Below are positions 1 to 64,000 of a DNA stretch of 64,000 nucleotides, piece after piece (position 1 is the first letter of the stretch; the number at the start of each line of letters is the position of its first letter). This stretch comes from a virus (taxonomy: Duplodnaviria > Caudoviricetes). Where the stretch lies: IMG/VR virus record IMGVR_UViG_2902767014_000002, positions 1,964 through 65,963 of that record; one strand, 5' to 3'. The notes under the pieces were generated by a model. It saw only the letters and a program-made list of their open reading frames with translations, was not told the origin of the DNA and did no database searches. A program made the position numbers and the translations under genes.

Positions 1-47
1 GCGGATTGCCTGACGGAACACCTCCGCGACTTCTTCTGCTGGGATGC

Positions 48-287
48 TCATCCCTTCACCTCCTCTTCTTCCACACGCTCGGCTGCAGCGATCGTCCGCC
101 CATCTTCTTCGACTGCAGGCTTCCAGTGCGTAGGCGTGTAGTAGACATACATCCATTCGCCCGGCACAAACCACAGCCTGCCTCGGCGAATCAGTGTCTG
201 CGCGTTGCGCGTCCCTGCTGCGTCGTCGATCTTCGTCATGATCTCGGCGCCTTCTGGTGCAGTGCTGATCGATTGCCACTCATCCAT
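48..287 (-). CDS. Small phage protein, DUF551-like (WQSISTAP...THW)
   Basis: AGGAG RBS before ATG 287; typical W-x-x-I-x-T-A-P and THW motifs. Confidence 0.6.
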   Translation of the reverse strand: MDEWQSISTAPEGAEIMTKIDDAAGTRNAQTLIRRGRLWFVPGEWMYVYYTPTHWKPAVEEDGRTIAAAERVEEEEVKG

Positions 288-600
288 TCGTCTCTCCTTG
301 TGCTGTCTTTTGGGATAGGGCGCGGATAGCTTCGGCGCACTTCTCGGCGCCATCCGATTCGCCTTCGACGTAGGGATTCGCGCGCCCGTCTTCAGAGCCG
401 GTGTATGGTGAATGGCCCTTGTAAAGATTCCATCGATCAACGGCTATGTCGTTGCATACCGTGAACGCTTCCTCCAGCGCTTCACGCCGCGATGCATTCC
501 ACGCCGCAAACGCGAACGAGATTTCGTATTGACCTCCACCGGCACGCACGAACTGGCCGTGCTCTTTCCACCACTTGGTAAATGCTGGCGGAATAGTCAT
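280..600 (-). CDS. Hypothetical phage early protein
   Basis: ORF overlap-coupled with its neighbours in the leftward operon. Confidence 0.65.
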   Translation of the reverse strand: MTIPPAFTKWWKEHGQFVRAGGGQYEISFAFAAWNASRREALEEAFTVCNDIAVDRWNLYKGHSPYTGSEDGRANPYVEGESDGAEKCAEAIRALSQKTAQGETNG

Positions 601-1346
601 TGGCCACTCTCCACTTCACGCATGCGTGCCCGATATTCCGAAAGCGCGCGAGAAGCCCAGGTATGGCCGCGGCCGGCGGTGTCGGCGATGGCGCGCATCA
701 GCACTTCGTCGGTGAGGGTCGGAGTGCTGGCGGCGGTGGAAACAGCGTGCGCGGCGCGGGGTGACATATCGTCATCGACGCACTTGTTGCCGAGTTGGCA
801 GCGCACGCGATAGCAACCTTTCGGGTCATAGACATGGACGCAATCCGCCCGCTCGCCGCTCTGCACATCCTCCGGTGTGCCGATGAACGAAAGAAGATGC
901 TCGGCGCAGTTGCGCACGACCGGCGCGAAGTCTTCAATGCGGGCGATGCCGCTCAGGCTGTTGTGGCCGATCGTCAGGATGTCGCGGGCATTCACGTTGA
1001 CCGTGACCGACCAACCTTGAATGTCGGTCGGGTCGAGGTATTCGCTCTGGGCATCCGCAATGGTCGTCGTTGTCGCCTGAGCGCTGGCAGCGGCGACACG
1101 CTCAAGCGCAGCATGCTTTACGATCGCTTCTGCCAATGCCAACGGGTTATGCATATCGAGAGGCTCAAGCATCACGGCCAATTCACGTACTCGGCCATCG
1201 CGTAGAAGCGCTGTTCTCGACCATTCGAGCAATTCGGCAGCGCATTCGATGAGGTGCTCTTTAGCGAACGATTTAGCGCGGTCGTTGACGGCCTTCAGGC
1301 TAAGCCCACCCGAAGCGCCATCGGTATTTGTAGTGGTCGTGGTCAT
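597..1346 (-). CDS. Hypothetical mosaic phage protein
   Basis: 249-aa ORF with stop/start overlap. Confidence 0.65.
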   Translation of the reverse strand: MTTTTTNTDGASGGLSLKAVNDRAKSFAKEHLIECAAELLEWSRTALLRDGRVRELAVMLEPLDMHNPLALAEAIVKHAALERVAAASAQATTTTIADAQSEYLDPTDIQGWSVTVNVNARDILTIGHNSLSGIARIEDFAPVVRNCAEHLLSFIGTPEDVQSGERADCVHVYDPKGCYRVRCQLGNKCVDDDMSPRAAHAVSTAASTPTLTDEVLMRAIADTAGRGHTWASRALSEYRARMREVESGQ

Positions 1347-1349
1347 GAA

Positions 1350-1625
1350 TTAGCCTCGAACGTTGATAGCGAACACCCTCACCGGCTCAGGCCCGAAGTG
1401 TGGATGCTGGATTGTTCGCTCGACATAGCCGCGCCACGGTCTGACGATGCGGCGCTCGTGGTCGTCGGCTTTCGGATAACCGAGCATTAGCACGATGTGG
1501 TCGAAGTCGCGCATGGCAAGCCTCCGATACCAGTAGGCGTTATAGAGCCGATATTCCTCGACCTTCTCGCCCCTCCTGATTGCTTCGAAGTATTCACGCT
1601 TGAGCGGAAGGATCAGGTCAGCCAT
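1350..1625 (-). CDS. ASCH/PUA-like domain protein
   Basis: L-x-L-K-x-x-Y-F-x-A-I-x-x-G-x-K-x-x-E-Y-R motif. Confidence 0.75.
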   Translation of the reverse strand: MADLILPLKREYFEAIRRGEKVEEYRLYNAYWYRRLAMRDFDHIVLMLGYPKADDHERRIVRPWRGYVERTIQHPHFGPEPVRVFAINVRG

Positions 1626-2922
1626 GATCACCTCCGCTTGCGGCTTGGGATGCGGCCTCGCCAGTTGATGGGGCGGCGCTCAGGGCTTCCAGCGTATCGT
1701 TGATAGCCTGAGAAGCTGCGGAGCGGAATGTTGCATGCGGCTTCAGTCGCTCGCATTGTGTGTGAACGCGTTCAGCGATCTCCCACTTCTGCGCAGCGGT
1801 AAGTGTCATCACCTGCGTCGGCTGTGCTGCCGGGGCGGTGTAGACAGGCGTCGTAGCGAGCCTTGGATGTGGCTCTGGATGGATCGTGGTAGTGCCGGTC
1901 CGATGTTGTGCCCACATCGAGTTGACATACCCAATCGCCTCCGCACCCTGCGCCACATTAGTGGAAGGGGATGCGGCGCGGGCTTGCCATCCGGCGCGAA
2001 ACGACACTCTTTCGCCGGAACGTTTCGGCCAGTCGCTTGCTTCGAACGCAGCGTCGCACGCACTGCGTTCGTCCTGCACCTGATCAGCTGAACGAGACGC
2101 AGCATGAACAGCAGCAACGATTTTTCGCACGGTATCGACATGGACGATTTCATGGCTGGAGTCGCTCATGATGGAAGCTCCATGGCCGAGAAAATAATCG
2201 TCCTGCTGTGTAAAGTCGGATAGCGCTTCACGAACCCGGTCCATTGCATCGAGTGCGGCCGGGTGATCCCTCCATGCCCCGTGCTCGTCCTGCGCAACCG
2301 ATGGCGCGGCAACTTCCGCAGTCGGCTCGCCATCCAGAACTGACAGCGCGAACTTCTGGATTTGTTCTTCACTGCCATCAAGCCAGCAGGCAATTTGATA
2401 CAGCGCTTTTCGGTAGAACGCCGCCCGCTCATCATCCAGCACCACGGCAGATTGCGCGGTCTGTGCTGGCGGGGCAGCGCTCGTGCATCGGCAGCGTGTG
2501 CCAGTGACCGGATCGTCGCGAATCTTCTCTTTACACGTGCCGCAAACGCCGTGATACCGCACCGCCTCCGCACCCTGCGCCATATTGGCGGAAGGGGTAC
2601 ATGCTCCACTTGCAGCGGCGTGTAGATCTTTTGCCAGTGTAATTAATTGATCCAATGCGTCATTAAACCCTTCATCATATCCAGTAGATACCTTGCTTCG
2701 GCCAACATCAGGTTTTTTCTCAAGCAGGTCAACGCCGATGCAGAGCTCTTCCAGAAAATCCGAGACCGATTGAGGTTCTTCTTCGCGCTCACCCTGCGCC
2801 ACATTGGCGGAAGGGGATGCGGCCACGCACAATGCCGCATAAAGCTGGTCTTCAGTTTGGTAGACTGAGTCCTGATTACGCAGCACTGCTCGCATTGCAT
2901 CGTTGAGTGCAGGCATGCTCAT
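1618..2922 (-). CDS. Mosaic multi-module phage protein (Ea22/EaA-like architecture)
   Basis: Long ORF with repeated PSANVAQG linkers; ATGA overlap with the upstream gene. Confidence 0.65.
   Translation of the reverse strand: MSMPALNDAMRAVLRNQDSVYQTEDQLYAALCVAASPSANVAQGEREEEPQSVSDFLEELCIGVDLLEKKPDVGRSKVSTGYDEGFNDALDQLITLAKDLHAAASGACTPSANMAQGAEAVRYHGVCGTCKEKIRDDPVTGTRCRCTSAAPPAQTAQSAVVLDDERAAFYRKALYQIACWLDGSEEQIQKFALSVLDGEPTAEVAAPSVAQDEHGAWRDHPAALDAMDRVREALSDFTQQDDYFLGHGASIMSDSSHEIVHVDTVRKIVAAVHAASRSADQVQDERSACDAAFEASDWPKRSGERVSFRAGWQARAASPSTNVAQGAEAIGYVNSMWAQHRTGTTTIHPEPHPRLATTPVYTAPAAQPTQVMTLTAAQKWEIAERVHTQCERLKPHATFRSAASQAINDTLEALSAAPSTGEAASQAASGGDHG
1944..2816. repeat. Three dispersed 27-bp direct repeats CACCCTGCGCCAYATTRGYGGAAGGGG (1944, 2571, 2790)
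   Basis: Read directly from the sequence. Confidence 0.85.
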
Positions 2923-3746
2923 GACTTTTCCCCAGCAGATACGTGAGCCGGAGCGACAATCTCCCACTCGTGGCCGTTCTCGGTAATGTTGAAGATGCGA
3001 ATCGTCGCGGCGGGGATGCGCTTCGCGAGGTCCAGCCTCAACTCAAGCGGCTCTTGCGTCGGCCACGCCTGATCGACTTCATATTGCACGGCTTCATCGA
3101 TCGAATGGAACGATGTCTCACCGTCGTACGCGGGCCACACCATGTCGGCGTCACAGGCCGTCAGCGTCACAGTCGCGGCAGCTTGGGGATCGGCGAGAAT
3201 GGCCCGCAAGTCCTGAGCGCGGCGATACATCAGAGTCCCTGATTTAGGCTCTGATTGTTCAGCGGTCAGGATTGCCCACCAAACCGCTTTGCGCTGCTCA
3301 ACAGTCAGTGTCACAGTCGCGGCTTCGCGAGGGAGCGGGGCGGCGTAGAGCGGGACGAACCCGTCGCGCGGCTCTTTGTTCAGGAAGCAGCCTTTGCCTG
3401 ATATGCGAGGATCTTTGAGCGAATCAAGATCGGTCGCGCGCACATAGATCGGCTCTTGCGGCCCACCAGCAGCTATCGTGGCGTCTGCCTGCACGGCGGG
3501 AGTGGGAGCGCGGCGGTTCCATGCGTCGAGAGCCCGTTTTTCGACAGTGCTGTTATCCGCATAGCCGCCGTGCGGGATGATGCCCATCGCGCTTACGCTG
3601 GCGCCGCATCCAGAGCAGCGATAGGTGATCCGGTCGGCGTATGCAAATCGTTCGTCCAAGCCTTCCTTGTACAGATTGGCGTGGCCGCCGCAAAACGGGC
3701 ATGACGACAAGCTCGCCCGTGCTTCAGTCCTGGTATTTGATGTCAT
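2919..3746 (-). CDS. Lar-family restriction alleviation domain protein with C-terminal extension
   Basis: N-terminal CPFCGG...CxxC...A...WNRR motif. Confidence 0.7.
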   Translation of the reverse strand: MTSNTRTEARASLSSCPFCGGHANLYKEGLDERFAYADRITYRCSGCGASVSAMGIIPHGGYADNSTVEKRALDAWNRRAPTPAVQADATIAAGGPQEPIYVRATDLDSLKDPRISGKGCFLNKEPRDGFVPLYAAPLPREAATVTLTVEQRKAVWWAILTAEQSEPKSGTLMYRRAQDLRAILADPQAAATVTLTACDADMVWPAYDGETSFHSIDEAVQYEVDQAWPTQEPLELRLDLAKRIPAATIRIFNITENGHEWEIVAPAHVSAGEKS

Positions 3747-3763
3747 GATGTGTCTCGGGATGG

Positions 3764-4831
3764 TTAGGCTGTCAGGTCGATTGCTTCGCGCGATGCGCGG
3801 ATGAACTCGGCTGCCGCTTCCGCGTTGATCGCGTTACCGTAGGCGCGCAGTCGTCCCACTCGGGCGGGAGCCCCATCAACCAGCGGGAATGTGCCGGGTT
3901 CAACTGGCCGCCACTTTCCGTCCCGGCAGAGCAGCCAGTCAGCAGCTCGCCAGAAGCCGTTAGTCGGGCCGGCTGCGGCGGCAACTCCGGCAGATCGATC
4001 CCATGCCCCTTGATCGCCCGGCCGCAGAGCGCTTCCGTCTTGCGCGAGAAGTCGTTGTTCCCCGCCATGTTGTTTCCGTTCTGCGCTGGCGTTCCGGCCA
4101 TCGGCGTCGGCCAGCCGGCCAATGTCGCCGCCATGCCCAGCGTCATCCCGAAGCCGTTGTTGCCGTGACGAGCTGCGCACTCCGCTCGCCGCGCTTCCCA
4201 TGTCGAATCGTTGTCGTTCTGCGGCCCCGCGTTCGGCGTCGGCCACGATGCGAGCCACGCCACTCGACCGAGCAGCGCGTTCAGCGGCACGTTCGCGCAC
4301 TCGCTGCCGTCCTTGTGATCGCGTGTTGTTGGCGTGGGCCATGAAGTACGCGCGGTCGCGGATGTGCGGAGCACCGACGCCCGCAGACGGGAACGGGACA
4401 CACCCGAGTGCGTAACCCATCGCTTCCAGGTCAGCTTGAACAAGGTCGATCCAAGGGTCGATGTCCTTGCTCGCAACCTGTTCTCCAAAGATGACTGCAG
4501 GGCGGCGCTCGCCGACGAGCCATGCCCAAGCGGGCCAAAGGTGCCGCTCGTCAGCAAACCCAACTCCTTTGCCTGCCGCGCTGAAAGGTTGGCACGGACA
4601 GGAACCGGTCCAAACAGGTCGATCGTCAGGCCATCCGGCGAGTCGAAGCGCGTACGACCAGACACCGATTCCGGCGAAGAAATGGCACTGCGTGTAGCCT
4701 CGCAGGTCATCGGGTCGGACATCCTCAATGCTCCTTTCGTCTACGTCGCCTGCGGCGATATGCCCCTTGGCGATCAGGTTGCGCAGCCACTGCGCGGCGT
4801 ATGGGTCAATCTCGTTGTAGTAAGCGGCCAT
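3764..4831 (-). CDS. DNA cytosine-5 methyltransferase, large (alpha) polypeptide
   Basis: HFFAGIG (motif I), GSCPCQPFS (IV), GEQV (VI), HIRDR (VIII), YGNAI (X); no motif IX in this frame. Confidence 0.9.
3772..4722 (-). CDS. Nested alternative-frame methyltransferase small (beta) polypeptide with motif IX
   Basis: Open frame over about 950 nt; AAGGAG RBS 8 nt before ATG 4722; [13 protein letters not shown] resembles motif IX; three WPTP repeats. Confidence 0.75.
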
Positions 4832-4848
4832 GCCGGTAACGTGGTGGG

Positions 4849-5103
4849 TCAGGAGGGCTTGCGGATCATGACGTGCGAAGATCCGCTTTCGACGTCGGCG
4901 AGTGCGGATTCAAGCCAGCCCTTCACCCATTCATCACCGACGATGCCGCGCAACAGTTGGTAGCTGACAAGCAGACCAGCAGACAGGTAGTCAATCTTTT
5001 CCGCTTCAGTTTTGGTGGCGATCCCGTCGCGCTGAAAGCTCGCCAAAATCATGTCCAGTTGGCGCCGTTCTTCTGCACGCTCTTTGTCATGTGCTGCGCT
5101 CAT
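4849..5103 (-). CDS. Hypothetical protein
   Basis: Short ORF in the operon; start placed at MSAAHDKE. Confidence 0.55.
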   Translation of the reverse strand: MSAAHDKERAEERRQLDMILASFQRDGIATKTEAEKIDYLSAGLLVSYQLLRGIVGDEWVKGWLESALADVESGSSHVMIRKPS

Positions 5104-5123
5104 GCTCGCCTCAATAGAAGTGT

Positions 5124-5768
5124 TTATTCGTGTGTGATGCGCTTTAGCTTGATGACCCAGACCCACGGGTTCGCTTGCCAGTTGGTAGCGGGCGTGGCAA
5201 GGCTGTCCCACAGGCTTTGAAAGCCAGCGCGGAACTTCAGGTGTTCAAGATCCGCGCCGACGATCGACGGCGTTGCGCCTTCGGCGATCGCGTCGTCTTC
5301 GTTGATGTCCTGCAAGCGATCGACGCGCACGCCAGTGACTTCGAGCGTGATGCGCGACGCCCAGCGCGGCATGTGGATGGACGGACGCCATGGCTCGCTG
5401 TCGCGGCCCTGCGTCGCCTGATACTCGACGCGGCGGCAGTACCGCTCATCCGGCACGTAGCGAGCGACGCCGTATTCGAGGGGCGCGCCGGGCGCACTGA
5501 TTTCCACGACGCCGCGCCACGTCTCGCGCACCCACAGACGGTCGCCGGGTTGGCCGTAAGGACAGAACTGCAGCATGTCTCGGATGCACCATTGATCGGC
5601 CGGCAGGATGCCGCGTGCCGGGCGACGCCCCCAATACGCACCGCCGACCCAGCCGGTTTGCTCGACTGGCTGCGGCTTCACGACGCGCCGCGTCTGCGTC
5701 TTGCTGCCGTCGAGCAGAGCGCGCACCATCGGGCCGCTGAAGAGGATCGGACGTTCTTTTATAGTCAT
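5124..5768 (-). CDS. ASCH-like phage protein (ERPILFSGPMVRA...KTQTRR family)
   Basis: Conserved family motifs GDRLWVRETW, WRPSIHMPRWASRI, NPWVWV. Confidence 0.8.
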   Translation of the reverse strand: MTIKERPILFSGPMVRALLDGSKTQTRRVVKPQPVEQTGWVGGAYWGRRPARGILPADQWCIRDMLQFCPYGQPGDRLWVRETWRGVVEISAPGAPLEYGVARYVPDERYCRRVEYQATQGRDSEPWRPSIHMPRWASRITLEVTGVRVDRLQDINEDDAIAEGATPSIVGADLEHLKFRAGFQSLWDSLATPATNWQANPWVWVIKLKRITHE

Positions 5769-5908
5769 TTGCTGCCCCGATAGGTCTTGGTCAAAGCATG
5801 GTTGGCGGCGTGTCCGCGGCGACGCACGGCGTTCGCGAGTTGTGCGCGGTCGTGGTGGCTGCTCGGTGCTTGACCCAGCAGGCCGAAATAGCTGTTTGCG
5901 ACAATCAT
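5765..5908 (-). pseudogene. 47-codon remnant resembling the C-terminus of a DGR reverse transcriptase
   Basis: Hand translation MIVANSYFGLLGQAPSSHHDRAQLANAVRRRGHAANHALTKTYRGSK; ATGA overlaps at both ends; similarity is recalled, not searched. Confidence 0.6.
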
Positions 5909-6357
5909 TTCCACGTTCGCCCAGCGACGATTGCCCAGACGGTTCCTTGGGCCAGCCCGAATTCGCGCGCGAGTGCCAGTGACCCGTCCGTTCGGCTGTA
6001 AGGCTTGAAGCGACTCCGAATCTTCGCGACAATTTCAGGCGTTGCCTTGGTATTGGCCGGCTTATTTCCGACGGCGCGCCGAGCGCGACCCTTGCTGATC
6101 ATGTCGCGTATGTTGTCAAGGCGCGACCCTAGGCTCAGATGCGCTGGATTGATGCACTTCCGGTTGTCGCAGGAGTGCATTACGTCTTGCTTTTCCATGA
6201 TCGGCGCGTTGTGCAGCTCGAACGACACCCGATGCGCGAGCCGATTCTTGCCTTCGTGCCAGACTAGACCGTAGCCGGCCTTGCAGATGTGGCCAGTGAA
6301 TTCGAGGCATTCGCCGCTCCTCGCAGTGCGGCGCATCAGGTTGTCGATCGTTGCCAT
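5905..6357 (-). CDS. HNH homing endonuclease
   Basis: AHRVSF...HSCDNRKCINPAHL...DN HNH motif. Confidence 0.9.
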   Translation of the reverse strand: MATIDNLMRRTARSGECLEFTGHICKAGYGLVWHEGKNRLAHRVSFELHNAPIMEKQDVMHSCDNRKCINPAHLSLGSRLDNIRDMISKGRARRAVGNKPANTKATPEIVAKIRSRFKPYSRTDGSLALAREFGLAQGTVWAIVAGRTWK

Positions 6358-6359
6358 GC

Positions 6360-6833
6360 TTAAACCTCGGCGCGAGAAGGAATAAATCTGCGGACGGCGC
6401 GGGCGCGGAACTCGTAGTGCTGGGGGGTGTAGTACTGATGGCCGTCGCGGAAGTGCTGACACCAGGCCCAGCCGGACTCCGATTCATGCGCCTCGGCCGA
6501 CCAGTACGCGCGCTCTTCGAACTCGCTTTTCAGGTTCGCGAAGAGCAGTGATTGCTCGCGGCGTGTCGGGAGTTCGCCACCCTGCTCGGCGGCCCATTCC
6601 TTCGCAGCCGACCACGAGACGTCGTCGACGTCGCCCGGCAAAAGAATCAGGTGATGCGACAGTTCGCCGTTTTCGTCGAGCACGATCCCGGCGTAGCGCT
6701 CACCCGGTGCGAGCGGAATCGTCACGGCCGGGATGTGGAGTTCCGTTGCGCGCGTTGGCTGCTTCCTGAACTCATCGATCAGTTTGTTGATTCGGGACTG
6801 TTCGGCCTCGATGGCCTCAAGCGTGATGGTCAT
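6360..6833 (-). CDS. DUF1566 (C-type lectin-like fold) protein, DGR target 2
   Basis: W..A..WA...GGELPTRRE...YWS...AW...F..G...RARAVRR. Confidence 0.85.
   Translation of the reverse strand: MTITLEAIEAEQSRINKLIDEFRKQPTRATELHIPAVTIPLAPGERYAGIVLDENGELSHHLILLPGDVDDVSWSAAKEWAAEQGGELPTRREQSLLFANLKSEFEERAYWSAEAHESESGWAWCQHFRDGHQYYTPQHYEFRARAVRRFIPSRAEV
6385..6476 (-). repeat. DGR variable repeat VR-a (92 nt)
   Basis: 74/92 identical to 6874-6965; all mismatches at codon positions 1 and 2. Confidence 0.85.
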
Positions 6834-6863
6834 TGCGATGCTCCGTTGTGAATGGGCAAATGA

Positions 6864-7229
6864 TTAAATCGACAATCTGCGGACGGCGCGGGCGCGGAAC
6901 TCGCCGCCCTGGCGGTCGTAGCCCTGACTGCCGAAGTCGAAGCACTGAAACCAGGCCCAGCCGGAATAACCGGGGTCGCTGTCGGGCGTGTTCGACCAGT
7001 AGGCGTCCTTCTGGAACTGGTCGCGGTGCTGCTCGAACGCGATCACGAGCTCGGCGCGCGTCGGCAGGTCGCCGCCGATGCTTTTTGCCCAATCCATCTG
7101 GGCCTGCCACGACGCGTCGTCGTTGTCGCCGGGCAGGAGGATGGTGTGTGTGACATCGCCGTTCGCATCGACGAAGCCACCGAGGTAGATTTCGCCATCG
7201 GCCAGCGGGGGAATCTGAATTTGTTGCAT
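6864..7229 (-). CDS. DUF1566 protein, DGR target 1
   Basis: GGAG RBS before ATG 7229; GGDLPTRAE...YWS...AW...RARAVRR. Confidence 0.85.
   Translation of the reverse strand: MQQIQIPPLADGEIYLGGFVDANGDVTHTILLPGDNDDASWQAQMDWAKSIGGDLPTRAELVIAFEQHRDQFQKDAYWSNTPDSDPGYSGWAWFQCFDFGSQGYDRQGGEFRARAVRRLSI
6874..6965 (-). repeat. DGR variable repeat VR-b (92 nt)
   Basis: Paired with 6385-6476. Confidence 0.85.
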
Positions 7230-7391
7230 GGTTTCTCCGGGGAAAAAGGACCGGCCCATACAGGCGCCGGCCAACACACACATGCGGAGATCGCAGCGTG
7301 TTTCTTTGATGGGACGCACCACTACGCCACTCGCGCAAGAGATTCGCGCCGTGAAGGCTTCATCTTGCGTGGCGAGCGGTGCGTGGAGGGT

Positions 7392-8045
7392 TCAGGCGGC
7401 TTGCTGGCGGAGCATTTGTTCGAAAGCGGTCACACGTCTTTCGAATGCGACAAGCATCTCGACCATTTCGTCAATGAAGTTGTCGTCACGATAGATGCGC
7501 TTGTAGAACAGATCCTTGCCGACCGGCTCAAGCGCTGGCACGTACTGGATGAAATCGATCCACTTCCGTCCTGTAATCCAAAGTCCGCCCTGTAACTGGC
7601 ATTCGTACTCTGAGATATCGTGCGTCGTGAGCATGTCCATGATTTTCACGCTATCGACCGGACACTTGATCTCGATCAGGCCGTCATCACCCACCAGGCC
7701 ATCAGACGAATACCCGAACTTGCGGTCGTCTGTCAGGATCACACCCGATTCACTGGCCAGGTTGCCGGTGCGGGCCTCATAGCCCATCCTCGCGAACCCT
7801 TCCATTTCATGTCCGCGGTCAAGCGTCCATGCTTTGACAGGTTCACCGTAGGGTTTGCCGCTTACGCGCTCAATCGCAATGTCCAGTGCGTATTTGTCGG
7901 ATGCGCCCGTCGGGTCGCCCGGATTCTTGTTGCCGGATTTCCGTTGCAGCACGGAAATGGCATCAGCAAAGCATGATGCGGTGATAGCGCCGCAGCGGGA
8001 TTCCAACCAGAGGGGCGTGCCCTGTTTGCAATTTACGACAATCAT
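7392..8045 (-). CDS. YqaJ/lambda-exonuclease-like recombinase
   Basis: WLESRCG.ITAS, RGHEME, SSDGLVG...IEIKCP, Q.QGGLW motifs. Confidence 0.9.
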   Translation of the reverse strand: MIVVNCKQGTPLWLESRCGAITASCFADAISVLQRKSGNKNPGDPTGASDKYALDIAIERVSGKPYGEPVKAWTLDRGHEMEGFARMGYEARTGNLASESGVILTDDRKFGYSSDGLVGDDGLIEIKCPVDSVKIMDMLTTHDISEYECQLQGGLWITGRKWIDFIQYVPALEPVGKDLFYKRIYRDDNFIDEMVEMLVAFERRVTAFEQMLRQQAA

Positions 8046-8947
8046 TCCTGTGCCCCCTGTTCCGCTGCCATCTGGCGTTGAAAATCGGCTTTGAGTTCGG
8101 CGTCATCGGAACCGTGTTGACGCTCTGCCGTTTGCGCTGTCTGAGCCTTGAGAACTGGTCCACGCGCCTCAACTGCCGCCTTGAACGAGTTCGACGCGGA
8201 CACGTCCTTGGCGGCGTTGATCTCACGGACACCCTCTTTCCATACCTTCGCGAGTTCGTCGGCAGTCTTGGCGGCGTTTGCTGCCGTTACCCACTTCAGG
8301 GCAAGCGCACTCAACACCGGCTCACCCGGCTCATCGTGAGCTCGCAACTCTTCCGGCACATCTTCGATGTCCTGCGTGAAGATGTCCGACGCGCCAGTCA
8401 CATTCAGAGTCATGGCGATCTTCGCGCGCTTGCATGCCATTTTCAGGATGGTGTTCGCCTGATCGGCCGACTCGGTGCGGATCTGCTGTTGCTTCTCGAC
8501 CTTGTTTTGCCACTTGGAGAATTTCAGGCGACGCAGGTTTTCCGGCGTCACTTCGAATTCCTCTGCGCAGATCGCGCGTCGCCACTTGTACTTTTCCTCG
8601 TGTGATGAACATTCGCCGAGCCCTTCGCCCAGCACGACACCGGTCACTTGGTGAACTCCGATGCAACGAACCCGGTAGCGGGCCATGCCGTCGACCGTCA
8701 GGTCTTCTATCTCGTACTTGTCGGCGATCCGGAAAGTGACGCATAGTACCTCCGCGCCCGGCTTGTACAGCGACGGCTTCTTAGTGCCTGGGATGACGCC
8801 GTAGTGCGTGTCGCTCTTCATGATCGAGCGCATTACCTCCTGCACCAAATTCACGCGCTGTCGGATCTCGACGGCGGAAAACTGATGCACCTCGCTCGAT
8901 ACGATGCCGGCCGTCTCTCGTCGCGGCATTTCGATTATTTCGTTCAC
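8042..8947 (-). CDS. Putative single-strand annealing/recombination protein
   Basis: Coupled to the YqaJ gene; HYGVIPG.KKPSLYKPGAE motif; function inferred from position. Confidence 0.55.
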   Translation of the reverse strand: MNEIIEMPRRETAGIVSSEVHQFSAVEIRQRVNLVQEVMRSIMKSDTHYGVIPGTKKPSLYKPGAEVLCVTFRIADKYEIEDLTVDGMARYRVRCIGVHQVTGVVLGEGLGECSSHEEKYKWRRAICAEEFEVTPENLRRLKFSKWQNKVEKQQQIRTESADQANTILKMACKRAKIAMTLNVTGASDIFTQDIEDVPEELRAHDEPGEPVLSALALKWVTAANAAKTADELAKVWKEGVREINAAKDVSASNSFKAAVEARGPVLKAQTAQTAERQHGSDDAELKADFQRQMAAEQGAQE

Positions 8948-10131
8948 GCTGCCTTCTCCAATTTATTGATCAGCGCCGCTACGTTGAACTTGGCGAGCCA
9001 GCCCAGTGCAACATCAGCGTCGACGTCGAACTGCGTCGCCACAGTGACCAGAATTTGATCGTCGCCCGGGCCATGCTTCTCGAATTCCACGCGTTCACGG
9101 CGCTGCTGCTCGGCAATCGCCGCGTCCTGTTCGGCGCGGATTCGTTCGGCTTCGGCACGTGCCGCCGCTTCCTCGGCTTCCCGCTTGCGCCGCTCTTCCT
9201 CTGCAACACGCGCAGCCTCGGCTGCAATCGCTGCCTGCTTCTCACGTTCGACCCGGGCGGCTTCGTCGGCCTGACGTTGGCGCTCGGCGTCGATTGCTGC
9301 CTGCTGACGGGCGATCTCGGCGCGCTGCTCGGCCAACTTCGCTTCCTCCACCTCGCGCTGCCGGCGCAACTCTGCTTCGTGGGCTTCGCGTTCGGCCCGC
9401 AGACGTGCTTCCTCTGCCTGACGTGCTTCGCGGGCTTTACGCTCTTCCTCAGCCCGCGCTGCCGCAGCGATGCGCTCCCGCTCGGCTGCTTCGGCGCGTT
9501 CGCGTTCGAGCTGGGCACGTTCCGCAGCGATGCGCGTCTGCTCGACTTCATGTGCCTGCTGACAGGCCAGCATTTCGCCGAGCTTGGCGATAACTACGGC
9601 CTTAACAATCTCCGCTTCCCCCGCGAATTCCTGGTGGCTTTCCAGCGTGATCTGCACGACCTCCAGACTGTCAATCGCCGCCGCGATCGTCTCGGCCGAC
9701 TTGCCGACCAGCAGTGACGGAATTGCTTGCATGTCGGTGATGCGCTGACGGATAGCATCAACGCGCGCTTTCTCGGCGGCGGCCTTCGCTGCTTTCTCGC
9801 GTTCGCGCTCGGCGTCCCATTCATCCCGCAGCGTGCGCAGCCGCCCTTCTTCCGGCTCGATCAGCGCAACCAGCCGCTTTTCTTCTTCGATAACAGCCTT
9901 CGAAAACTTCGTGGCATCGTCGCGGGCTTCCTTGCCTGCTTTCGTGATCGCGATGCGTCGGTTTGCCAGTTCCATCATGGCGCCGTGCGTCTGCTCGCGA
10001 CCTGCCGGGTTGCGGATCTCGGTAATGTCCGAGTACTTCTTCGCCAGCGCGATCAATTCCTGTTCGTGCCGGGCTGATTCCAGCGCGACAGCTGCACGCT
10101 GCGGCACCGTCAATTCTTTGCTCTCGCTCAT
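8944..10131 (-). CDS. Long coiled-coil phage protein (recombination module)
   Basis: E/A/R-rich heptads; ATGA overlap at 10128-10131. Confidence 0.75.
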   Translation of the reverse strand: MSESKELTVPQRAAVALESARHEQELIALAKKYSDITEIRNPAGREQTHGAMMELANRRIAITKAGKEARDDATKFSKAVIEEEKRLVALIEPEEGRLRTLRDEWDAEREREKAAKAAAEKARVDAIRQRITDMQAIPSLLVGKSAETIAAAIDSLEVVQITLESHQEFAGEAEIVKAVVIAKLGEMLACQQAHEVEQTRIAAERAQLERERAEAAERERIAAAARAEEERKAREARQAEEARLRAEREAHEAELRRQREVEEAKLAEQRAEIARQQAAIDAERQRQADEAARVEREKQAAIAAEAARVAEEERRKREAEEAAARAEAERIRAEQDAAIAEQQRRERVEFEKHGPGDDQILVTVATQFDVDADVALGWLAKFNVAALINKLEKAA

Positions 10132-10322
10132 GCTGCTTTCCTCTGTTGTTCTTTCCATGCCTCAAACCTCGCCTCATACACTTCGAAATACCCGGCGAAC
10201 GTTTTGCGCAACTTTGTTCGGTTGATCGAATCGGCCATCAGATAGCAATGAGCGAGCGCTTTAATGAATGAGCCGCCCTCCACTTCCATGACATGCAGGG
10301 CGTTGTCGTAGTGCTGTGTCAT
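10128..10322 (-). CDS. Hypothetical protein
   Basis: Overlap-coupled short ORF. Confidence 0.6.
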   Translation of the reverse strand: MTQHYDNALHVMEVEGGSFIKALAHCYLMADSINRTKLRKTFAGYFEVYEARFEAWKEQQRKAA

Positions 10323-10510
10323 GCCGCCCCCGCCCGAATCGCCACCGCGATCCACCAGACGCAGCCGATCGCGATACCGCAGCCGATCGCCCAAACCCAT
10401 TCCTTCGCACAGCTTCGGCGCTCGACGTGCAACTTCGCGTAAGGTCCGAATGCATCATTGATCGATCGCGATGTGCGGTACTGAAAATTCCGAATGTCTC
10501 TTGAGAACAT
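10319..10510 (-). CDS. Small membrane protein
   Basis: C-terminal hydrophobic segment. Confidence 0.55.
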   Translation of the reverse strand: MFSRDIRNFQYRTSRSINDAFGPYAKLHVERRSCAKEWVWAIGCGIAIGCVWWIAVAIRAGAA

Positions 10511-10512
10511 GG

Positions 10513-10701
10513 TCAGGCTCCCATCAACTGTTTAATCACCAGTGCCGCGAAAGTCACAACCATGCCGATAGCCGAACCGGCGAAGATTGCGGTATGGATG
10601 CCGGTGGTGCGGTTCATGCGCTGCTCGGTGGCGAGGCGATCCCGGCCAATGTCGGAGATCAGCGTCGTGCAGCCGTCGTGGACTTCGTGGATGGTGCTCA
10701 T
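10513..10701 (-). CDS. Small membrane protein
   Basis: C-terminal TM segment; ATGA overlap. Confidence 0.5.
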   Translation of the reverse strand: MSTIHEVHDGCTTLISDIGRDRLATEQRMNRTTGIHTAIFAGSAIGMVVTFAALVIKQLMGA

Positions 10702-10994
10702 ATCTGGCTGCCTGTAACTTTTGCGATTGCGCTCAACGCCGACTGGTACTGGCTCAAATGAGCCGGATCCCATCCGTTTGTCGTACAAGTTGTGATCCAT
10801 ATATCAACCATGCCTTGGAGCGCTTCGAGCAGCTCGGGCGCGGCGGAGATCAGGCGGGAATTGGCTTCGCTTATCCCAGGAAAGTCGTCGCTGAAAGTCA
10901 CGTCACAAACTGGATATCCGTTCGGACCGCGTACGATGAACTTGTCCGGGCTGCCGACATGCCAAGGCGCTGTCGTATGCTTGATCTTGCTCAT
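10698..10994 (-). CDS. Conserved phage protein (HT.GPW...ANARLIAAAPELLEAL family)
   Basis: HTTAPW and ANSRLISAAPELLEAL motifs. Confidence 0.75.
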   Translation of the reverse strand: MSKIKHTTAPWHVGSPDKFIVRGPNGYPVCDVTFSDDFPGISEANSRLISAAPELLEALQGMVDIWITTCTTNGWDPAHLSQYQSALSAIAKVTGSQI

Positions 10995-11185
10995 CACCAT
11001 GTCCCCCACTGCCGATTAGTGCGCGGATAATCGACACGCTCGAAGTGCTTGTCCGAAGCGATCTCCGCCAATTCCTTTTCCGTGATCGGCGGTTCCGGAT
11101 CGAGATGCGCGTCCAGAAGGTTGTCCTGCCGATACTCCGCCTCTCGCTGGGCTTGCTTAAACTTCCGCAGGCTTCGGTAGCTCAT
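10994..11185 (-). CDS. Hypothetical protein
   Basis: TGATG coupling with the downstream gene. Confidence 0.55.
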   Translation of the reverse strand: MSYRSLRKFKQAQREAEYRQDNLLDAHLDPEPPITEKELAEIASDKHFERVDYPRTNRQWGTW

Positions 11186-11269
11186 GATGGTCTCTATATG
11201 TAGGACTGCTATTCATTAAGACGTGCACCCTGGCGACTGGCTACGGCTCGCGATGCCACGCGTCAGGGG

Positions 11270-11290
11270 GCCGGTCTTTCCCGGCTGTCA
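11270..11290 (-). promoter_or_regulatory. TGACAGCCGG-GAAAGA-CCGGC hairpin (copy 1)
   Basis: Intergenic hairpin with a GAAAGA loop; related copies at 13484 and 30755. Confidence 0.5.
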
Positions 11291-11472
11291 TCGGCGCTTG
11301 CATCCGATTCACTCGTTCACCCATGAGCTTTCGCTGGGTCCGTCTCTCCGGATGTCGCACCACTCCTTTCGCCCACTACAGGCCCGGCAGGTGTCGCGTT
11401 GAGTTCTCGGCCCGAATCCCACGGACCTCGGCAATCTAGAGAATGAAACAGCCGCCGTGGCTTGATCCTGAA

Positions 11473-11736
11473 TCAGTCGAGTTGGTCAACTACAACCGTC
11501 CCACTCACGCGAACAAGTTTTCCGGTTGCTGCGTCCATGAAGTACCAGCCGTCGCTGTGGCTTTCGGTCTGAACCTTGCCATTCGAGCGCCATTGCTTGA
11601 TCACTGAGCCGTTGGCCGCATAGAGTGTGATTTCGAATTTCGCGCCAAACCCGCCTATCTGCGCCTTGTCCGCATCCGTACAACCCTGCAGGGCCGACGC
11701 GGCGATCAACGATGCGATGAGAATTGATTTCTTCAT
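11473..11736 (-). CDS. Small lipoprotein
   Basis: MKKSILIASLIAASALQGC lipobox signal. Confidence 0.75.
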   Translation of the reverse strand: MKKSILIASLIAASALQGCTDADKAQIGGFGAKFEITLYAANGSVIKQWRSNGKVQTESHSDGWYFMDAATGKLVRVSGTVVVDQLD

Positions 11737-11750
11737 GTGTACCTCTGTAG

Positions 11751-11879
11751 TCAGTCGGTCGGCAACAGCTCGCGACGGAAGCGGAGCCACGCCGCCTCAT
11801 CCTTTGCCCGATCCGCCGCCATCTGCTCGTCAACCCATGCGAGCGAGAATTCGAGCCATTGTTCGGTTTCTTCGCTCAT
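11751..11879 (-). CDS. Hypothetical small protein
   Basis: Short ORF with plausible RBS. Confidence 0.4.
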   Translation of the reverse strand: MSEETEQWLEFSLAWVDEQMAADRAKDEAAWLRFRRELLPTD

Positions 11880-12150
11880 GTCGGCCTCACCAGAATTTAG
11901 CGACGAAATGCGAGAGCACAAAAATTCCGAAGCCGATCCCGCCCAGCATAAATAACGTGAGCAAGATGGCAGTAAGTTCAACTGACGTAAATCCGCGCTG
12001 CTTCTTCACGCTCCCACCTCCACCCTTGTTGATCCATTCCGCCGCGCATCGCGTCGTTCATCGGCGCCGCGAATAAATGCCATCGCCAGCAACGACAAAG
12101 CGGCGTAGCCGATGATCCCGGCCCAGACATATTGGATGTCGATGTTCATT

Positions 12151-12489
12151 TCATTCCTCGATTTCGATCGGAACAGCGACGGCAAGAGCGCCGATCAAAC
12201 TCCTGAATTGGGCTTCATGAAGCGTGTCATGCCACACTGCGCGATAGCCGCCAGCAATTATTGTGGCGTGCTCTGGATACAGGTTTACGTACACCGTCCG
12301 CTTCTTCGGCGCCATTCGGAGCCAATCGCTAAGGTCCCCCGAGTAGCGAAGCATCCCTAGGCTGACGTGATCGACAATCACCGCGTCTGCCCAGCCGAGG
12401 CCGACGAACTTCACGTTGTTCCATTCACCATCAATGCGCGCCTGGATGGGTTCGCCGCGCTTTGCAGCGTCAAGGTCAAACGGCTTCAT
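12151..12489 (-). CDS. Hypothetical phage protein (KPFDLDAAKRGEP family)
   Basis: GGAG RBS; typical N-terminal motif. Confidence 0.6.
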   Translation of the reverse strand: MKPFDLDAAKRGEPIQARIDGEWNNVKFVGLGWADAVIVDHVSLGMLRYSGDLSDWLRMAPKKRTVYVNLYPEHATIIAGGYRAVWHDTLHEAQFRSLIGALAVAVPIEIEE

Positions 12490-12663
12490 CTTTTCTCCTA
12501 GCACCACGCGATCTGGCCGTAGTCCACCGACTGAACCAGCCGCGAATTGGAATAGACGTCGAAATGCCTGGCAAACGTCAGGAAGTAGTTGGATATTCTC
12601 GGCGCGTAGGACCGAAACCCGAATTCGCTGTAGAACATGATTCACTCCTATCCTGGGTGGCGG

Positions 12664-13305
12664 TCAGGCAGCATCCTTTTCTTCGAATTGCACTTCGACC
12701 CAAAATCCGGTCATCAGATTGGCGGGTTTAGTCTTCGCGATAACTCGCCCATAGACAGACCATTTGGGTAGGCGCAAACGAAGTGCAGCGAAAACGCCAT
12801 AATTCTCGCCAGCCTCGATGCCCCGGCCAGCCTCGATGCCCTCGCCAGCCTCGATGCCCCCGCCAGCCTCGATGCCCCCGCCAGCCTCGATGCCCCCGCC
12901 AGCCTCGATGCCCCCGCCAGCCTCGATGCCCCCGCCAGCCTCGATGCCCCGGCCAGCCTCGATGCCCCCGCCAGCCTCGATGCCCCCGCCAGCCTCGATG
13001 CCCCCGCCAGCCTCGATGCCCCCGCCAGCCCGCAACGAAAATTCGATGGTGATCGAGCCAGAAACGCGGATCGATCCGGCAAACACGAAGTGCCTCTTCT
13101 CCAGCCTCTCCACGTCGAGAACGTCATCGGTTTTCCCGAATGCGTTCAGCAGCCAGTACGCGTCATCGAATCGATCGTCATCGCATAGTGCGTCGAGAAT
13201 TTCCTGATACTCTCCGCCTTCTGGAAAATTTCTCAAATACCATTCATAGCCCTCCGCACACGGATGCTTTTCTTTCAGAAATTCCTTCGTGATTTTCATA
13301 TTCAC
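12664..13305 (-). CDS. Hexapeptide (AGGGIE)x12 repeat protein, predicted beta-helix
   Basis: Translation; repeat tract in frame. Confidence 0.75.
   Translation of the reverse strand: MNMKITKEFLKEKHPCAEGYEWYLRNFPEGGEYQEILDALCDDDRFDDAYWLLNAFGKTDDVLDVERLEKRHFVFAGSIRVSGSITIEFSLRAGGGIEAGGGIEAGGGIEAGGGIEAGRGIEAGGGIEAGGGIEAGGGIEAGGGIEAGGGIEAGEGIEAGRGIEAGENYGVFAALRLRLPKWSVYGRVIAKTKPANLMTGFWVEVQFEEKDAA
12809..13030. repeat. 18-bp tandem repeat CCAGCCTCGATGCCCCCG, about 12.3 copies
   Basis: Read directly from the sequence. Confidence 0.97.
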
Positions 13306-13483
13306 CTCTGTAGGAATACTAAGTTATGAAGAATCACCTAACCGCTACCAGCTCATCGAACCGGCAACGGCAAGGGGACTCGAAACAGTGTTCAGGCGTG
13401 AAAGCTGGCCGGTGGTACTCGCCCCACTTAGCCGATCCATTTCGATGATCGGCGCCAACCTCCACACCTCAAAACTGCTGAGG

Positions 13484-13502
13484 GCCGTCTTTCCGGCTGT
13501 CA
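13484..13502 (-). promoter_or_regulatory. TGACAGCCG-GAAAGA-CGGC hairpin (copy 2)
   Basis: Same motif as 11270 and 30755. Confidence 0.5.
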
Positions 13503-13845
13503 TTTTGGCGACCAGCTTCCCGCCAGACGCCTGCCGCTACGTGCACTCACTGGCAGTAGCGCGCCGACTTAGATCGTGATCTCGCTCAGAAAGGATCGGC
13601 AACTTCGCATATCAATCTCCTTGAGTTGATGCCGGGTCGTTCATGGCCAGCCCGGATTCGCCAACAAAGCCGGATCACGCCGGTACGTACTGCAAAAACT
13701 TCAGTGCTTCGTGAATGACGCTGCGGCCAAGGCGCTCCCGCGACCTCTTCGCCAGTAATAACGGGTTCCGTCCCGCCAACCAACTCGGCGCTTCACAGTG
13801 CTATGACTCCACGCCGCACAACGCCATTCACGAAAAACTGCTAGG

Positions 13846-13941
13846 CGGGAACGGTACGATTCGAACGTACGGGGTCTTGGGGACTTGCCCCTCACCACCT
13901 GAACTCAATCAGGCTGCTTTAAACCACTCAGCCACATTCCC
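13846..13941 (-). tRNA. Class II tRNA-Ser-like gene with an atypical anticodon loop and a CCT end
   Basis: GGGAATG/CGTTCCC acceptor, GCT-GAGTGGTTTAA-AGC D-arm, GTACG-TTCGAAT-CGTAC T-arm, G discriminator, long variable arm. Confidence 0.75.
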
Positions 13942-14157
13942 AAAAACTGCTCACGTGGGGCTCCGGTCTGTCTCCCTTCCCCGCACGCCTTCCGCAACAG
14001 CCACCCGAATCCTGTTCCGATGACTGCTGCGGGCGCTCCGCTTTTTACTCGAGCGGTTGCTTTGTTCCGAGCCCCGAAGGGAATGGTTGCGATACTCTGC
14101 TTTCTCGCGTCCACCATGAGGACAACGGCTCGACAGATATCTCCGGTCACCCCGGCC

Positions 14158-14706
14158 TTACGTGTCGTGCGCTATGGATCGAGGACGTTTGTTTAAGGCT
14201 TGCTCAGCGTACGTTGCCCATTTGCAATTCCCGGGACAATAGTCGCCGTCGTTGTCGATTCGCTCAATCGTGAGTTTCTCGTGTTCTGGATAACCCATAT
14301 CTGCTATGAAGTTATCCAGTGACTCCATCCATCGGTCGCACACCTTGATTCCGCGGCCACCGTAGTGCTCGTAGCCGATCGCTTGCGGGTCGTTGCATCT
14401 GCGGATCATCATCACATACCGGTTCCGCAATTTGACTCGCGCCTTCCGTTCTTCCGGTGAGGCTATTGGCCCGTGCTTTACGGTGCCTCGGCCAATGCAT
14501 CCACACGATCGAGACATACCGGAGAGCGTGTTACCGACCTGTTTCACCGTTTTATTCCCGCATGCGCAGAGAAATTCGCCGCTCGGGTTCCTCTTGTCTC
14601 TTTCCGGGTCTACCTGCACGAACCCGATGAATTCCACTAGGTGCGTCCCTTCAACCTGCTTCAATCGCGCATTAACATTCGCGACGCTCAAGCGTGTCTT
14701 AAACAT
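14158..14706 (-). CDS. HNH endonuclease (YGGRGI...IERIDNDGDYCPGNCKWAT family)
   Basis: Family motifs in the translation. Confidence 0.85.
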   Translation of the reverse strand: MFKTRLSVANVNARLKQVEGTHLVEFIGFVQVDPERDKRNPSGEFLCACGNKTVKQVGNTLSGMSRSCGCIGRGTVKHGPIASPEERKARVKLRNRYVMMIRRCNDPQAIGYEHYGGRGIKVCDRWMESLDNFIADMGYPEHEKLTIERIDNDGDYCPGNCKWATYAEQALNKRPRSIAHDT

Positions 14707-14823
14707 TCGGTCCTCAATTTGTTAAAGAACATTTGCCCCACCAGGCGACGCCATGCGCCTGTGGTCCTCTACTGCGGTGCTATTCGCACTGAGAAGCGAT
14801 CTGGCGCTTCTCGCTACGAACAG

Positions 14824-14973
14824 TTACTTCTTGATATTTGCCTTCCAATACCGCGCTATAGAGATAGCGTCAGGCCCTGCGATGCTCTTTCGGCAGTGAA
14901 GCTTCTGGTCTGCCGAGAGCGCTTTAAACCACTTCATGGCGGCTTTCACTTCTTCCATCGTCACATCCAACAT
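14824..14973 (-). CDS. Hypothetical small protein
   Basis: GGAG RBS before ATG 14973. Confidence 0.45.
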   Translation of the reverse strand: MLDVTMEEVKAAMKWFKALSADQKLHCRKSIAGPDAISIARYWKANIKK

Positions 14974-15040
14974 TTCAGACTCCTTTTTCACGGTCTCGTC
15001 AGTGAGCGCTTTACGCTCAGACCGCCGGAGCGGTTTCGAC

Positions 15041-15244
15041 CTATTGGGCTGTTTCGAGATTAGCGATGGACTTATGCAGTGCGTAGCCTTTGCGGAAAGC
15101 ATCGAACAACGCATTGACGTGACCGTCCTGATACACAATGCCCTTGAGCCACAAGTCTTTCGGCTCTTTGTCCAAGCGACATCCCTTGAACGCGCGATCG
15201 AAGTTCGCGATTAGCTCGTAATGCTCTTGGCTCTTGAGTTGCAT
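15041..15244 (-). CDS. Hypothetical protein, first gene of the leftward operon
   Basis: GAGG RBS; lies just downstream of the oL-like site. Confidence 0.7.
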   Translation of the reverse strand: MQLKSQEHYELIANFDRAFKGCRLDKEPKDLWLKGIVYQDGHVNALFDAFRKGYALHKSIANLETAQ

Positions 15245-15309
15245 CTCTCATCCCCTCGGTTCGTGCTGCGTTGGTAGTGCTGCGGTGTGCTGCTTGCTTG
15301 AGGTGAATT

Positions 15310-15348
15310 ATTGCAAATGTACTTAGTCGATTCAAGTACATTTGCAAT
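15310..15348. promoter_or_regulatory. oL-like operator: perfect 15-bp inverted repeat ATTGCAAATGTACTT-N9-AAGTACATTTGCAAT
   Basis: Read directly; shares the TRCA-NN-TGYA core with the cI-cro intergenic region. Confidence 0.7.
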
Positions 15349-15401
15349 TTAATTTGTAACAGCGATCTGCGCGCTCGAGACGTCGCGACGAGCGCAGACG
15401 C

Positions 15402-15424
15402 AAAAAAGCCCGCTCGGGCGGGCT
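15402..15424 (-). terminator. Intrinsic terminator downstream of the LysR gene
   Basis: GCCCGC/GCGGGC stem with T6 on the minus strand. Confidence 0.8.
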
Positions 15425-15500
15425 AGTTGTGTTGCTGTGCTTAAGTGGGCCGGGCGGCCATTACGCGTGGACGGATAGCTGTTGTGGTAACAGCCTTGGC

Positions 15501-16445
15501 CTAAAGAAGCAAATCAACGGCCTGCATTAGACGCCTGGTCTCGCTGGAGCCTTTCTCGACAGTCTCATGAATCGCGTCGACCAGACAATCGATGAAGAAC
15601 GATGCTGCCACACCGAGCGGATGTCCCGCGCGCGTGACAATGCCGATCTCCTGCTCATCGATCTGCTCGCGAACCGATATGGCACACAGATTTTTATGCT
15701 TTGCTTCGATTTCGATAAGCGGCCACGGGAAAATGCTAAGCATATTACTTCGCTGCAGCATATAAACGACGACCGAAATCGAATGGACGTAGTGTATTGC
15801 CTTTGGCATGGGCAAATTATTACGCACAAAAATGGGCAACTGGCCCTGCACATCCGGATCGGTGCATAAAAGAAAATCGAAATCACATAGATCTGCAAGC
15901 GAGCGGCCGTCCGCTCCCGGGTGCCCAAGGCGGGCGACGATCCCGTAGCCACAAAGGCAGACCGGGCGAAAACTGATTTCCGAGCCAGCGATATTCGGGG
16001 CACGCCGGCCAATGATAAAACTGATTGTCCCGTCGCGTAGACGCGGATTAACGATCGCGGGATGCCCCTCGAAAATCTGAAAATGAATATCGGGGTATTT
16101 CGCTTGAAACCGTACGATTGCCTGCGGGAGAAATGCCTGGGCGACCCACGGCGTTACACCGAACGATAGCCACCCGCTCGCCGTGCCGCGCATCGCATCC
16201 ACATCCTCCTGAGCATGCTTCAATTGCGCGATGACTATCCGGGCGTGCGGCAACAGGGTGCGCGCGGCCTCGGTCAGCATTGCGCCACGGGACGTGCGCT
16301 GAATCAGGCACAGCTCCGTCTCAGCCTCGAATTGACGAATGCTCGCTCCGATCGACGCAACCGTCAGATCAAGTGATCTAGCAGCTCCACGCATGCTGCC
16401 TTCATCGGCAACGGCTACGAGCGCGCGCAGGTGATGCAGTTTCAT
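15501..16445 (-). CDS. LysR-family transcriptional regulator (moron)
   Basis: MKLHHLRALVAVADEGS..AA HTH; 314 aa with an effector domain. Confidence 0.9.
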   Translation of the reverse strand: MKLHHLRALVAVADEGSMRGAARSLDLTVASIGASIRQFEAETELCLIQRTSRGAMLTEAARTLLPHARIVIAQLKHAQEDVDAMRGTASGWLSFGVTPWVAQAFLPQAIVRFQAKYPDIHFQIFEGHPAIVNPRLRDGTISFIIGRRAPNIAGSEISFRPVCLCGYGIVARLGHPGADGRSLADLCDFDFLLCTDPDVQGQLPIFVRNNLPMPKAIHYVHSISVVVYMLQRSNMLSIFPWPLIEIEAKHKNLCAISVREQIDEQEIGIVTRAGHPLGVAASFFIDCLVDAIHETVEKGSSETRRLMQAVDLLL

Positions 16446-16461
16446 GCGGCCTTTCCGTCAG

Positions 16462-16478
16462 TGACAACTCTCGTGTCA
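16462..16478. promoter_or_regulatory. Inverted repeat TGACA-N7-TGTCA upstream of lysR, possible autoregulatory site
   Basis: Palindrome 16 bp upstream of the start codon. Confidence 0.45.
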
Positions 16479-16737
16479 GGTACTGCCTGCTGGCGTCAGG
16501 CGCCACCTGACCTTCTCAGCAACTTCGCGCCAGAGTAATGTTTGACCTGCCGGCCCTCATACAAATCTGCGTCGAAGTTCGGGGAAGAATGACACTTATG
16601 CTAATTGCATTGTACTTCGTAGGGTTGAATTGAGAATCCCGGTCAATCGAGAATGTGGCCAAAGGGGCGTAAATGTCGGTCATTGCTACATGTAGGCCGA
16701 TGCGTGAGCGACAAAAAAGAATTTGCGGGGACCATAA

Positions 16738-16944
16738 GTGAATACGTCTTATCAGACCAATACGAACGACACGACCAACGTCATCAACTTTCAGGATCAA
16801 TGCAGACGCCGGGATGCCTCGAAGGGAGGTGCAATAGTCAAAGTTTGCAATGAACAGAAGTCACAGCGGGCCATGCTGGAAGAACTTGCCGATCTTGTGT
16901 ACAGGCAGGCGATACTACTCGAGATCCTGACGCGTATCGGATAG
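16738..16944 (+). CDS. Possible small protein divergent from lysR
   Basis: 68-aa ORF only. Confidence 0.3.
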   Translation: MNTSYQTNTNDTTNVINFQDQCRRRDASKGGAIVKVCNEQKSQRAMLEELADLVYRQAILLEILTRIG

Positions 16945-16972
16945 AGGACTGGTGGCGTGTCGTATTGAAATG

Positions 16973-16997
16973 AAAAAGCCCCGCTGGGGGCGGGGCT
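16973..16997 (-). terminator. Intrinsic terminator of the cI-proximal operon
   Basis: GCCCCGC stem with T5 on the minus strand. Confidence 0.75.
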
Positions 16998-17277
16998 AGG
17001 GCATCCGGTCAATCTCTTTGTGGGTTGCTATTCGACGTAATGTTGCGCATCCGCCATCAAGTTCCAGAGAGATTTTGTATGCTTTATTCGACGTCGCGTC
17101 GATCGTATAGATCTTGGGGTTTTTATGGCCGCTAAGCGAATGGAATCGTCGTGTTGGCGGTATAGGATTCCGCAGTAGATCCACAAGCGCTGCGTCGACT
17201 TCGCCTTTTAACTGCTGCGAGGGCAAATTGTCATATTCCCTCTGGAAGCGCTTCTTTCGGCGCAGCGTAGTGATCAC
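16996..17277 (-). CDS. RelE/ParE-superfamily toxin-like protein
   Basis: 93 aa, basic; F.REY..L, FHSLSG, YKI, RRIATHKEI pattern. Confidence 0.7.
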   Translation of the reverse strand: MITTLRRKKRFQREYDNLPSQQLKGEVDAALVDLLRNPIPPTRRFHSLSGHKNPKIYTIDATSNKAYKISLELDGGCATLRRIATHKEIDRMP

Positions 17278-17281
17278 CTGC

Positions 17282-17764
17282 TCATCCCCTCAGCGCAGCG
17301 ATCATTTCCTCGGCTGATCCAAACTCTCCATTCAGGACTTCATCAAAATCAGCATCGTGCTCGCCAAGCGCCCAGCATAGGTCGTTCATCGCATTATGCG
17401 CGGCAGCCATGGCATCGAGCAGATTATCAAAGGCCTCAACGACGCCATCGTCTTCCCGAAGTGCCGGATCAGCGGCGGCGGAATTGCGCCTCGACTGATG
17501 TTGAGCGTAAGCGGTGGCAAGTGCGTCTCGAGCAGCTTCCAATCCTTCAAGCGCCTTACCATCCGGATCAACCGCTTTTGTTGCTCTATGGAGAGCCTGA
17601 ACAAGCTCCTGCGCCTTGCCTGCCAGGTCGTGCAGCAGATCACGCTCAACGCAACAAGCATAGATCGTGTCATCGATTTGCTTGAGAAAATCTACGCTGC
17701 GCGATGCTTGATACTCTACAACTTGCCCGAAGGAGCGCAGGCGCTGTACCTCAGTGCGTACCAT
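17282..17764 (-). CDS. Putative antitoxin/partner (acidic helical protein)
   Basis: Ends 4 nt before the toxin start; acidic C-terminus EFGSAEEMIAALRG. Confidence 0.6.
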   Translation of the reverse strand: MVRTEVQRLRSFGQVVEYQASRSVDFLKQIDDTIYACCVERDLLHDLAGKAQELVQALHRATKAVDPDGKALEGLEAARDALATAYAQHQSRRNSAAADPALREDDGVVEAFDNLLDAMAAAHNAMNDLCWALGEHDADFDEVLNGEFGSAEEMIAALRG

Positions 17765-17935
17765 TGCTTTCTCCGTGCCACTCGACGAGCGGCGAATTAG
17801 GGTTACCGAAAAACCTGCACCCAGTAGTTTGATTGCCATTGTAGCCTGAAAATTCAGAGGGCTGCACACCGGTACGTGCGGCTCCCCGCTCTTCTGACAA
17901 AGCCAGCACCTCAATCAGACAATGATCGCTCCCCA

Positions 17936-18472
17936 TTATTTATGGGATGTCTTCCGGTGCGGCTTGGGCGAAGCAGCGTGACCCGCATCGGCGATCTCCC
18001 CGCTTGGCACCCTATCTCTTCCCTGTGGCTTCAACATCTCGGTGGCGGCGTCCAGTTTCTCAGCCGTGCTCAACTGGCGACCAGGCGCACTGCCGCCGCT
18101 CAGCAATACCTCCAGCGCGTCCGCGATCCGGTCAACTTCCTCCGGGGTGCGGCCGCGGAGGGCTGAGCGAATCCGCGCCATGCCACGATCATCCGAAGTC
18201 GAATCGACGGACGCAGAAGGCGCCTCGTCCTCGGGCTGATCGCCCACCTTCTCCAAATTAAGCACAACTCGGTGGTTCGCCCCGGTTTCCAGCCACTCAG
18301 GCGCAACTCCAAGCGCTCTCGCGAGCGCCAAGATATGTTTCGACCCCTTGTTTCGACCACCCTCAATCTGCGCGATCGTAGATTGCGAAATCCCGGCCGC
18401 CTTGGATAGGTCGGCTTGCGCCATATGTAGGCGCTCTCTTTCAGCTCGGACCCGTTCGCCAAATGTATTCAT
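17936..18472 (-). CDS. CI-like repressor (XRE HTH) without an S24 peptidase domain
   Basis: GERVRAERERL.M.Q.DL..AAGISQSTIAQIE.G HTH; divergent from cro. Confidence 0.85.
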   Translation of the reverse strand: MNTFGERVRAERERLHMAQADLSKAAGISQSTIAQIEGGRNKGSKHILALARALGVAPEWLETGANHRVVLNLEKVGDQPEDEAPSASVDSTSDDRGMARIRSALRGRTPEEVDRIADALEVLLSGGSAPGRQLSTAEKLDAATEMLKPQGRDRVPSGEIADAGHAASPKPHRKTSHK

Positions 18473-18544
18473 ATTGCAATCGTAATATTTTGCATGAGTA
18501 GTTTGGTACTTGCCATGTAAGTACAAATGCAATATCCTTGAGCC
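18473..18544. promoter_or_regulatory. oR/pR/pRM region with about three TRCA-NN-NGYA operator-like boxes
   Basis: AT-rich intergenic region; motif shared with 15310-15348. Confidence 0.6.
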
Positions 18545-18751
18545 ATGAATGCTCAATCGATGATTGCCGACCTGATGAAAGCCGGCCTGACCCAGAAGGA
18601 GATCGAACGCCGATCCGGTGTCGATCAGTCGACGGTTTCCAGCCTACATACAGGGAAACGTGGCAAACGCGTCTCCTACGAAACAGTCAGCAGGCTTCAG
18701 CAGGTATGGCGGCAAGTCTGCTGCGATATTGCTCAAGCCAAGGAGGCGTAA
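18545..18751 (+). CDS. Cro-like HTH protein
   Basis: LTQKEIERRSGVDQSTVSSLHTG HTH. Confidence 0.85.
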   Translation: MNAQSMIADLMKAGLTQKEIERRSGVDQSTVSSLHTGKRGKRVSYETVSRLQQVWRQVCCDIAQAKEA

Positions 18752-18903
18752 ATGCTCACCACTCTCTCCGTGGGCTGGGACGGATGAAAACAATCCTGAC
18801 CATCCTCCACTTTTGGCGATTGCATCGCAAGGAGCAGAGTCGCTAGAAGGCGCGATTTGTTGAAGGTAGCTGTGTAGCGGTTCCGGTTTCATCGTTTCAC
18901 ACA

Positions 18904-18926
18904 GGGCTCTTCGGAGTCCTTATTTT
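18904..18926 (+). terminator. tR1-like terminator
   Basis: GGGCTC-TTCG-GAGTCC followed by TTATTTT. Confidence 0.55.
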
Positions 18927-18997
18927 GCGGTGCGTCGCAACTGGGTAATCAAGTTGGGACGCATCTGGGGTCCGATTGAATTTATCTACGAGAGGTT

Positions 18998-19366
18998 TTG
19001 GTGGAACAGATTGAGATGCGAATGTTTGCGATGTATCAGGAGCCGGCACGCCTGCCTGAATCGCAAATTGAAGCGATGACGTTTGAGGGCACGCTTTCGC
19101 TCGCGCTAGAGCTTGGCCTCAAACGTTTTGATCGGAAGACGCTCGCCAAGCAATGCGGGATTCACTACCCCCACTTCGGGGATCTGATAGCCGGTCGTCG
19201 ACCATTTCCCGCGGTCAAGTTGTCCCGGTTTTGCATGCTGTCTGCCTGCGACTACCCGCGGCAATGGATCGAAATTCAGGATCGGCGCGACCTGGAAAAT
19301 TACAAGGCCCAGAGCGCCCAGATTGTCGGGGAATACATCCAGAAGGCTATGGGGAAGGCGGCATGA
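18998..19366 (+). CDS. CII-like HTH regulator
   Basis: Position after cro; KTLAKQCGIHYPHF HTH. Confidence 0.65.
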   Translation: MVEQIEMRMFAMYQEPARLPESQIEAMTFEGTLSLALELGLKRFDRKTLAKQCGIHYPHFGDLIAGRRPFPAVKLSRFCMLSACDYPRQWIEIQDRRDLENYKAQSAQIVGEYIQKAMGKAA

Positions 19367-19452
19367 GGGCCTTTTTCTTCTGCTGCTCCCTTGTCTGGAT
19401 CGGGATGGTGATCGTGTGGACCGTTGGTGAACTTATTGGGGTGATTCGATGA
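19363..19452 (+). CDS. Tiny membrane peptide
   Basis: ATGA overlaps at both ends; hydrophobic MRAFFFCCSLVWIGMVIVW. Confidence 0.45.
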   Translation: MRAFFFCCSLVWIGMVIVWTVGELIGVIR

Positions 19453-20183
19453 ATCTCGAGCTGCACCCGCTCTGCACGCTATTCCCGCGCCTCTCCGGCG
19501 CGGAGTTCGAATCGCTCAAAGATGACATCCGAGCTAACGGCCTTCGAAATCCCATCGTTATCCACGAAGGGATGATTCTAGACGGCGGGAATCGCTACCG
19601 CGCATGCGCCGAAATTGGTATCACGCCGCAGACGGTCAAGTTCGGCGGAGGCAATCTCGTGTCGTTCGTGCTGTCGGCCAATCTCCATCGTCGTCATCTT
19701 TCGCCGGGGCAGCAGGCGGCGATTGTTGCGAGCGCTCAGGATTGGGCTGCGGCACAAACACATGGCGGAGTCCGCTCAAGTGTTCACGAGAACACTTGCC
19801 TTGATACGACCGAGCAGAGAGCGGCGCAATCCGGTGCAAGCATCATGACCCAGCGTCGCGCTGATGCCGTCGCTAAGGCCGACCCCGTCCTCGCGAAGAA
19901 GGTTGCACACGGCGAGGTCAGCCTCTCGAAAGCAGTCGAGACGGTCGCGCCAAAGCTTGCGCCTAGACCAACTGCCAAACCCAAGACCGGCCCGAAGGCT
20001 GAAGCCATGCGCGAAGAGCTTCGCGCTGCCAAAGAACGCCATGTGTCGATGCTGTGTACATATGGACGCCTGACGTTGAGCGCTATCCAGGCGCAAGACG
20101 AATTCACCGAAGAAGAGCGTGATTTGCTTTTGCAAATCGCAAGCGCCATTCATCAACTAAACCTTAAAGAGGTTCAAGCATGA
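19449..20183 (+). CDS. ParB N-terminal-like domain protein
   Basis: L..DI..NGL..PI...ILDGGNRYRAC...SANLHRRHL. Confidence 0.8.
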   Translation: MNLELHPLCTLFPRLSGAEFESLKDDIRANGLRNPIVIHEGMILDGGNRYRACAEIGITPQTVKFGGGNLVSFVLSANLHRRHLSPGQQAAIVASAQDWAAAQTHGGVRSSVHENTCLDTTEQRAAQSGASIMTQRRADAVAKADPVLAKKVAHGEVSLSKAVETVAPKLAPRPTAKPKTGPKAEAMREELRAAKERHVSMLCTYGRLTLSAIQAQDEFTEEERDLLLQIASAIHQLNLKEVQA

Positions 20184-21046
20184 CGAAGCCTGTATCAGCT
20201 TATGAAACGATCACGCCGGCCATCGCTCGTAACTGGCTAGGTCAGAATACTGCAAATCGAAACCTTCGCCGCAATGTCGTCGATGGATACAAATCGATAT
20301 TTGATCGCGGCGAATACAAGATCACGCATCAGGGTATCGCATTCATCGCGGATGGCACGCTCGTTGATGGCCAGCATCGCTTGACGGCCATATCTGAAAT
20401 GCCTGATGACTTCTCAGTGGTGATGCTCGTCACGCGTGGTCTCGACGAGGACGCTTATATGGCGATCGATTTGGGACTCAAGCGTACCGCTGCGGATGTG
20501 CTTCGTGAGAATTCTCGTGTCGCCGAAGTCTCCCGCTTCCTGGCGGCCCTGGTCGCCAATAACAAGTCTGCGATCACGCCGGCATTCATGCTCCCGTTCG
20601 TAGAGTATTTCAGGCCCGCTCATGATGAGTTGATGGACTTCTGCCCCACTGCATCGAAGACATGGAGTAGCGCGCCTGTCCGCGCCGCTGCAATTCTTCA
20701 GCTGGTAAATGGAGCGAACCCTGACTATGTCAAAAGCACGTATCGAGCACTGGTATTGATGGACGTGGATGCGATGCCGACAGTTGCGAAAAGCTTGTTC
20801 AAATCAGCTTTGACCGGTCACGTGTCCGCGTCTGGTCGTCTCGACATGCTTTGTCGGTGCCTTAAAGCATTCCAGCCGGAAAACCATGGTTTGCGCCAAA
20901 TCAGAATTAACCAGGACGAAATGGTCGCCGTAGTTCGCAAATTCCTTAACGACAACATCGTTTCGGTCGAACAAAAGAAAACGGCCGCGACGAGCGCGAC
21001 CGTGAAGAAGTTCAAGCAGCCCAATTATCGCATCGTTGGGCTGTAA
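20180..21046 (+). CDS. ParB/Srx-like domain protein
   Basis: ITP..A..WL..N..NR, HQGIAF, DGQHRL motifs. Confidence 0.75.
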   Translation: MTKPVSAYETITPAIARNWLGQNTANRNLRRNVVDGYKSIFDRGEYKITHQGIAFIADGTLVDGQHRLTAISEMPDDFSVVMLVTRGLDEDAYMAIDLGLKRTAADVLRENSRVAEVSRFLAALVANNKSAITPAFMLPFVEYFRPAHDELMDFCPTASKTWSSAPVRAAAILQLVNGANPDYVKSTYRALVLMDVDAMPTVAKSLFKSALTGHVSASGRLDMLCRCLKAFQPENHGLRQIRINQDEMVAVVRKFLNDNIVSVEQKKTAATSATVKKFKQPNYRIVGL

Positions 21047-21122
21047 ATACTAGGGTCCGCCCCATCAAAACGAGCGGGCTATTCGATCAGGATTCCTAAA
21101 CCCACTGGGTTATTTTTGGGTT

Positions 21123-21920
21123 ATGAGCGACGACACCGAAGACCGGGAACCCATGAAGTACTACAGCAAGCACATAGGCGACTTCGCCACCGCGACGAGG
21201 CTCTTGAGTCTCACGGAGCGGGGTGCTTATAACGAGTTGATGGACTACTACTACGCCACTGAGAAGCCGTTGCCGGCCAACTTGGATGCGTTGTGCCGCA
21301 TTGCCGGCGCATTCTCGGAACAGGAGAGAACCGCTGTGGACAAGGTTTCGCAGCAGTTCTTCGAGGAAGTAGATGGACAACTGTTCCAGGCGAAGATCGA
21401 AGATCAGATCCTCGCCTACAACGAAGAAGCCGAAAAAAACAGATTGAATGGGGGCAAGGGGGGGAGACCCCCTAAACCCAGAGAAAACCCACTGGGTAAC
21501 CCAGAGGAAACCCAAAGGCAAACCGAAAAAAAAGCGAATCCAGTAACCAGTAACCATATATCTAAACCTAACGGTTTAGATAAGGGCAAAAAGGCGCCTG
21601 CGGCACCTTTTGTCATTCCGGATTGGGTCCCGACTGATACATGGATTGATTTCGTGACCATGCGCAAGCAGATGCGCAAGCCAATGGGCGAGGCGGCCAT
21701 CCGTCTGGCAGTGCGAACGTTGGACGACCTGCGAAGCAAGGGCAATGACCCGAAGGCTGTGATTGAGCAATCAATCCTGCGTGGCTGGTCTGGCTTTTTT
21801 CCGCTTCGTGGCGACTTCGCGCGACGAGGTAGCAACCAACCCCTACGTAACGACCGGTCAGCGGCAGCAGCAGCCATTTTCGGGGCTTCTAGCGCCCCTA
21901 GTGAGGTCATTGATGTCTAA
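21123..21920 (+). CDS. DUF1376/YdaU-family replication initiator
   Basis: YY..HIGDF...T..LS..E.GAY..L.D.YY motif. Confidence 0.85.
   Translation: MSDDTEDREPMKYYSKHIGDFATATRLLSLTERGAYNELMDYYYATEKPLPANLDALCRIAGAFSEQERTAVDKVSQQFFEEVDGQLFQAKIEDQILAYNEEAEKNRLNGGKGGRPPKPRENPLGNPEETQRQTEKKANPVTSNHISKPNGLDKGKKAPAAPFVIPDWVPTDTWIDFVTMRKQMRKPMGEAAIRLAVRTLDDLRSKGNDPKAVIEQSILRGWSGFFPLRGDFARRGSNQPLRNDRSAAAAAIFGASSAPSEVIDV
21486..21530. repeat. Iteron-like AACCC-N3-GG repeats (candidate origin); an extra copy at 21099-21111
   Basis: AACCCACTGGGT, AACCCAGAGGA, AACCCAAAGGC in tandem, followed by an A tract. Confidence 0.55.
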
Positions 21921-22440
21921 GGCAATCGATGAAGTCCAGGTTAAGCAGATTTTCATGCTGCTTCACGGAATGTACGGAAACAGCGTCCTCGACAAGTACC
22001 GCATTGGTCAAGTGGACGAGAAGACGGGCGAGGATGTCGGCATGGCAACGGCTCGGTCGGTTTGGCTGAATGGCCTGCGCGAGTTCGATTCCGGAATGGT
22101 CATGAAGGCGATCGGCAAGTGCGCCGAGAAACACAAAACGTTTCCGCCGACGCTGCCTGAGTTCCGCGACCTCTGCAAGTTGTTCCAGCCGACGAAGTGG
22201 ATTCAACAGCCCTCGGCGCCCCGCCTAGAGATGAGTGAGGCGCTTCGATCGGAACAGGCCGAGCGCACACGTCAGTCGATCGCTCAAATTCGACTCAGGC
22301 GTGAAGGCGGGGTTAGCGTCAAACCCGGCGAAGAGGGGATTCCGACGTTGCATGTGTTGATCGCGAAAGCTGTAGGTCTGGCTGGAGGCGATGAAATTCG
22401 GACACTGATGCAACTTGATGAGCGACGGGAAAAAGCATGA
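21913..22440 (+). CDS. Replication protein P-like helicase loader
   Basis: Follows the initiator; FPPTLPEF motif. Confidence 0.7.
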   Translation: MSKAIDEVQVKQIFMLLHGMYGNSVLDKYRIGQVDEKTGEDVGMATARSVWLNGLREFDSGMVMKAIGKCAEKHKTFPPTLPEFRDLCKLFQPTKWIQQPSAPRLEMSEALRSEQAERTRQSIAQIRLRREGGVSVKPGEEGIPTLHVLIAKAVGLAGGDEIRTLMQLDERREKA

Positions 22441-22706
22441 GCGCACCACTTAGACCACGAATCCTCAAGTTCTTCGCGGACCATCCTGACGGCGCATCCG
22501 TCGAGCGGCTTGCGGAATATCTTGGCTCGGACAGCGATTCGACGATCCGCTCACTGCGATCGATGGAGGGCCGCGGCGAGGCAGTAATGATCCGTGACTC
22601 CGCCCTGCTCCCGCGAACGGTTTGGTCTCAAGCGAAGACGACGCCGCCGATTTTCAGGGCCGTCGAAACGCTCGAGGCGATGCAGAGCGCGGCGAGGTGC
22701 GCATGA
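22437..22706 (+). CDS. Winged-HTH hypothetical protein
   Basis: Overlap-coupled. Confidence 0.6.
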   Translation: MSAPLRPRILKFFADHPDGASVERLAEYLGSDSDSTIRSLRSMEGRGEAVMIRDSALLPRTVWSQAKTTPPIFRAVETLEAMQSAARCA

Positions 22707-22861
22707 GCACGGACCAGTTGAAAGACGTACTCGACGAAATCGCGCCGTGGTCACTCGAAGAGCTAAGGGCCTTCATCGCGAACCTCGCGATTCACAGCAC
22801 AGAGGATGCCGAACAGGTGAAGGCTGGATTGCTGGCCATCTGGGAACACAGGAAACGGTAA
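22703..22861 (+). CDS. Hypothetical protein
   Basis: ATGA overlap. Confidence 0.5.
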   Translation: MSTDQLKDVLDEIAPWSLEELRAFIANLAIHSTEDAEQVKAGLLAIWEHRKR

Positions 22862-22872
22862 GGGGTGATGGG

Positions 22873-23733
22873 ATGAGTGGAAGAACTGAAATGGGACTGA
22901 ATAGTATAACTAAGTGGCTTGACCAATGCCACTTTGGCGATTGCCGCGACACGATGCGCGCGATGATCGCTGATGGCGTGAAGGTGCAGACGATCGTCAC
23001 GTCGCCGCCGTATTGGGGTGGACTTCGAGACTACGGGCACGAAGCACAACTCGGGCTTGAGCGTGATCCGGCCGAGTACGTGCGCGTTCTGGTAGAGACG
23101 TTCCGACTTGCTCGAGATCTGCTCGCCGAAGACGGCACGTTCTGGCTGAATGTTGGCGATGTCTACGCCGCAAGCGGAAAAGGAGGCGGCGGTAATCGCG
23201 GTGATCGTGCCGCATGGTCGACGATCAAGGAGCGCAAAGGATTTCGCATGCCTCCCGCTGGATACAAGATGAAAGACCTCACGCTGGTTGCATTCCAGCT
23301 CGCTGACGGACTGCGCCGCGACGGTTGGTATCTGCGGCAGACAGTTATCTGGAAAAAGCCTGCAGCCGTCGAACCGATGCGTCTGGACCGCCCCGCCACC
23401 AGTCACGAATACCTGTTCCTGTTCTCAAAGTCGGAGATGTACCGCGCACATAACCCCGGTCACAAATGGTGGGGCCACTCCGTGTGGGAGATCGGCTCAG
23501 ATAGCGATGGCAGTCACCCGGCAGCGATGCCTAGCGAACTTCCGGAGCGCTGCATCCTCGCAACAACAGAACACAGCCATATCGTCTTTGACCCTTTCCT
23601 TGGTAGCGGCACCGTCGCAGCATCAGCCCAAAAGTTAGATCGCAGTTGGATTGGCTGCGAGTTGAATGAGAAGTATGAGCCGCTACAGCGCGACCGCCTG
23701 CGCCAGCCCGGTTTGCAACTGGAGGTGGCGTGA
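22873..23733 (+). CDS. Beta-class N4-C/N6-A DNA methyltransferase
   Basis: TSPPY, WLNVGD, HPA, DPFLGSGT, WIGCELN motifs. Confidence 0.9.
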   Translation: MSGRTEMGLNSITKWLDQCHFGDCRDTMRAMIADGVKVQTIVTSPPYWGGLRDYGHEAQLGLERDPAEYVRVLVETFRLARDLLAEDGTFWLNVGDVYAASGKGGGGNRGDRAAWSTIKERKGFRMPPAGYKMKDLTLVAFQLADGLRRDGWYLRQTVIWKKPAAVEPMRLDRPATSHEYLFLFSKSEMYRAHNPGHKWWGHSVWEIGSDSDGSHPAAMPSELPERCILATTEHSHIVFDPFLGSGTVAASAQKLDRSWIGCELNEKYEPLQRDRLRQPGLQLEVA

Positions 23734-24212
23734 TGCTCACAACCAAACACAAAAATCGCCGCGACCGCAACAAAGACCCGCGTCACCTGTTCTCAGGCAT
23801 CAACCGCCTGATGGCTGCGAAGGTTTCGAAACAGGAAGTGGTCGAAGGCGACGTCGACGAAATGGAATTGCCCGTCCTCGCGGCTATCGAGTGCATCGCC
23901 AAGGGCCATGGAAATGTTTCGCACTGGAACGAGATAGCGCACGCGATCAATCAGTCATGGGTGTTGTGCACCGAGGGCGGCGTTGGCGAAGAGGCTAAGC
24001 CGTATCTGCTGGTCGCGCAGGATGCGATGAAACGCGTGGCAAAGCGATACCACGATACCGGTCGCTTTGGATTCGATGAGCTCGGACTGGAAGCGGTCCG
24101 ACGCGTGGTCGAGATCTGGTCGACGCAACTGACGATGTGCACGCTGGGCGAAGTGCATGCGGCCAGCGAGGTAGCGGACAAACATTTTTGGAAAACGCCG
24201 GAGACAGCGTGA
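23730..24212 (+). CDS. Hypothetical phage protein
   Basis: Overlap-coupled 160-aa ORF. Confidence 0.7.
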   Translation: MMLTTKHKNRRDRNKDPRHLFSGINRLMAAKVSKQEVVEGDVDEMELPVLAAIECIAKGHGNVSHWNEIAHAINQSWVLCTEGGVGEEAKPYLLVAQDAMKRVAKRYHDTGRFGFDELGLEAVRRVVEIWSTQLTMCTLGEVHAASEVADKHFWKTPETA

Positions 24213-24748
24213 AAAACGATTGGCTCACCACGGAAATAGCCTTGTTGCGGGAGCGCTATGCAACCGCTCCATCGTGCGCCGAGCTCATGGCGCTCTTTCC
24301 ACGACACACGCCTGCATCCGTGCGCCGAACGGCTCGCCTTGAGGGGTTGTCGCGGCCGCTATCAGGTGTCGTTAAGTTGAGGCCAGGCCTGGATCGCGTA
24401 CTCAACCTTCTCGAGCGCGAAGGTCCGATGACATCGCGTGAGATCGGCGAGCGTTTAGGAATCCAGTATCGGGCTGTGGAAAACATTCGGCAAACGTACC
24501 GCACGGAGTTTCGCATTGCTGGATGGGAGCCGCCTCCCAATGGCGGCAAGTGGGCGCCCAAATTGGCGCCGGCAAACGGGCTTCTGGATGCACCGAAGCC
24601 GTTTGCACGAAAGAAAACAAAGATCGGCCGAAAGATGGCTAATCCGTTTGCTATCGCCGCCGGCGTATCACCCGTCCCGACCGCGCCAAAGGGCCGCGTC
24701 TACATCCACCTGACCGATTCACCCGAAGAAGAAATGGAGGCGGCATGA
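24209..24748 (+). CDS. HTH-containing hypothetical protein
   Basis: GTG start overlapping the upstream stop. Confidence 0.6.
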   Translation: MKNDWLTTEIALLRERYATAPSCAELMALFPRHTPASVRRTARLEGLSRPLSGVVKLRPGLDRVLNLLEREGPMTSREIGERLGIQYRAVENIRQTYRTEFRIAGWEPPPNGGKWAPKLAPANGLLDAPKPFARKKTKIGRKMANPFAIAAGVSPVPTAPKGRVYIHLTDSPEEEMEAA

Positions 24749-24927
24749 GAACCGATCTGAAAGAGACGACCCAACTCGTTATAGGCCTTACGTATCGCCA
24801 GATGCTCGATTGGATGGCCGAAGACGGCGTGTTCTGCTCGCCGGATAAATACGCACGCCGGCTTCAAGAGGCGCAGCGTCTGGCTCTGGCGGCACGGAAC
24901 GAAGCTAACGAGAAGGAGAAAGCATGA
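24745..24927 (+). CDS. Hypothetical protein
   Basis: Overlap-coupled. Confidence 0.55.
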   Translation: MRTDLKETTQLVIGLTYRQMLDWMAEDGVFCSPDKYARRLQEAQRLALAARNEANEKEKA

Positions 24928-25145
24928 GCCAATCGCGCAAAGGATCGATTGCAGAGGCGATCACCAACACCTGCATCGGTTTCGGAATCAACTACACCGC
25001 GAACCTGCTGATCTTCCCGCTTTTCGGTATGCACATCAGCCTGGCGAATAACTTTCTGATGGGGATTATCTACACCGGGATTTCCATCGCGCGTTCATAT
25101 GTGCTCAGAAGAGTTTTCAACGGCTTTACGGCGAGGAAGGCATGA
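24924..25145 (+). CDS. Small two-TM phage membrane protein (QSRKGS..EA..N family)
   Basis: Family motif; two hydrophobic segments. Confidence 0.7.
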   Translation: MSQSRKGSIAEAITNTCIGFGINYTANLLIFPLFGMHISLANNFLMGIIYTGISIARSYVLRRVFNGFTARKA

Positions 25146-25711
25146 CGAACAAACCGACGAACCCCAAAGACAGCATCGGAATTCGAAAAGCGCCGATGTC
25201 AACCGTCTCCGCTGCCGTGATGGCCGAGATCGGCGTTGCGATGCTCGAAGGCGCGGCGAAGTATGGCCGGCACAACTATCGCGCCGTTGGTGTGCGTGCC
25301 TCGGTCTACTACGACGCGACACTTCGCCACCTGTTCTCATGGTGGGAAGGCGAAGACGTCGATCCCGACTCGGGTATGTCGCACATCACTAAGGCGATTA
25401 CGTCGCTTGTCGTGCTGCGTGACGCGATGATCCAAAGCAAGGTTGAGGATGACCGAGCGCCATCATCGAAGGCGTTCTATCCGGCGCTCAACTCTGCCGC
25501 TGGCTCGATCCTTGATCGCCACGCCGACAAATCACCGAAGCACTATACGATCGAAGACGAGTGCCGCAGCAGCTATTGCGAATGCGAGCCGGGCAAGTGC
25601 AGCTCGGGCCGCATCGACAAGCGGGCCGACCATGTCGCCGCCATGACCGAACACGCCGCACGCGAGGAAGACGCGAGGCTGATCGCTGAGAGCAACAGGG
25701 AGGCTGCATGA
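25142..25711 (+). CDS. dATP/dGTP diphosphohydrolase domain protein (DUF5664-like)
   Basis: NPKD..G..K, GA.KYG..NY, RHL..WW.GED.DPDSG..H motifs. Confidence 0.8.
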   Translation: MTNKPTNPKDSIGIRKAPMSTVSAAVMAEIGVAMLEGAAKYGRHNYRAVGVRASVYYDATLRHLFSWWEGEDVDPDSGMSHITKAITSLVVLRDAMIQSKVEDDRAPSSKAFYPALNSAAGSILDRHADKSPKHYTIEDECRSSYCECEPGKCSSGRIDKRADHVAAMTEHAAREEDARLIAESNREAA

Positions 25712-26436
25712 CTTTCGTAAAACATTTCGAACGCAACACCTCTGGCCGCGATTTCGCGGTCGGTGACATCCATGGTTGTTTCAAGCTGCTCCGTACCGAT
25801 CTCGACAATATGGGCTTCGATCCGTCGCGCGATCGTCTCTTTAGCGTAGGCGATCTGGTCGACCGCGGGCCGGATTCCGAACTCGCGCTGGAATGGATTG
25901 ACGAGCCGTGGTTTCACGCCGTGCGCGGCAACCACGAAGACATGGCTATTCGCTATCCCAGCGGAAACATGGATGCGGCGAACTACGCAGCCAATGGCGG
26001 CGCTTGGAATGTCGGCAATCCGCGTCACCTGCAACTCGCCTTCTCGTGCGCCTTTGATGCTTTGCCCGTAGCCATTGAGGTGGAGACCGAGGGCGGCTTG
26101 ATCGGCATCCTGCATGCGGATTGCCCTTTCCCGACGTGGCGTGATTTCACAGTCTCGCTCGACGACGCGAACATGTCGAACAAGATGCGCAAGGCCGTGT
26201 TTGAGGCGGCGCTGTGGTCGCGCGAGCGTATTCAAGATGAAGACGTCAGTGGCGTACCGGATCTGCGCGCACTCATCGTCGGCCACACTCCTCTCAAGAG
26301 CCCAGCCGTGCTCGGCAATGTGCACTACATCGACACGGGCGCGGTATTCCGTGGCGGGTACTTTACGTTCATCAACCTAGCCACGCTGGAGACGGTTCCG
26401 GCGATGCAGAAGAAGCTCGAATGGGAGGCAGCGTGA
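25708..26436 (+). CDS. Ser/Thr protein phosphatase, NinI-like metallophosphoesterase
   Basis: GDIHG, GDLVDRG, RGNHE, GHT, IDTGA. Confidence 0.9.
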   Translation: MTFVKHFERNTSGRDFAVGDIHGCFKLLRTDLDNMGFDPSRDRLFSVGDLVDRGPDSELALEWIDEPWFHAVRGNHEDMAIRYPSGNMDAANYAANGGAWNVGNPRHLQLAFSCAFDALPVAIEVETEGGLIGILHADCPFPTWRDFTVSLDDANMSNKMRKAVFEAALWSRERIQDEDVSGVPDLRALIVGHTPLKSPAVLGNVHYIDTGAVFRGGYFTFINLATLETVPAMQKKLEWEAA

Positions 26437-26849
26437 GCGCCGCCCTCTACCGCGAATTCACATTGCGTAATGGCGGCGTCTGGAATGCCGTCGTCGCCTT
26501 CATCAAAGCCAACGCGCCGGTCTTTGCCGACAAGGGTGAGCCGTTGCGCCTGATCGTGACGGCTGAAGAGCGGCAGCGCAACGCCCAGCAGAACAAATTC
26601 TACTGGGGCGCCGTGCTCAAGCAGATCAGCGAAGCCGCATGGGTCGATGGGAAGCAGTACGACAAAGACACCTGGCACGAGTTCTTCGCGCGCCGTTTCG
26701 GGATTCTCGACGAACTCACCCTGCCCGATGGTGAGATTATCACACGCCGTAAGTCAACGACGCTGATGAGCGTGGGGGAGTTTTCGGCTTATCTGGATGC
26801 CGTGCAGAACTACGCCGGGGAAACATTGGGGGTGGAGTTCGATGCTTAA
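26433..26849 (+). CDS. NinB-family recombination protein
   Basis: R...QN..YW...L..I, W..HE.F, ST..MSV.EF..Y motifs. Confidence 0.8.
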   Translation: MSAALYREFTLRNGGVWNAVVAFIKANAPVFADKGEPLRLIVTAEERQRNAQQNKFYWGAVLKQISEAAWVDGKQYDKDTWHEFFARRFGILDELTLPDGEIITRRKSTTLMSVGEFSAYLDAVQNYAGETLGVEFDA

Positions 26850-27109
26850 AGGCGCCCTGATTTTCTTCTCGGCATGGACGCTGGCGTACATGACAGTCCA
26901 GGCCGAATGCACATACATGGGCTCATTCCTTGTTGGGACGCACGTCTTTGATTGCGAGGTGCGGAAATGGTAGGCGTCCTTATGACCATCAATATGGTGG
27001 CGCTGGTTATCTTCCTGTCGTGCCAGGGAATCGAAATTGGCAGCCCGCCCTATTGGATTGTGATGTTGCTCGTCACGGTTCACGGAGTGATATGTGCATG
27101 GAGTCGCAA

Positions 27110-27736
27110 GTGATCCGCACCTCCATCAAGCCGAAGGCCCTGAAGCCGCGCAAATGCCGCATGTGCTCAAACGTCTTTATTCCGTTTCGCAGTACGACCA
27201 CGGTTTGCTCGCCAAAGTGTGCCGAGGCTTGGTCCAACAAGCTCAAGGCACAGAAAGCCGCTCGGGCGAAGCGTGAGGAGCGGAAGTCACTCGCCGAACG
27301 CAAAGCCAAACTCAAGACGCGCCGAGAGTGGATTGCCGAGTGCCAGGCGATCGTTAATAAGGTGGCGCGGCTGCGGGATCAACTGGCTGACCGCGGCTGC
27401 ATTTCGTGCGGCTCCTACCCCACCGAGAGGTTCGGCGGTGGAATGGACGCCGGCCATTTTAGAAGCGTCGGAAGCGCTGCGCACATGCGTTTCTTCCTCC
27501 CCAATATTTCTGCGCAATGTAAGAAATGTAATCGAGACCTTGGGGGTTCGCATACGAACTATCGCAAGGGCCTGATAGAGCGCATCGGAATCAATCGCGT
27601 TGAGGAAATCGAGTCGATGCAGTGGACAGCCAAGTGGGATATCGATTACCTCAAGCGGCTTAAGAAGGTGATGAACAAAAAGGCTCGCCGGTTGGAGCGG
27701 CGGATTGAACAACGGAAAGAATTGGAGGCAGCATGA
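27110..27736 (+). CDS. NinG-family recombination endonuclease
   Basis: CxxC...CSPKC, RLRD...CISCG, DAGHFRSVG, QC..CN motifs. Confidence 0.85.
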   Translation: MIRTSIKPKALKPRKCRMCSNVFIPFRSTTTVCSPKCAEAWSNKLKAQKAARAKREERKSLAERKAKLKTRREWIAECQAIVNKVARLRDQLADRGCISCGSYPTERFGGGMDAGHFRSVGSAAHMRFFLPNISAQCKKCNRDLGGSHTNYRKGLIERIGINRVEEIESMQWTAKWDIDYLKRLKKVMNKKARRLERRIEQRKELEAA

Positions 27737-28245
27737 ATCTGAGAGAGTATTTGATGAGAAAGTACGGCCCGAAGAATAAGGCGCTCTCCACCATTGAAGC
27801 GCGCGCATTCGGGGTTCCCTACCCGCTACAGGCCGGATGGCTAGACGAGTACGGACATTTACCCCTTACCAAAGAGAGGGCGCGCCGCATCCTGGAGTCG
27901 TTCACATCGTCAACCAAGAGAGGTGGCACTCATTCTCACAAAGAGTCCGCGACCGCTGTACTGATGGCTGTAATTGACGGCGTGCCTGCATCGGACATGA
28001 GAAACCTTGTGCCGGCCGGCATGAAGTCGAATCTATATCCGAATAGTGACCCCGTGTTTGTAGCGATGATGTTGCTTGAAATGGCCGCTGGCGATTTGCA
28101 GCCCAGCGAAGATTCCAAGTCTCGCTGCATTTACGCGGCTCACTCGTACCTGCACTTGTTGAAATACGGTAGCCATTCATGGGACGAGGCAAAACAATTT
28201 GTCACGGAAGTTCTCATCGCTTCCCGTGCGAAGGAGGCCGCATGA
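27733..28245 (+). CDS. Hypothetical protein
   Basis: Overlap-coupled. Confidence 0.6.
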   Translation: MNLREYLMRKYGPKNKALSTIEARAFGVPYPLQAGWLDEYGHLPLTKERARRILESFTSSTKRGGTHSHKESATAVLMAVIDGVPASDMRNLVPAGMKSNLYPNSDPVFVAMMLLEMAAGDLQPSEDSKSRCIYAAHSYLHLLKYGSHSWDEAKQFVTEVLIASRAKEAA

Positions 28246-28610
28246 CCAACCCAACACGCTACGGCACAAGCTGCGCCCCTCGCGAGGATGGTGTATTCGT
28301 TCACTTTACGGAGTATGAGAAGGTGGTCCGCGAACTTGAGGAACTCCGCCTGAATGAGCGCTCCGATGCGCCGCGCCGGGCGGTTCAATTCACTCTCGAT
28401 CTTCAAGCCGACAGTATCGAGGCGTTGTCGTCTGCTCTATACAACCTCTCAAATCAGATCGCTGCACGCGATATGAGCCGCGTCTGCATCAGCGGAGGAT
28501 ATGACTCAGGCTACACATTCCGCCTCGAAGTCAGTGAAGGCCCGACGCATGATGAGTATGTGAAGCAACTGAATGCATGGATTGAAGCGCGCGACAAGGA
28601 GAAAGCATGA
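28242..28610 (+). CDS. Hypothetical protein
   Basis: ATGA overlap. Confidence 0.6.
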   Translation: MTNPTRYGTSCAPREDGVFVHFTEYEKVVRELEELRLNERSDAPRRAVQFTLDLQADSIEALSSALYNLSNQIAARDMSRVCISGGYDSGYTFRLEVSEGPTHDEYVKQLNAWIEARDKEKA

Positions 28611-28843
28611 TCAACCTCGGCGTTCTACTCGTCGGCTTCATTCTCGGAGTCTTCGCCCTCGGCCTACTCCTATTTCTCGTTGTGCTGCATAAGCCGCGGG
28701 TCTCGGCGCCTACGTTGCGGAGGAAGCGGGATAAGCCGGTGTTGGAACGTGATCTTCTCGTCGAGCTATTTGATGAGCTTAACCGGAAACGTCCGTCGTC
28801 AGAACCGATGTACATGTACGGTGTTACTGGAGAGGAACGATGA
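28607..28843 (+). CDS. Small membrane protein
   Basis: N-terminal TM segment. Confidence 0.55.
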   Translation: MINLGVLLVGFILGVFALGLLLFLVVLHKPRVSAPTLRRKRDKPVLERDLLVELFDELNRKRPSSEPMYMYGVTGEER

Positions 28844-29025
28844 AGCGCCTTCTGGTCACAAAAAAACTTTTCGGACTATTCCCGTATCGAGTCATGCGCC
28901 CTCTTCCGCATATCTACAAGAACCCGAAAGGTCTTTGGATCTGCGCAGCTGATGGCACGTCTACTGGGTTTGGATGGACTCCGGAGGAAGCATGGAATGA
29001 CTGGGCAAATTGGGCGCTTGTTTGA
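28840..29025 (+). CDS. Hypothetical protein
   Basis: ATGA overlap. Confidence 0.5.
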   Translation: MKRLLVTKKLFGLFPYRVMRPLPHIYKNPKGLWICAADGTSTGFGWTPEEAWNDWANWALV

Positions 29026-29144
29026 TCTCAAGGTACAGGGTTGACAGCTCACCCCAATTGGTACATGTAGTATTTTTACTGTAAAATAGCACTACTAATT
29101 GTGGTTCTGTGATAACGAATTTATTCAAGTGCGCGGGGTTCAAC

Positions 29145-29519
29145 ATGAGTGCTGCAAACTGGGTGGATCATGAGCTGCGTAACTGGGCGCGATGGGCGAA
29201 TTCCGGACCTTCCCCGCACCCGCGTCTGCCGGGTAGTTTCCTCGGCACCTGGGTTATATCGGAGCTTCACGTGGATAGCGCAGCAGACGATCGCCCCGCG
29301 CCGATCCACGAAGAAAACGCGATGCGGGTGCAGAGAGTGTTCGACGTCGCAATTCGAATTGAGCGGAAGGTTCTCCAGGCTGAATACTTGTCACCGTGGC
29401 AATACTCGCGGCACAGTGGCGGCGTTGCTGCTGCGGCCCGAAAACTGGAGCTGACGACGCCCGCTTACGAGACGATTCTCGCGAGCGTCAAGCGTCGCGT
29501 CGAGAGGGCCTTTCAATGA
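29145..29519 (+). CDS. Late antiterminator Q-like protein
   Basis: L.NWARW N-terminus and C-terminal HTH; position at the end of the early-right operon. Confidence 0.7.
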   Translation: MSAANWVDHELRNWARWANSGPSPHPRLPGSFLGTWVISELHVDSAADDRPAPIHEENAMRVQRVFDVAIRIERKVLQAEYLSPWQYSRHSGGVAAAARKLELTTPAYETILASVKRRVERAFQ

Positions 29520-29794
29520 AGTATGCCGCGGAGACCATGAGCCTCCTCGCCTCCTACCCGGGCAGACAGTTCCGTATGCGCCAGATCGTATATTCGATCG
29601 TAGGGCGAAAAGCCGACGAGCGCGAGAAGAAGCAGGTCCGCATGGGTGTGTGGCGTGTACTCAAAATGCTTGAGGAATCCGGGCATATCGTGGTTGAAGC
29701 GCAGGAGGGTCGAGGCGCATCAGCACTATATGCCTGGAAGGCTTCAGAGCCCGAGGCAAAAGTGTTACACGAAGAACTTGCGAACTACTACTGA
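29516..29794 (+). CDS. Winged-HTH hypothetical protein
   Basis: ATGA overlap. Confidence 0.6.
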   Translation: MKYAAETMSLLASYPGRQFRMRQIVYSIVGRKADEREKKQVRMGVWRVLKMLEESGHIVVEAQEGRGASALYAWKASEPEAKVLHEELANYY

Positions 29795-29844
29795 AGGTAT
29801 AACATTCACCCAAGCCAAGTTGCGTCCACGCGCAACGCACACAC

Positions 29845-29869
29845 AAGCCACCCTTTTCGGTGGCTTTTT
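29845..29869 (+). terminator. tR'-like terminator
   Basis: AAGCCACC/GGTGGCTT stem followed by a T run. Confidence 0.8.
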
Positions 29870-30754
29870 CATTTCTGGTTTCAATGCGCTCGACCGCTCT
29901 TCCCTCGCATCAGTACGGCGATCCCTGTCGTGTACTTGAAGAGAAGCAAGCCCGAGAAGCCAATGAACAGAAGCGCGCCGAAAAGCGCCGCACGCTGACT
30001 GTCCGCAAGGAGTGGTCGGAAGCGCGCAAGGCTGCCGAAGCCCTTTTCACCCTGCCGCAGCCCATTCGAGAGCTGTAACCCGCCCGCAGACGCGCAACGT
30101 GTCTCTTGCCGGTTCGCCGGCCAGAATTTGAGCAAGCAATGAACATTCAGGAACTGATCGACAGTCTGGAGCGTGACATCGAGCGCATGCGCGCTATTGA
30201 TCCGGCGCTCAGGGCTTCGATGATCGCGCGGTTGGACCAACTTCGGGCGCTCACAAAGTGAACGAGATCCTGGAAGTTCTAGCGTTTGGTCCGCTACTCG
30301 CGCTCAACTGGCATTTGGCTTGCGCGAAAGTATTGACCACCTGGTGCGACATGCTTCTGGGTGAATGATCCCCTGCTTCCGCCGCCAATGCAGGTCGGCT
30401 GCACAGAGTTAGACGGGCGACGGAAGCGCCTATTTGTATCTCAAGGGTGTCACGAGTCAGATTAATCGCTGAGCTTGTGGCCCGAGAGCATCCTGATTCA
30501 ATCGCTGAGACTGCCCTAACGGGTCAAACGCACCACTAAAGGTGGACGGGTTGCAGCGATTCAATGAGGGTGAAAAGCGGATAGCGTCGCCCGGGTCGGA
30601 TTGAGTTTCGGCAAGGCGCCCCCCCTCAACGAGCAGGCCGGTTCGATCCCGGCTCGCTGGCCGAGATCTGGTGAAGGACACGGTTCGAATCCGTGACGGG
30701 CATGTGACAGAGATTCATTGCCTAAGACAGTGCTCCAGTGGGTGTGGAGAGGCC

Positions 30755-30775
30755 TGACGGCTCGGAAAGACGAGC
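30755..30775 (+). promoter_or_regulatory. TGACGGCTCG-GAAAGA-CGAGC hairpin (copy 3)
   Basis: Same motif with compensatory stem changes. Confidence 0.5.
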
Positions 30776-30933
30776 ACTTTCACGCATGGCGGCTCCGCGT
30801 ATGCCAGTACGCGTCGCTGGCGCGAGCCCACCTTACAGGGTTGAGCAGCCAGTCGTGAAGGTGAATGTCGTTGGCCGCGCGCGTCGATAGACGGGTAAGC
30901 GCCCATGCGGGCCGACGACTAGTAGCTTTCTTC

Positions 30934-31010
30934 GCTCTCATAGCTCAGCAGGCAGAGCAGCGCTTTTGTAAAGCGCAGGTCGCAGGTTCGAATCCGTGCT
31001 GAGGGCACCA
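30934..31010 (+). tRNA. tRNA-Thr(TGT)
   Basis: GCTCTCA/TGAGGGC acceptor, GCGCT-TTTGTAA-AGCGC anticodon arm, encoded CCA; one bulged base in the T stem. Confidence 0.85.
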
Positions 31011-31085
31011 GTTTTCTCCTCGCCAACTCCCCCTGTTGGTCTGCTCTCCCGAAAGGTTGAGGGCTTTTCTATTGATGGTGCGCCG

Positions 31086-31298
31086 ATGGCATCGCGAAAG
31101 AAATCCGAAGCTGTCGATCGCACAGAGATTTGCAAGGAATGCAGGTTCGCGCATTTCGACCGTGCCGAAGGTCTCCGCTGCCGCCGCTATCCTCCGGTCT
31201 ACGTCTATGACGTGTCGACTGGAATTACGGGCGTCGCGTGGCCTGAGGTTGACAGCGATCATTACTGTGGCGAGTTTAAAGCCACACTCGCCTCATAA
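31086..31298 (+). CDS. Small Cys-rich protein (CxxC...CRRYPP...CGEF)
   Basis: Common phage motif. Confidence 0.7.
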   Translation: MASRKKSEAVDRTEICKECRFAHFDRAEGLRCRRYPPVYVYDVSTGITGVAWPEVDSDHYCGEFKATLAS

Positions 31299-31368
31299 AA
31301 GTGGCGCAATCAGCCAATTCAGACCGAAAGCGCCTCATATAGGCGGCGCAAATAGATAAGGGGAAGCC

Positions 31369-32556
31369 GTGGCCACTACGCGACAGTACGACGAACGATT
31401 AAAAGAGTTTGCCGGCGCGCGCGAGGCCGAATTGCTTAAGGCAGTCATTGAGCACGGCTCGCCGAGTGCGGCCGGCAAAGCGTTGGGACTGCATCACAGC
31501 TCGATTATTCGGACGCTGGATAGTCTTGAGCTGCGGGCGGCGAAGATGGGATTCAGCCCGCGCCACGATATGACTAAGACCGTCCCTGACGGCTTTGTGG
31601 TCAAAGGCGTGTCGACCTACTACGACGACGAGGGAAAGCCTCGCGGGCAGTGGGTGAAGTCGGCCGTGAATGCTGAGCGCCAGGCGGAGATATTCCGTGA
31701 AGCGTGCGCCGCGATGGCTGAGACGCTGCCGCGCGTTAAGCCTGCGCCGCTTCCAGCGGGCACAAGCGACGCGCTGTGCAATTTGTACACTTTCACGGAC
31801 TACCATTTGGGCATGCTGGCCTGGGGCAAGGAGACCGGAGCGGACTGGGACCTAAAGATCGCTGAACGCACGCTGGTTTCCGCATTCGCGCACATGATCG
31901 ATGCCGCTCCGAAGGCGAGCACCGCATTCATTGCCCAGCTCGGCGATTTCCTGCATAGCGATGGCAGTGGCGGCATGTTGCCGGTGACGCCTCTTCACTC
32001 GAACATTCTTGACCAGGACGGGCGATATTCGAAAATCGTCGGCGTGGCCATCCGGGTGTTGCGCAGGATCGTTGACTTCGCGCTGGAGCGGCACCAGAAG
32101 GTTGTCGTGCTGATGGCTGAAGGCAATCACGACTTGTCGTCGTCGGTTTGGCTTCGTGCCATGTTCCGCGCGCTGTATGAAAACGAGCCCCGTGTGACAG
32201 TGATCGATTCGGAGTCGCCCTATTACGCATGGCAGCACGGCACGAACATGCTCGGCTTCCACCATGGGCACCTGACGCGCAAAGAAAGCATGCCGCTTCT
32301 GTTTGCGTCGAAGTTCCCGGCCATGTGGGGCGCTACGACCAAGCGTGTGATTCACACCGGCCACCAGCACCACAAAGACGAGAAAGAGCATAACGGCGTG
32401 ACGGTCGTGCAGCATCGCACTCTTGCGGCAAACGACGCCCACTCCGCGCGGCACGGCTACGTCTCCGAGCGATCGGCTCAGGCGATCACGTATCACGCCC
32501 AGTATGGCGAAGTGGCACGCAACACGGTGGTACCGGAGATGTTCGAGGCAGCGTAA
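31369..32556 (+). CDS. HTH plus calcineurin-like metallophosphoesterase
   Basis: TDYHLG, LGDFLH, GNHD, HHGH, TGHQHH. Confidence 0.8.
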   Translation: MATTRQYDERLKEFAGAREAELLKAVIEHGSPSAAGKALGLHHSSIIRTLDSLELRAAKMGFSPRHDMTKTVPDGFVVKGVSTYYDDEGKPRGQWVKSAVNAERQAEIFREACAAMAETLPRVKPAPLPAGTSDALCNLYTFTDYHLGMLAWGKETGADWDLKIAERTLVSAFAHMIDAAPKASTAFIAQLGDFLHSDGSGGMLPVTPLHSNILDQDGRYSKIVGVAIRVLRRIVDFALERHQKVVVLMAEGNHDLSSSVWLRAMFRALYENEPRVTVIDSESPYYAWQHGTNMLGFHHGHLTRKESMPLLFASKFPAMWGATTKRVIHTGHQHHKDEKEHNGVTVVQHRTLAANDAHSARHGYVSERSAQAITYHAQYGEVARNTVVPEMFEAA

Positions 32557-32565
32557 GAGAACACC

Positions 32566-33096
32566 ATGGGACGCAAGTCAAAACTCACCGAAGAACAGTG
32601 GGCACGTATCAAGGAGCGCCTGCTGGAAGGTGAATCGGGGCGCGCCCTCGCTGAAGAGTTCGGCGTCTCCGAGACGGCGATCAGAAAGAAAGTAAGTTCG
32701 CAGGTTTCGGAAATAAAAAGCGTTGCAAATCAAATAGCTACTGCGCAGACCGCACTTTCGAAACTGCCGATTAGTTCGCAGATAAGTGCGCAAAGTTTGG
32801 CTCAGCGGCTGATGTCGATCAGCAGTCACCTGGCCAGTGCAGCCGACTACGGCGCAGCCACGGCCCACCGTCTTGCCGGCATCGCTCACATGAAGGTTGC
32901 CGAGATTGACGACAGCGCGCCCCTCACTGAGGAGAGCGTGCAAACCCTCAAGGGCGTGGCGGTCCTTTCCCGTATGGCGAACGAAGCGAGCGAGATCGGC
33001 GTGAACCTCCTGAAGGCGAACAAAGACAAGGCGCTCGACGAGCCAGAAAAGCCGACAATGACGCTCGATGACTTCTATGGGGGCTCCAAGCCTTAA
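32566..33096 (+). CDS. Terminase small subunit
   Basis: N-terminal HTH; directly upstream of the large subunit. Confidence 0.75.
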   Translation: MGRKSKLTEEQWARIKERLLEGESGRALAEEFGVSETAIRKKVSSQVSEIKSVANQIATAQTALSKLPISSQISAQSLAQRLMSISSHLASAADYGAATAHRLAGIAHMKVAEIDDSAPLTEESVQTLKGVAVLSRMANEASEIGVNLLKANKDKALDEPEKPTMTLDDFYGGSKP

Positions 33097-34450
33097 CCCT
33101 GTCCTCCGTGACTTCTGGATGACGCCGGCACGCAATCGCGTGCTCTATGGCGGCCGGTCGAGCTCCAAGTCATGGGATGCGGCAGGCTTCGCGATCTTCC
33201 TCGCGCAGCAGATGAAACTGAAGTTTCTCTGCACACGCCAGTTCCAGAACAGGATCGAGGATTCGGTCTATAGCCTGTTGAAGATCCAGATCGAGCGGTT
33301 CGGGCTGCGTTCGAAGTTCCGCATCCTCGACAACAAGATCATCTGCACGGCGACGGGCAGCGAGTTTGTCTTCTACGGATTGTGGCGCCAGATCGACGAA
33401 GTGAAGTCGATCGAAAGCATCGACATCCACTGGTCGGAGGAAGCCCATCTGCTGACCGAGGCGCAATGGAAGGTTCTCGAGCCGACCATCCGCAAGCAGG
33501 GTTCGCAGCACTGGTTGATCTTCAATCCGCGTCTCGCAACGGACTTTGTCTACAAGCGGTTCGTGCTGAATCCGCCGCCCCGGACGGTCAAGCGGTTGAT
33601 CAACTACGACGAGAATCCGTTCCTGTCAGACACGATGCGGCAGGTGATCGAGGCCGCAAAAGAAGAGGACGAAGACGAGTTCGCGCATATCTACCTTGGC
33701 CAGCCCAAGGATGACGACGACGACGCGATCATCAAGCGCTCGTGGATCATGGCTGCGGTGGATGCGCATAAGACGCTTGGCTTCGAGCCGTCCGGCAGCA
33801 AGCGGATTGGATTCGACGTCGCCGACAGCGGCAACGACAAATGCGCCAACGTCTTCGCGCATGGCTCCGTGGTTCTGTGGGCTGACGAGTGGAAGGCTGG
33901 CGAAGACGAGTTGCTGAAATCGTGCAGCCGCACTTACGCAGCCGCCAAAGAGCGTGACGCCCAGATTCATTACGACTCGATTGGTGTCGGCGCATCTGCC
34001 GGCGCGAAGTTCAAGGAAGTCAACGAGTCATCGACTGATCGCTTTCCCGTCCGATACGAGAAGTTCAACGCGGGCGGCGCCGTGTGGGAGCCAGAGCGCG
34101 AATATCAGCCGAAGGTCAAGAATAAGGACATGTTCTCGAACATCAAGGCGCAAGCGTGGTGGATGCTGGCCGATCGATTCCGCAATACCTTCAATGCCGT
34201 CCGTCGCGGCGAGAAATTCCCCGATGACCAGCTAATCAGCATCTCTGCTGAATGCCCTCATCTCGAACGCCTGATCGATGAACTATCGACGCCTAAGCGC
34301 GATTACGACCAGAACGGGCGCGTGAAGGTGGAAAGCAAGAAAGACCTCGCCAAGCGTGAGGTAGCGTCGCCTAACCTCGCAGATGCATTTGTTATGTGCT
34401 ACGCGCCAGGCGGAAATAATCTCGACATTTGGGCGCGGCTGGCGGGATAA
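33068..34450 (+). CDS. terL: Terminase large subunit (PBSX-like)
   Basis: YGGRSSSKS Walker A, WSEEAH Walker B, GFDVADSG.D nuclease. Confidence 0.95.
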   Translation: MTSMGAPSLNPVLRDFWMTPARNRVLYGGRSSSKSWDAAGFAIFLAQQMKLKFLCTRQFQNRIEDSVYSLLKIQIERFGLRSKFRILDNKIICTATGSEFVFYGLWRQIDEVKSIESIDIHWSEEAHLLTEAQWKVLEPTIRKQGSQHWLIFNPRLATDFVYKRFVLNPPPRTVKRLINYDENPFLSDTMRQVIEAAKEEDEDEFAHIYLGQPKDDDDDAIIKRSWIMAAVDAHKTLGFEPSGSKRIGFDVADSGNDKCANVFAHGSVVLWADEWKAGEDELLKSCSRTYAAAKERDAQIHYDSIGVGASAGAKFKEVNESSTDRFPVRYEKFNAGGAVWEPEREYQPKVKNKDMFSNIKAQAWWMLADRFRNTFNAVRRGEKFPDDQLISISAECPHLERLIDELSTPKRDYDQNGRVKVESKKDLAKREVASPNLADAFVMCYAPGGNNLDIWARLAG

Positions 34451-34495
34451 AACCGCTCAAAGGCCTCGTGCCGCAAAAAAGGAAATTCCTCTAGC

Positions 34496-35941
34496 ATGGC
34501 AAAGTCACGTCGAACCCAGCAGGCAGGCGTGACAGTAGCGCGTACCAACGATTCTTTTGTCAATGCCACCGCAAACCTGGGGTGGGGAACAAACAATCAG
34601 TCATCGGCCTCGCAGTATGCGCTGTCGTATCAAAGCCGGAACCGCATCAACCTTGAGGCCGCTTATCGTGGCTCGTGGGTGGTGCGCGCGGCTGTTGACG
34701 CGATGCCGGAAGACATGACCCGGTGCGGTATTGAAATGTCCGGGCTTGAGCCTGAAGACATTTCGCTGATCGAGCGGGACATGATGCGTCTCGCGATCTG
34801 GGACGCGCTGTGTGACGACGGCAAGTGGGCGAACCTGTACGGTGGATGCCTGGCCGTCATGCTGATCGATGGGCAGGATTTCGCTACTCCGCTGCGTGTC
34901 GAGTCGATCGGTAAGGACCAGTTCAAAGGGCTTCTGATTCTTGATCGTTGGATGGTGTCACCGCCCGTTGGTGAAGTGGTGAAAGAATTCGGCCCCGACA
35001 TGGGCAAGCCGGTCTATTACAACGTCATCGCCGACTACGCCGCGATCCCGAAGGCCAAGATTCACTACTCGCGCGTGATTCGTCTGGATGGAATGGATTT
35101 GCCGTTCTACCAGCGCGTCTCTGAGAACGGCTGGGGATTGTCGGTGCTTGAGCCGATGTGGGATCGCCTAATTGCATTCGACAGTGCATCTGTCGGTGCT
35201 GGCCAGTTGATCTACAAAGCCCACCTTCGCACCATGACGATCGAAGGGCTGCGCGACATTATTGCAATGGGCGGCCCTGCCCTTGCCGGCCTGAAGGCTC
35301 AGATGGAATTTACGAGGTTTGCGCAGACGAACGAAGGTATGACGCTGGTCGATGCCAAAGATAAGTTTGAGGCGCATACGTACGCGTTTTCCGGCCTATC
35401 CGACATGCTCACGCAGTTCGCACAACAGCTTTGCGGCGCGCTCAGCATGCCATTCACTCGCCTGTTTGGGCAGTCTCCCACCGGTCTTAACGCGACCGGC
35501 GAAGGGGAAATGAAGCAATGGCATGAGAAGGTCAAGCAGAACCAGGAGCGGCGACTACGCAATCCGCTGCATCGCTTGCTGTCCGTGATGTCGATGTCCA
35601 CGCTCGGTAAGCCCCTGCCCGACGACTTCTCATTCGAGTTCCGCAATCTTCAGGAAATGTCGGAGAAGGAAAAGTCGGAAATCGCGAAATCGACCGTCGA
35701 CGCCGTCACGGCGGCAGTCGATGCGAACCTGTTGACGGTGAGCGGCGGCATGAAGGAGCTGAAAGCGTCGGCCCCGGTGACCGGCATGTTCGGGAACATA
35801 TCTGACGACGACATCGCCGAAGCCGAAGAGCAGGAAAAGAATGCTCCGCCACCCGGCGAGATGGACTTGCCTGATGTTTCAAAGCTGACCGGTGATTCTG
35901 GCAGCGCGTTGGACTGGCTTAAGCGGTTTCGGAGGAAGTGA
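34496..35941 (+). CDS. Portal protein (DUF1073 family)
   Basis: Position; LFGQSPTGLNATGE motif. Confidence 0.9.
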   Translation: MAKSRRTQQAGVTVARTNDSFVNATANLGWGTNNQSSASQYALSYQSRNRINLEAAYRGSWVVRAAVDAMPEDMTRCGIEMSGLEPEDISLIERDMMRLAIWDALCDDGKWANLYGGCLAVMLIDGQDFATPLRVESIGKDQFKGLLILDRWMVSPPVGEVVKEFGPDMGKPVYYNVIADYAAIPKAKIHYSRVIRLDGMDLPFYQRVSENGWGLSVLEPMWDRLIAFDSASVGAGQLIYKAHLRTMTIEGLRDIIAMGGPALAGLKAQMEFTRFAQTNEGMTLVDAKDKFEAHTYAFSGLSDMLTQFAQQLCGALSMPFTRLFGQSPTGLNATGEGEMKQWHEKVKQNQERRLRNPLHRLLSVMSMSTLGKPLPDDFSFEFRNLQEMSEKEKSEIAKSTVDAVTAAVDANLLTVSGGMKELKASAPVTGMFGNISDDDIAEAEEQEKNAPPPGEMDLPDVSKLTGDSGSALDWLKRFRRK

Positions 35942-36126
35942 TGGGACATCGGTGTATCAACTATCCGCGGCCTCCGACTCGTCCCGTCAATCCATTCGTC
36001 CAGTATGCGGGTGACTTCGAAGAGGCTGCCGCTCGAATGCGCCGCGCGATGAACAAGGACCAGGCAATTGATTGTTTACGTTCCATTCGCCACTTTCTTC
36101 AGATAGCCGAAGAAGCGATTAAATGA
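35938..36126 (+). CDS. Hypothetical protein
   Basis: Overlap-coupled between portal and Mu-F-like genes. Confidence 0.5.
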   Translation: MMGHRCINYPRPPTRPVNPFVQYAGDFEEAAARMRRAMNKDQAIDCLRSIRHFLQIAEEAIK

Positions 36127-36863
36127 CGCTCACTCTTGACCGCAAGCGAGCCCGCAACCCGGTCAAGACGGGCCGCATCGAGCAGCGTTACGCCCTGCAA
36201 CTACGCAAGGTCGCCGAACAGGTTGGCTCGATCGTCGCACCTTTCACGCCGGGCGATATGTCCGCGGTTCCGACGATCGAGCATCTGCTGAATGCCTACG
36301 CCGACATGCTCAAGGGCTGGGCGACGCAGACGGCAAGCAACATGCTGATGGACGTCGCGCTGCGCGATGAGCAGGCATGGCAGACGATGGCCAAGGATCT
36401 TTCACGCGGCCTTCGCGAAGAAATCCGCAACGCGCCGACCGGCCGCGTGATGCAGCAATTGCTCGCTGAGCAGGTTGACATGATCCAGAGCATTCCGAGG
36501 GAAGCGGCGCAGCGGGTGCATCGGTTGGCGCTGGCTGGGCTAGAGGATTCCACTCGCTTCACGGAGATCGCCAAGGAGATTCGGCGAACAGAAGAGGTGA
36601 CAGTTTCTCGTTCGATTTTGATCGCACGCACGGAGACCGCTCGTACAGCCTCAGTGTTGACGCAGGCGCGGGCTGAGCATATCGGTTGCACTCATGCCAT
36701 CTGGCATACGAGCCACGACGGAGCGGTGAGAAAGTCGCACCGCGAGATGGACGGGAAGATATTCGCGCTGGATAAGCCGCCGCGTCTGTCAGACGGGACC
36801 GAGACTTTCCCAGGGCAGATTTTCAACTGTCGATGTTGGATGGAGCCCATCCTAAGTGACTGA
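36123..36863 (+). CDS. Head morphogenesis protein (Mu gpF/SPP1 gp7 family)
   Basis: IARTET, W.TS.DG.VR.SH, PGQIFNCRC. Confidence 0.9.
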   Translation: MTLTLDRKRARNPVKTGRIEQRYALQLRKVAEQVGSIVAPFTPGDMSAVPTIEHLLNAYADMLKGWATQTASNMLMDVALRDEQAWQTMAKDLSRGLREEIRNAPTGRVMQQLLAEQVDMIQSIPREAAQRVHRLALAGLEDSTRFTEIAKEIRRTEEVTVSRSILIARTETARTASVLTQARAEHIGCTHAIWHTSHDGAVRKSHREMDGKIFALDKPPRLSDGTETFPGQIFNCRCWMEPILSD

Positions 36864-37056
36864 CCCATGCTCATCGAGCTCGCAGTAATCGCCATTGCGG
36901 CCTTCATAGGCCATCGGCTTGGCCGGCGCAACGTTGTCATTGTGCTGCATGACATCGAAGTCGAAGCGCCGGCGCGAAAGCAGGCCGAATACCTTCTGGA
37001 TCTGGCCATTCGGCTGAAGAAGTCCGATTAATCGCGCGACTTCATGACTCTCCCCC

Positions 37057-37079
37057 AACCCGCCCCGAGCGGGTTTTTT
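37057..37079 (+). terminator. Intrinsic terminator
   Basis: AACCCGC/GCGGGTT stem followed by a T run. Confidence 0.75.
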
Positions 37080-37098
37080 CATGCCTAAGGCAGGCTAA

Positions 37099-37380
37099 AT
37101 GGCCCTCCCCGATTTCATCTTTACCGGCGAAGCGGTGCTTTCCGCTAACGGTACGTCGCAATACGTTGCCGTTCCGGCAACCGGTACGCCAACGCAAGTC
37201 ATCCTGACCAATCTGGGACCAGCTGTCGCCTACGTTGGATACGGCACGACGGTTACGGTCGCAACCGGTCATCCCCTTGTGCAGAACGTCCCCGTCGTCA
37301 TGAATCTGAACTCGGCGACGAACATCGCTGCGATCACCACGGGCGATCCTGCGCAGATTCGAATCACCGCCGGGAAGTGA
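37099..37380 (+). CDS. Small beta-rich structural/decoration protein
   Basis: T/V/A-rich; in the head module. Confidence 0.6.
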   Translation: MALPDFIFTGEAVLSANGTSQYVAVPATGTPTQVILTNLGPAVAYVGYGTTVTVATGHPLVQNVPVVMNLNSATNIAAITTGDPAQIRITAGK

Positions 37381-37381
37381 C

Positions 37382-38794
37382 ATGACGTGCCATTGCGATT
37401 CATGCAAGACGAAGCGCACGAATGACGCGATCACTGTGTCGGGATTCTTTGCCGTCGAGCAGCTCGGCCCCAAGCAGTCGTATACGCCAGAAGGCTACCT
37501 GCTCTGTGAAGAAGTGCCCATTGCGCGGACTGGCGTCCAGGACTACGCCGAGATGGAGCTGGAAGGCATCGAGGCCAAGGATGGCGTGATCGAGGTTGAG
37601 CGCAACGAAGATGAGGTCTTTGCGCCAGACACGATCGCCAGCTTTCTCGGGAAGCCTGTCACGCTCAACCATCCCAGTGATCCGGTAACGCCGGATACAT
37701 GGTCATACCTCGCCAAGGGTACAACGCACAACATTCGCCGCGGCGAGGGCGATCAGAGCAACCTGCTCATCGCTGATCTGTTGATCACCGATAAAGGGGC
37801 GATCAACGAAATCCGCAACAACGGACTCAAGGAAATCTCATGCGGCTATGACGCCGGATACGAGCAAATCGCGCCTGGGCGGGCGCGGCAAACGTCCATT
37901 GTGGGCAACCATGTGGCGCTTGTGAAGAACGCCCGCTGTGGCCCTGTATGTTCAGTACAGGATTCGAAAGAGCTTATGGGAGAACCCCTGATGGCGAGCA
38001 AGAAAGGCGCATCCTTTGCGGACAAAATGCGCAAGCTGTTCATGACGCGCGACTCGGAAGGTTTCGAGAAGGCGCTGGAAGAAGTGAAAGATGAAGACGG
38101 CTCGGTTGAAAACGTGCCCGCGATCCACATCCACATGCCGGGCACCGAAAAGGCCAACGCATCGGAAGACACCAAGGACGACGAAGGCGAAGCCGATCCG
38201 ATGGCTAAGGTAATGACCGCCCTCGACGGTATCGCACAAGGCATGGCGGCGCTCGGCGAGCGCGTGTCGAAACTCGAATCTGGCTCGACCAACGACGCGG
38301 ACGAAGAGAAGAAGGACGAAACCAAGGATGACGGCGAGGAAGTTGATCCCGATGCCGACAAGACCATGGATTCGGACGAGTCAGAAGAAAAGAAGGGCGA
38401 CGACGAGAAGAAGTCGACCAGCGATTCCACCTCGTTCCGCGACGAATTCCAGGACGCCAAGGCGCGCGCCGAAATCCTCGCTCCAGGCGTGAAGCTGCCG
38501 ACCTTCGATGCGAAGGCAGCGGTAAAGCAGACGGCTGATGCGCTTTGTGTTCTGCGCCGGCGCGCTCTCCGCGCTGCGCTGACCAACGACAACGGTGACC
38601 TTGTACGCATGATCACGGGCGACGCCGATGTCTCGAAGATGGATTGCGCCGCCGCAAAGATGGCGTTCCATGCTGCATCGGAGCTCGTGAAGCAGAAGAA
38701 CAAGACCGCGAAGACGTCGACTGCCGACTCGCAAACACCGGCCAAGAAAGACCTCAACCAGATCCACGCCGATTTTTGGGCGAAACGTAAGTAA
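37382..38794 (+). CDS. DUF2213 capsid maturation protease/scaffold
   Basis: TPEGYL.C, IARTG, NHP, EISCGY, NHVALV..ARCG. Confidence 0.88.
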   Translation: MTCHCDSCKTKRTNDAITVSGFFAVEQLGPKQSYTPEGYLLCEEVPIARTGVQDYAEMELEGIEAKDGVIEVERNEDEVFAPDTIASFLGKPVTLNHPSDPVTPDTWSYLAKGTTHNIRRGEGDQSNLLIADLLITDKGAINEIRNNGLKEISCGYDAGYEQIAPGRARQTSIVGNHVALVKNARCGPVCSVQDSKELMGEPLMASKKGASFADKMRKLFMTRDSEGFEKALEEVKDEDGSVENVPAIHIHMPGTEKANASEDTKDDEGEADPMAKVMTALDGIAQGMAALGERVSKLESGSTNDADEEKKDETKDDGEEVDPDADKTMDSDESEEKKGDDEKKSTSDSTSFRDEFQDAKARAEILAPGVKLPTFDAKAAVKQTADALCVLRRRALRAALTNDNGDLVRMITGDADVSKMDCAAAKMAFHAASELVKQKNKTAKTSTADSQTPAKKDLNQIHADFWAKRK

Positions 38795-38803
38795 GGAGCC
38801 GAC

Positions 38804-39310
38804 ATGCCCTCGTTGCAAGCTTATACTTTCCGCATGCCGGCTGGTTTCGCCGGCGACCTTCAGCGCGCCGAAGTCGCGACAATCGAAACGCAGCAGATCG
38901 ATTCGTCGGCACCCCCGACCGTGTTCGGCGTGGCCGTCAAGCTCGTATCGGGCAAGGTACAGCCGATCAATAACTCGGCCGACACCGCAGCATCGGTCTA
39001 TGGCATCAATCTGCGCCCCTACCCGATCCAGACGAACGGCACTGACGCACTCGGCACGTCTACCCCGCCGACCTCTGGCGTGACGGATGTCCTCAAGCGC
39101 GGCTACGTGAACGTCGCGTTGGGTGGGGTCGCAGCGGCAGCAAAGGGTGGCACGGTGTATGTGCGCGTCGCTAACCCGGCTTCTGGCAAGCCGTTGGGCG
39201 GCTTCGAGGCCGCATCGGATACGACCAACACGATCGCCCTTCCGTCGAATACGTACTTTACTGGCCCCGCAGACGCATACGGGGTCACTGAAATCGCATT
39301 CAACATCTGA
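38804..39310 (+). CDS. Capsid cement/decoration protein
   Basis: Between scaffold and capsid genes; RMPAGFAG motif. Confidence 0.75.
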   Translation: MPSLQAYTFRMPAGFAGDLQRAEVATIETQQIDSSAPPTVFGVAVKLVSGKVQPINNSADTAASVYGINLRPYPIQTNGTDALGTSTPPTSGVTDVLKRGYVNVALGGVAAAAKGGTVYVRVANPASGKPLGGFEAASDTTNTIALPSNTYFTGPADAYGVTEIAFNI

Positions 39311-39337
39311 TCCCCGGCGCATAACAACGCCCCATAG

Positions 39338-39360
39338 ACCCCGCCTCGGCGGGGTTTCTC
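39338..39360 (+). terminator. Intrinsic terminator
   Basis: ACCCCGCC/GGCGGGGT stem. Confidence 0.6.
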
Positions 39361-39380
39361 GTTTCTGGAGCAAACACTCA

Positions 39381-40448
39381 ATGGACATGTCTGTTCAAAA
39401 ATTCCTCAAGCGCCGGGAAATCGCTGAAGCGTCGCGGGAAGCAATCCGCCACTTCACGGCTGACCAGCAATACACCTACGACCAGGCAACGGTCGACTCG
39501 ACCGGCGTTTTCCTCGTCGGTCAGCTGGAACGCCTGGATCAGACGCTCAACGAGCCGCTGGTCGAGTTCACCTGGTCGCGCGACGTCGAAATCCGCACCG
39601 ACGTCTCGCCGGCTGACGAGATCGCCTCGTGGACGAACTCGGCGTTCGCCATGTCGGGTGGCATCAATCCGGGCGGCCTGAACTGGATCTCGAACGAAGG
39701 CAATGCGATCGCCGGTCCGTCGCTGGACATCGGCAAGACGCCGCAACCGATGCGCCTGTGGGGTGCTGAGGTCAAGTACACGGTGCCCGAACTGGTGAAG
39801 GCGCAAGCCCTCGGCCAGCCGGTCGACGCGCAGAAGGTTGAAGGTATGAACCTGAAGCGCAACATGGACCTCGACAACATCATCTACTTCGGTGATACGT
39901 CTCTGGGCTTCACGGGTCTCGTCAACTCGAACAGCGCGGTCGGCAGCTATCAGAACGTCGCCAACGGCGCCGCAAGCACGCCGCAATGGACCACCAAGAC
40001 GGCCCTTGAAATCCTCAAGGACGTCAACGAAATCCTGACGAGCGCATGGGCGGCTTCGGGCTGGAAGGTGCTCCCGAATCGTCTGCTGCTCCCGCCGGCG
40101 CAACTCGGCTATATCGGCAGCCAGCCGGTCAACACGGCAGCACAGGACACGATCCTCGCGTACATCCTGAAGAACAACATCTGTGCGCAGATGGGCCAGC
40201 CGCTGGACATTCTGCCTCTCAAGTGGCTGATCGGGGCAGGCGTCGGTGGTACACCGGGGCAACTCGGTACGGTTGACCGTATGGTCGCGTACAACAAGGA
40301 CAAGAAGTATGTCCAGTACCCGATGACGGAACTGCAGCGCACGCCGCTCGAGTATCGCTCGCTGTTCCAGATCACCACCTATTGGGCGCGTTTTGGCCAG
40401 GTGGAATTCCGCTACGGCACGACGCTGGCCTACCGCGACGCAATCTGA
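39381..40448 (+). CDS. Major capsid protein (DUF2184 family)
   Basis: FL..QLE.LD..L.EPL motif; GGAG RBS. Confidence 0.88.
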   Translation: MDMSVQKFLKRREIAEASREAIRHFTADQQYTYDQATVDSTGVFLVGQLERLDQTLNEPLVEFTWSRDVEIRTDVSPADEIASWTNSAFAMSGGINPGGLNWISNEGNAIAGPSLDIGKTPQPMRLWGAEVKYTVPELVKAQALGQPVDAQKVEGMNLKRNMDLDNIIYFGDTSLGFTGLVNSNSAVGSYQNVANGAASTPQWTTKTALEILKDVNEILTSAWAASGWKVLPNRLLLPPAQLGYIGSQPVNTAAQDTILAYILKNNICAQMGQPLDILPLKWLIGAGVGGTPGQLGTVDRMVAYNKDKKYVQYPMTELQRTPLEYRSLFQITTYWARFGQVEFRYGTTLAYRDAI

Positions 40449-40506
40449 TCGCGCGGTCAGGAGGCGTTGTAATATGGACGCTTCCTGACCTCTTTCAGGA
40501 AAGAAA

Positions 40507-40710
40507 ATGACCCGAATCGCCAATCAGGATTTCACACTGACCCGCGACGACTGCCGGCCGCTGTACTTCAAGGCGGGCGACGAAATTCCGGCGGAGTACG
40601 AAGAACACTGGTTCGTACTTCTGCACAGTGATGAGCGCGCCGCGGCCGAAGTCGCCTCCGATGTCGCAGTCGAAGAAAAACGCAAACCCGGTAGACCAGC
40701 CAAGCCATGA
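40507..40710 (+). CDS. Small head-associated protein
   Basis: Position; KRKPGRP tail. Confidence 0.6.
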   Translation: MTRIANQDFTLTRDDCRPLYFKAGDEIPAEYEEHWFVLLHSDERAAAEVASDVAVEEKRKPGRPAKP

Positions 40711-41102
40711 GCATCACGCCCAGTCAGCTACGATCCGACTTTCCGGAGTTCGCCGATGTGACGATCTACCCGGACTCGCTCGTCAACATGTGGTTGACTG
40801 TGGCGAATTCGCTGGTCAACCCCATTCGGTGGGCAGAACTGACGGACCTCGGCATTGAGCTCGCTGCCTGTCATCACCTCGCCATTTCGGCCAAAGATCA
40901 ACTTGCGGCTTCGGTTGGTGGTGTGCCCGGAGAAGTAAAGGGACCGACAGCATCCAAGTCGGTCGACAAGGTATCTGTTTCATACGATACGTCGGCGGTC
41001 ACCCTGACTGATGCGGGGTTCTGGAATATGACCAGTTATGGAACCCGTTTCCTCGGCCTCGCACGCATGTTCGGTGCCGGCGGATTACAGATAAATTGCT
41101 GA
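40707..41102 (+). CDS. Head-tail adaptor (DUF4054 family)
   Basis: R.DFPEF, W..T.YG..F motifs. Confidence 0.85.
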   Translation: MSITPSQLRSDFPEFADVTIYPDSLVNMWLTVANSLVNPIRWAELTDLGIELAACHHLAISAKDQLAASVGGVPGEVKGPTASKSVDKVSVSYDTSAVTLTDAGFWNMTSYGTRFLGLARMFGAGGLQINC

Positions 41103-41103
41103 T

Positions 41104-41661
41104 ATGACCGTCAAGATCACGATCGACAAACTGGGCGACGTGATCAAGGCGCTCAGTCAACTGTCAAACAGGGATGTACTGGTCGGCATCCCGGATAGCT
41201 CTCCCGAGCGCACCGATACGCCTATCACGAATGCTCAGATCGGCTATGTGATGGAAACGGGCTCTCCGGCCAACAACATCCCCGCCCGCCCTTTCCTCGT
41301 GCCAGGCATTGCCGATGTGCAGGACGAAATAGCAGCTCGACTTCGTAAGGGCGCACTCTCTGCGCTCTCCGGATCTGCGGCAGGCGCCGAAACCGCGCTC
41401 AAAGCGGCCGGCATGGTTGGCCAGAATGCCGTCAGGAAGAAGATCAACGACGGCCCCTTCGCTCCGCTCTCGCCGCGCACTATTGCCCAGCGCAACCGCA
41501 GCCGGAAAACAAAATCAATGCGCAAAGCTGAGAAGGATTACGCGACGCTTCTGGCGCAAGGCAAGACGGAGCAGGAAGCGCAGGACGCTGCCGGCATCAA
41601 GCCTCTCATCAACACCGGCTCGCTGCGCAACGCCGTGACGTTCGTCGTACGCAAGAAATAA
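41104..41661 (+). CDS. Neck/tail completion protein
   Basis: IPARPFL, KPLINTG.LRN motifs. Confidence 0.8.
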   Translation: MTVKITIDKLGDVIKALSQLSNRDVLVGIPDSSPERTDTPITNAQIGYVMETGSPANNIPARPFLVPGIADVQDEIAARLRKGALSALSGSAAGAETALKAAGMVGQNAVRKKINDGPFAPLSPRTIAQRNRSRKTKSMRKAEKDYATLLAQGKTEQEAQDAAGIKPLINTGSLRNAVTFVVRKK

Positions 41662-41669
41662 GGATCAGC

Positions 41670-42041
41670 ATGCCCTTACTCGATGTTTCGGACGTCCTGC
41701 TCGATCCATCCTTCATGGATCTGACGCTCTCCGTCACGCGTAATGCGCAGACGGTCGGCAATGACGGCAACACCGTTATCAGTTCGACGACGACGTCATT
41801 CTATGGCGTGGTGACGAGCCTGAGCGGTTCCGTACTGCATCGCGTCGCAGAAGGCGAACACATCAGCGACACGATCACGATTCACTCGCAGTTCAAACTG
41901 ATCGACGGGCAGTCCGGCTATGACGCCGATGTCGTCAATTGGCAAGGGTTGCAGTGGACCGTGACGAACGTCAACGATTATTCAACCTTCGGCCGCGGCT
42001 TCGTCTCAGCAACCTGTACGCTCAAGCAACTCTCAGGCTAA
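41670..42041 (+). CDS. Head closure protein
   Basis: Position; MP.LDVSDVL.DP.F motif. Confidence 0.75.
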   Translation: MPLLDVSDVLLDPSFMDLTLSVTRNAQTVGNDGNTVISSTTTSFYGVVTSLSGSVLHRVAEGEHISDTITIHSQFKLIDGQSGYDADVVNWQGLQWTVTNVNDYSTFGRGFVSATCTLKQLSG

Positions 42042-42044
42042 TCC

Positions 42045-42629
42045 ATGGCAGGCAACGATTCCAGTACTGGCGGATATCTCTCGCCAGCGGTGGCGTCGCC
42101 GCCGCTTGAGGACGACGCGCTCACCGCGATCTTTCAACAGATGATCGTCGGCATCACGGCGCTACCCGGAAACATGGTTCGCCCTCGGTGGCAGCCGAAT
42201 CCGCCGAAGCAGCCGGAGCCGACCGTCAACTGGTGCGCGCTGGGCATTGCAGTACAGACGCCCGACGATGGACCCGCGATCATCCACAGCGGTACGGGCG
42301 ATGGCTCGGACACGTACATCCGTCACGAACAGATCGACGTGCTGGCCTCGTTCTACGGGCCGAACGCCATGCAGAATGCGCAACTGCTCTCTGACGGTCT
42401 GGCGATCCCGCAGAACCTCGAGCAGTTGAAGGCGCAGGACATGAACAGCGTCGATACAGGACCGATCATCCCTGCTCCCGATCTGCTCAACGAGCAATGG
42501 ATCAGACGGTATGACCTGACGCTCACCTTCCGCCGTAAGATCACCCGCACCTACGCTGTACTCAACATCCTCACCGCCCAAGGCACGGTCCAGACCGACA
42601 TGGTTACTGGCCCGATCAGTTCCCAGTAA
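42045..42629 (+). CDS. Tail terminator protein
   Basis: VRPRWQ..PP.QP motif; precedes the sheath gene. Confidence 0.75.
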   Translation: MAGNDSSTGGYLSPAVASPPLEDDALTAIFQQMIVGITALPGNMVRPRWQPNPPKQPEPTVNWCALGIAVQTPDDGPAIIHSGTGDGSDTYIRHEQIDVLASFYGPNAMQNAQLLSDGLAIPQNLEQLKAQDMNSVDTGPIIPAPDLLNEQWIRRYDLTLTFRRKITRTYAVLNILTAQGTVQTDMVTGPISSQ

Positions 42630-42650
42630 CCCGTTTCACCCTCTTAGACA

Positions 42651-42675
42651 GGCCCGCCACTGAGCGGGCTTTTTT
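42651..42675 (+). terminator. Intrinsic terminator
   Basis: GCCCGC/GCGGGC stem followed by T6. Confidence 0.75.
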
Positions 42676-42689
42676 CATTTCTGGAGCCC

Positions 42690-44510
<1,821 letters not shown>

Positions 44511-44518
44511 GGTGACCC

Positions 44519-44959
44519 ATGAGTGCGTATTCCTTTAAAGATGTAACCGCAACATTCGTCGGCCCGACCGGCGTTTTCTCGCTCGGCTATGGGTCGTCTA
44601 ACGCCGAGGAAGGCATTGACATTGCCGCTGCCGGCGACAAGAACACCATGACGGTCGGAGCCGATGGCGAGGTGATGCATAGCCTGCATGCCGACAAGTC
44701 TGGACAGGTCACGGTGCGATTGCTCAAAACCAGTCCGATGAATCAGAAACTCATGGCGACGTACGAAGCTCAGGCGATCAGTTCGTCGCTGTGGGGACAA
44801 AACATCATCACGATATCGAATGCCGCTGTCGGTGATCTGCACGTCGCACGTCAATGTGCGTTCAAGAAGAAGCCCGACATGAAGTACGCCAAAGACGGCG
44901 ACATCATCGCTTGGACCTTCGATGCTGGAAAAGTGGACTCCGCTCTCGGAACGTATTGA
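44519..44959 (+). CDS. Tail tube protein (DUF3277 family)
   Basis: YSFKDV, MT.GADGE.MHS, LLKTSP.N motifs. Confidence 0.85.
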   Translation: MSAYSFKDVTATFVGPTGVFSLGYGSSNAEEGIDIAAAGDKNTMTVGADGEVMHSLHADKSGQVTVRLLKTSPMNQKLMATYEAQAISSSLWGQNIITISNAAVGDLHVARQCAFKKKPDMKYAKDGDIIAWTFDAGKVDSALGTY

Positions 44960-45049
44960 TTGGCTTTGCGTCGGCTAGATTGATCATCGAAAAGCGCTAG
45001 TCCAGCGCCTGCCGACGCTCCCTCACTGGACTATCTCCAAGGACACGAG

Positions 45050-45499
45050 ATGTCTATCGAGTTTGAAATCGCCGACCATCGATATCGCGCGGAAAAGCTT
45101 GACGCGTTCAAGCAACTCCACGTTTCCCGAAAGATCGCGCCGATTGTTCCAAAGCTGTTGCCGATGTTCATCAAGTTTGCGGGCAACGCGGACTCGCTGA
45201 AGGACGATCTCGCCGGCATGGCGGAAGCATTCGAGCCGCTTGCGCAGGCTCTGGCTGAAATGCCGGATGCAGACTGTGAATACGTCTTCAATGCCTGCCT
45301 CGGCGTCGTGATGCGCAATCAGCAAGGGAACTGGGCATCGATCTGGAGCCAGAGTGCCAAGTCGCTGATGTTTGACGACATCGACCTCGGACAGATGACC
45401 CAGATTACGGTCAAGGTGATCTGGGATAGCTTAGGTGCTTTTATTCGCGGCATCCTCGCGAGCCCGCCGGGGAGCCAAGCCGCGGCATTGAATGGGTAA
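45050..45499 (+). CDS. Tail assembly chaperone (G)
   Basis: Between tube and tape measure genes. Confidence 0.8.
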   Translation: MSIEFEIADHRYRAEKLDAFKQLHVSRKIAPIVPKLLPMFIKFAGNADSLKDDLAGMAEAFEPLAQALAEMPDADCEYVFNACLGVVMRNQQGNWASIWSQSAKSLMFDDIDLGQMTQITVKVIWDSLGAFIRGILASPPGSQAAALNG

Positions 45500-45681
45500 G
45501 CCTGCCTGATGGTATGGACTGGCTACTCAGGCCGGTCGTCAAGGGCATGTGCCGCTACGAAAGCCTGAAGGACGGCACGATTGATCTGGCTGATATTGCG
45601 CTAATGAACGACTGTCTCGACGTGCTCGCCGAGAACACCCAGATAGCCCAACGCATAAACGAGAATCAGAATGTCCGGTAA
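45430..45681 (+). CDS. Tail chaperone GT extension in the -1 frame (in-frame ATG at 45514)
   Basis: Open -1 frame ...EWVSLPDGMDWLLRPVVKGMCRYESLKDGTIDLADIALMND... Confidence 0.65.
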   Translation, partial: LRCFYSRHPREPAGEPSRGIEWVSLPDGMDWLLRPVVKGMCRYESLKDGTIDLADIALMNDCLDVLAENTQIAQRINENQNVR

Positions 45682-47548
45682 CGTCGACACGATCAAAGAG
45701 TTTCTCGTATCGTTAGGTTTTTCCGTCGATCAGTCAGGCCAGAAGAAATTCGTTGATGGCGTCGCTTCGGCATCGCTGAAGGTGGTCGAGCTCGGCGCGG
45801 CTATCGCGGCGACGTCAGCGGCTGTCGTGGCTGGTGTGGCGAAGATCGCCGACCAGATGGAGGGGCTGTACTTCGCATCGCAGCGTACGGGCGCGTCTGT
45901 CGCGAACATTCAGGCGCTCGGCTTTGCTGCCGCCCAGATGGGCTCGACGGCCTCCGCGGCAGCGGGGTCGCTCGAAAATCTCGCGCGCTTCATGCGTAAC
46001 AGCCCGGGCGCGTCGGGCCTGATCCAGAGTCTTGGCGTTCAGACTCGAGATGCCAACGGCGGATTGCGCGACACTACCGAAATCCTTCGGGATCTCGGCA
46101 AGCAGTTCGCGAACATGCCGTATTACCGCGCGAATGCATACGCTCAGGCGCTTGGCATCGACGAAAAAACTCTGATGGCGCTGCGTCAGGGCATGGGCCA
46201 GTTCGGCGATGAGTACAGGGACATGCTGGCAAAAGCCGGCTTGGACTCGCAGCAAGCCGCAGCCTCGTCGCATGAGTTCATGAATCAGATCCGTACGCTC
46301 GGATCGGCGTTCGTGATTCTCGGGGATAAGGTCGCCGCGTCGCTCGCCGGCAAGATGTCTGGCGACATCAAACGCTTCCGTGAAGGCTTGGTCGACAACT
46401 TCGGGCGCATCTCCGAGATTGTTGAGAAGATCGCCAACGGCATCCTGTTCCTGGCTGACGTCATCAGCACGCTCGGGCTGCGGGCAATGCAGATCGTCGG
46501 CAGCATCATCGACTGGTTCAATAGTCTGGATGACGGCACAAAGAGTCTGATTGAAGGCGTCGGGGGTTTGCTGATCGCATGGAAGCTCCTGAATGCAGGT
46601 TTCCTCGCGACTCCGCTGGGTCAGTTGGCTGCACTTGGCTTGGCAATCGTCGCCCTGTACGACGACTTCAAGGTCTGGAGGGAAGGCGGCAAGAGTCTGA
46701 TCGACTGGTCGCGCTGGATGCCGGACATCGAGCTCGCGAAACGCCTGCTGCACACGATGGGCGAGCAGTTCACCGAGTTGGGCGAGATCATCCATGCGGT
46801 AATGGATAGGCGTTGGGGCGATCTTGCAACCCATGCGAAGAAGTTCGCCGCGCTTGCTGTCGGCGGCTGGAAAGACGTCTACAACACGATCAAGAACCAG
46901 TTGGAGGGCACCCCAGTTCCGGCGCCCAAGGTAGAGCCGACATCCAGCACGCCCCCAGCGAGCTCACCTGCAGGACCTGCGCCGGCCAATCCGAATGCAC
47001 CTCGCGGCATACGCAACAACAACCCCGGCAATCTGAATTACGTCGGGCAGACTGGCGCGACAAAAGAAGCAGGCCCTAACGGTCGTTTCGCGGTATTCCA
47101 GACGGCAGAAGAAGGCTTGCGCGCGCTCGGTAATCAGTTGCGCCTGTATGGCACCCGCGGCATCAACTCGGTGCGAGCGATCATCTCGAAGTTCGCGCCA
47201 CCCAGCGAGAACAACACTCAAGCATATATCGGCAGTGTCTCAAAAGGCCTGGGTGTAGGCGCCGATTCGGCGCTCGACCTGAATGATCCGCGAGTCCTGC
47301 AAAGTCTGATGGGCGCGATTATCAAGGTCGAAAACGGGAGAAACCCGTACAGCGCTGAGCAGATCGCTGCAGCATCGGGCGTCCGCTCAGCGGGTGCGCC
47401 TGGCTCTGCTCCAGTATCGGTTAGCCAGACAACGACAATTCACGTCGCAGGATCTGGCGACCCTCACGCAACGGCACAGGCAGTAGCTCAGGCTCAGGGC
47501 GGGGTGAATCAGCGCCTCGTGCGCAACATGAAAACGGCGGCGCAATGA
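45671..47548 (+). CDS. Tape measure protein with a C-terminal lysozyme-like domain
   Basis: IKEFLVSLGF N-terminus; RGIRNNNPGNL motif. Confidence 0.88.
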   Translation: MSGNVDTIKEFLVSLGFSVDQSGQKKFVDGVASASLKVVELGAAIAATSAAVVAGVAKIADQMEGLYFASQRTGASVANIQALGFAAAQMGSTASAAAGSLENLARFMRNSPGASGLIQSLGVQTRDANGGLRDTTEILRDLGKQFANMPYYRANAYAQALGIDEKTLMALRQGMGQFGDEYRDMLAKAGLDSQQAAASSHEFMNQIRTLGSAFVILGDKVAASLAGKMSGDIKRFREGLVDNFGRISEIVEKIANGILFLADVISTLGLRAMQIVGSIIDWFNSLDDGTKSLIEGVGGLLIAWKLLNAGFLATPLGQLAALGLAIVALYDDFKVWREGGKSLIDWSRWMPDIELAKRLLHTMGEQFTELGEIIHAVMDRRWGDLATHAKKFAALAVGGWKDVYNTIKNQLEGTPVPAPKVEPTSSTPPASSPAGPAPANPNAPRGIRNNNPGNLNYVGQTGATKEAGPNGRFAVFQTAEEGLRALGNQLRLYGTRGINSVRAIISKFAPPSENNTQAYIGSVSKGLGVGADSALDLNDPRVLQSLMGAIIKVENGRNPYSAEQIAAASGVRSAGAPGSAPVSVSQTTTIHVAGSGDPHATAQAVAQAQGGVNQRLVRNMKTAAQ

Positions 47549-48144
47549 GTGGATTCCTGGAAACCGGCATCGGGATCGCCGCCTCTATCGGCGGCGAACT
47601 CGTTAGCGCATTTTTCAGCCCGAAGCGGTCGATCAATTCATCGATCGGCTCGTTCCAGGGATACGTCACCATTGATGAGCACCATCATGATGAGATGGTG
47701 ATTACCGATCACCCGGTTGAGCAAGGCGCGGCCATCTCTGACCATGCTTACAAGAAGCCCGCCGAGATCACGTTGACGCTCGCATGGTCCAATAGCGGTC
47801 TGAGCTCCATTACCTCGCTGCAGTTCGGCAGCTACAGCCAGTTCGTCTACAAGAGCCTGTTGGCGCTTCAGGCATCACGTACGCCGTTCGACCTGTCGAC
47901 TGGCAAGCGCAGATACACAAACATGCTGATCCAGTCGTTGGACACGACGACCGATGCGAAAACGGAAAACTCGCTGATCGTGACCCTACATTGCCGCGAG
48001 GTGATCATCGTTCAGACGACGACCACGCAACTGCAGCCAGCAGCTAACATGTCGAGTCCACAGAAGACTGCGGCGACGACGAACGCAGGCACGAAACAGC
48101 CGCAGGCGACGAATACCAGCATACTTTACCGCGTGTTCAACTGA
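47545..48144 (+). CDS. Baseplate/tail tube initiator protein
   Basis: ITDHPVEQGA.ISDHAY..P motif. Confidence 0.8.
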   Translation: MSGFLETGIGIAASIGGELVSAFFSPKRSINSSIGSFQGYVTIDEHHHDEMVITDHPVEQGAAISDHAYKKPAEITLTLAWSNSGLSSITSLQFGSYSQFVYKSLLALQASRTPFDLSTGKRRYTNMLIQSLDTTTDAKTENSLIVTLHCREVIIVQTTTTQLQPAANMSSPQKTAATTNAGTKQPQATNTSILYRVFN

Positions 48145-48449
48145 TGTCTTCGACCTTCGAAATTCCGCTGACGCCGGTTCCTCGGACATTCCTCGTATCG
48201 CTGGTGGGAGCTCAGTATCAGTTCACGCTTCAATGGCGCGACCCTACCGGCTGGTTTCTGGACATTGCTGATTCGACCGGAAATCCAATGGTAAGCGGCA
48301 TTCCGTTGGTGACGGGCGTGGATCTTCTCGCACAATACAAGTACATGTCCTTCGGCTTTGAACTCTGGGTGCAGACGGACGCCGCCGATGCACCGCCGAC
48401 CTATACGAATCTCGGGTCAACCTCGCACCTGTACGCAGTCACGCCGTAG
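48144..48449 (+). CDS. Baseplate protein
   Basis: IPL.P...F, GW.LDI, GIPLV.G.DLL.QY motifs. Confidence 0.75.
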   Translation: MSSTFEIPLTPVPRTFLVSLVGAQYQFTLQWRDPTGWFLDIADSTGNPMVSGIPLVTGVDLLAQYKYMSFGFELWVQTDAADAPPTYTNLGSTSHLYAVTP

Positions 48450-48453
48450 TGGC

Positions 48454-48828
48454 TCAGTAGTCTCGCAGCCCTGGACGAGTGCGGGCGATCCGCATGCATG
48501 CCGCCCAGGCGTGGAAATCGTTGGAATAGTTGAATCCGCTCTCGGCCTTGCAGACGTCCCACATCTGTGCGCTGATGGTGTCGTCCTTTCCCAGGGCAAC
48601 GATCTCTTTGACGCCGTCCATTACGCCGTCCATGCAGGCCTTCTGCAGTGCCGGCTGGCCCTCGCCTGCCGCAAGATCGGCACAGCGCTGTTTCCATGCC
48701 TTCATGATCGCGAGATATTCCGCATCCGGCATGTCCTTCTTGGCATAGACGACCGTTGGTTCAGCGTATGCAACTGCCGTGATCGATGCGGCGGCAAAGA
48801 TAGCGCAAAGGCGTACGGTTGTTTTCAT
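48454..48828 (-). CDS. Exported protein with four Cys (antisense moron)
   Basis: AAGGAG RBS; signal peptide MKTTVRLCAIFAAASITAVAYA. Confidence 0.7.
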   Translation of the reverse strand: MKTTVRLCAIFAAASITAVAYAEPTVVYAKKDMPDAEYLAIMKAWKQRCADLAAGEGQPALQKACMDGVMDGVKEIVALGKDDTISAQMWDVCKAESGFNYSNDFHAWAACMRIARTRPGLRDY

Positions 48829-48859
48829 TTTTTTCTCCTTATGAGCGGGTTGGCAAAAC

Positions 48860-49822
48860 ATGACTGCGCAGTTTCTGCGGAAGGTTAGCCTGATAGTAGG
48901 CAACGCGAGCGGTCAAGGGTTGGATCTGTCCGAACTTCATATCAGATTCACGATCTGGAGCGCAACAACGCAGAGCCCGAAGCATACGACGATCCGTGTC
49001 TATAACGTGGCCGACGCCACCGCCAAGCGGCTGCAGCAGGAGTTCCAGCAGGTTTTCCTTCAAGCCGGATATGGCGATAACGTCGGCCAGATATTTTCGG
49101 GTGCCATCAAGCAGATCCGCAAGGGACGCGAAAATGCCACCGACACCTTTATCGACATCATCGCAGCGGACGGCGACGAAGCTTACAACTGGTCGGTGGT
49201 GAACACGACACTGGCCGCCGGATGGAGCCAGACGGACTACCACGGTGCGCTGATCCAGTCGATGTCGCCATACGGGGTAACGGCAGGCTATGTGCCTCAG
49301 TTCGCCTCGACGCAACTTCCTCGCGGCAAGGTCTGCTACGGCATGACCAGGGATTACATGCGGCAGCTTGCCGGCGCATCTGGAACGCAATGGACAGTTC
49401 AGGATGGCCGGCTCCATATGATTCCCGTCAATGGCGTTATGCCTGGCCAGTCCATCGTCATCACGTCGGCAACAGGGATGGTTGGAATTCCTACGCAGAC
49501 GGTCGACGGGATTCTCGTCAAGTGCCTGCTGAACCCGAACATCATCCCCGGTGGCCGGATCCAGATCGACAACGCGAGCGTTCAACAGATTCAATTCGAC
49601 GTGTCATACGGTGCCGTCAGCAACTTTTACGATCCGACCAGCGCAAACAAGAATACGGGCCTTGATGCCGATGGGTTTTATAAGGTCTACGCGATGACCC
49701 AGACGGGCGACACGCGCGGACCAGCCTTCTATACCGACATGATCTGCGCTGCCGTCAATGGCACGCAGCCTCTCACGTCAACTTACACGAACGCTGTTGT
49801 GAACGGCCAGCAAGGAGGCTGA
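48860..49822 (+). CDS. Baseplate hub protein
   Basis: QFLRK..L, I.VYN, L.AGY motifs. Confidence 0.8.
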   Translation: MTAQFLRKVSLIVGNASGQGLDLSELHIRFTIWSATTQSPKHTTIRVYNVADATAKRLQQEFQQVFLQAGYGDNVGQIFSGAIKQIRKGRENATDTFIDIIAADGDEAYNWSVVNTTLAAGWSQTDYHGALIQSMSPYGVTAGYVPQFASTQLPRGKVCYGMTRDYMRQLAGASGTQWTVQDGRLHMIPVNGVMPGQSIVITSATGMVGIPTQTVDGILVKCLLNPNIIPGGRIQIDNASVQQIQFDVSYGAVSNFYDPTSANKNTGLDADGFYKVYAMTQTGDTRGPAFYTDMICAAVNGTQPLTSTYTNAVVNGQQGG

Positions 49823-49823
49823 A

Positions 49824-50564
49824 ATCGATCCGCGCGAAAGATGGGACGACCCCGAAGAAGCGCTGCGCGTCGCGATGGACGGACTCAAGTCTGGTCTCTG
49901 GACGTCCATGCCAGGAATCGTTCAGTCCTTCAACGCAGGCGCAGCGACAGCGACGGTTCAGATTGCGATTAAAGGAGTGGTGACCAAGCCGGACGGTAGT
50001 GCTCAGTTCGTCAATATGCCGCTTCTAGTCGATGTCCCTGTGCATTTTCCCAGAGGTGGCGGCTGCACATTGACTTTCCCGGTTGCGAAGAATGACGAAT
50101 GTCTTGTCGTATTCGCTGCTCGGTGTATCGATAGCTGGTGGCAATCGGGCGGTATTCAGGCTCCGGCAGAGCATCGCGTGCATGACCTGAGCGATGGCTT
50201 CGCCTTCGTTGGTTTCTTTTCTCAGGCCACGAAGATCAGCGGCATTAGCACGAACAGTGTGCAGCTTCGCAGCAATGACGCTTCGACCTCCATCGATCTG
50301 AATCCAACGACGCAAAAGGTCACGGTCACCGCTCCTGGCGGGCTCTATGTGAATGGCCCGGCCTACTTCAGTAGCACCGTGATCATTCAAGGCCTGCTTT
50401 CCTGGCTTAACGGCATGACTGGCAGCGCGGCAAGCGGTGTCGCGGCAACGATCACGGGCGTCATCAACTTCATCGGCTCTGTCACATCGAACGGGAAGGC
50501 GATCGACAGCACCCATACGCACCACGAAAACGGTGCGGGCAGCAACACTAACCCGCCGAACTGA
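49824..50564 (+). CDS. Baseplate spike (Gp138-like); apparent ATC start
   Basis: PGIV.SF, P.L.DVPV.FP.GGG..LTFP, R.HDLSD, C-terminal HTH metal site; AAGGAGG RBS 5 nt before ATC 49824. Confidence 0.8.
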   Translation: MDPRERWDDPEEALRVAMDGLKSGLWTSMPGIVQSFNAGAATATVQIAIKGVVTKPDGSAQFVNMPLLVDVPVHFPRGGGCTLTFPVAKNDECLVVFAARCIDSWWQSGGIQAPAEHRVHDLSDGFAFVGFFSQATKISGISTNSVQLRSNDASTSIDLNPTTQKVTVTAPGGLYVNGPAYFSSTVIIQGLLSWLNGMTGSAASGVAATITGVINFIGSVTSNGKAIDSTHTHHENGAGSNTNPPN

Positions 50565-50566
50565 TC

Positions 50567-50920
50567 ATGCGCTATCGAAAGCAAGATGCCAACGGCGACT
50601 ACGTCTGGGGCCATCAGCAGAACGATTTCTGGCTGAATGCTCCGGATGGCGTCGCGCTGGCGATAAAGACGCGTCTCGCGCTGTTTTCGGGAGAGTGGTT
50701 CCTCGATGTGACGGATGGCACGCCGTGGACTACGCAAGTCCTCGATAAGTACACGAAGGACCAGTACGACGCGGCGATCCAGGATCGAATTCTCGGCACG
50801 CAAGGCGTCACGCAAATCACCGCCTACTCCAGTTCAGTCAACACGACGACCCGGACCCTCACCGTCACCGTGACGGTTGAAACGCAGTACGGCACAACCA
50901 CGCTCTCGACGACGATATGA
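50567..50920 (+). CDS. Baseplate wedge protein (gp25-like)
   Basis: MRYRK.D..GDY, GEWFLD..GTPW motifs. Confidence 0.8.
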   Translation: MRYRKQDANGDYVWGHQQNDFWLNAPDGVALAIKTRLALFSGEWFLDVTDGTPWTTQVLDKYTKDQYDAAIQDRILGTQGVTQITAYSSSVNTTTRTLTVTVTVETQYGTTTLSTTI

Positions 50921-52107
50921 CGATTACCTCTGTTGCTCCCGTCATCAGCGCGACAGGGATCAGCGCGCCGGCTTTCTCGGATGTGCTCGCGTATGTGACT
51001 GCCCAGTATCAGAGCATTTATGGTACGGACATATACTTGGGCAATGACTCGCAAGACTATCAGTTTCTGTCCGCGGGCATCGCCATGCCGATCAACGACC
51101 TGAACGCCGCAATCATCGCCGCATACAACGCCTATTCGCCTGCCTCAGCACAAGGCGCGAATCTCTCTAGCGTTGTCAAGATCAATGGCCTGAAGCGAGA
51201 TGTTCCAGACAATTCCACGGTCGACCAGATCATCGTTGGCCAGGCGGGTACGACCATCATCAACGGCGTTACGCAGGATGAGAACCAGAACAAGTGGAGT
51301 CTTCCCGCCATCGTCGCAATCCCGCCGAGCGGAACAATCACGGTAACTGCTACTTGCCAGACTCCGGGTGCCGTTCAAGCCGGCATCGGAGCGGTCAACC
51401 AGATCGCGACTCCCACTTTTGGCTGGCAGTCGGTGACGAACGCAACGGCGGCGAATGCCGGGGCTCCCGTGGAAACCGATTCTCAGTTGAGAGTGCGCCA
51501 AGGGAATTCGACTGCCCTGCCCTCGCGCACAGTATTGGAAGGTACGATCGGTGCAGTCTGGGCAGTCTCCGGTGTGACCCGCGTCACGCCATACGAGAAC
51601 GACCTAAGCACGACGGATGCGAACGGCGTTCCGGGCAACAAGATCTATCTCGTTGTAGAGGGCGGTGACTCGACGGCCATTGCCCAGGCGATCGCCTTGA
51701 AGAAAACGCCCGGCACCGGAACGTACGGCACGACGACGGTTTCGGTGACTGATGCTTACGGCATTGCGCACAACATCAACTTCTACCGTCCGACCTACGA
51801 CGCGATCACCTGTGCGATCACCCTGAAGGCGCTAGCTGGATACACGTCGACCATCGGAGCATCGATTCAGAATGCGGTAGCCGCGTACGTTAATTCGGTC
51901 GCGATCGGCGGCGCTCCTGGTGGAACGGTAGAGTGGGACTCGGCGCTCTCGGCAGCGAAATCGGTCTCGGGTAGCAACACATTCCGCATCACCTCGTTCT
52001 CGCTGAGCGGCCCGGGAGGAGCAGGCACCCCAGATGTAACACTGGCTTTCAATCATGCCGGGCAGATACTCGCGCCCTCATCTAGCGTAACGATTACGGT
52101 GACCTGA
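50917..52107 (+). CDS. Baseplate J-like protein
   Basis: IYG.DI.L..DSQD, ETD..LR.R motifs. Confidence 0.88.
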   Translation: MTITSVAPVISATGISAPAFSDVLAYVTAQYQSIYGTDIYLGNDSQDYQFLSAGIAMPINDLNAAIIAAYNAYSPASAQGANLSSVVKINGLKRDVPDNSTVDQIIVGQAGTTIINGVTQDENQNKWSLPAIVAIPPSGTITVTATCQTPGAVQAGIGAVNQIATPTFGWQSVTNATAANAGAPVETDSQLRVRQGNSTALPSRTVLEGTIGAVWAVSGVTRVTPYENDLSTTDANGVPGNKIYLVVEGGDSTAIAQAIALKKTPGTGTYGTTTVSVTDAYGIAHNINFYRPTYDAITCAITLKALAGYTSTIGASIQNAVAAYVNSVAIGGAPGGTVEWDSALSAAKSVSGSNTFRITSFSLSGPGGAGTPDVTLAFNHAGQILAPSSSVTITVT

Positions 52108-52817
52108 TGGCCGCAGCGACCGATTACACGGCACTCATCACCAGCGAGCATCAGGCCGCGCCGAATTTTATGGCGATGGTCGCGGCAGTATCGCAATGCT
52201 TCGTCGACCAGATCAACGTGATGCAGTCAATTCCGGCTGCTTTCGATCTGGACACGGCAGTCGGCGTTCAGCTTGATGCGGTTGGCCTGTGGGCCGGAAT
52301 CACGCGGCAGGTACGGGCACCGCTGAACGTCTATTTCTCACTCGATACTGCGAATCTCGGCTTCGATCAAGGTTCGTGGCAGGGGCCGTTTGATCCTCCC
52401 GGCGGACTTGTTTCGCTTGATGACGCGACGTTCCGAACGCTGATCCGAGCCAAGATCGCAGCGAACAGTTGGGACGGCACGATCCCCGGCGCGGCTGCGG
52501 CCTATGCGAATCTGTTCACAACTCCGGGCGCCTTTGTTCTGGACAGTAGTGTGTTGGATTCAGGGGTTCTGACACCTGTCAGTTTTATCTTTATTCAGGA
52601 TAACCAGGACATGACGATGACGGTCGGTATCTCCGGGGCCATCCCGAGCGCCGTCCTGCGATCCCTTTTATCGGGGGGATATCTGCCACTGCGGCCGGAA
52701 GGCGTCTTGGCTAATTACGTCGTCCCATCTGTCGACAACACGTCGCTCTTTGGATTCGACGTCTCCAATCAGTACATAGCCGGTTTTGACTTCGGCTCCT
52801 GGGCCGTCCCCGCATAA
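52107..52817 (+). CDS. DUF2612 baseplate protein
   Basis: FDLDTAVG.QLD..G, IQDNQDMTM motifs. Confidence 0.85.
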   Translation: MAAATDYTALITSEHQAAPNFMAMVAAVSQCFVDQINVMQSIPAAFDLDTAVGVQLDAVGLWAGITRQVRAPLNVYFSLDTANLGFDQGSWQGPFDPPGGLVSLDDATFRTLIRAKIAANSWDGTIPGAAAAYANLFTTPGAFVLDSSVLDSGVLTPVSFIFIQDNQDMTMTVGISGAIPSAVLRSLLSGGYLPLRPEGVLANYVVPSVDNTSLFGFDVSNQYIAGFDFGSWAVPA

Positions 52818-52838
52818 CCCACCCATCTCTATCCATGC

Positions 52839-52861
52839 AAGCCGCCTTCGGGCGGCTTTTT
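52839..52861 (+). terminator. Intrinsic terminator
   Basis: AAGCCGCC-TTCG-GGCGGCTT followed by a T run. Confidence 0.8.
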
Positions 52862-52877
52862 GTTTTCCGGGCACTAA

Positions 52878-53891
52878 ATGACCATCGAGAATGATTTTCT
52901 GCCATTCGCGACCGCTGGTGGTGCGAATGTCGTAACGCAAGCCCAGTATGCAGCACTCTCGGCCATTTCGACCGGCTATCAGTCGGGGGTTGCCCAGTCT
53001 GCGCAACTGAACAAGACGTGGCGCCAAAGCTCAATCATGTCGGCTGTGCTGGCGCAATTCATCGTCAACAGCACAGGCCAGCCGGCGATCGATGACGGCA
53101 CGACAGCGACGCTGTTGGCGAACCTGACTGCTGCAATCAGTGCGCAATCGGAAGCGCTGATTGGCTCGGTGCGAAACCTCTCGATGAGCGTTACGGCTGC
53201 ATCTGCTTCGGCAACGCTGACTGCAGACGAGATCGTCGTCGGTTCCGCGCTGGGCGGCCTGAAATACACACTTGCCAGCTTCAACAAGACCATCACGCTC
53301 ACGACGCCCGGCGCGGGCGGCATGGATACCGGCAGCGCACCGGCATCCGGCTACGTCGCACTGTACGCGATTTACAATCCGTCAACGGCGACTGCTGCCC
53401 TGCTGGCAACCAACGCAACGAGCGCCATCGCGCCGAACGTGTACGGTGGAGCGAACATGCCGGCCGGCTATACGGCAAGCGCGCTGTTGAGCGTCGTGCC
53501 GACGACCTCTGGAGGGTTGTTTTCGGTTGTATTGGTACAAGATCGCAAGACAAACATCCTGCAATACACTGCACTTAACAGCAGCACGACGAGCACTATT
53601 GCTGCTACATCACTCTCGATTGCAGGCGGTGTGCCGAAAAATGCGAAGCGTGTCGGCGGCAGTCTTTCACTGAGCAATACGACATCTTCAAATTCAACAT
53701 GGGCATTCTATGCCACATCTAGCGGAACTGGCGTTCAACAATTTTCCGTGAACACTACTGGTTCAGGCGGCAATCTATTTGGATATTCCACGCTAGACTT
53801 GAGTTCGCAACAAACACTTACCTACGCGTTGCTGTCGATCACTGCGGGCACTTGCGCGTTCATCGTTTATATTTCTTCTTACGAGATCTGA
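52878..53891 (+). CDS. Tail fibre protein
   Basis: NDF.PFA...GANV..Q..Y N-terminal baseplate-attachment motif. Confidence 0.85.
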   Translation: MTIENDFLPFATAGGANVVTQAQYAALSAISTGYQSGVAQSAQLNKTWRQSSIMSAVLAQFIVNSTGQPAIDDGTTATLLANLTAAISAQSEALIGSVRNLSMSVTAASASATLTADEIVVGSALGGLKYTLASFNKTITLTTPGAGGMDTGSAPASGYVALYAIYNPSTATAALLATNATSAIAPNVYGGANMPAGYTASALLSVVPTTSGGLFSVVLVQDRKTNILQYTALNSSTTSTIAATSLSIAGGVPKNAKRVGGSLSLSNTTSSNSTWAFYATSSGTGVQQFSVNTTGSGGNLFGYSTLDLSSQQTLTYALLSITAGTCAFIVYISSYEI

Positions 53892-53892
53892 T

Positions 53893-54087
53893 ATGACATC
53901 GCTGAATGTTCAATTCGCAGATGGCACTGAGAAAGTAATTGTTTCGTATTTTGGCGCCCCTCAAGATCCGTCTGCGTGGCCCAATCTTGGCACTGTCAAT
54001 GCGACAGATGCGCGATGGGAAGCGTACTATGCCGAGCAACCCACCAATGCGCAGGCGTTTCTTCCAGTTCCGGAAACCGCTGATTAG
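53893..54087 (+). CDS. Tail fibre chaperone-like small protein
   Basis: VQF.D.....I.SYF..PQD motif; follows the fibre gene. Confidence 0.65.
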   Translation: MTSLNVQFADGTEKVIVSYFGAPQDPSAWPNLGTVNATDARWEAYYAEQPTNAQAFLPVPETAD

Positions 54088-54812
54088 CGACGAATGAAGA
54101 ATACGTCCTGATGGTTGTCCCAGCCGCCCGGCCGGTGTTCGATGATGGTGAGTTCGTTTTCACGGCAAACGTCTTTGACCCAGTCGGTGGGGATCATGGC
54201 GATGCCATAACTGTTGCCGATATAGTCCACAGTCTTTGCCTCAAGCGAGTGATCGGCGCGGTAGTTGACGAAGCCATACTCGTTCGCATCGTATGCTGCG
54301 AGAAGATGCTGACGAGCTGCATCGCCGACCTGGTAGATGTCCGAACCGCCAAGATGTTCGCGTGACTTCTCTCCGTGCGTGGTTACCACGGCTACACCGC
54401 CGCGCCGCAACTTGGTGAAGAAATGATTCATGACACTGCGGGCATTTACTTGCGACAGGTGAGTGATGAGAGAGCCGAGCAGCGCAACATCGAAATTGCT
54501 TGATTCAATATTCCTGAACTCATAAACCGGATCGACAACATAGTGGCCGTGCACGCCAAAAGTTGAGGTGCAGAAGTCGACGGCAGGCACCATGATGTCG
54601 GCGACATGTATGCGTCCCGGATCGAAATGATCCAGCAGTTTCCGTGTAACGCGGCCATATCCGCAAGGCAACTCCAGAATCCTCGGCTCGGCATCCCCCG
54701 CAAGCTCCGCGGCTCGGCGTCCGAATTCGGCCATCTGTGATCCGACTGAATCATAGTGTTCGATCGATCCATGGAACATGTCGTCGTTAGGGTGGATGGG
54801 TGCTGACGGCAT
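54084..54812 (-). CDS. Class I SAM-dependent methyltransferase (antisense moron)
   Basis: ILELPCGYGRV motif I; FDVALLGSLITHL; L..GG.AVVT. Confidence 0.85.
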   Translation of the reverse strand: MPSAPIHPNDDMFHGSIEHYDSVGSQMAEFGRRAAELAGDAEPRILELPCGYGRVTRKLLDHFDPGRIHVADIMVPAVDFCTSTFGVHGHYVVDPVYEFRNIESSNFDVALLGSLITHLSQVNARSVMNHFFTKLRRGGVAVVTTHGEKSREHLGGSDIYQVGDAARQHLLAAYDANEYGFVNYRADHSLEAKTVDYIGNSYGIAMIPTDWVKDVCRENELTIIEHRPGGWDNHQDVFFIRR

Positions 54813-54898
54813 TGAATTCTCGCTGTTCTGGTCAAGAAAGATCACGATTGTACCCAAGCTATTCTCCCGCGCGCCTTTTTCACATCCGCACCACACCC

Positions 54899-56050
54899 AT
54901 GCTCAAACGCCTACTGCTAGTCGTCCTGTCGCTGATCGTTGTCACGGCGCAGGCCCAGTTCACGCCCGGACAAGTCCTCACTGCGGCACAGCTAAATGCG
55001 GCGCTTGCGGCCCCGACCATTACTGGCGGCTCGATCTCGGGGGTTCCCGGATCGTTCACGAATCTGAGTGCGAGTGGGACTGTTACGCTGCCCGCAGGAA
55101 GCGTGGCCTTATCGGGATTGGCCGCACAGGCTGCGAACACGGTACTTGCCAACGTCACTGCATCCAGCGCGTCGCCGGCAGCGTTTGCCATGCCGAGTTG
55201 CAGTGCGACAAATAGCGCGCTGCAATACACCAGTGGAACAGGGTTCGCGTGCGGCACCAGTTTCGCTGGCCTGGGATCGAATACGTTCACGGCAAATCAG
55301 ACGATCGCTTCGAATACGCCGTCGATTTTCCTGAACGACACGTCGGGCACCAACCAGTCAGCCGTCTATTTCCAGAACAGCGGCTCCCCGGTCTGGTCTC
55401 TCAAGAATGCGTCCGGCGCGACCGGATCCCTGCAGATCAACCGCTACGTGAGTGGCGCAGTCGTTGATCAGCCGATCTCCATCAGCAATGGGACAGGCTT
55501 TGTCACGATGGTTGACGGCGCGGCCATTACGGGCGGCAGCCTCAACAATGCGTCGGTCGGCGCGACGACTCCTTCGACCGGCTCATTCACGACACTTGCT
55601 GCGAGTGGCGCATTCACGCCATCCCAGACTGCCGGCATCGTTGGCACGACGACGAACAACAATGCGAACGCGGGTAGCATCGGCGAGGTCATCAGTTCGT
55701 CGATAGCCACCGGATCGGCCGTCTCCCTCACGTCGGGGTCTGCGACTAACGTCACATCGATTTCCCTGACTGCGGGTGACTGGTATGTGTTCGGAAATGT
55801 CACCTTCAATGTAGCCACAACCATGAACTACGTTGCTGGGGGAGCAGGCACGACCAGCGCAACGCTGCCCACTGGATACACGTTTCTGACGCTCGCGCCG
55901 GGCAGCGCCGTGACGTCCTTCGCCGGGTATCCCATTCCTTCGCAGCGCCTCTCCCTTTCTGCATCGACTACGGTTTATCTCGTGGCGCAGGCATCATTCT
56001 CGGGGACATGCTCGGCCTACGGAAACATCATTGCTTGGCGTCGCAGATAG
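54899..56050 (+). CDS. Tail-fibre-like S/T/G/A-rich protein with an N-terminal signal peptide
   Basis: MLKRLLLVVLSLIVVTAQA followed by QFTPGQVLTAAQLN. Confidence 0.75.
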   Translation: MLKRLLLVVLSLIVVTAQAQFTPGQVLTAAQLNAALAAPTITGGSISGVPGSFTNLSASGTVTLPAGSVALSGLAAQAANTVLANVTASSASPAAFAMPSCSATNSALQYTSGTGFACGTSFAGLGSNTFTANQTIASNTPSIFLNDTSGTNQSAVYFQNSGSPVWSLKNASGATGSLQINRYVSGAVVDQPISISNGTGFVTMVDGAAITGGSLNNASVGATTPSTGSFTTLAASGAFTPSQTAGIVGTTTNNNANAGSIGEVISSSIATGSAVSLTSGSATNVTSISLTAGDWYVFGNVTFNVATTMNYVAGGAGTTSATLPTGYTFLTLAPGSAVTSFAGYPIPSQRLSLSASTTVYLVAQASFSGTCSAYGNIIAWRRR

Positions 56051-56105
56051 GTGCGCAAGCTTGCCGATAGCTGTTGCTGGAATCAATATCTAAAAGTCTC
56101 ACCCA

Positions 56106-56128
56106 GGCCCGCCCCGAGCGGGCTTTTT
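56106..56128 (+). terminator. Intrinsic terminator
   Basis: GCCCGC/GCGGGC stem followed by a T run. Confidence 0.75.
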
Positions 56129-56149
56129 CTTTTTCCGACCGGGGTCGCC

Positions 56150-56452
56150 TTGAACCATCCATATCCGCACGACGACGATCGCAATCACCGCATCGCCAGG
56201 TTGGAGGAGCGCATGAACACATTCGAGCAGCACTGGAGTGCCGAGCTTTCGAAAAATACCGATGCGACATTGCGCGTCGAGTCGAACACGAAAGAGCTTG
56301 TGGAGTTGATGCAGCTAGCCAAAGGCGGCATCGCGTTCTTCGCGGCCACCGGGCGACTTCTGAGGCGTCTCGTCTTGTGGTTCGGTCCGTTCATCACCGT
56401 TGTCGGTGCTCTTTGGGCTATTGCGCACGGTAAATTTCCGGGGCAAACATGA
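56150..56452 (+). CDS. Coiled-coil plus TM protein (holin/antiholin-like), TTG start
   Basis: Overlaps the endolysin start; C-terminal TM segment. Confidence 0.6.
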   Translation: MNHPYPHDDDRNHRIARLEERMNTFEQHWSAELSKNTDATLRVESNTKELVELMQLAKGGIAFFAATGRLLRRLVLWFGPFITVVGALWAIAHGKFPGQT

Positions 56453-56910
56453 ATCTCCAACTTCTTGAGGCAGAGCTGCGCCGTGACGAGGGTGTGCGGT
56501 ACTCGGTTTATCTGGACGGCGTCGGCGTGCCAACTGTTGGCGTGGGGCACAACTGCAAAGTCTCGCCGTTGCCGGATGGCTGGGTCTGTCCGCTCACCAA
56601 CGGCCAGGTGAACCAGTTGCTCGCCCGCGACATCGCATCGACCGTGGCGAAGCTCGACAAGAATTTGCCGTGGTGGCGGCAGATGGACGACGTACGCATG
56701 CGCGTTCTCGCGAACATGTGCTTTAACTTGGGAATCGGCGGTCTGCTCGGCTTCAAGAACACGCTAGCAGCCATGCAGCGCGGCTCGTATGCCGTGGCGG
56801 CTGCGGGAATGACCAGCTCGAAGTGGGCCTCGCAAGTGGGCGCTCGCGCGCAAAGACTGGCGCAAGCAATGGAGACCGGCGTTATGCCGATCGCGGCGGC
56901 CATCGCCTGA
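56449..56910 (+). CDS. Endolysin, T4-lysozyme-like (GH24)
   Basis: DEG....YLD....TVGVGHN catalytic triad; NM.FNLG; SKWA.QV motifs. Confidence 0.9.
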   Translation: MNLQLLEAELRRDEGVRYSVYLDGVGVPTVGVGHNCKVSPLPDGWVCPLTNGQVNQLLARDIASTVAKLDKNLPWWRQMDDVRMRVLANMCFNLGIGGLLGFKNTLAAMQRGSYAVAAAGMTSSKWASQVGARAQRLAQAMETGVMPIAAAIA

Positions 56911-56981
56911 AATCCGCGACACGAATAAACGTCAAATATTCGCCTCATAGATAAGCCGCTCCTGCGACTCTTTTTACGCCC

Positions 56982-58967
56982 ATGCCAACGACCACCAACT
57001 TCCAGCCCGGCCAGGTTCTGACGCATAACGGGCTAAACAGCGCATTCGCAGCAACGGCAAGTGCCGTGGAAATGGCGGTCTTTGAGAATGGCGTGCCTTC
57101 AGTTGCTGCAATGCAGGCGCTCGACACGCGCATATTTACCACGGTCAAAACGTTGGGGTATCGCGTCCCCGGCGATTCTGGGCACGGAAAGTATTATTTC
57201 GTTCCGACAGCCACTTTGCCGACACCAAACGGTGTCACGGTCTTTCTGTCAAATGATGGTCGCGGCTATTGGCAACTCGTTCACCGCAACGAAATATGGG
57301 TAGAGCAGGCTGGAGCCTACGGCGATGCGCTAGTCACTGGCGGTGGCCACAACGACACTGCGGCGATCCAGGCAGCGATGAACGCGCTTGCACAGAATGC
57401 GGCAGACTCGCGATCTATCTCCACGGCAAGCGCCCCTAACTCCCGCGCGACTGTACTGTTCCGTTCGGGTCGGGCATATCTGTGCGATCAGATGTTCTGG
57501 CGCGCTGGTGTCAGCCTGAAATGCTCTGGCGAAGCGCTCATCGTGCCGAGTGTTGCTGCCGCGAGCGCCGCCGCAACGTTCGCCGGTGACGCTTATACGA
57601 ACACGGCGATCGCTGCCTATGACAGCGCCACGGTAACGGGTGGCGCCTATGCGTTCATGTTTAATCCGCAGGGCATTACGCAGACGCAAAAGGTTGATGG
57701 TGTGTACGTCGAGGGGATTAGCGTGGCTCCGGGCTGGAACTTCGCTGCGCTCGCGGGATCCAGGCCGACTGTTGGCGGATTCGACTTCTCGTACATGGAG
57801 AAGAACTGGGGTGCGACGCGCTTGCGTTGCGCCAACCTTGCCGGGACGGCATTCAACTTTGATGACGCACAGGATGCGAAGGTGGACCGGTGCGAAGCCC
57901 TGCTGTGCGATAACGGCCGGCTCGTGGGATCGAGTCAGTGGAACGCCACGAATGCCGTTGTGTTTCACAAGATGCGGCTTGAGCGGAACATCTACTGCAA
58001 CCACATCAGCTGGAACAAGGGTCATTTCCCCCCGCGCGGCAATATCTACCAGGGCGACAAGATCGAGATCGGCGCGGAAATCAGTTCGACGATGACGCAC
58101 CCGTCGTGCCTGGTCCTCGCGAGCGACGGCGAGGCGCGCATTGGTGTTCACGACGTACCAGGGCAGTTCCCGAACAGCGTTGGAACTCCTATGTGGTCTG
58201 TCGGTTATGGAGGTGTCGGAGCCAGCGTCTATAGCGGATTCTCGATCAAGGGCGGTCTCGCTGAGGCGCCCAGCCCAGGCACCGGCCAGTTCAGCAACTT
58301 TCTGTATCTGGATACCGACGCAACGGTCAACGACTTCACTCAGATAAGTGATCTGCGGATCAACAACATGGCTGATTTCGCCATCAAGGGCAATACGGTC
58401 GTCGAGAACTGCGGAGGTAACACCAATCGATCTCCGGTGATCCGGACCAATGACAATATTCCGCAGGGCAAGCTCAACCACTTCGTGAACACGGCCAACG
58501 CGGCCGCAATCGAGCCGAGCCAGGTATTCGGATATTCGTCGACTTCCGGTCTGCCGAAAACTGCGCGACGCGGACTGGCTACCGTTATTGCAACGCGAAT
58601 TCCGACTGCGGCGCAGTTGCTGGCCGGGCTCGGCGGCATCGTACAGAAGGGTTCGCGTGCGAACGCGCTGGCGGCGACGCTGGCTGTCCCGAACATATCC
58701 GGTCAGGGACAGGATATTGACGTCGTGCTGTACGTTTCGGTGACTGCCGGAACACCGCAAACCGTCGAGCTGCTAACCACTCACGACATCAGCAGTGCAG
58801 CGAATTGGGTTTCGCGCGGAGGCGTCATCACTTTACCGAATCTGACTGCAGTCTTCCCCGTGCCGCTGCGGTTTCACGTGTTGCCTGGGCATTACTGGGG
58901 GATCGTTGTCAACGATACGACTGTTGTGACGATCCCTGGGAATCCGACCGCCATGTACGACTGCTGA
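56982..58967 (+). CDS. Tailspike/depolymerase (pectate-lyase-like beta-helix)
   Basis: TLGY...GDSG.G.Y head domain; GA.GD...NDTAAIQAA start of the beta-helix. Confidence 0.75.
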   Translation: MPTTTNFQPGQVLTHNGLNSAFAATASAVEMAVFENGVPSVAAMQALDTRIFTTVKTLGYRVPGDSGHGKYYFVPTATLPTPNGVTVFLSNDGRGYWQLVHRNEIWVEQAGAYGDALVTGGGHNDTAAIQAAMNALAQNAADSRSISTASAPNSRATVLFRSGRAYLCDQMFWRAGVSLKCSGEALIVPSVAAASAAATFAGDAYTNTAIAAYDSATVTGGAYAFMFNPQGITQTQKVDGVYVEGISVAPGWNFAALAGSRPTVGGFDFSYMEKNWGATRLRCANLAGTAFNFDDAQDAKVDRCEALLCDNGRLVGSSQWNATNAVVFHKMRLERNIYCNHISWNKGHFPPRGNIYQGDKIEIGAEISSTMTHPSCLVLASDGEARIGVHDVPGQFPNSVGTPMWSVGYGGVGASVYSGFSIKGGLAEAPSPGTGQFSNFLYLDTDATVNDFTQISDLRINNMADFAIKGNTVVENCGGNTNRSPVIRTNDNIPQGKLNHFVNTANAAAIEPSQVFGYSSTSGLPKTARRGLATVIATRIPTAAQLLAGLGGIVQKGSRANALAATLAVPNISGQGQDIDVVLYVSVTAGTPQTVELLTTHDISSAANWVSRGGVITLPNLTAVFPVPLRFHVLPGHYWGIVVNDTTVVTIPGNPTAMYDC

Positions 58968-58990
58968 CGCCATATTCCATCCTCTTCACC

Positions 58991-59014
58991 AAGCCGCCTC
59001 CGGGCGGCTTTTTT
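58991..59014 (+). terminator. Intrinsic terminator
   Basis: AAGCCGCC/GGCGGCTT stem followed by a T run. Confidence 0.8.
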
Positions 59015-59023
59015 ATTTCCGCC

Positions 59024-59605
59024 ATGAAAACGACAGACGTACCGCACGAACACCTGCGCAAGGAAAGTGTCGAGGAAGCGAACTACTACCCCGACCATGA
59101 TGAGCGTACCGAGTCGGCCACTTTCCGCAAGACGAAACGAGACGACAAGAAAAAAGGTGCGCGCTGTGCCATCACCGGTCAACAGGTAGATCTTGAGTGG
59201 CATCACGCCACCCTTGAGTGGGCATTCGGCTCGGCCGTGCGGCTCGACATCGTTCGGGACATCGCGCTCGGCAAGATCAAGGAGTTGCCAGTGCTCGACC
59301 CATACACGTGGGAGCCAACGGGAGAAAAGGCACCTGTCGAAGGCTTTCTCATCTACTGGATCGTCCTGTTCTTCAAATGGCGTGGCTTCGACTTTGATGC
59401 GTGGGATCCGGCCGACGCCGAAGCGTTCATCGATAGCCCGCAGGCCATGTTGATTCTGCACAAGCATCTGCACCGGGAGAAGTTTCACGGCGCGCATGCG
59501 ATTACAGGTCCGATCTTTCTGTTGCAAGCGTTTCCGTTCGTAGACGAATTCGTTTTTTCGCCTGATGAGTTGGAAGCTCGTCACAAACCCAAGGAGCATT
59601 CATGA
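59024..59605 (+). CDS. His-rich hypothetical protein (HNH-like?)
   Basis: C.ITG...LEWHH and LHKHLHR...HG.H motifs. Confidence 0.6.
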   Translation: MKTTDVPHEHLRKESVEEANYYPDHDERTESATFRKTKRDDKKKGARCAITGQQVDLEWHHATLEWAFGSAVRLDIVRDIALGKIKELPVLDPYTWEPTGEKAPVEGFLIYWIVLFFKWRGFDFDAWDPADAEAFIDSPQAMLILHKHLHREKFHGAHAITGPIFLLQAFPFVDEFVFSPDELEARHKPKEHS

Positions 59606-59811
59606 ACCAGACGTCAAGCATCCAGACCGGTGCGATCACTCTCACTGCAGCCTCTCTCGTGCCGATCATCGACTGGATCGCGCAAGCCATGCACGTCGTC
59701 ATTCCGATGGAGGCGCAGTTGCAGATTTCGGCGCTCGTCATCACGGCTGGCCACGCTGTCTACAACTACGCGGTCGCTCGCGCCGCAGTCAAACAAGTCA
59801 CCGCGCAGTAA
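59602..59811 (+). CDS. Holin (two TM segments)
   Basis: 69 aa with two hydrophobic helices; ATGA overlap. Confidence 0.65.
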   Translation: MNQTSSIQTGAITLTAASLVPIIDWIAQAMHVVIPMEAQLQISALVITAGHAVYNYAVARAAVKQVTAQ

Positions 59812-59856
59812 CTCTCCCTCGCCGCACCTGCGGCAATCACTTCAGGAAATCCCATC

Positions 59857-60303
59857 ATGAAACGAATCATGCTGCTTGCAGCAGGCCTTGTCCTGTCCAT
59901 CGCTCTCGGTGCATGCTCGACTGCACAACAGACATCGGCTACCGCCGACCTCGCCAAGCTCCAGGCTATCGTGAGCAATGGCTGTCTCGTCGTCCAACCG
60001 ACGCTGACTGCCGTCGCCGCGCTCGATCCTGTTGTGGCCACTGCGGCCACCGCGAACGGACTATTCTGCGCAACGGCTGGCGCTATCACTGTCACTTCGG
60101 TGCAGTCGCTCATCTCGACCGGTATCCCGGCAATCGAAAAGGCGATCACCGACTCGACGCTCGTGCCGGCTGAGCAAAAGCCGATCATCATCGCAGCGAT
60201 CGGCGTGTTTCAGTTGACGGCGGTCAATGCGCTGGCGGTGTACAGCAATGCGGCGGCGGCTACTCCTGCTGCTGCGTCGGCACCGGTCGCAGCGAGCCAG
60301 TAA
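59857..60303 (+). CDS. Lipoprotein with a C-terminal hydrophobic helix (u-spanin candidate)
   Basis: LGAC lipobox with Ser at +2; PIIIAAIGVFQLTAVNALAVY. Confidence 0.65.
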   Translation: MKRIMLLAAGLVLSIALGACSTAQQTSATADLAKLQAIVSNGCLVVQPTLTAVAALDPVVATAATANGLFCATAGAITVTSVQSLISTGIPAIEKAITDSTLVPAEQKPIIIAAIGVFQLTAVNALAVYSNAAAATPAAASAPVAASQ

Positions 60304-60899
60304 TGCAGGCCCGCGACTTCGCGCTGATCGCCCAGGAAGCGTACGTTGCAAAGCCGGATATCGGCAAAGCGGATAGCGCCTCGCGGGCGATCGTGCGGCA
60401 TACGGATGCAGGCTTGGTGGTGGCGTTTCCAGGCTCCGACAATGACGCGTGCTGGGCGACCGACTTCGACGTGCTGACGATCAATGTACCGGACGCCGGA
60501 GAAATCCATCGAGGATTCTGGGCCGCGTGGATGGCGATCGCCGATGATGTTGTGAAGGCGATCGGCAATCAGCCGGTAACGCTGGTTGGGCATTCACTCG
60601 GCGGCGCTTTAGCTATCTGCTGCGCGGTCGCGCTCACGCTCGCCGGAAAGCCACCCGTAGCCGTCTATGGATTCGAAGCCCCGCGCGTCAGCCCCGGTCT
60701 CGGCGTTCGCACTTTGCTCGCGAAGGTTCCGGTATACATTTACAAGTGTGGAAGCGACCCAGTGCCGGATGTTCCGCTGGGCTGGCATCAGTCCGCACTG
60801 GTGACGCATATCGGGCCGCCGGCCACGATCATCCCACGCGTGGCCGACCACATGATCGAACGGGTCATCGATGCCTTTGGCTCAGGCGTCCCGGCCTAG
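60303..60899 (+). CDS. Class 3 lipase (alpha/beta hydrolase)
   Basis: GHSLGG nucleophile elbow, IHRGF, APRV, DPVPDVP. Confidence 0.88.
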   Translation: MQARDFALIAQEAYVAKPDIGKADSASRAIVRHTDAGLVVAFPGSDNDACWATDFDVLTINVPDAGEIHRGFWAAWMAIADDVVKAIGNQPVTLVGHSLGGALAICCAVALTLAGKPPVAVYGFEAPRVSPGLGVRTLLAKVPVYIYKCGSDPVPDVPLGWHQSALVTHIGPPATIIPRVADHMIERVIDAFGSGVPA

Positions 60900-61009
60900 T
60901 CTTAATTCTGCACGAGCCTACAGGCCAACCGCTGTAACCCCGCAATATCGGCGATCGCTTGTATGGGATCGCCCACCCCTCTTTTCTCGCCACTGGCGAC
61001 GATCAATTC

Positions 61010-61315
61010 CTAGCGCCTGCCCTTGTTCGCTTCCATGTGCCGGTAAGCGCGGTCTAGTCTGGCCTCCTGTCGAGGCGTCGTCTGGTTGCTCCGTAAGCAT
61101 GGCTCCTCCGCGAGTTCTCGCTCGAAGCATTGCCAGACCGTACCTGCGACATAGGCAGTCCCATATGATCCAATCATTTGACGGATCTGATCGGCACGCC
61201 TGATCGTGTTGTGCAGGCGATGAATTTCCTGCAGAAGACGCAGGATATTCGGCGTCGGCTCCGCGTCATAAATGGCCGCGAGCTCGTGCGCTGTGAGCGG
61301 CGGATAGATTCTCAT
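61010..61315 (-). CDS. LexA-regulated small protein (antirepressor candidate)
   Basis: ATG 61315 lies 13 nt from the SOS box. Confidence 0.65.
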   Translation of the reverse strand: MRIYPPLTAHELAAIYDAEPTPNILRLLQEIHRLHNTIRRADQIRQMIGSYGTAYVAGTVWQCFERELAEEPCLRSNQTTPRQEARLDRAYRHMEANKGRR

Positions 61316-61328
61316 GGCGGCACAAGTA

Positions 61329-61344
61329 CTGTATGAATGTACAG
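61329..61344. promoter_or_regulatory. LexA (SOS) box CTGTATGAATGTACAG
   Basis: Exact CTGT-N8-ACAG consensus with TA flanks, between two divergent genes. Confidence 0.85.
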
Positions 61345-61408
61345 TAGTATATCCAGGATTTCTCCGATTGCATCTGGAACTATCATTGGATGACTTCGGG
61401 AGACTTCC

Positions 61409-62086
61409 ATGTGCACAGACTACGAGCCGGCTCAGCCCGATCTGTTTGAGGCGTTCACCGATTTCCCGGTGCCGCAGTTCGAATATCCGCGTGAGACCTA
61501 CAAGGATTATGTGGCGCCGATCCTTCGGATGACGGCCGGCGAACGCAGCACCGACCCAGCTACATTCGGCATGGTCCCCCGCAAGCACATTCCTCCTGGC
61601 GTCAAGGTGTTCGACACCATGAATGCGCGCGCTGAGACAATCGGCGAGAAGCGTAGTTTCAGCGGTGCATGGAAGAAGCTGCAGCTCTGCCTGATCCCCT
61701 GCTCGCGGTTCTATGAGCCAAACTATGAGACCGGCAAGCCGGTGCGGTGGCGGATCGGCATGGCGAACGGTCGACCGCTGGCGATCGCCGGGCTATGGCG
61801 CGCATGGGACGATCCGGAGGGGCCGACGCTGTCGTTCACCATGCTCACTGTCAATGCCGACAGCCATCCATTGATGAAACGGTTTCATCGGCCGGGCGCT
61901 GAGAAGCGATCCGTGGTGATCGTGCGGCCGGAGGACTACGGGGACTGGCTATGCTCAAGGTCGACCGACGAAGCTCGGTCGTTCCTAAACCTATACCCGG
62001 CGGAGGAGATGAAGGCTGAAGCGTATCCGTTGCCGCCTCGGAAGCCTAAGGGCGGGGATTCGGACGCTGGATCATTTCTCGAATGA
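61409..62086 (+). CDS. SOS response-associated peptidase (SRAP/YedK-like)
   Basis: N-terminal MC, MNARAET, FYEPN, AGLW, TMLTVNA, FHRPG.EKR motifs. Confidence 0.9.
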   Translation: MCTDYEPAQPDLFEAFTDFPVPQFEYPRETYKDYVAPILRMTAGERSTDPATFGMVPRKHIPPGVKVFDTMNARAETIGEKRSFSGAWKKLQLCLIPCSRFYEPNYETGKPVRWRIGMANGRPLAIAGLWRAWDDPEGPTLSFTMLTVNADSHPLMKRFHRPGAEKRSVVIVRPEDYGDWLCSRSTDEARSFLNLYPAEEMKAEAYPLPPRKPKGGDSDAGSFLE

Positions 62087-62240
62087 GCACATGTCACGTC
62101 AATATCGACAGCGTAGCTTTCGGCGTAGGTTTGCAATCCGAGGCCCGTCAAGCAAGGCAATGACGTTGTTCTGCGAGCATCTGTGGAGGCCGGAAGCCGG
62201 CACGCTGGGTTTCGCCGGGATTGAGGAAGGCCGGCGTATT

Positions 62241-62276
62241 GTATTACGCGTCGATGCCGTATTACGCGTCGATGCC
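62241..62276. repeat. Perfect 18-bp tandem duplication GTATTACGCGTCGATGCC x2
   Basis: Read directly from the sequence. Confidence 0.9.
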
Positions 62277-62440
62277 GACGACGTCGGGCGTTGCGCCATG
62301 GATCGCTTTGCGCGCAAAGGTGCCCGCCGCCGCGCCGACCTGCTAACCTTGACGGGCTCGGCTCGTCGGGTGGGCTGCCGCCGCGCGGCCTCGCTCACCG
62401 ACAAGCGCGCAGCTCGCCTCGTCCGTCAACCGAACCGCCG

Positions 62441-64000
62441 ATGCCGTCACTGTTTCGCCGTCTACTGCTGCTGTTCCATGCGCTGCGTTACGGCGCGCGC
62501 CTGATCTGGCTCGCCGCCCCGCCCGACCACAAACTGCACTGGCTGATCGAGCTGATCGGTCGCGTGCATGCGTCGGAGCGCAGCGGCGCGCAACTGCACG
62601 GCATGCTGCCCGCACTCGGCCCGCTCGCGAGCCGCTTCGCGCAGACGCTCGCCGAGCGCCCCGAACTCGCGGGCAGCACGCTGCACGACGCGCTCGACGC
62701 GATCGATCACATGGAAGCACCGCTGGCGCCAGACGAGTCGGCGCAGGCATTGGCCGACGCCTTCGGCCGGCCGCTCGCCGAACTGTTCAGCGCGGTCGAT
62801 CTCGTGCCGGTGCGCAGCGGCTTTGCCGAGCAGACGCATTTCGCGCGGCTCGCTGTACCGCTCAAAGGCCACCGCGAAGTCGCGATCAAGCTGGTGCGCG
62901 CGCAGCAATTGCAGCAGATCGGCGATGAGCTCGCGCTGCTGCGCTGGGTCGCGCGCTGGCTCGAAAAGCTCTCGCGTGTCGCGCGCCGCCTGCAACTGCG
63001 CGCGCTCGCGCAAACCTTCACCGACGACATCCTGCGTCGCTTCGACCTGCGCGCCGAAGCCGCGAACCTGAGCCAGACCGGCCATCATTTCGACGGCGAC
63101 AAACGCATCGTCATTCCCGACGTGATCTGGGAACTGTGCACCGACCACACGTTGACGATGCAGCGCATCAACACGCTGCCGGCGAGCGACCTGCCCGGCC
63201 TGCATGCGCATCGCATCAAGCTCGCACCGCTCGCCGCGCATATCGTCGAAGTGGTCACCGAGCAGGCGTTCGAACACGGCTTCTTTCACGCGACGCTCGA
63301 TGCGCGCCGGGTGCGCGTCAGCATCGAGCCGGACACGCTCGGGCGCCTCGTGCTCGCGGAGTTTTCGATCATGTCGACGCTCTCGACCGGCGAGCGCGAG
63401 TTCTTCGTGCACGGCGCGACCGCGCTGTTCGACCAGGACTATGGACGACTCGCCGATCTGCATCGCGACGTCGGCCACGTGTCGCCCGACACGCGTCCCG
63501 AGATGCTCGAAGCCGAGTTGCGCACGCGCGCCGAAGCGCACTTCGCGGCCGCGCCGCAGGATCGCTCGGCGGGTTCGCTGTTTCATCATCTGCTGCACGG
63601 TGTGCAGCCGTTCGACGGCCACGTGCCGGGCCGGCTCGCGACCGCGCAGCGCTCGTTCCAGCAGGCGGAAACGCTCGCGCGGGCGCTGCATCCGGGCGTC
63701 GATACATGGAACATCGCGCGCGACGTGCTGGCCGGAATCGCACGACGCGACCTCGATCATCGCGGCTGGCTCAAGCGCATCTCGCACGAACTGCCGCATC
63801 TCGCGCACACGCTGCCGCGGCTGCCACAACTGGCGGTGCGCTATCTGCAACAGCAGCACGATCGCGCGGGCACGCCGCAACAGAACGCGCAACTGCTCGC
63901 GGATCTCGCGCGCGAATACCGGCGCACGCGCTGGCTGTTGTGGGCATGCGTGGTGTGCGGCGGGGTGCTGGGGGTGGGGATGGTTTTGCTGATGGGGTGA
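62441..64000 (+). CDS. Host UbiB/ABC1-family atypical kinase-like protein
   Basis: VAIKLVR, FDL.AEAAN, GFFHA motifs; higher GC, host-like codon usage. Confidence 0.8.
   Translation: MPSLFRRLLLLFHALRYGARLIWLAAPPDHKLHWLIELIGRVHASERSGAQLHGMLPALGPLASRFAQTLAERPELAGSTLHDALDAIDHMEAPLAPDESAQALADAFGRPLAELFSAVDLVPVRSGFAEQTHFARLAVPLKGHREVAIKLVRAQQLQQIGDELALLRWVARWLEKLSRVARRLQLRALAQTFTDDILRRFDLRAEAANLSQTGHHFDGDKRIVIPDVIWELCTDHTLTMQRINTLPASDLPGLHAHRIKLAPLAAHIVEVVTEQAFEHGFFHATLDARRVRVSIEPDTLGRLVLAEFSIMSTLSTGEREFFVHGATALFDQDYGRLADLHRDVGHVSPDTRPEMLEAELRTRAEAHFAAAPQDRSAGSLFHHLLHGVQPFDGHVPGRLATAQRSFQQAETLARALHPGVDTWNIARDVLAGIARRDLDHRGWLKRISHELPHLAHTLPRLPQLAVRYLQQQHDRAGTPQQNAQLLADLAREYRRTRWLLWACVVCGGVLGVGMVLLMG

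Follow-up and report, generated by a model that had tools for sequence, protein, structure and literature searches.

How the early region of a temperate phage can hold two target genes of a diversity-generating retroelement (DGR) and the extreme end of a DGR reverse transcriptase (RT) gene, with an HNH endonuclease gene where avd, TR and the RT body should be, is the question raised by this locus. The window, by which we mean the whole stretch of 64,000 nucleotides that was analysed, derives from a Paraburkholderia prophage. All genes within 1-10 kb of the window lie on the minus strand and constitute the temperate-phage early region, in which the order of transcription is RecT-like gene, YqaJ, target A, target B, HNH_3, the short ORF referred to below as the stub, the phrog_874 gene and later a C5 methylase. 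The features are:

8947..8042, minus strand: RecT-like gene, 301 aa (our own reading of the sequence; without a Pfam match)
8045..7392, minus strand: YqaJ exonuclease gene
6864..7187, minus strand: DGR target gene A, 107 aa, Lcl_C/DUF1566-like with C-type-lectin-fold; VR at around 6875-6966
6360..6833, minus strand: DGR target gene B, 157 aa, Lcl_C-like; VR at around 6386-6477
5904..6372, minus strand: probable replacement cassette in place of avd, TR and RT residues ~1-290 (boundaries +/- a few bases)
5905..6357, minus strand: free-standing HNH_3 endonuclease gene, 150 aa (PF13392, phrog_6254)
5765..5908, minus strand: stub ORF, 47 aa, with homology to RT 3' ends
5124..5768, minus strand: downstream gene, 214 aa, function unassigned (phrog_874 at 5.9e-71)
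farther along the early region, past the phrog_874 gene, minus strand: C5 methylase gene

The sequence-only reading that preceded this analysis had drawn attention to a 47-aa ORF (5908..5765, minus strand) as resembling the C-terminus of DGR RTs. The ORF exists, its translation is exactly the peptide that was given, and it is connected to both neighbors by the proposed ATGA overlaps: its start codon (ATG) shares bases with the stop (TGA) of the HNH gene (6357..5905), and its own stop (TGA) in turn shares bases with the start (ATG) of the next gene (5768..5124). By itself an ORF of 47 codons is unremarkable in GC-rich DNA and it is the homology to RTs that makes it more than a chance occurrence. 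This resemblance proved to be real, as a protein search yielded 76 longer matches, nearly all of them PF00078 proteins, with identities of at most 93%. More specifically, the peptide is 79-93% identical to the extreme C-termini of RTs from Paraburkholderia and Burkholderia prophage DGRs and aligns with residues 402-448, the extreme C-terminus, of a 448-aa RT (E 1e-24). Pfam and PHROG scans of the stub peptide alone gave no match and the homology emerged only once longer proteins were allowed; a length-restricted search returned ten other ORFs of 46-69 aa that carry the JGI name 'RNA-directed DNA polymerase'.

The sequence block that is shared, NSYFGLL...SH.DR..LAN...RG.....TKTYR, is present in 93 intact RTs of Beta- and Gammaproteobacteria, and the 15 positions that are at least 95% conserved among intact RTs are all unchanged in the stub of the window. 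The last 44 codons of the RT survive within the ORF. The RT-derived portion begins at around codon 3-5 (…ANSYFGLL…), and the ATG stems from the stop region of the HNH gene (TGGAAATGA), not from the RT. At the nucleotide level the stub is 93.5% identical to the RT 3' end of L133, around 88-90.8% to that of L132 and 82% to that of L001. The match between the RT of a relative and the Bordetella bRT (PDB 8ub7; E 1e-33) ends at around residue 286, and the stub therefore represents the remaining C-terminal tail of the thumb subdomain. Together, the sequence comparisons settle the assignment of the stub as a C-terminal fragment of this RT family.

The RT family itself can be connected to DGRs via its intact members. 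The gene order in intact relatives is two to three Lcl_C-type targets, bAvd, TR, RT, next gene. In the P. aspalathi prophage L001 there are three Lcl_C-type genes, each ending in a repeat of ~95 nt. After these come bAvd, an adenine-rich TR as fourth instance of the repeat, and then the RT with the next gene behind it; the mismatches between the TR and the three VRs occur at TR adenines. The isolated Burkholderia phage Magia (MT701587) has an L001-like layout and is annotated accordingly, and in the metagenome contigs L132 and L133 an intact RT gene precedes an orthologue of the phrog_874 gene with an overlap that matches that of the window. The overlap between the RT stop and the start of the next gene was located at 9347/9344 in L001, 1252/1249 in L132 and 4644/4641 in Magia. 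The presence of bAvd, the A-rich TR between avd and RT, and the adenine-specific TR/VR mismatches support the view that the RT family belongs to DGRs. One candidate stub, L117, was rejected: JGI splits it off as a separate gene, but its frame is open over 585 codons, and it was counted as an intact RT and dropped from the stub set. The target genes of the window themselves match Lcl_C at 2.3e-5 (target A, under the curated Pfam cut-off) and 1e-5 (target B, likewise under the cut-off).

Comparison with related prophages, which had been put forward as a way to map the borders, showed that intact loci place avd-TR-RT between the targets and the next gene, precisely where the HNH gene resides in the window. 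Homology to L001 stops just past the last VR (at 6385), restarts 140 bp before the RT stop (at 5903) and continues up to that stop. In this way, ~1.6 kb of L001, encompassing avd, TR and RT residues ~1-290, is matched in the window by ~470 bp with the HNH gene, and around 290 of the 338 RT codons are missing. The synteny targets - avd - TR - RT - next gene is otherwise maintained, in the sense that the flanks align to L001, L132 and L133 and only the avd-TR-RT body has been swapped. The right junction could be set by the homology to L133 and L132, which starts at 5903 and 5896, respectively, a few bases upstream of the codon for the Asn in NSYFGLL. The homology to the HNH-bearing locus L135 extends over 7239..5905 (77.5% nt identity), and its end coincides precisely with the stop codon of the HNH gene. 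On the left side, the tail of target B after ...AVRR resembles that of other HNH-bearing loci and differs from that of intact DGRs. The cassette therefore begins ~12 nt past the conserved ...CGCAGAT and appears to have supplied target B with its stop and the ~4 codons in front of that stop. A tblastn signal that extended RT homology upstream into the 3' end of the HNH gene was discarded as low-identity noise in the window and in L033; upon inspection the longer RT remnants of L021 and G127 seem real. Judged from these alignments, the locus very probably represents a DGR in which an HNH gene has taken the place of the engine and the RT tail was left behind.

The VRs testify to the former activity of the DGR. 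They were compared with the TR of L132, the nearest of the intact relatives, whose contig begins at this TR. VR-A differs from it at 15 of 25 adenine positions and at none of the 67 others (Fisher p 5e-11), VR-B at 11 of 25 adenine positions and at 1 of 67 others (Fisher p 8e-7); the two VRs pooled have 26 adenine mismatches and a single non-adenine mismatch. The TR of L024 gave a similar adenine-specific outcome. With the mismatches confined to adenines save for one position, the claim that the two VRs are genuine DGR products that have lost their engine is corroborated. The reported absence of RT, Avd and TR from the window was borne out as well, and it is true for the entire 7.44-Mb genome (71 contigs, 99.94% complete): there is no PF00078 match anywhere in it and no match to bAvd (PF22296), and a search of the whole genome with the VR as DNA query returned the two VR copies only, and no TR or third repeat. 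Both VRs are therefore fixed alleles. The window cannot diversify anything and is the remnant of a DGR, not a complete and active one.

The sequence-only reading had left room for diversification of the VRs in trans by a DGR elsewhere in the host, which the genome search does not support. A DGR that is still active via a trans-acting RT and TR, or a stub that complements a split RT, would agree with the state of the VR 3' ends, which correspond to the IMH-like region noted for the Magia target and are intact and identical to the TR ends of relatives, and with the occurrence of several such prophages in some other hosts. Given the empty genome search and the fact that most other HNH-bearing genomes of the genus also lack an intact RT of the family, we consider such activity extremely improbable.

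The gene that took the place of the engine encodes a protein with an HNH_3 domain (PF13392 at 1.5e-8; 34.5 bits versus a cut-off of 24.8), which also matches phrog_6254 (2.6e-27) and, under the cut-off, zf-His_Me_endon (3.7e-4), and which has a helix-turn-helix-like tail at its C-terminus. Its identity to the free-standing HNH genes of phages, the T7-like ones among them, is ~40%, and it occurs as one copy in the genome. The closest homologs are those of L135 (85% aa identity) and L022 (78%). Orthologues in Burkholderia and Paraburkholderia prophages are 63-85% identical, with a pN/pS of 0.20-0.37, and are near synonymous saturation (pS 0.5-0.87).

The recurrence of the arrangement was surveyed in 213 species-representative genomes of Paraburkholderia. 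Stub-like sequence was found at 30 places in 25 of these genomes. Around 19 of the places hold an intact RT with bAvd upstream and six show the order targets-HNH-stub (the window, G171, G104, G017 and G004 twice). At the remaining places, one RT is truncated at the N-terminus, another is frameshifted, two stubs follow other genes and one half stub accompanies a NUMOD-type HNH. In the genus, around one in four loci of this DGR family has undergone replacement by an endonuclease gene. When the same genomes were searched with the HNH protein (E<=1e-25), 8 places were recovered, 7 of which lie directly after DGR target genes; at one of these seven, G127, the RT remnant was subsequently interrupted by an IS within its NSYFG codons. 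The eighth lies downstream of an intact RT gene, ~4 kb from the 3' end of the latter. Several metagenome contigs also show the targets-HNH layout, as do B. multivorans and B. ubonensis, with an HNH in B. ubonensis that is 85% identical. A metagenome scan with the phrog_874 protein returned only loci that were at most 58% identical, none with RT, stub or cognate HNH.

The HNH lineage of the window is not the only one involved. A second HNH_3 lineage (41-45% identical; L021/G171) starts at the position of the avd start codon of the intact locus and is accompanied by a longer RT remnant, and the HNH of L224/G127 is related to it. In L002 a NUMOD-type HNH replaces the TR and the RT body while avd is kept, and L030 carries a NUMOD-type HNH too. 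Other endonuclease lineages have made similar replacements in DGRs. At a Thauera locus an internal deletion fuses the N-terminus of Avd to the C-terminus of the RT, a form of decay without an endonuclease.

Whether the HNH-bearing loci go back to one event or to many can be addressed by comparing their parts. The stub of the window is at most 77% identical (nt) to any other stub and is nearer to the intact RTs of L133, L132 and L001; likewise, for most other stubs the nearest neighbor is an intact RT. The fact that stubs beside orthologous HNHs resemble different intact RT lineages suggests repeated site-specific invasion. The VRs of most HNH-bearing loci show 0-3 non-adenine mismatches to the best extant TR, as do the VRs of intact DGRs to their own TR, with the caveat that the choice of the best match among 95 TRs lowers the mismatch count and that TR cores are strongly conserved across lineages. 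VRs that are near-unmutated at non-adenines, next to HNH genes with a pS of 0.5-0.87, argue that the loss of the RT was recent relative to the divergence of the HNH. The data fit a repeated and recent invasion of active DGRs by an old endonuclease lineage, in which the VRs and the RT tail of the recipient would have been kept.

Such invasions could proceed as follows. A phage that bears the HNH gene would meet an intact relative, the DGR cassette of which would be cleaved by the HNH, and recombinational repair would copy the HNH gene into the DGR locus of the recipient. The target gene/VR end would act as left homology arm and the conserved 3' block of the RT, from the NSYFGLL codons onward, as right homology arm; the NSYFGLL-coding block and the VR end might perhaps make up the recognition site too. 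The recipient would retain its own VRs and its own RT tail. The stub would be mainly a young relic and homology arm, and would also keep ribosomes moving into the downstream gene, whose start sits in the RT stop. The chance that the HNH is a site-specific homing endonuclease for the DGR cassette we put at about even. The original proposal that a homing endonuclease replaced the DGR and froze the VRs can be upheld for the replacement and for the engine-less state of the VRs; active homing as the cause is what membership of the family and the comparative pattern suggest. A more far-reaching version, in which a free-standing HNH lineage has specialised on Burkholderiaceae prophage DGRs, recognises the VR-end DNA and/or the NSYFGLL-coding block and deletes avd-TR-RT at each invasion, with the RT tail maybe acting as a working micro-protein, is possible, though we put it forward with considerable reserve.

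The same mosaic might have arisen without any homing, through a single ancient illegitimate replacement, after which the block was shuffled by modular recombination and the stub served as linker between modules. The targets and HNH gene of the window are collinear with L135 up to the break at the HNH stop, and one old insertion plus ordinary modular recombination at that stop could yield what is observed. Moreover, L033 and L019, from one genome, have a 98% identical stub and the downstream methylase in common and differ in their upstream genes, and the modules on both flanks of the stub are variable across loci. What a single event cannot account for is that the DGR engine was replaced by no fewer than three distinct HNH lineages, whose junctions differ. 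It also sits uneasily with the near absence of non-adenine drift from the VRs of HNH loci, third codon positions included, as compared to the near-saturation of the HNH, and with the stub of the window being L133-like from the first RT-derived codons, which would require the crossover to fall within about 8 nt of the HNH stop. We hold the single-event explanation to be rather unlikely, while modular recombination at a conserved linker is a live alternative to the homing scheme. A related issue is why the stub persists. Pooled over 12 free-standing stubs the pN/pS is 0.26, versus 0.30 for the same 40 codons in the 93 intact RTs; it is 0.17-0.33 for stubs beside orthologous HNHs, whose pS is as saturated as that of the HNH, and 0.19 for stubs against their nearest RT. 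An in-frame start codon is present at the junction in 11 of the 12 and in most cases overlaps the upstream stop, nearly all of the RT positions with at least 95% conservation are kept, and stubs persist beside unrelated neighbors and without a nearby HNH (L019, L120, L122). The frameshifted RT of L036, by comparison, has changes at invariant residues, as expected after selection lapses.

These properties could be taken to mean that the stub works as a small protein, with this part of the RT thumb kept as an independent unit that, for instance, binds DGR RNA or the Avd of an incoming phage, or that partners or restrains the HNH; the region in question is the end of the thumb, and in bRT the 'Thumb Ring' RNA wraps around the thumb base. 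In the close relatives L135 and L139, however, the HNH is present and the stub is absent, and among the remaining stubs that of L029 has no start codon, that of L030 is half deleted and that of L020 carries a stop, so that the stub is dispensable. A low pN/pS is also expected if the truncation is recent or if stubs are re-sampled from functional RTs, as indicated by the interleaving of stubs and RTs, and it is only under such conditions that a pure relic model explains the purifying-like values. In the case of the window and L133 there are 8 differences, 2 non-synonymous and 6 synonymous, which are too few to detect relaxed selection. As the peptide furthermore has no stand-alone Pfam or PHROG family, a role as small protein is quite improbable. 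The other function that was considered, and that the sequence-only reading had favoured, is translational coupling, in which the downstream gene would rely on ribosomes that come in via the RT 3' end, with deletions of this end being counter-selected and the stub kept chiefly as a spacer. The architecture that underlies this proposal does exist, and it is already found in intact phages, in which the start of the next gene overlaps the RT stop (L001, L132, Magia); the window keeps the stop-start chain HNH-stub-next gene and most stubs are stop-start overlapped at both sides. Retention for the sake of coupling is nevertheless unproven, considering the defective stubs of L029, L020 and L030 and the case of L135, in which the end of the HNH gene (TGGAAATGA) is ATGA-coupled straight to a different gene; in L002 and L021, moreover, the stop of the stub lacks an overlap with the next gene. 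Coupling requires few codons, and leaves unexplained both the 44 conserved ones and the repeated position of the window-type boundary just 5' of NSYFGLL. We deem it unlikely as the main reason for retention. In our reading the stub is for the most part a homology arm and a relic of recent date, and its preservation of the coupling between RT and next gene is incidental.

DGRs are usually catalogued as present or absent, and the mode of their loss and the later fate of the targets have been little studied. Here, the loss takes the form of a recurrent, position-specific replacement by endonuclease genes and not of random decay. If the HNH indeed homes into DGRs, this would constitute a conflict between two mobile elements that can be read from VR alleles frozen at invasion, in which a selfish element repeatedly switches off a hypermutation system, and it would provide a natural endonuclease with a defined retroelement target. 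In practical terms, detection of DGRs on basis of the RT overlooks such 'orphan VR' loci, and the JGI naming of short stub ORFs as 'RNA-directed DNA polymerase' could inflate RT counts.

Short DUF1566-type targets characterise an established group of DGRs (category d; PMC5758913). HNH is not mentioned in that study (Wu et al. 2018), and in the literature on DGRs in combination with homing endonucleases or HNH we found no description of the arrangement. The genomic event is real and well supported and the hypothesis on its mechanism is testable; it represents a new variation on known elements and not a new type of system. The Burkholderiaceae prophage DGRs of Magia and L001 (DUF1566/Lcl_C, 'CLec2' category d) come nearest. 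Like the window, they are situated in the early region beside YqaJ/RecT-type genes and have tandem small targets with VRs at the 3' end, the same RT family, to which the stub is 72-93% identical, and the stop-start overlap of the RT with the next gene. Unlike these, the window is without avd, TR and RT residues ~1-290 and has the HNH instead.

Free-standing HNH genes are common in phages, and the intronless-homing HNH genes of T-even and T7-like phages are the established examples. The HNH of the window is like such genes in being a small HNH_3 protein with a DNA-binding-like C-terminal tail, in its intergenic location and patchy occurrence in close relatives, in its recurrent site (7 of 8 places) and in the mosaic breakpoints at its borders. 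It differs from them in that it does not lie between intact genes, that it coincides with the loss of an engine of ~1.6 kb, and that its homing is predicted on basis of sequence. With respect to the DGR of Bordetella phage BPP-1 (bRT-Avd, PDB 8ub7 series), the RT of the relatives is homologous to bRT and the stub corresponds to the rest of the thumb. The target in BPP-1 is the tail-fibre protein Mtd, whereas the targets of the window are small early-region proteins, and the window has no functional RT. In lambdoid phages, conserved 'linker' or 'boundary' sequences are found between modules. The stub has in common with these linkers that it is a short conserved island with interchangeable modules on both sides; it is unlike them in that it is a recognisable gene fragment with an open and coupled reading frame.

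The engine of a diversity-generating retroelement (DGR) has also been lost by another route. In the Thauera butanivorans locus (L046, 2686-3132), an ORF that stands after four target genes joins the N-terminus of Avd (residues 1-69) directly to residues ~253-335 of the reverse transcriptase (RT), and this fusion is an internal deletion of the engine without any endonuclease. In genome G127 (L224 / L020), the NSYFG codons of an RT remnant are interrupted by an ISL3-like transposase gene. This remnant already lies downstream of the HNH gene; the insertion is a second hit, in a DGR that had been disabled beforehand. The locus of Trinickia mobilis (L058, 1900-2983) shows the order targets, bAvd, a stretch of ~1.1 kb that gave no match to any query of this analysis, and a 73-codon open frame with the stub, the C-terminal end of the RT.

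Within a single genome (G017), the stub is 98% identical between two prophages, one without an HNH gene upstream of it (L019, 1641-2198) and one with an HNH gene (L033, 1641-2402). The start of the downstream C5-methylase is likewise common to both, and in the former an HNH-like segment (...EVHHRNGDK...) continues from the methylase N-terminus. At a further compared locus (L117, 3001-3156), JGI split an open frame of 585 codons, RT-like in sequence, into three short genes, one of them a 51-aa 'stub'; the RT is probably intact there, and the three calls an artefact of gene prediction.

Open frames overlap at these places in the window:
3764-4831, minus strand, C5 methylase region: two long ORFs on the same strand in different frames, one of 355 aa that matches DNA_methylase, the other of 318 aa
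12664-13305, minus strand: 213-aa ORF containing ~16 tandem copies of the hexapeptide GGGIEA, with the opposite strand and the other frames likewise open throughout the repeat

In the DGR family to which the window, the intact Paraburkholderia aspalathi prophage DGR (L001) and Burkholderia phage Magia belong, the targets of these three occupy the following blocks:
window, 6360-7187
L001, 6370-7619
phage Magia (L134), 2065-2922

The targets of the family are very small (107-160 aa) tandem lectin-fold proteins, present as 2-4 paralogous copies, and are encoded in the early/recombination region beside YqaJ rather than in the tail module.

Follow-up and report, generated by a model that had tools for sequence, protein, structure and literature searches.

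In the early region of a prophage, two tandem paralogous genes, here named A and B, end in closely similar 3' sequences, and the differences between these ends are of the kind left by a diversity-generating retroelement (DGR). The question raised by this locus is whether such a retroelement wrote the ends of both genes and whether it can still do so. The analysis covered a stretch of DNA of 64,000 nucleotides (hereafter, the window), the genome to which it belongs, and related loci in other genomes and phages.

Organization of the prophage and position of the locus

The prophage is myovirus-like: the plus strand carries, between 33 and 56 kb, the genes for terminase, portal, capsid, sheath, tape measure, baseplate and tail-fibre proteins. 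Genes A and B belong to a leftward early operon on the minus strand, about 48 kb from the tail-fibre gene. A YqaJ exonuclease gene precedes B, and two early genes without names are located on the same side; on the other side, gene A is followed by an HNH endonuclease gene, a stub of a reverse transcriptase (RT) gene, a gene that is conserved but of unknown function, and a C5 methylase gene. The coordinates of the features are listed in Table 1.

Table 1. Features of the locus in the window and the template repeat (TR) found in related loci; VR, variable region.
Feature	Position	Strand	Description
Gene A	6360–6833	minus	157 aa; ORF; paralogue of B, C-type-lectin-fold DGR target
Gene B	6864–7229	minus	121 aa; ORF; stand-alone C-type-lectin-fold (Lcl_C/DUF1566-like) DGR target
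VR_A	6386–6476	minus	3' end of gene A; 91 nt; fit to the L070/L071 TR
VR_B	6875–6965	minus	3' end of gene B; 91 nt; fit to the L070/L071 TR
AT-rich spacer after VR_B	6834–6874	minus	conserved with intact relatives (post-VR comparison)
Replacement segment	5904–6375	minus	0.47 kb; new A tail and HNH ORF; nucleotide comparison to L071
HNH_3 endonuclease gene	5905–6357	minus	150 aa; Pfam HNH_3 and PHROG
RT C-terminal stub	5765–5908	minus	47-codon ORF; matches the end of the vB_PL1/Magia DGR RT
Terminator-like GC hairpin and U-run	7241–7272	minus	between the YqaJ exonuclease gene and B
TR	L070/L071 6996–7086		same sequence in both loci

A terminator-like hairpin was found ahead of gene B. Folding of the minus strand of 7225–7400 gave z = -4.0, with the hairpin followed by UUUUU, and the record of the Burkholderia phage Magia annotates a terminator at the same place, upstream of its B homologue. 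The hairpin suggests that B and A would be reached by read-through or antiterminated early transcription. A scan of positions 5000–8200 found no promoters. Two further ORFs of the same strand drew attention. The ORF of the C5 cytosine methylase (3764–4831, minus strand) is almost fully overlapped by a second long frame of the same strand (3772–4728). In addition, the ORF at 12664–13305 (minus strand) contains 12.4 copies of an 18-nt tandem repeat (12807–13030) encoding (GGGIEA)n hexapeptide repeats, and no PHROG match was found for this ORF.

Proteins encoded by genes A and B

The AlphaFold 2 models of both proteins are confident, with a pLDDT of 86 (A) and 93 (B). Protein A consists of an N-terminal helix (residues 5–24) followed by a C-type-lectin fold, and protein B is the bare domain, without this additional helix. 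The best PDB match of both proteins was 8q4e, the C-terminal domain of the Legionella protein Lcl (E 3.3e-4 for A; TM 0.72/0.67 for B), and many C-type lectin-like domains were found among the subsequent matches of both. The preliminary description of this DNA, made from the sequence alone, had named A and B DUF1566 genes. The fold and the homologues agree with this name, but the Pfam scores do not reach the family threshold: the matches to PF07603 (Lcl_C/DUF1566; E 1e-5 for A and 3.3e-5 for B) scored 26.2 and 24.6 bits, under the gathering score of 34.9, and the assignment to this family is therefore based on fold and homologues. A search of a large protein collection gave 1602 clusters of gene A homologues, many of which are named DUF1566 by NCBI; protein A of the window itself forms a one-member cluster.

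Both proteins combine a lectin fold with a VR at the C-terminus (about the last 30 codons), as DGR targets do. Note that the last 8 codons of gene A, according to the comparison of tails, are part of the HNH cassette described below and not of the ancestral gene. Both genes are intact and presumably still functional. By inspection, no signal peptide, hydrophobic signal or lipobox was found at the N-terminus of A or B. According to the gene map and the N-termini, the preliminary description was right to place the genes in the early operon, away from the tail module, and to give the proteins no signal peptide. A binding role of A and B inside the cell, in anti-defence or host takeover, was proposed there as well and is a reasonable guess from the position of the genes and the absent export signals. 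The proteins may also be associated with the virion or released at lysis.

Signature of variable regions at the ends of A and B

The 3' blocks of the two genes (6385–6476 and 6874–6965, 92 nt each) align without gaps and are 80% identical; a repeat search revealed no other long direct repeat in that part of the window. All 18 mismatches fall at codon position 1 or 2 and are spread over 10 codons, and none of the 30 third positions differs. Upstream of the block, A and B share only 46% of amino acids across 84 aligned codons, and nucleotide differences at codon positions 1, 2 and 3 number 35, 26 and 46, respectively, so that the third position differs in 55% of codons. At this upstream rate, the chance of finding no third-position difference in 30 codons is about 0.45^30. 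Since the window has 58% G+C, codon bias alone does not explain the pattern. The reversed codon-position pattern of the block is real, and chance falls far short of explaining it. Both the gapless blocks with their 18 mismatches and the strong divergence upstream had been read from the sequence in the preliminary description, and the recomputation confirmed them.

Within the large protein collection, the relatives closest to gene A (84–86% identical) come from a Paraburkholderia isolate (locus L070) and from two metagenome contigs (L071, L072). The gene order is B-A-bAvd-TR-RT in L070 and L071, and L072 shows B-A-bAvd; bAvd (PF22296) was found in all three loci. The preliminary description had predicted a single template for both VRs and proposed to look for it in the host genome and in related prophages. 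An adenine-rich match was found in L070 and L071, beside bAvd and RT, and a comparison by eye showed that this TR equals the predicted template codon for codon, with the ambiguous letters resolved as W=T, W=T, M=C and M=C.

The VRs of the window were then fitted to this TR, which is taken from the genomes of these relatives and not from the window's own genome. All 11 mismatches of VR_A (p = 9e-8) and all 15 mismatches of VR_B (p = 6e-11) were located at TR adenines; of the 26 mismatches in total, none affects the 66 non-A sites. The differences between A and B behave in the same way, with 18 of 18 on adenines of the relatives' TR (hypergeometric p = 3e-13). The TR contains one diagnostic AAT codon, which became CAT in VR_A and AGT in VR_B, and this explains T as the third base of that codon in both VRs. 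In 20 intact loci of the family, with 39 VRs, 438 mismatches coincided with TR adenines and 24 were located at other positions, a split which indicates that the DGRs of this family behave canonically.

At its 3' end, the VR of a DGR is expected to carry an IMH, distinct from the IMH* of the TR, with a structure downstream of it. The homology between VR and TR stops at ...CGCAGAT after a GC-rich run, and the next base is T in the VRs and C in the TRs. The AT-rich spacer that follows VR_B has its equivalent after VR_A, where it is cut by the HNH cassette 11–14 nt beyond the VR. A GC hairpin 3' of the VRs was not recognised in a search that was not rigorous, and the 3' sequence of VR_A has been replaced by the cassette. 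Judged by comparison with the template of the relatives, both blocks are true VRs of a DGR, and a single TR served to write them.

Search for the retroelement core

The genome that carries the prophage is represented by a single assembly, a draft of 7.44 Mb in 71 contigs with a completeness of 99.94%. Neither the repeat search in the window nor a genome-wide DNA search using the VR as a query revealed a third copy of the block or a TR; the latter search gave just the two VRs. PF00078 (RVT_1) had no match in the whole genome, and the control genomes were positive. The RT of the Burkholderia phage vB_PL1 used as a query against the genome matched only with its last 45–64 residues, at positions 5780–5974 of the window, and no match was found in the genome for the Avd protein of the same phage. 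Apart from the stub, the searches for the core (RVT_1, RT and Avd) gave one weak unrelated match. Because the assembly consists of 71 contigs, the absence of the core holds to the extent of a 99.94%-complete draft. Thus, the DGR does not exist here as the working system implied in the preliminary description, as TR, Avd and an intact RT are missing from both the window and the genome. With an HNH gene in place of the core, nothing in this genome would be able to diversify the VRs now.

The HNH cassette and the RT stub

Nucleotide homology between the window and the intact locus L071 covers positions 7230–6376 (88%) and 5903–5303 (89%) of the window. The part of L071 that is absent from the window (6456–8047, 1.59 kb) comprises the tail of gene A, bAvd, the TR and RT residues 1 to about 406. 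The replacement begins at the end of VR_A and finishes at approximately residue 287–291 of the RT in the numbering of vB_PL1. The HNH protein was attributed to HNH_3 (PF13392) with 34.5 bits, above the cut-off of 24.8, and its ORF matches PHROG HNH endonuclease families (best E 2.6e-27). It is probably a free-standing homing-type endonuclease. The stub matches the last 45–64 residues of the DGR RT of vB_PL1 and Magia (E 7e-10) and is 87% identical in amino acids to the RT C-terminus of L070/L071. Its ATG overlaps the stop codon of the HNH gene (ATGA), and its own stop codon overlaps the ATG of the next gene.

A simple deletion was considered as the origin of this arrangement and rejected. The HNH gene of Magia lies several genes downstream of the RT and is dissimilar to that of the window (no match at 1e-5), and the HNH gene of the window sits before the RT stub, not after it.

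Close HNH homologues (63–85%) are also located between gene A and an RT stub, except in B. ubonensis (L073), where the stub is missing. They form about 20 clusters versus 1,602 for the gene A family. An RT stub of 45–57 codons that is an intact ORF with its own start and abuts or overlaps the HNH stop was observed in the window and in the loci L060, L061, L062, L063 and L075. The stub may be translated, or coupling to the downstream gene may require it.

Distribution of intact and decapitated loci

A survey of 213 species genomes of the same genus revealed the A/B pair in 23 of them, in most cases with Avd-TR-RT adjoining; the intact order B-A-Avd-TR-RT is also present in the phages Magia and vB_PL1. 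The HNH gene and the RT stub without a TR, that is, a decapitated locus, were found in the window's genome, in Paraburkholderia acidisoli (G013, with two copies of this layout), in P. caballeronis (G073), in the genomes G020, G008 and G024 and, in decayed form, in G171. The HNH layout without a TR is also present in B. ubonensis (L073, stub lost) and B. multivorans (L075). It recurs in at least eight Burkholderia/Paraburkholderia prophage lineages, and the stub is mostly kept. The right junction is constant in the stub-keeping decapitated loci examined, where the HNH stop codon abuts a stub beginning with Met-x-ANSYFGLL, at approximately RT residue 287–291. The left junction of the cassette is located at the end of VR_A or just beyond it.

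The relationships of the cassette and of its surroundings do not coincide. A, B and the stub of the window are nearest to those of the intact locus L071 (87, 92 and 87% aa identity, respectively). The nearest HNH proteins are found in B. ubonensis (85%) and G020 (78%), two loci in which A and B are less similar to those of the window; the A and B of G020 belong to another VR scaffold class. As the flanking genes of the window are nearest to intact DGR loci, these relationships suggest a mobile, homing-like HNH cassette. Among the compared loci, no pair with near-identical flanks across the HNH/DGR difference was found.

Two observations bear on the age of the loss. The HNH genes of the decapitated loci are only 42–85% identical to each other, which would mean an old loss if the cassette were vertically inherited. 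The paralogous VR scaffolds inside each decapitated genome are identical or differ at one site, and those of the window are pristine, with no non-A change and no third-position difference, so that either the loss is recent or the VRs are still being homogenised. A single ancient, vertically inherited loss is disfavoured by these pristine scaffolds and by the proximity of A, B and the stub to intact loci. Repeated and recent entry of the HNH cassette into DGR loci that were still live would fit these comparisons better.

Some other remnants and targets were noted in the compared genomes. In P. caballeronis, an RT gene with a frameshift that is not accompanied by Avd, TR or targets (L067, G073:C3:2806469–2807408) and a second RT stub beside a C5 methylase gene (L068, G073:C3:2707914–2708048) were found. 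Many relatives (L022, L023, L056, L057; gene 57 in Magia) have a third VR-bearing lectin target 5–9 kb upstream of A/B; none was found in the window's genome.

Origin and present state of the variable regions

Taken together, it is highly probable (about 0.87 in our estimate) that the VRs of A and B were written by a DGR, that the core of this DGR has since been replaced by the HNH cassette, and that the VRs are now fixed alleles. The RT would have copied the TR RNA while misreading adenines, and the cDNA would have replaced each VR, leaving NNC/NNT codons that differ at positions 1 and 2. Later, the HNH cassette, possibly arriving by homing-like recombination, would have replaced Avd, the TR and about 85% of the RT, of which approximately the last 45 codons survive. 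In the absence of the TR and RT, both VRs would be static alleles. The A and B proteins would act inside the cell. The VRs are probably frozen relics.

The alternative that survives best, but is still unlikely, is that the orphan VRs are rewritten in trans by the Avd-TR-RT of a co-infecting or co-resident related phage; the locus would then be a DGR user without a core and not a fossil. Such rewriting would agree with VR scaffolds that equal an extant TR at 66 of 66 non-A sites, with paralogue scaffolds that are near-identical inside every decapitated genome and with the conserved post-VR spacer retained by VR_B, and DGRs are known to serve remote targets, as in the case of Magia gene 57 (PMC7883833). 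It would also agree with the locus of B. multivorans (L075:4045–4998), which has no Avd-TR-RT and contains tandem copies of gene A, one of them with a B-type tail. No difference between these copies was found in their first 370 nt or in the upstream spacer, and 16 positions of the VR differ; since the duplicates are identical and yet different in the VR, writing there was either very recent or in trans. However, an intact RT was not found elsewhere in any of five other decapitated genomes (G073, G020, G013, G008 and G024), and six genomes without an intact RT, the window's included, argue against routine rewriting by co-resident prophages. The cassette has also replaced the 3' sequence of VR_A, and fresh rewriting would erase the sharing of codons between the VR_B of the window and that of P. 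caballeronis.

This sharing comprises 6 of 11 non-template codons and is the highest among 300 pair comparisons of VRs, the next best pairs sharing 4 and 3 such codons. In VR_B and its tail, 0 of 26 possible synonymous differences were found between the window and P. caballeronis, in comparison with 34% in the rest of gene B and 46% in the HNH gene. The five codons that differ do so at former adenine positions in all cases. The shared codons may reflect descent from one frozen allele together with selection at binding residues, a short recent conversion tract, or convergent selection.

That the strain does possess the core and that it was missed, as an unassembled repeat, on a plasmid or in a contig gap, is very improbable. 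The assembly is a draft in 71 contigs, and DGR repeats can break assemblies, but a single 76.6-kb contig spans B, A, HNH, the stub and the downstream genes without interruption, and completeness is 99.94%. The RT family, RT protein and Avd searches were all negative, with the RT family control matching known genomes, and the RT that is present at the locus is truncated, which testifies directly to the loss.

An origin without any retroelement, by diversifying selection on binding-site codons, with the remainder of the block kept uniform by gene conversion, has a negligible probability: lectin-fold binding residues can be under positive selection and the five codons that differ between the VR_B of the window and of P. 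caballeronis are all at variable positions, but every variable nucleotide is an adenine of the TR that lies beside Avd/RT in the closest relatives (p = 3e-13), the variable codons keep the third base of the TR, the AAT codon (CAT, AGT) included, and a truncated RT is located 450 nt away.

The preferred reading, DGR-written VRs whose core was replaced by the cassette, can be extended, tentatively, to the other decapitated loci. It is possible, though less likely than not, that a selfish homing-type HNH gene specific for DGR loci repeatedly deletes Avd-TR-RT, in different DGR lineages, between the very conserved VR_A end and 3' end of the RT gene and each time freezes the lectin alleles then present, and that VRs keeping their 3' recognition sequence, such as VR_B, might remain rewritable by the cores of co-infecting relatives.

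Comparison with known systems

The same gene pair followed by a gene for an Avd-like four-helix-bundle protein and an RT gene was found in the Burkholderia phages Magia (MT701587), vB_PL1 and vB_E192a, and an adenine-rich third copy of the block is located between Avd and RT (L009/L010, 5001–5091). The DGR of Magia comprises genes 44–47 and 57 (PMC7883833). Its A and B homologues are about 70–73% identical in amino acids to those of the window, belong to the same VR scaffold family and are likewise located in the early region, between the recombination genes and the integrase end. In contrast to the window, which has the HNH gene and the RT stub instead, Magia keeps Avd, the TR, the full RT and a remote third target. 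The genome announcement of Magia names only genes 47 and 57 as targets (PMC7883833). For gene 46, the A homologue (L009:5625–6089), the annotation is hypothetical, and a VR matching the TR of Magia was found in it, with changes mostly at TR adenines and a few non-adenine differences. The phages with accession numbers OP650936 (Hujiaoplasma phage zrk29-1) and OK094664 (Shewanella phage vB_Sb_QDWS) are both exactly 47,902 bp long and carry a Burkholderia-type B-A-Avd-TR-RT locus with about 73% nucleotide identity to the window; they may be the same phage, with a doubtful host attribution.

The type system of DGRs is that of Bordetella phage BPP-1 (mtd VR, avd, TR and brt), with adenine-specific mutagenesis from TR to VR and a VR at the C-terminus of a C-type-lectin fold. 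Like the family of the window, it has an AAC/AAT-rich template and a GC-rich VR end where the homology between VR and TR stops. Mtd of BPP-1 is a tail-fibre receptor-binding protein encoded in the structural module, whereas the targets in the window are lone lectin domains of 121 and 157 aa encoded in the early operon. In addition, BPP-1 has the DGR core, which the locus of the window does not. Surveys of viral DGRs found that their targets are mostly tail proteins (PMC8144416). Category 'd' of DGR targets (DUF1566/DUF823/Fib_succ_major; Legionella LdtA) was described by Wu et al. 2018 (PMC5758913). Like A and B, these targets are short, contain only a DUF1566-like domain and show weak DUF1566 motif matches over the VR (PMC5758913). 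LdtA is a surface lipoprotein, whereas A and B are encoded by phage early genes and have no signal peptide or lipobox.

With regard to the HNH gene, phages are known to carry free-standing HNH homing endonuclease genes, for example, those of the mob/seg type in T4. Another phage example is provided by the HNH genes of lactococcal Skunavirus (PMC12724721). Such genes resemble the HNH gene of the window in being compact ORF-only cassettes between conserved genes, with a fixed junction across lineages and a phylogeny that apparently does not follow that of the flanking genes. The cassette of the window, a candidate homing gene, replaces 1.6 kb of a retroelement instead of being simply inserted.

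The intact form of the locus is already known from the GenBank annotation and the announcement of Magia (PMC7883833). A literature search on HNH replacement of DGR cores or on orphan VRs found nothing specific, and the decapitated locus, like its repeated occurrence with a constant HNH/RT junction, appears to be undescribed.

Significance of the decapitated locus

This locus demonstrates that two paralogous VRs alone are sufficient to read the signature of a DGR reliably, as the template derived from them was recovered from relatives. It also shows how DGRs die: a small HNH gene supplants the core at a fixed junction in several lineages and leaves the lectin genes intact. Since the lectin genes are intact after the loss of the core, their proteins seem to be worth keeping without further diversification. 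The family includes more than 1,600 protein clusters, and its targets, unlike tail fibres, are tiny lectins of the early operon without signal sequences. Live and frozen loci that occur as natural pairs offer a ready system in which to ask what these lectins bind.
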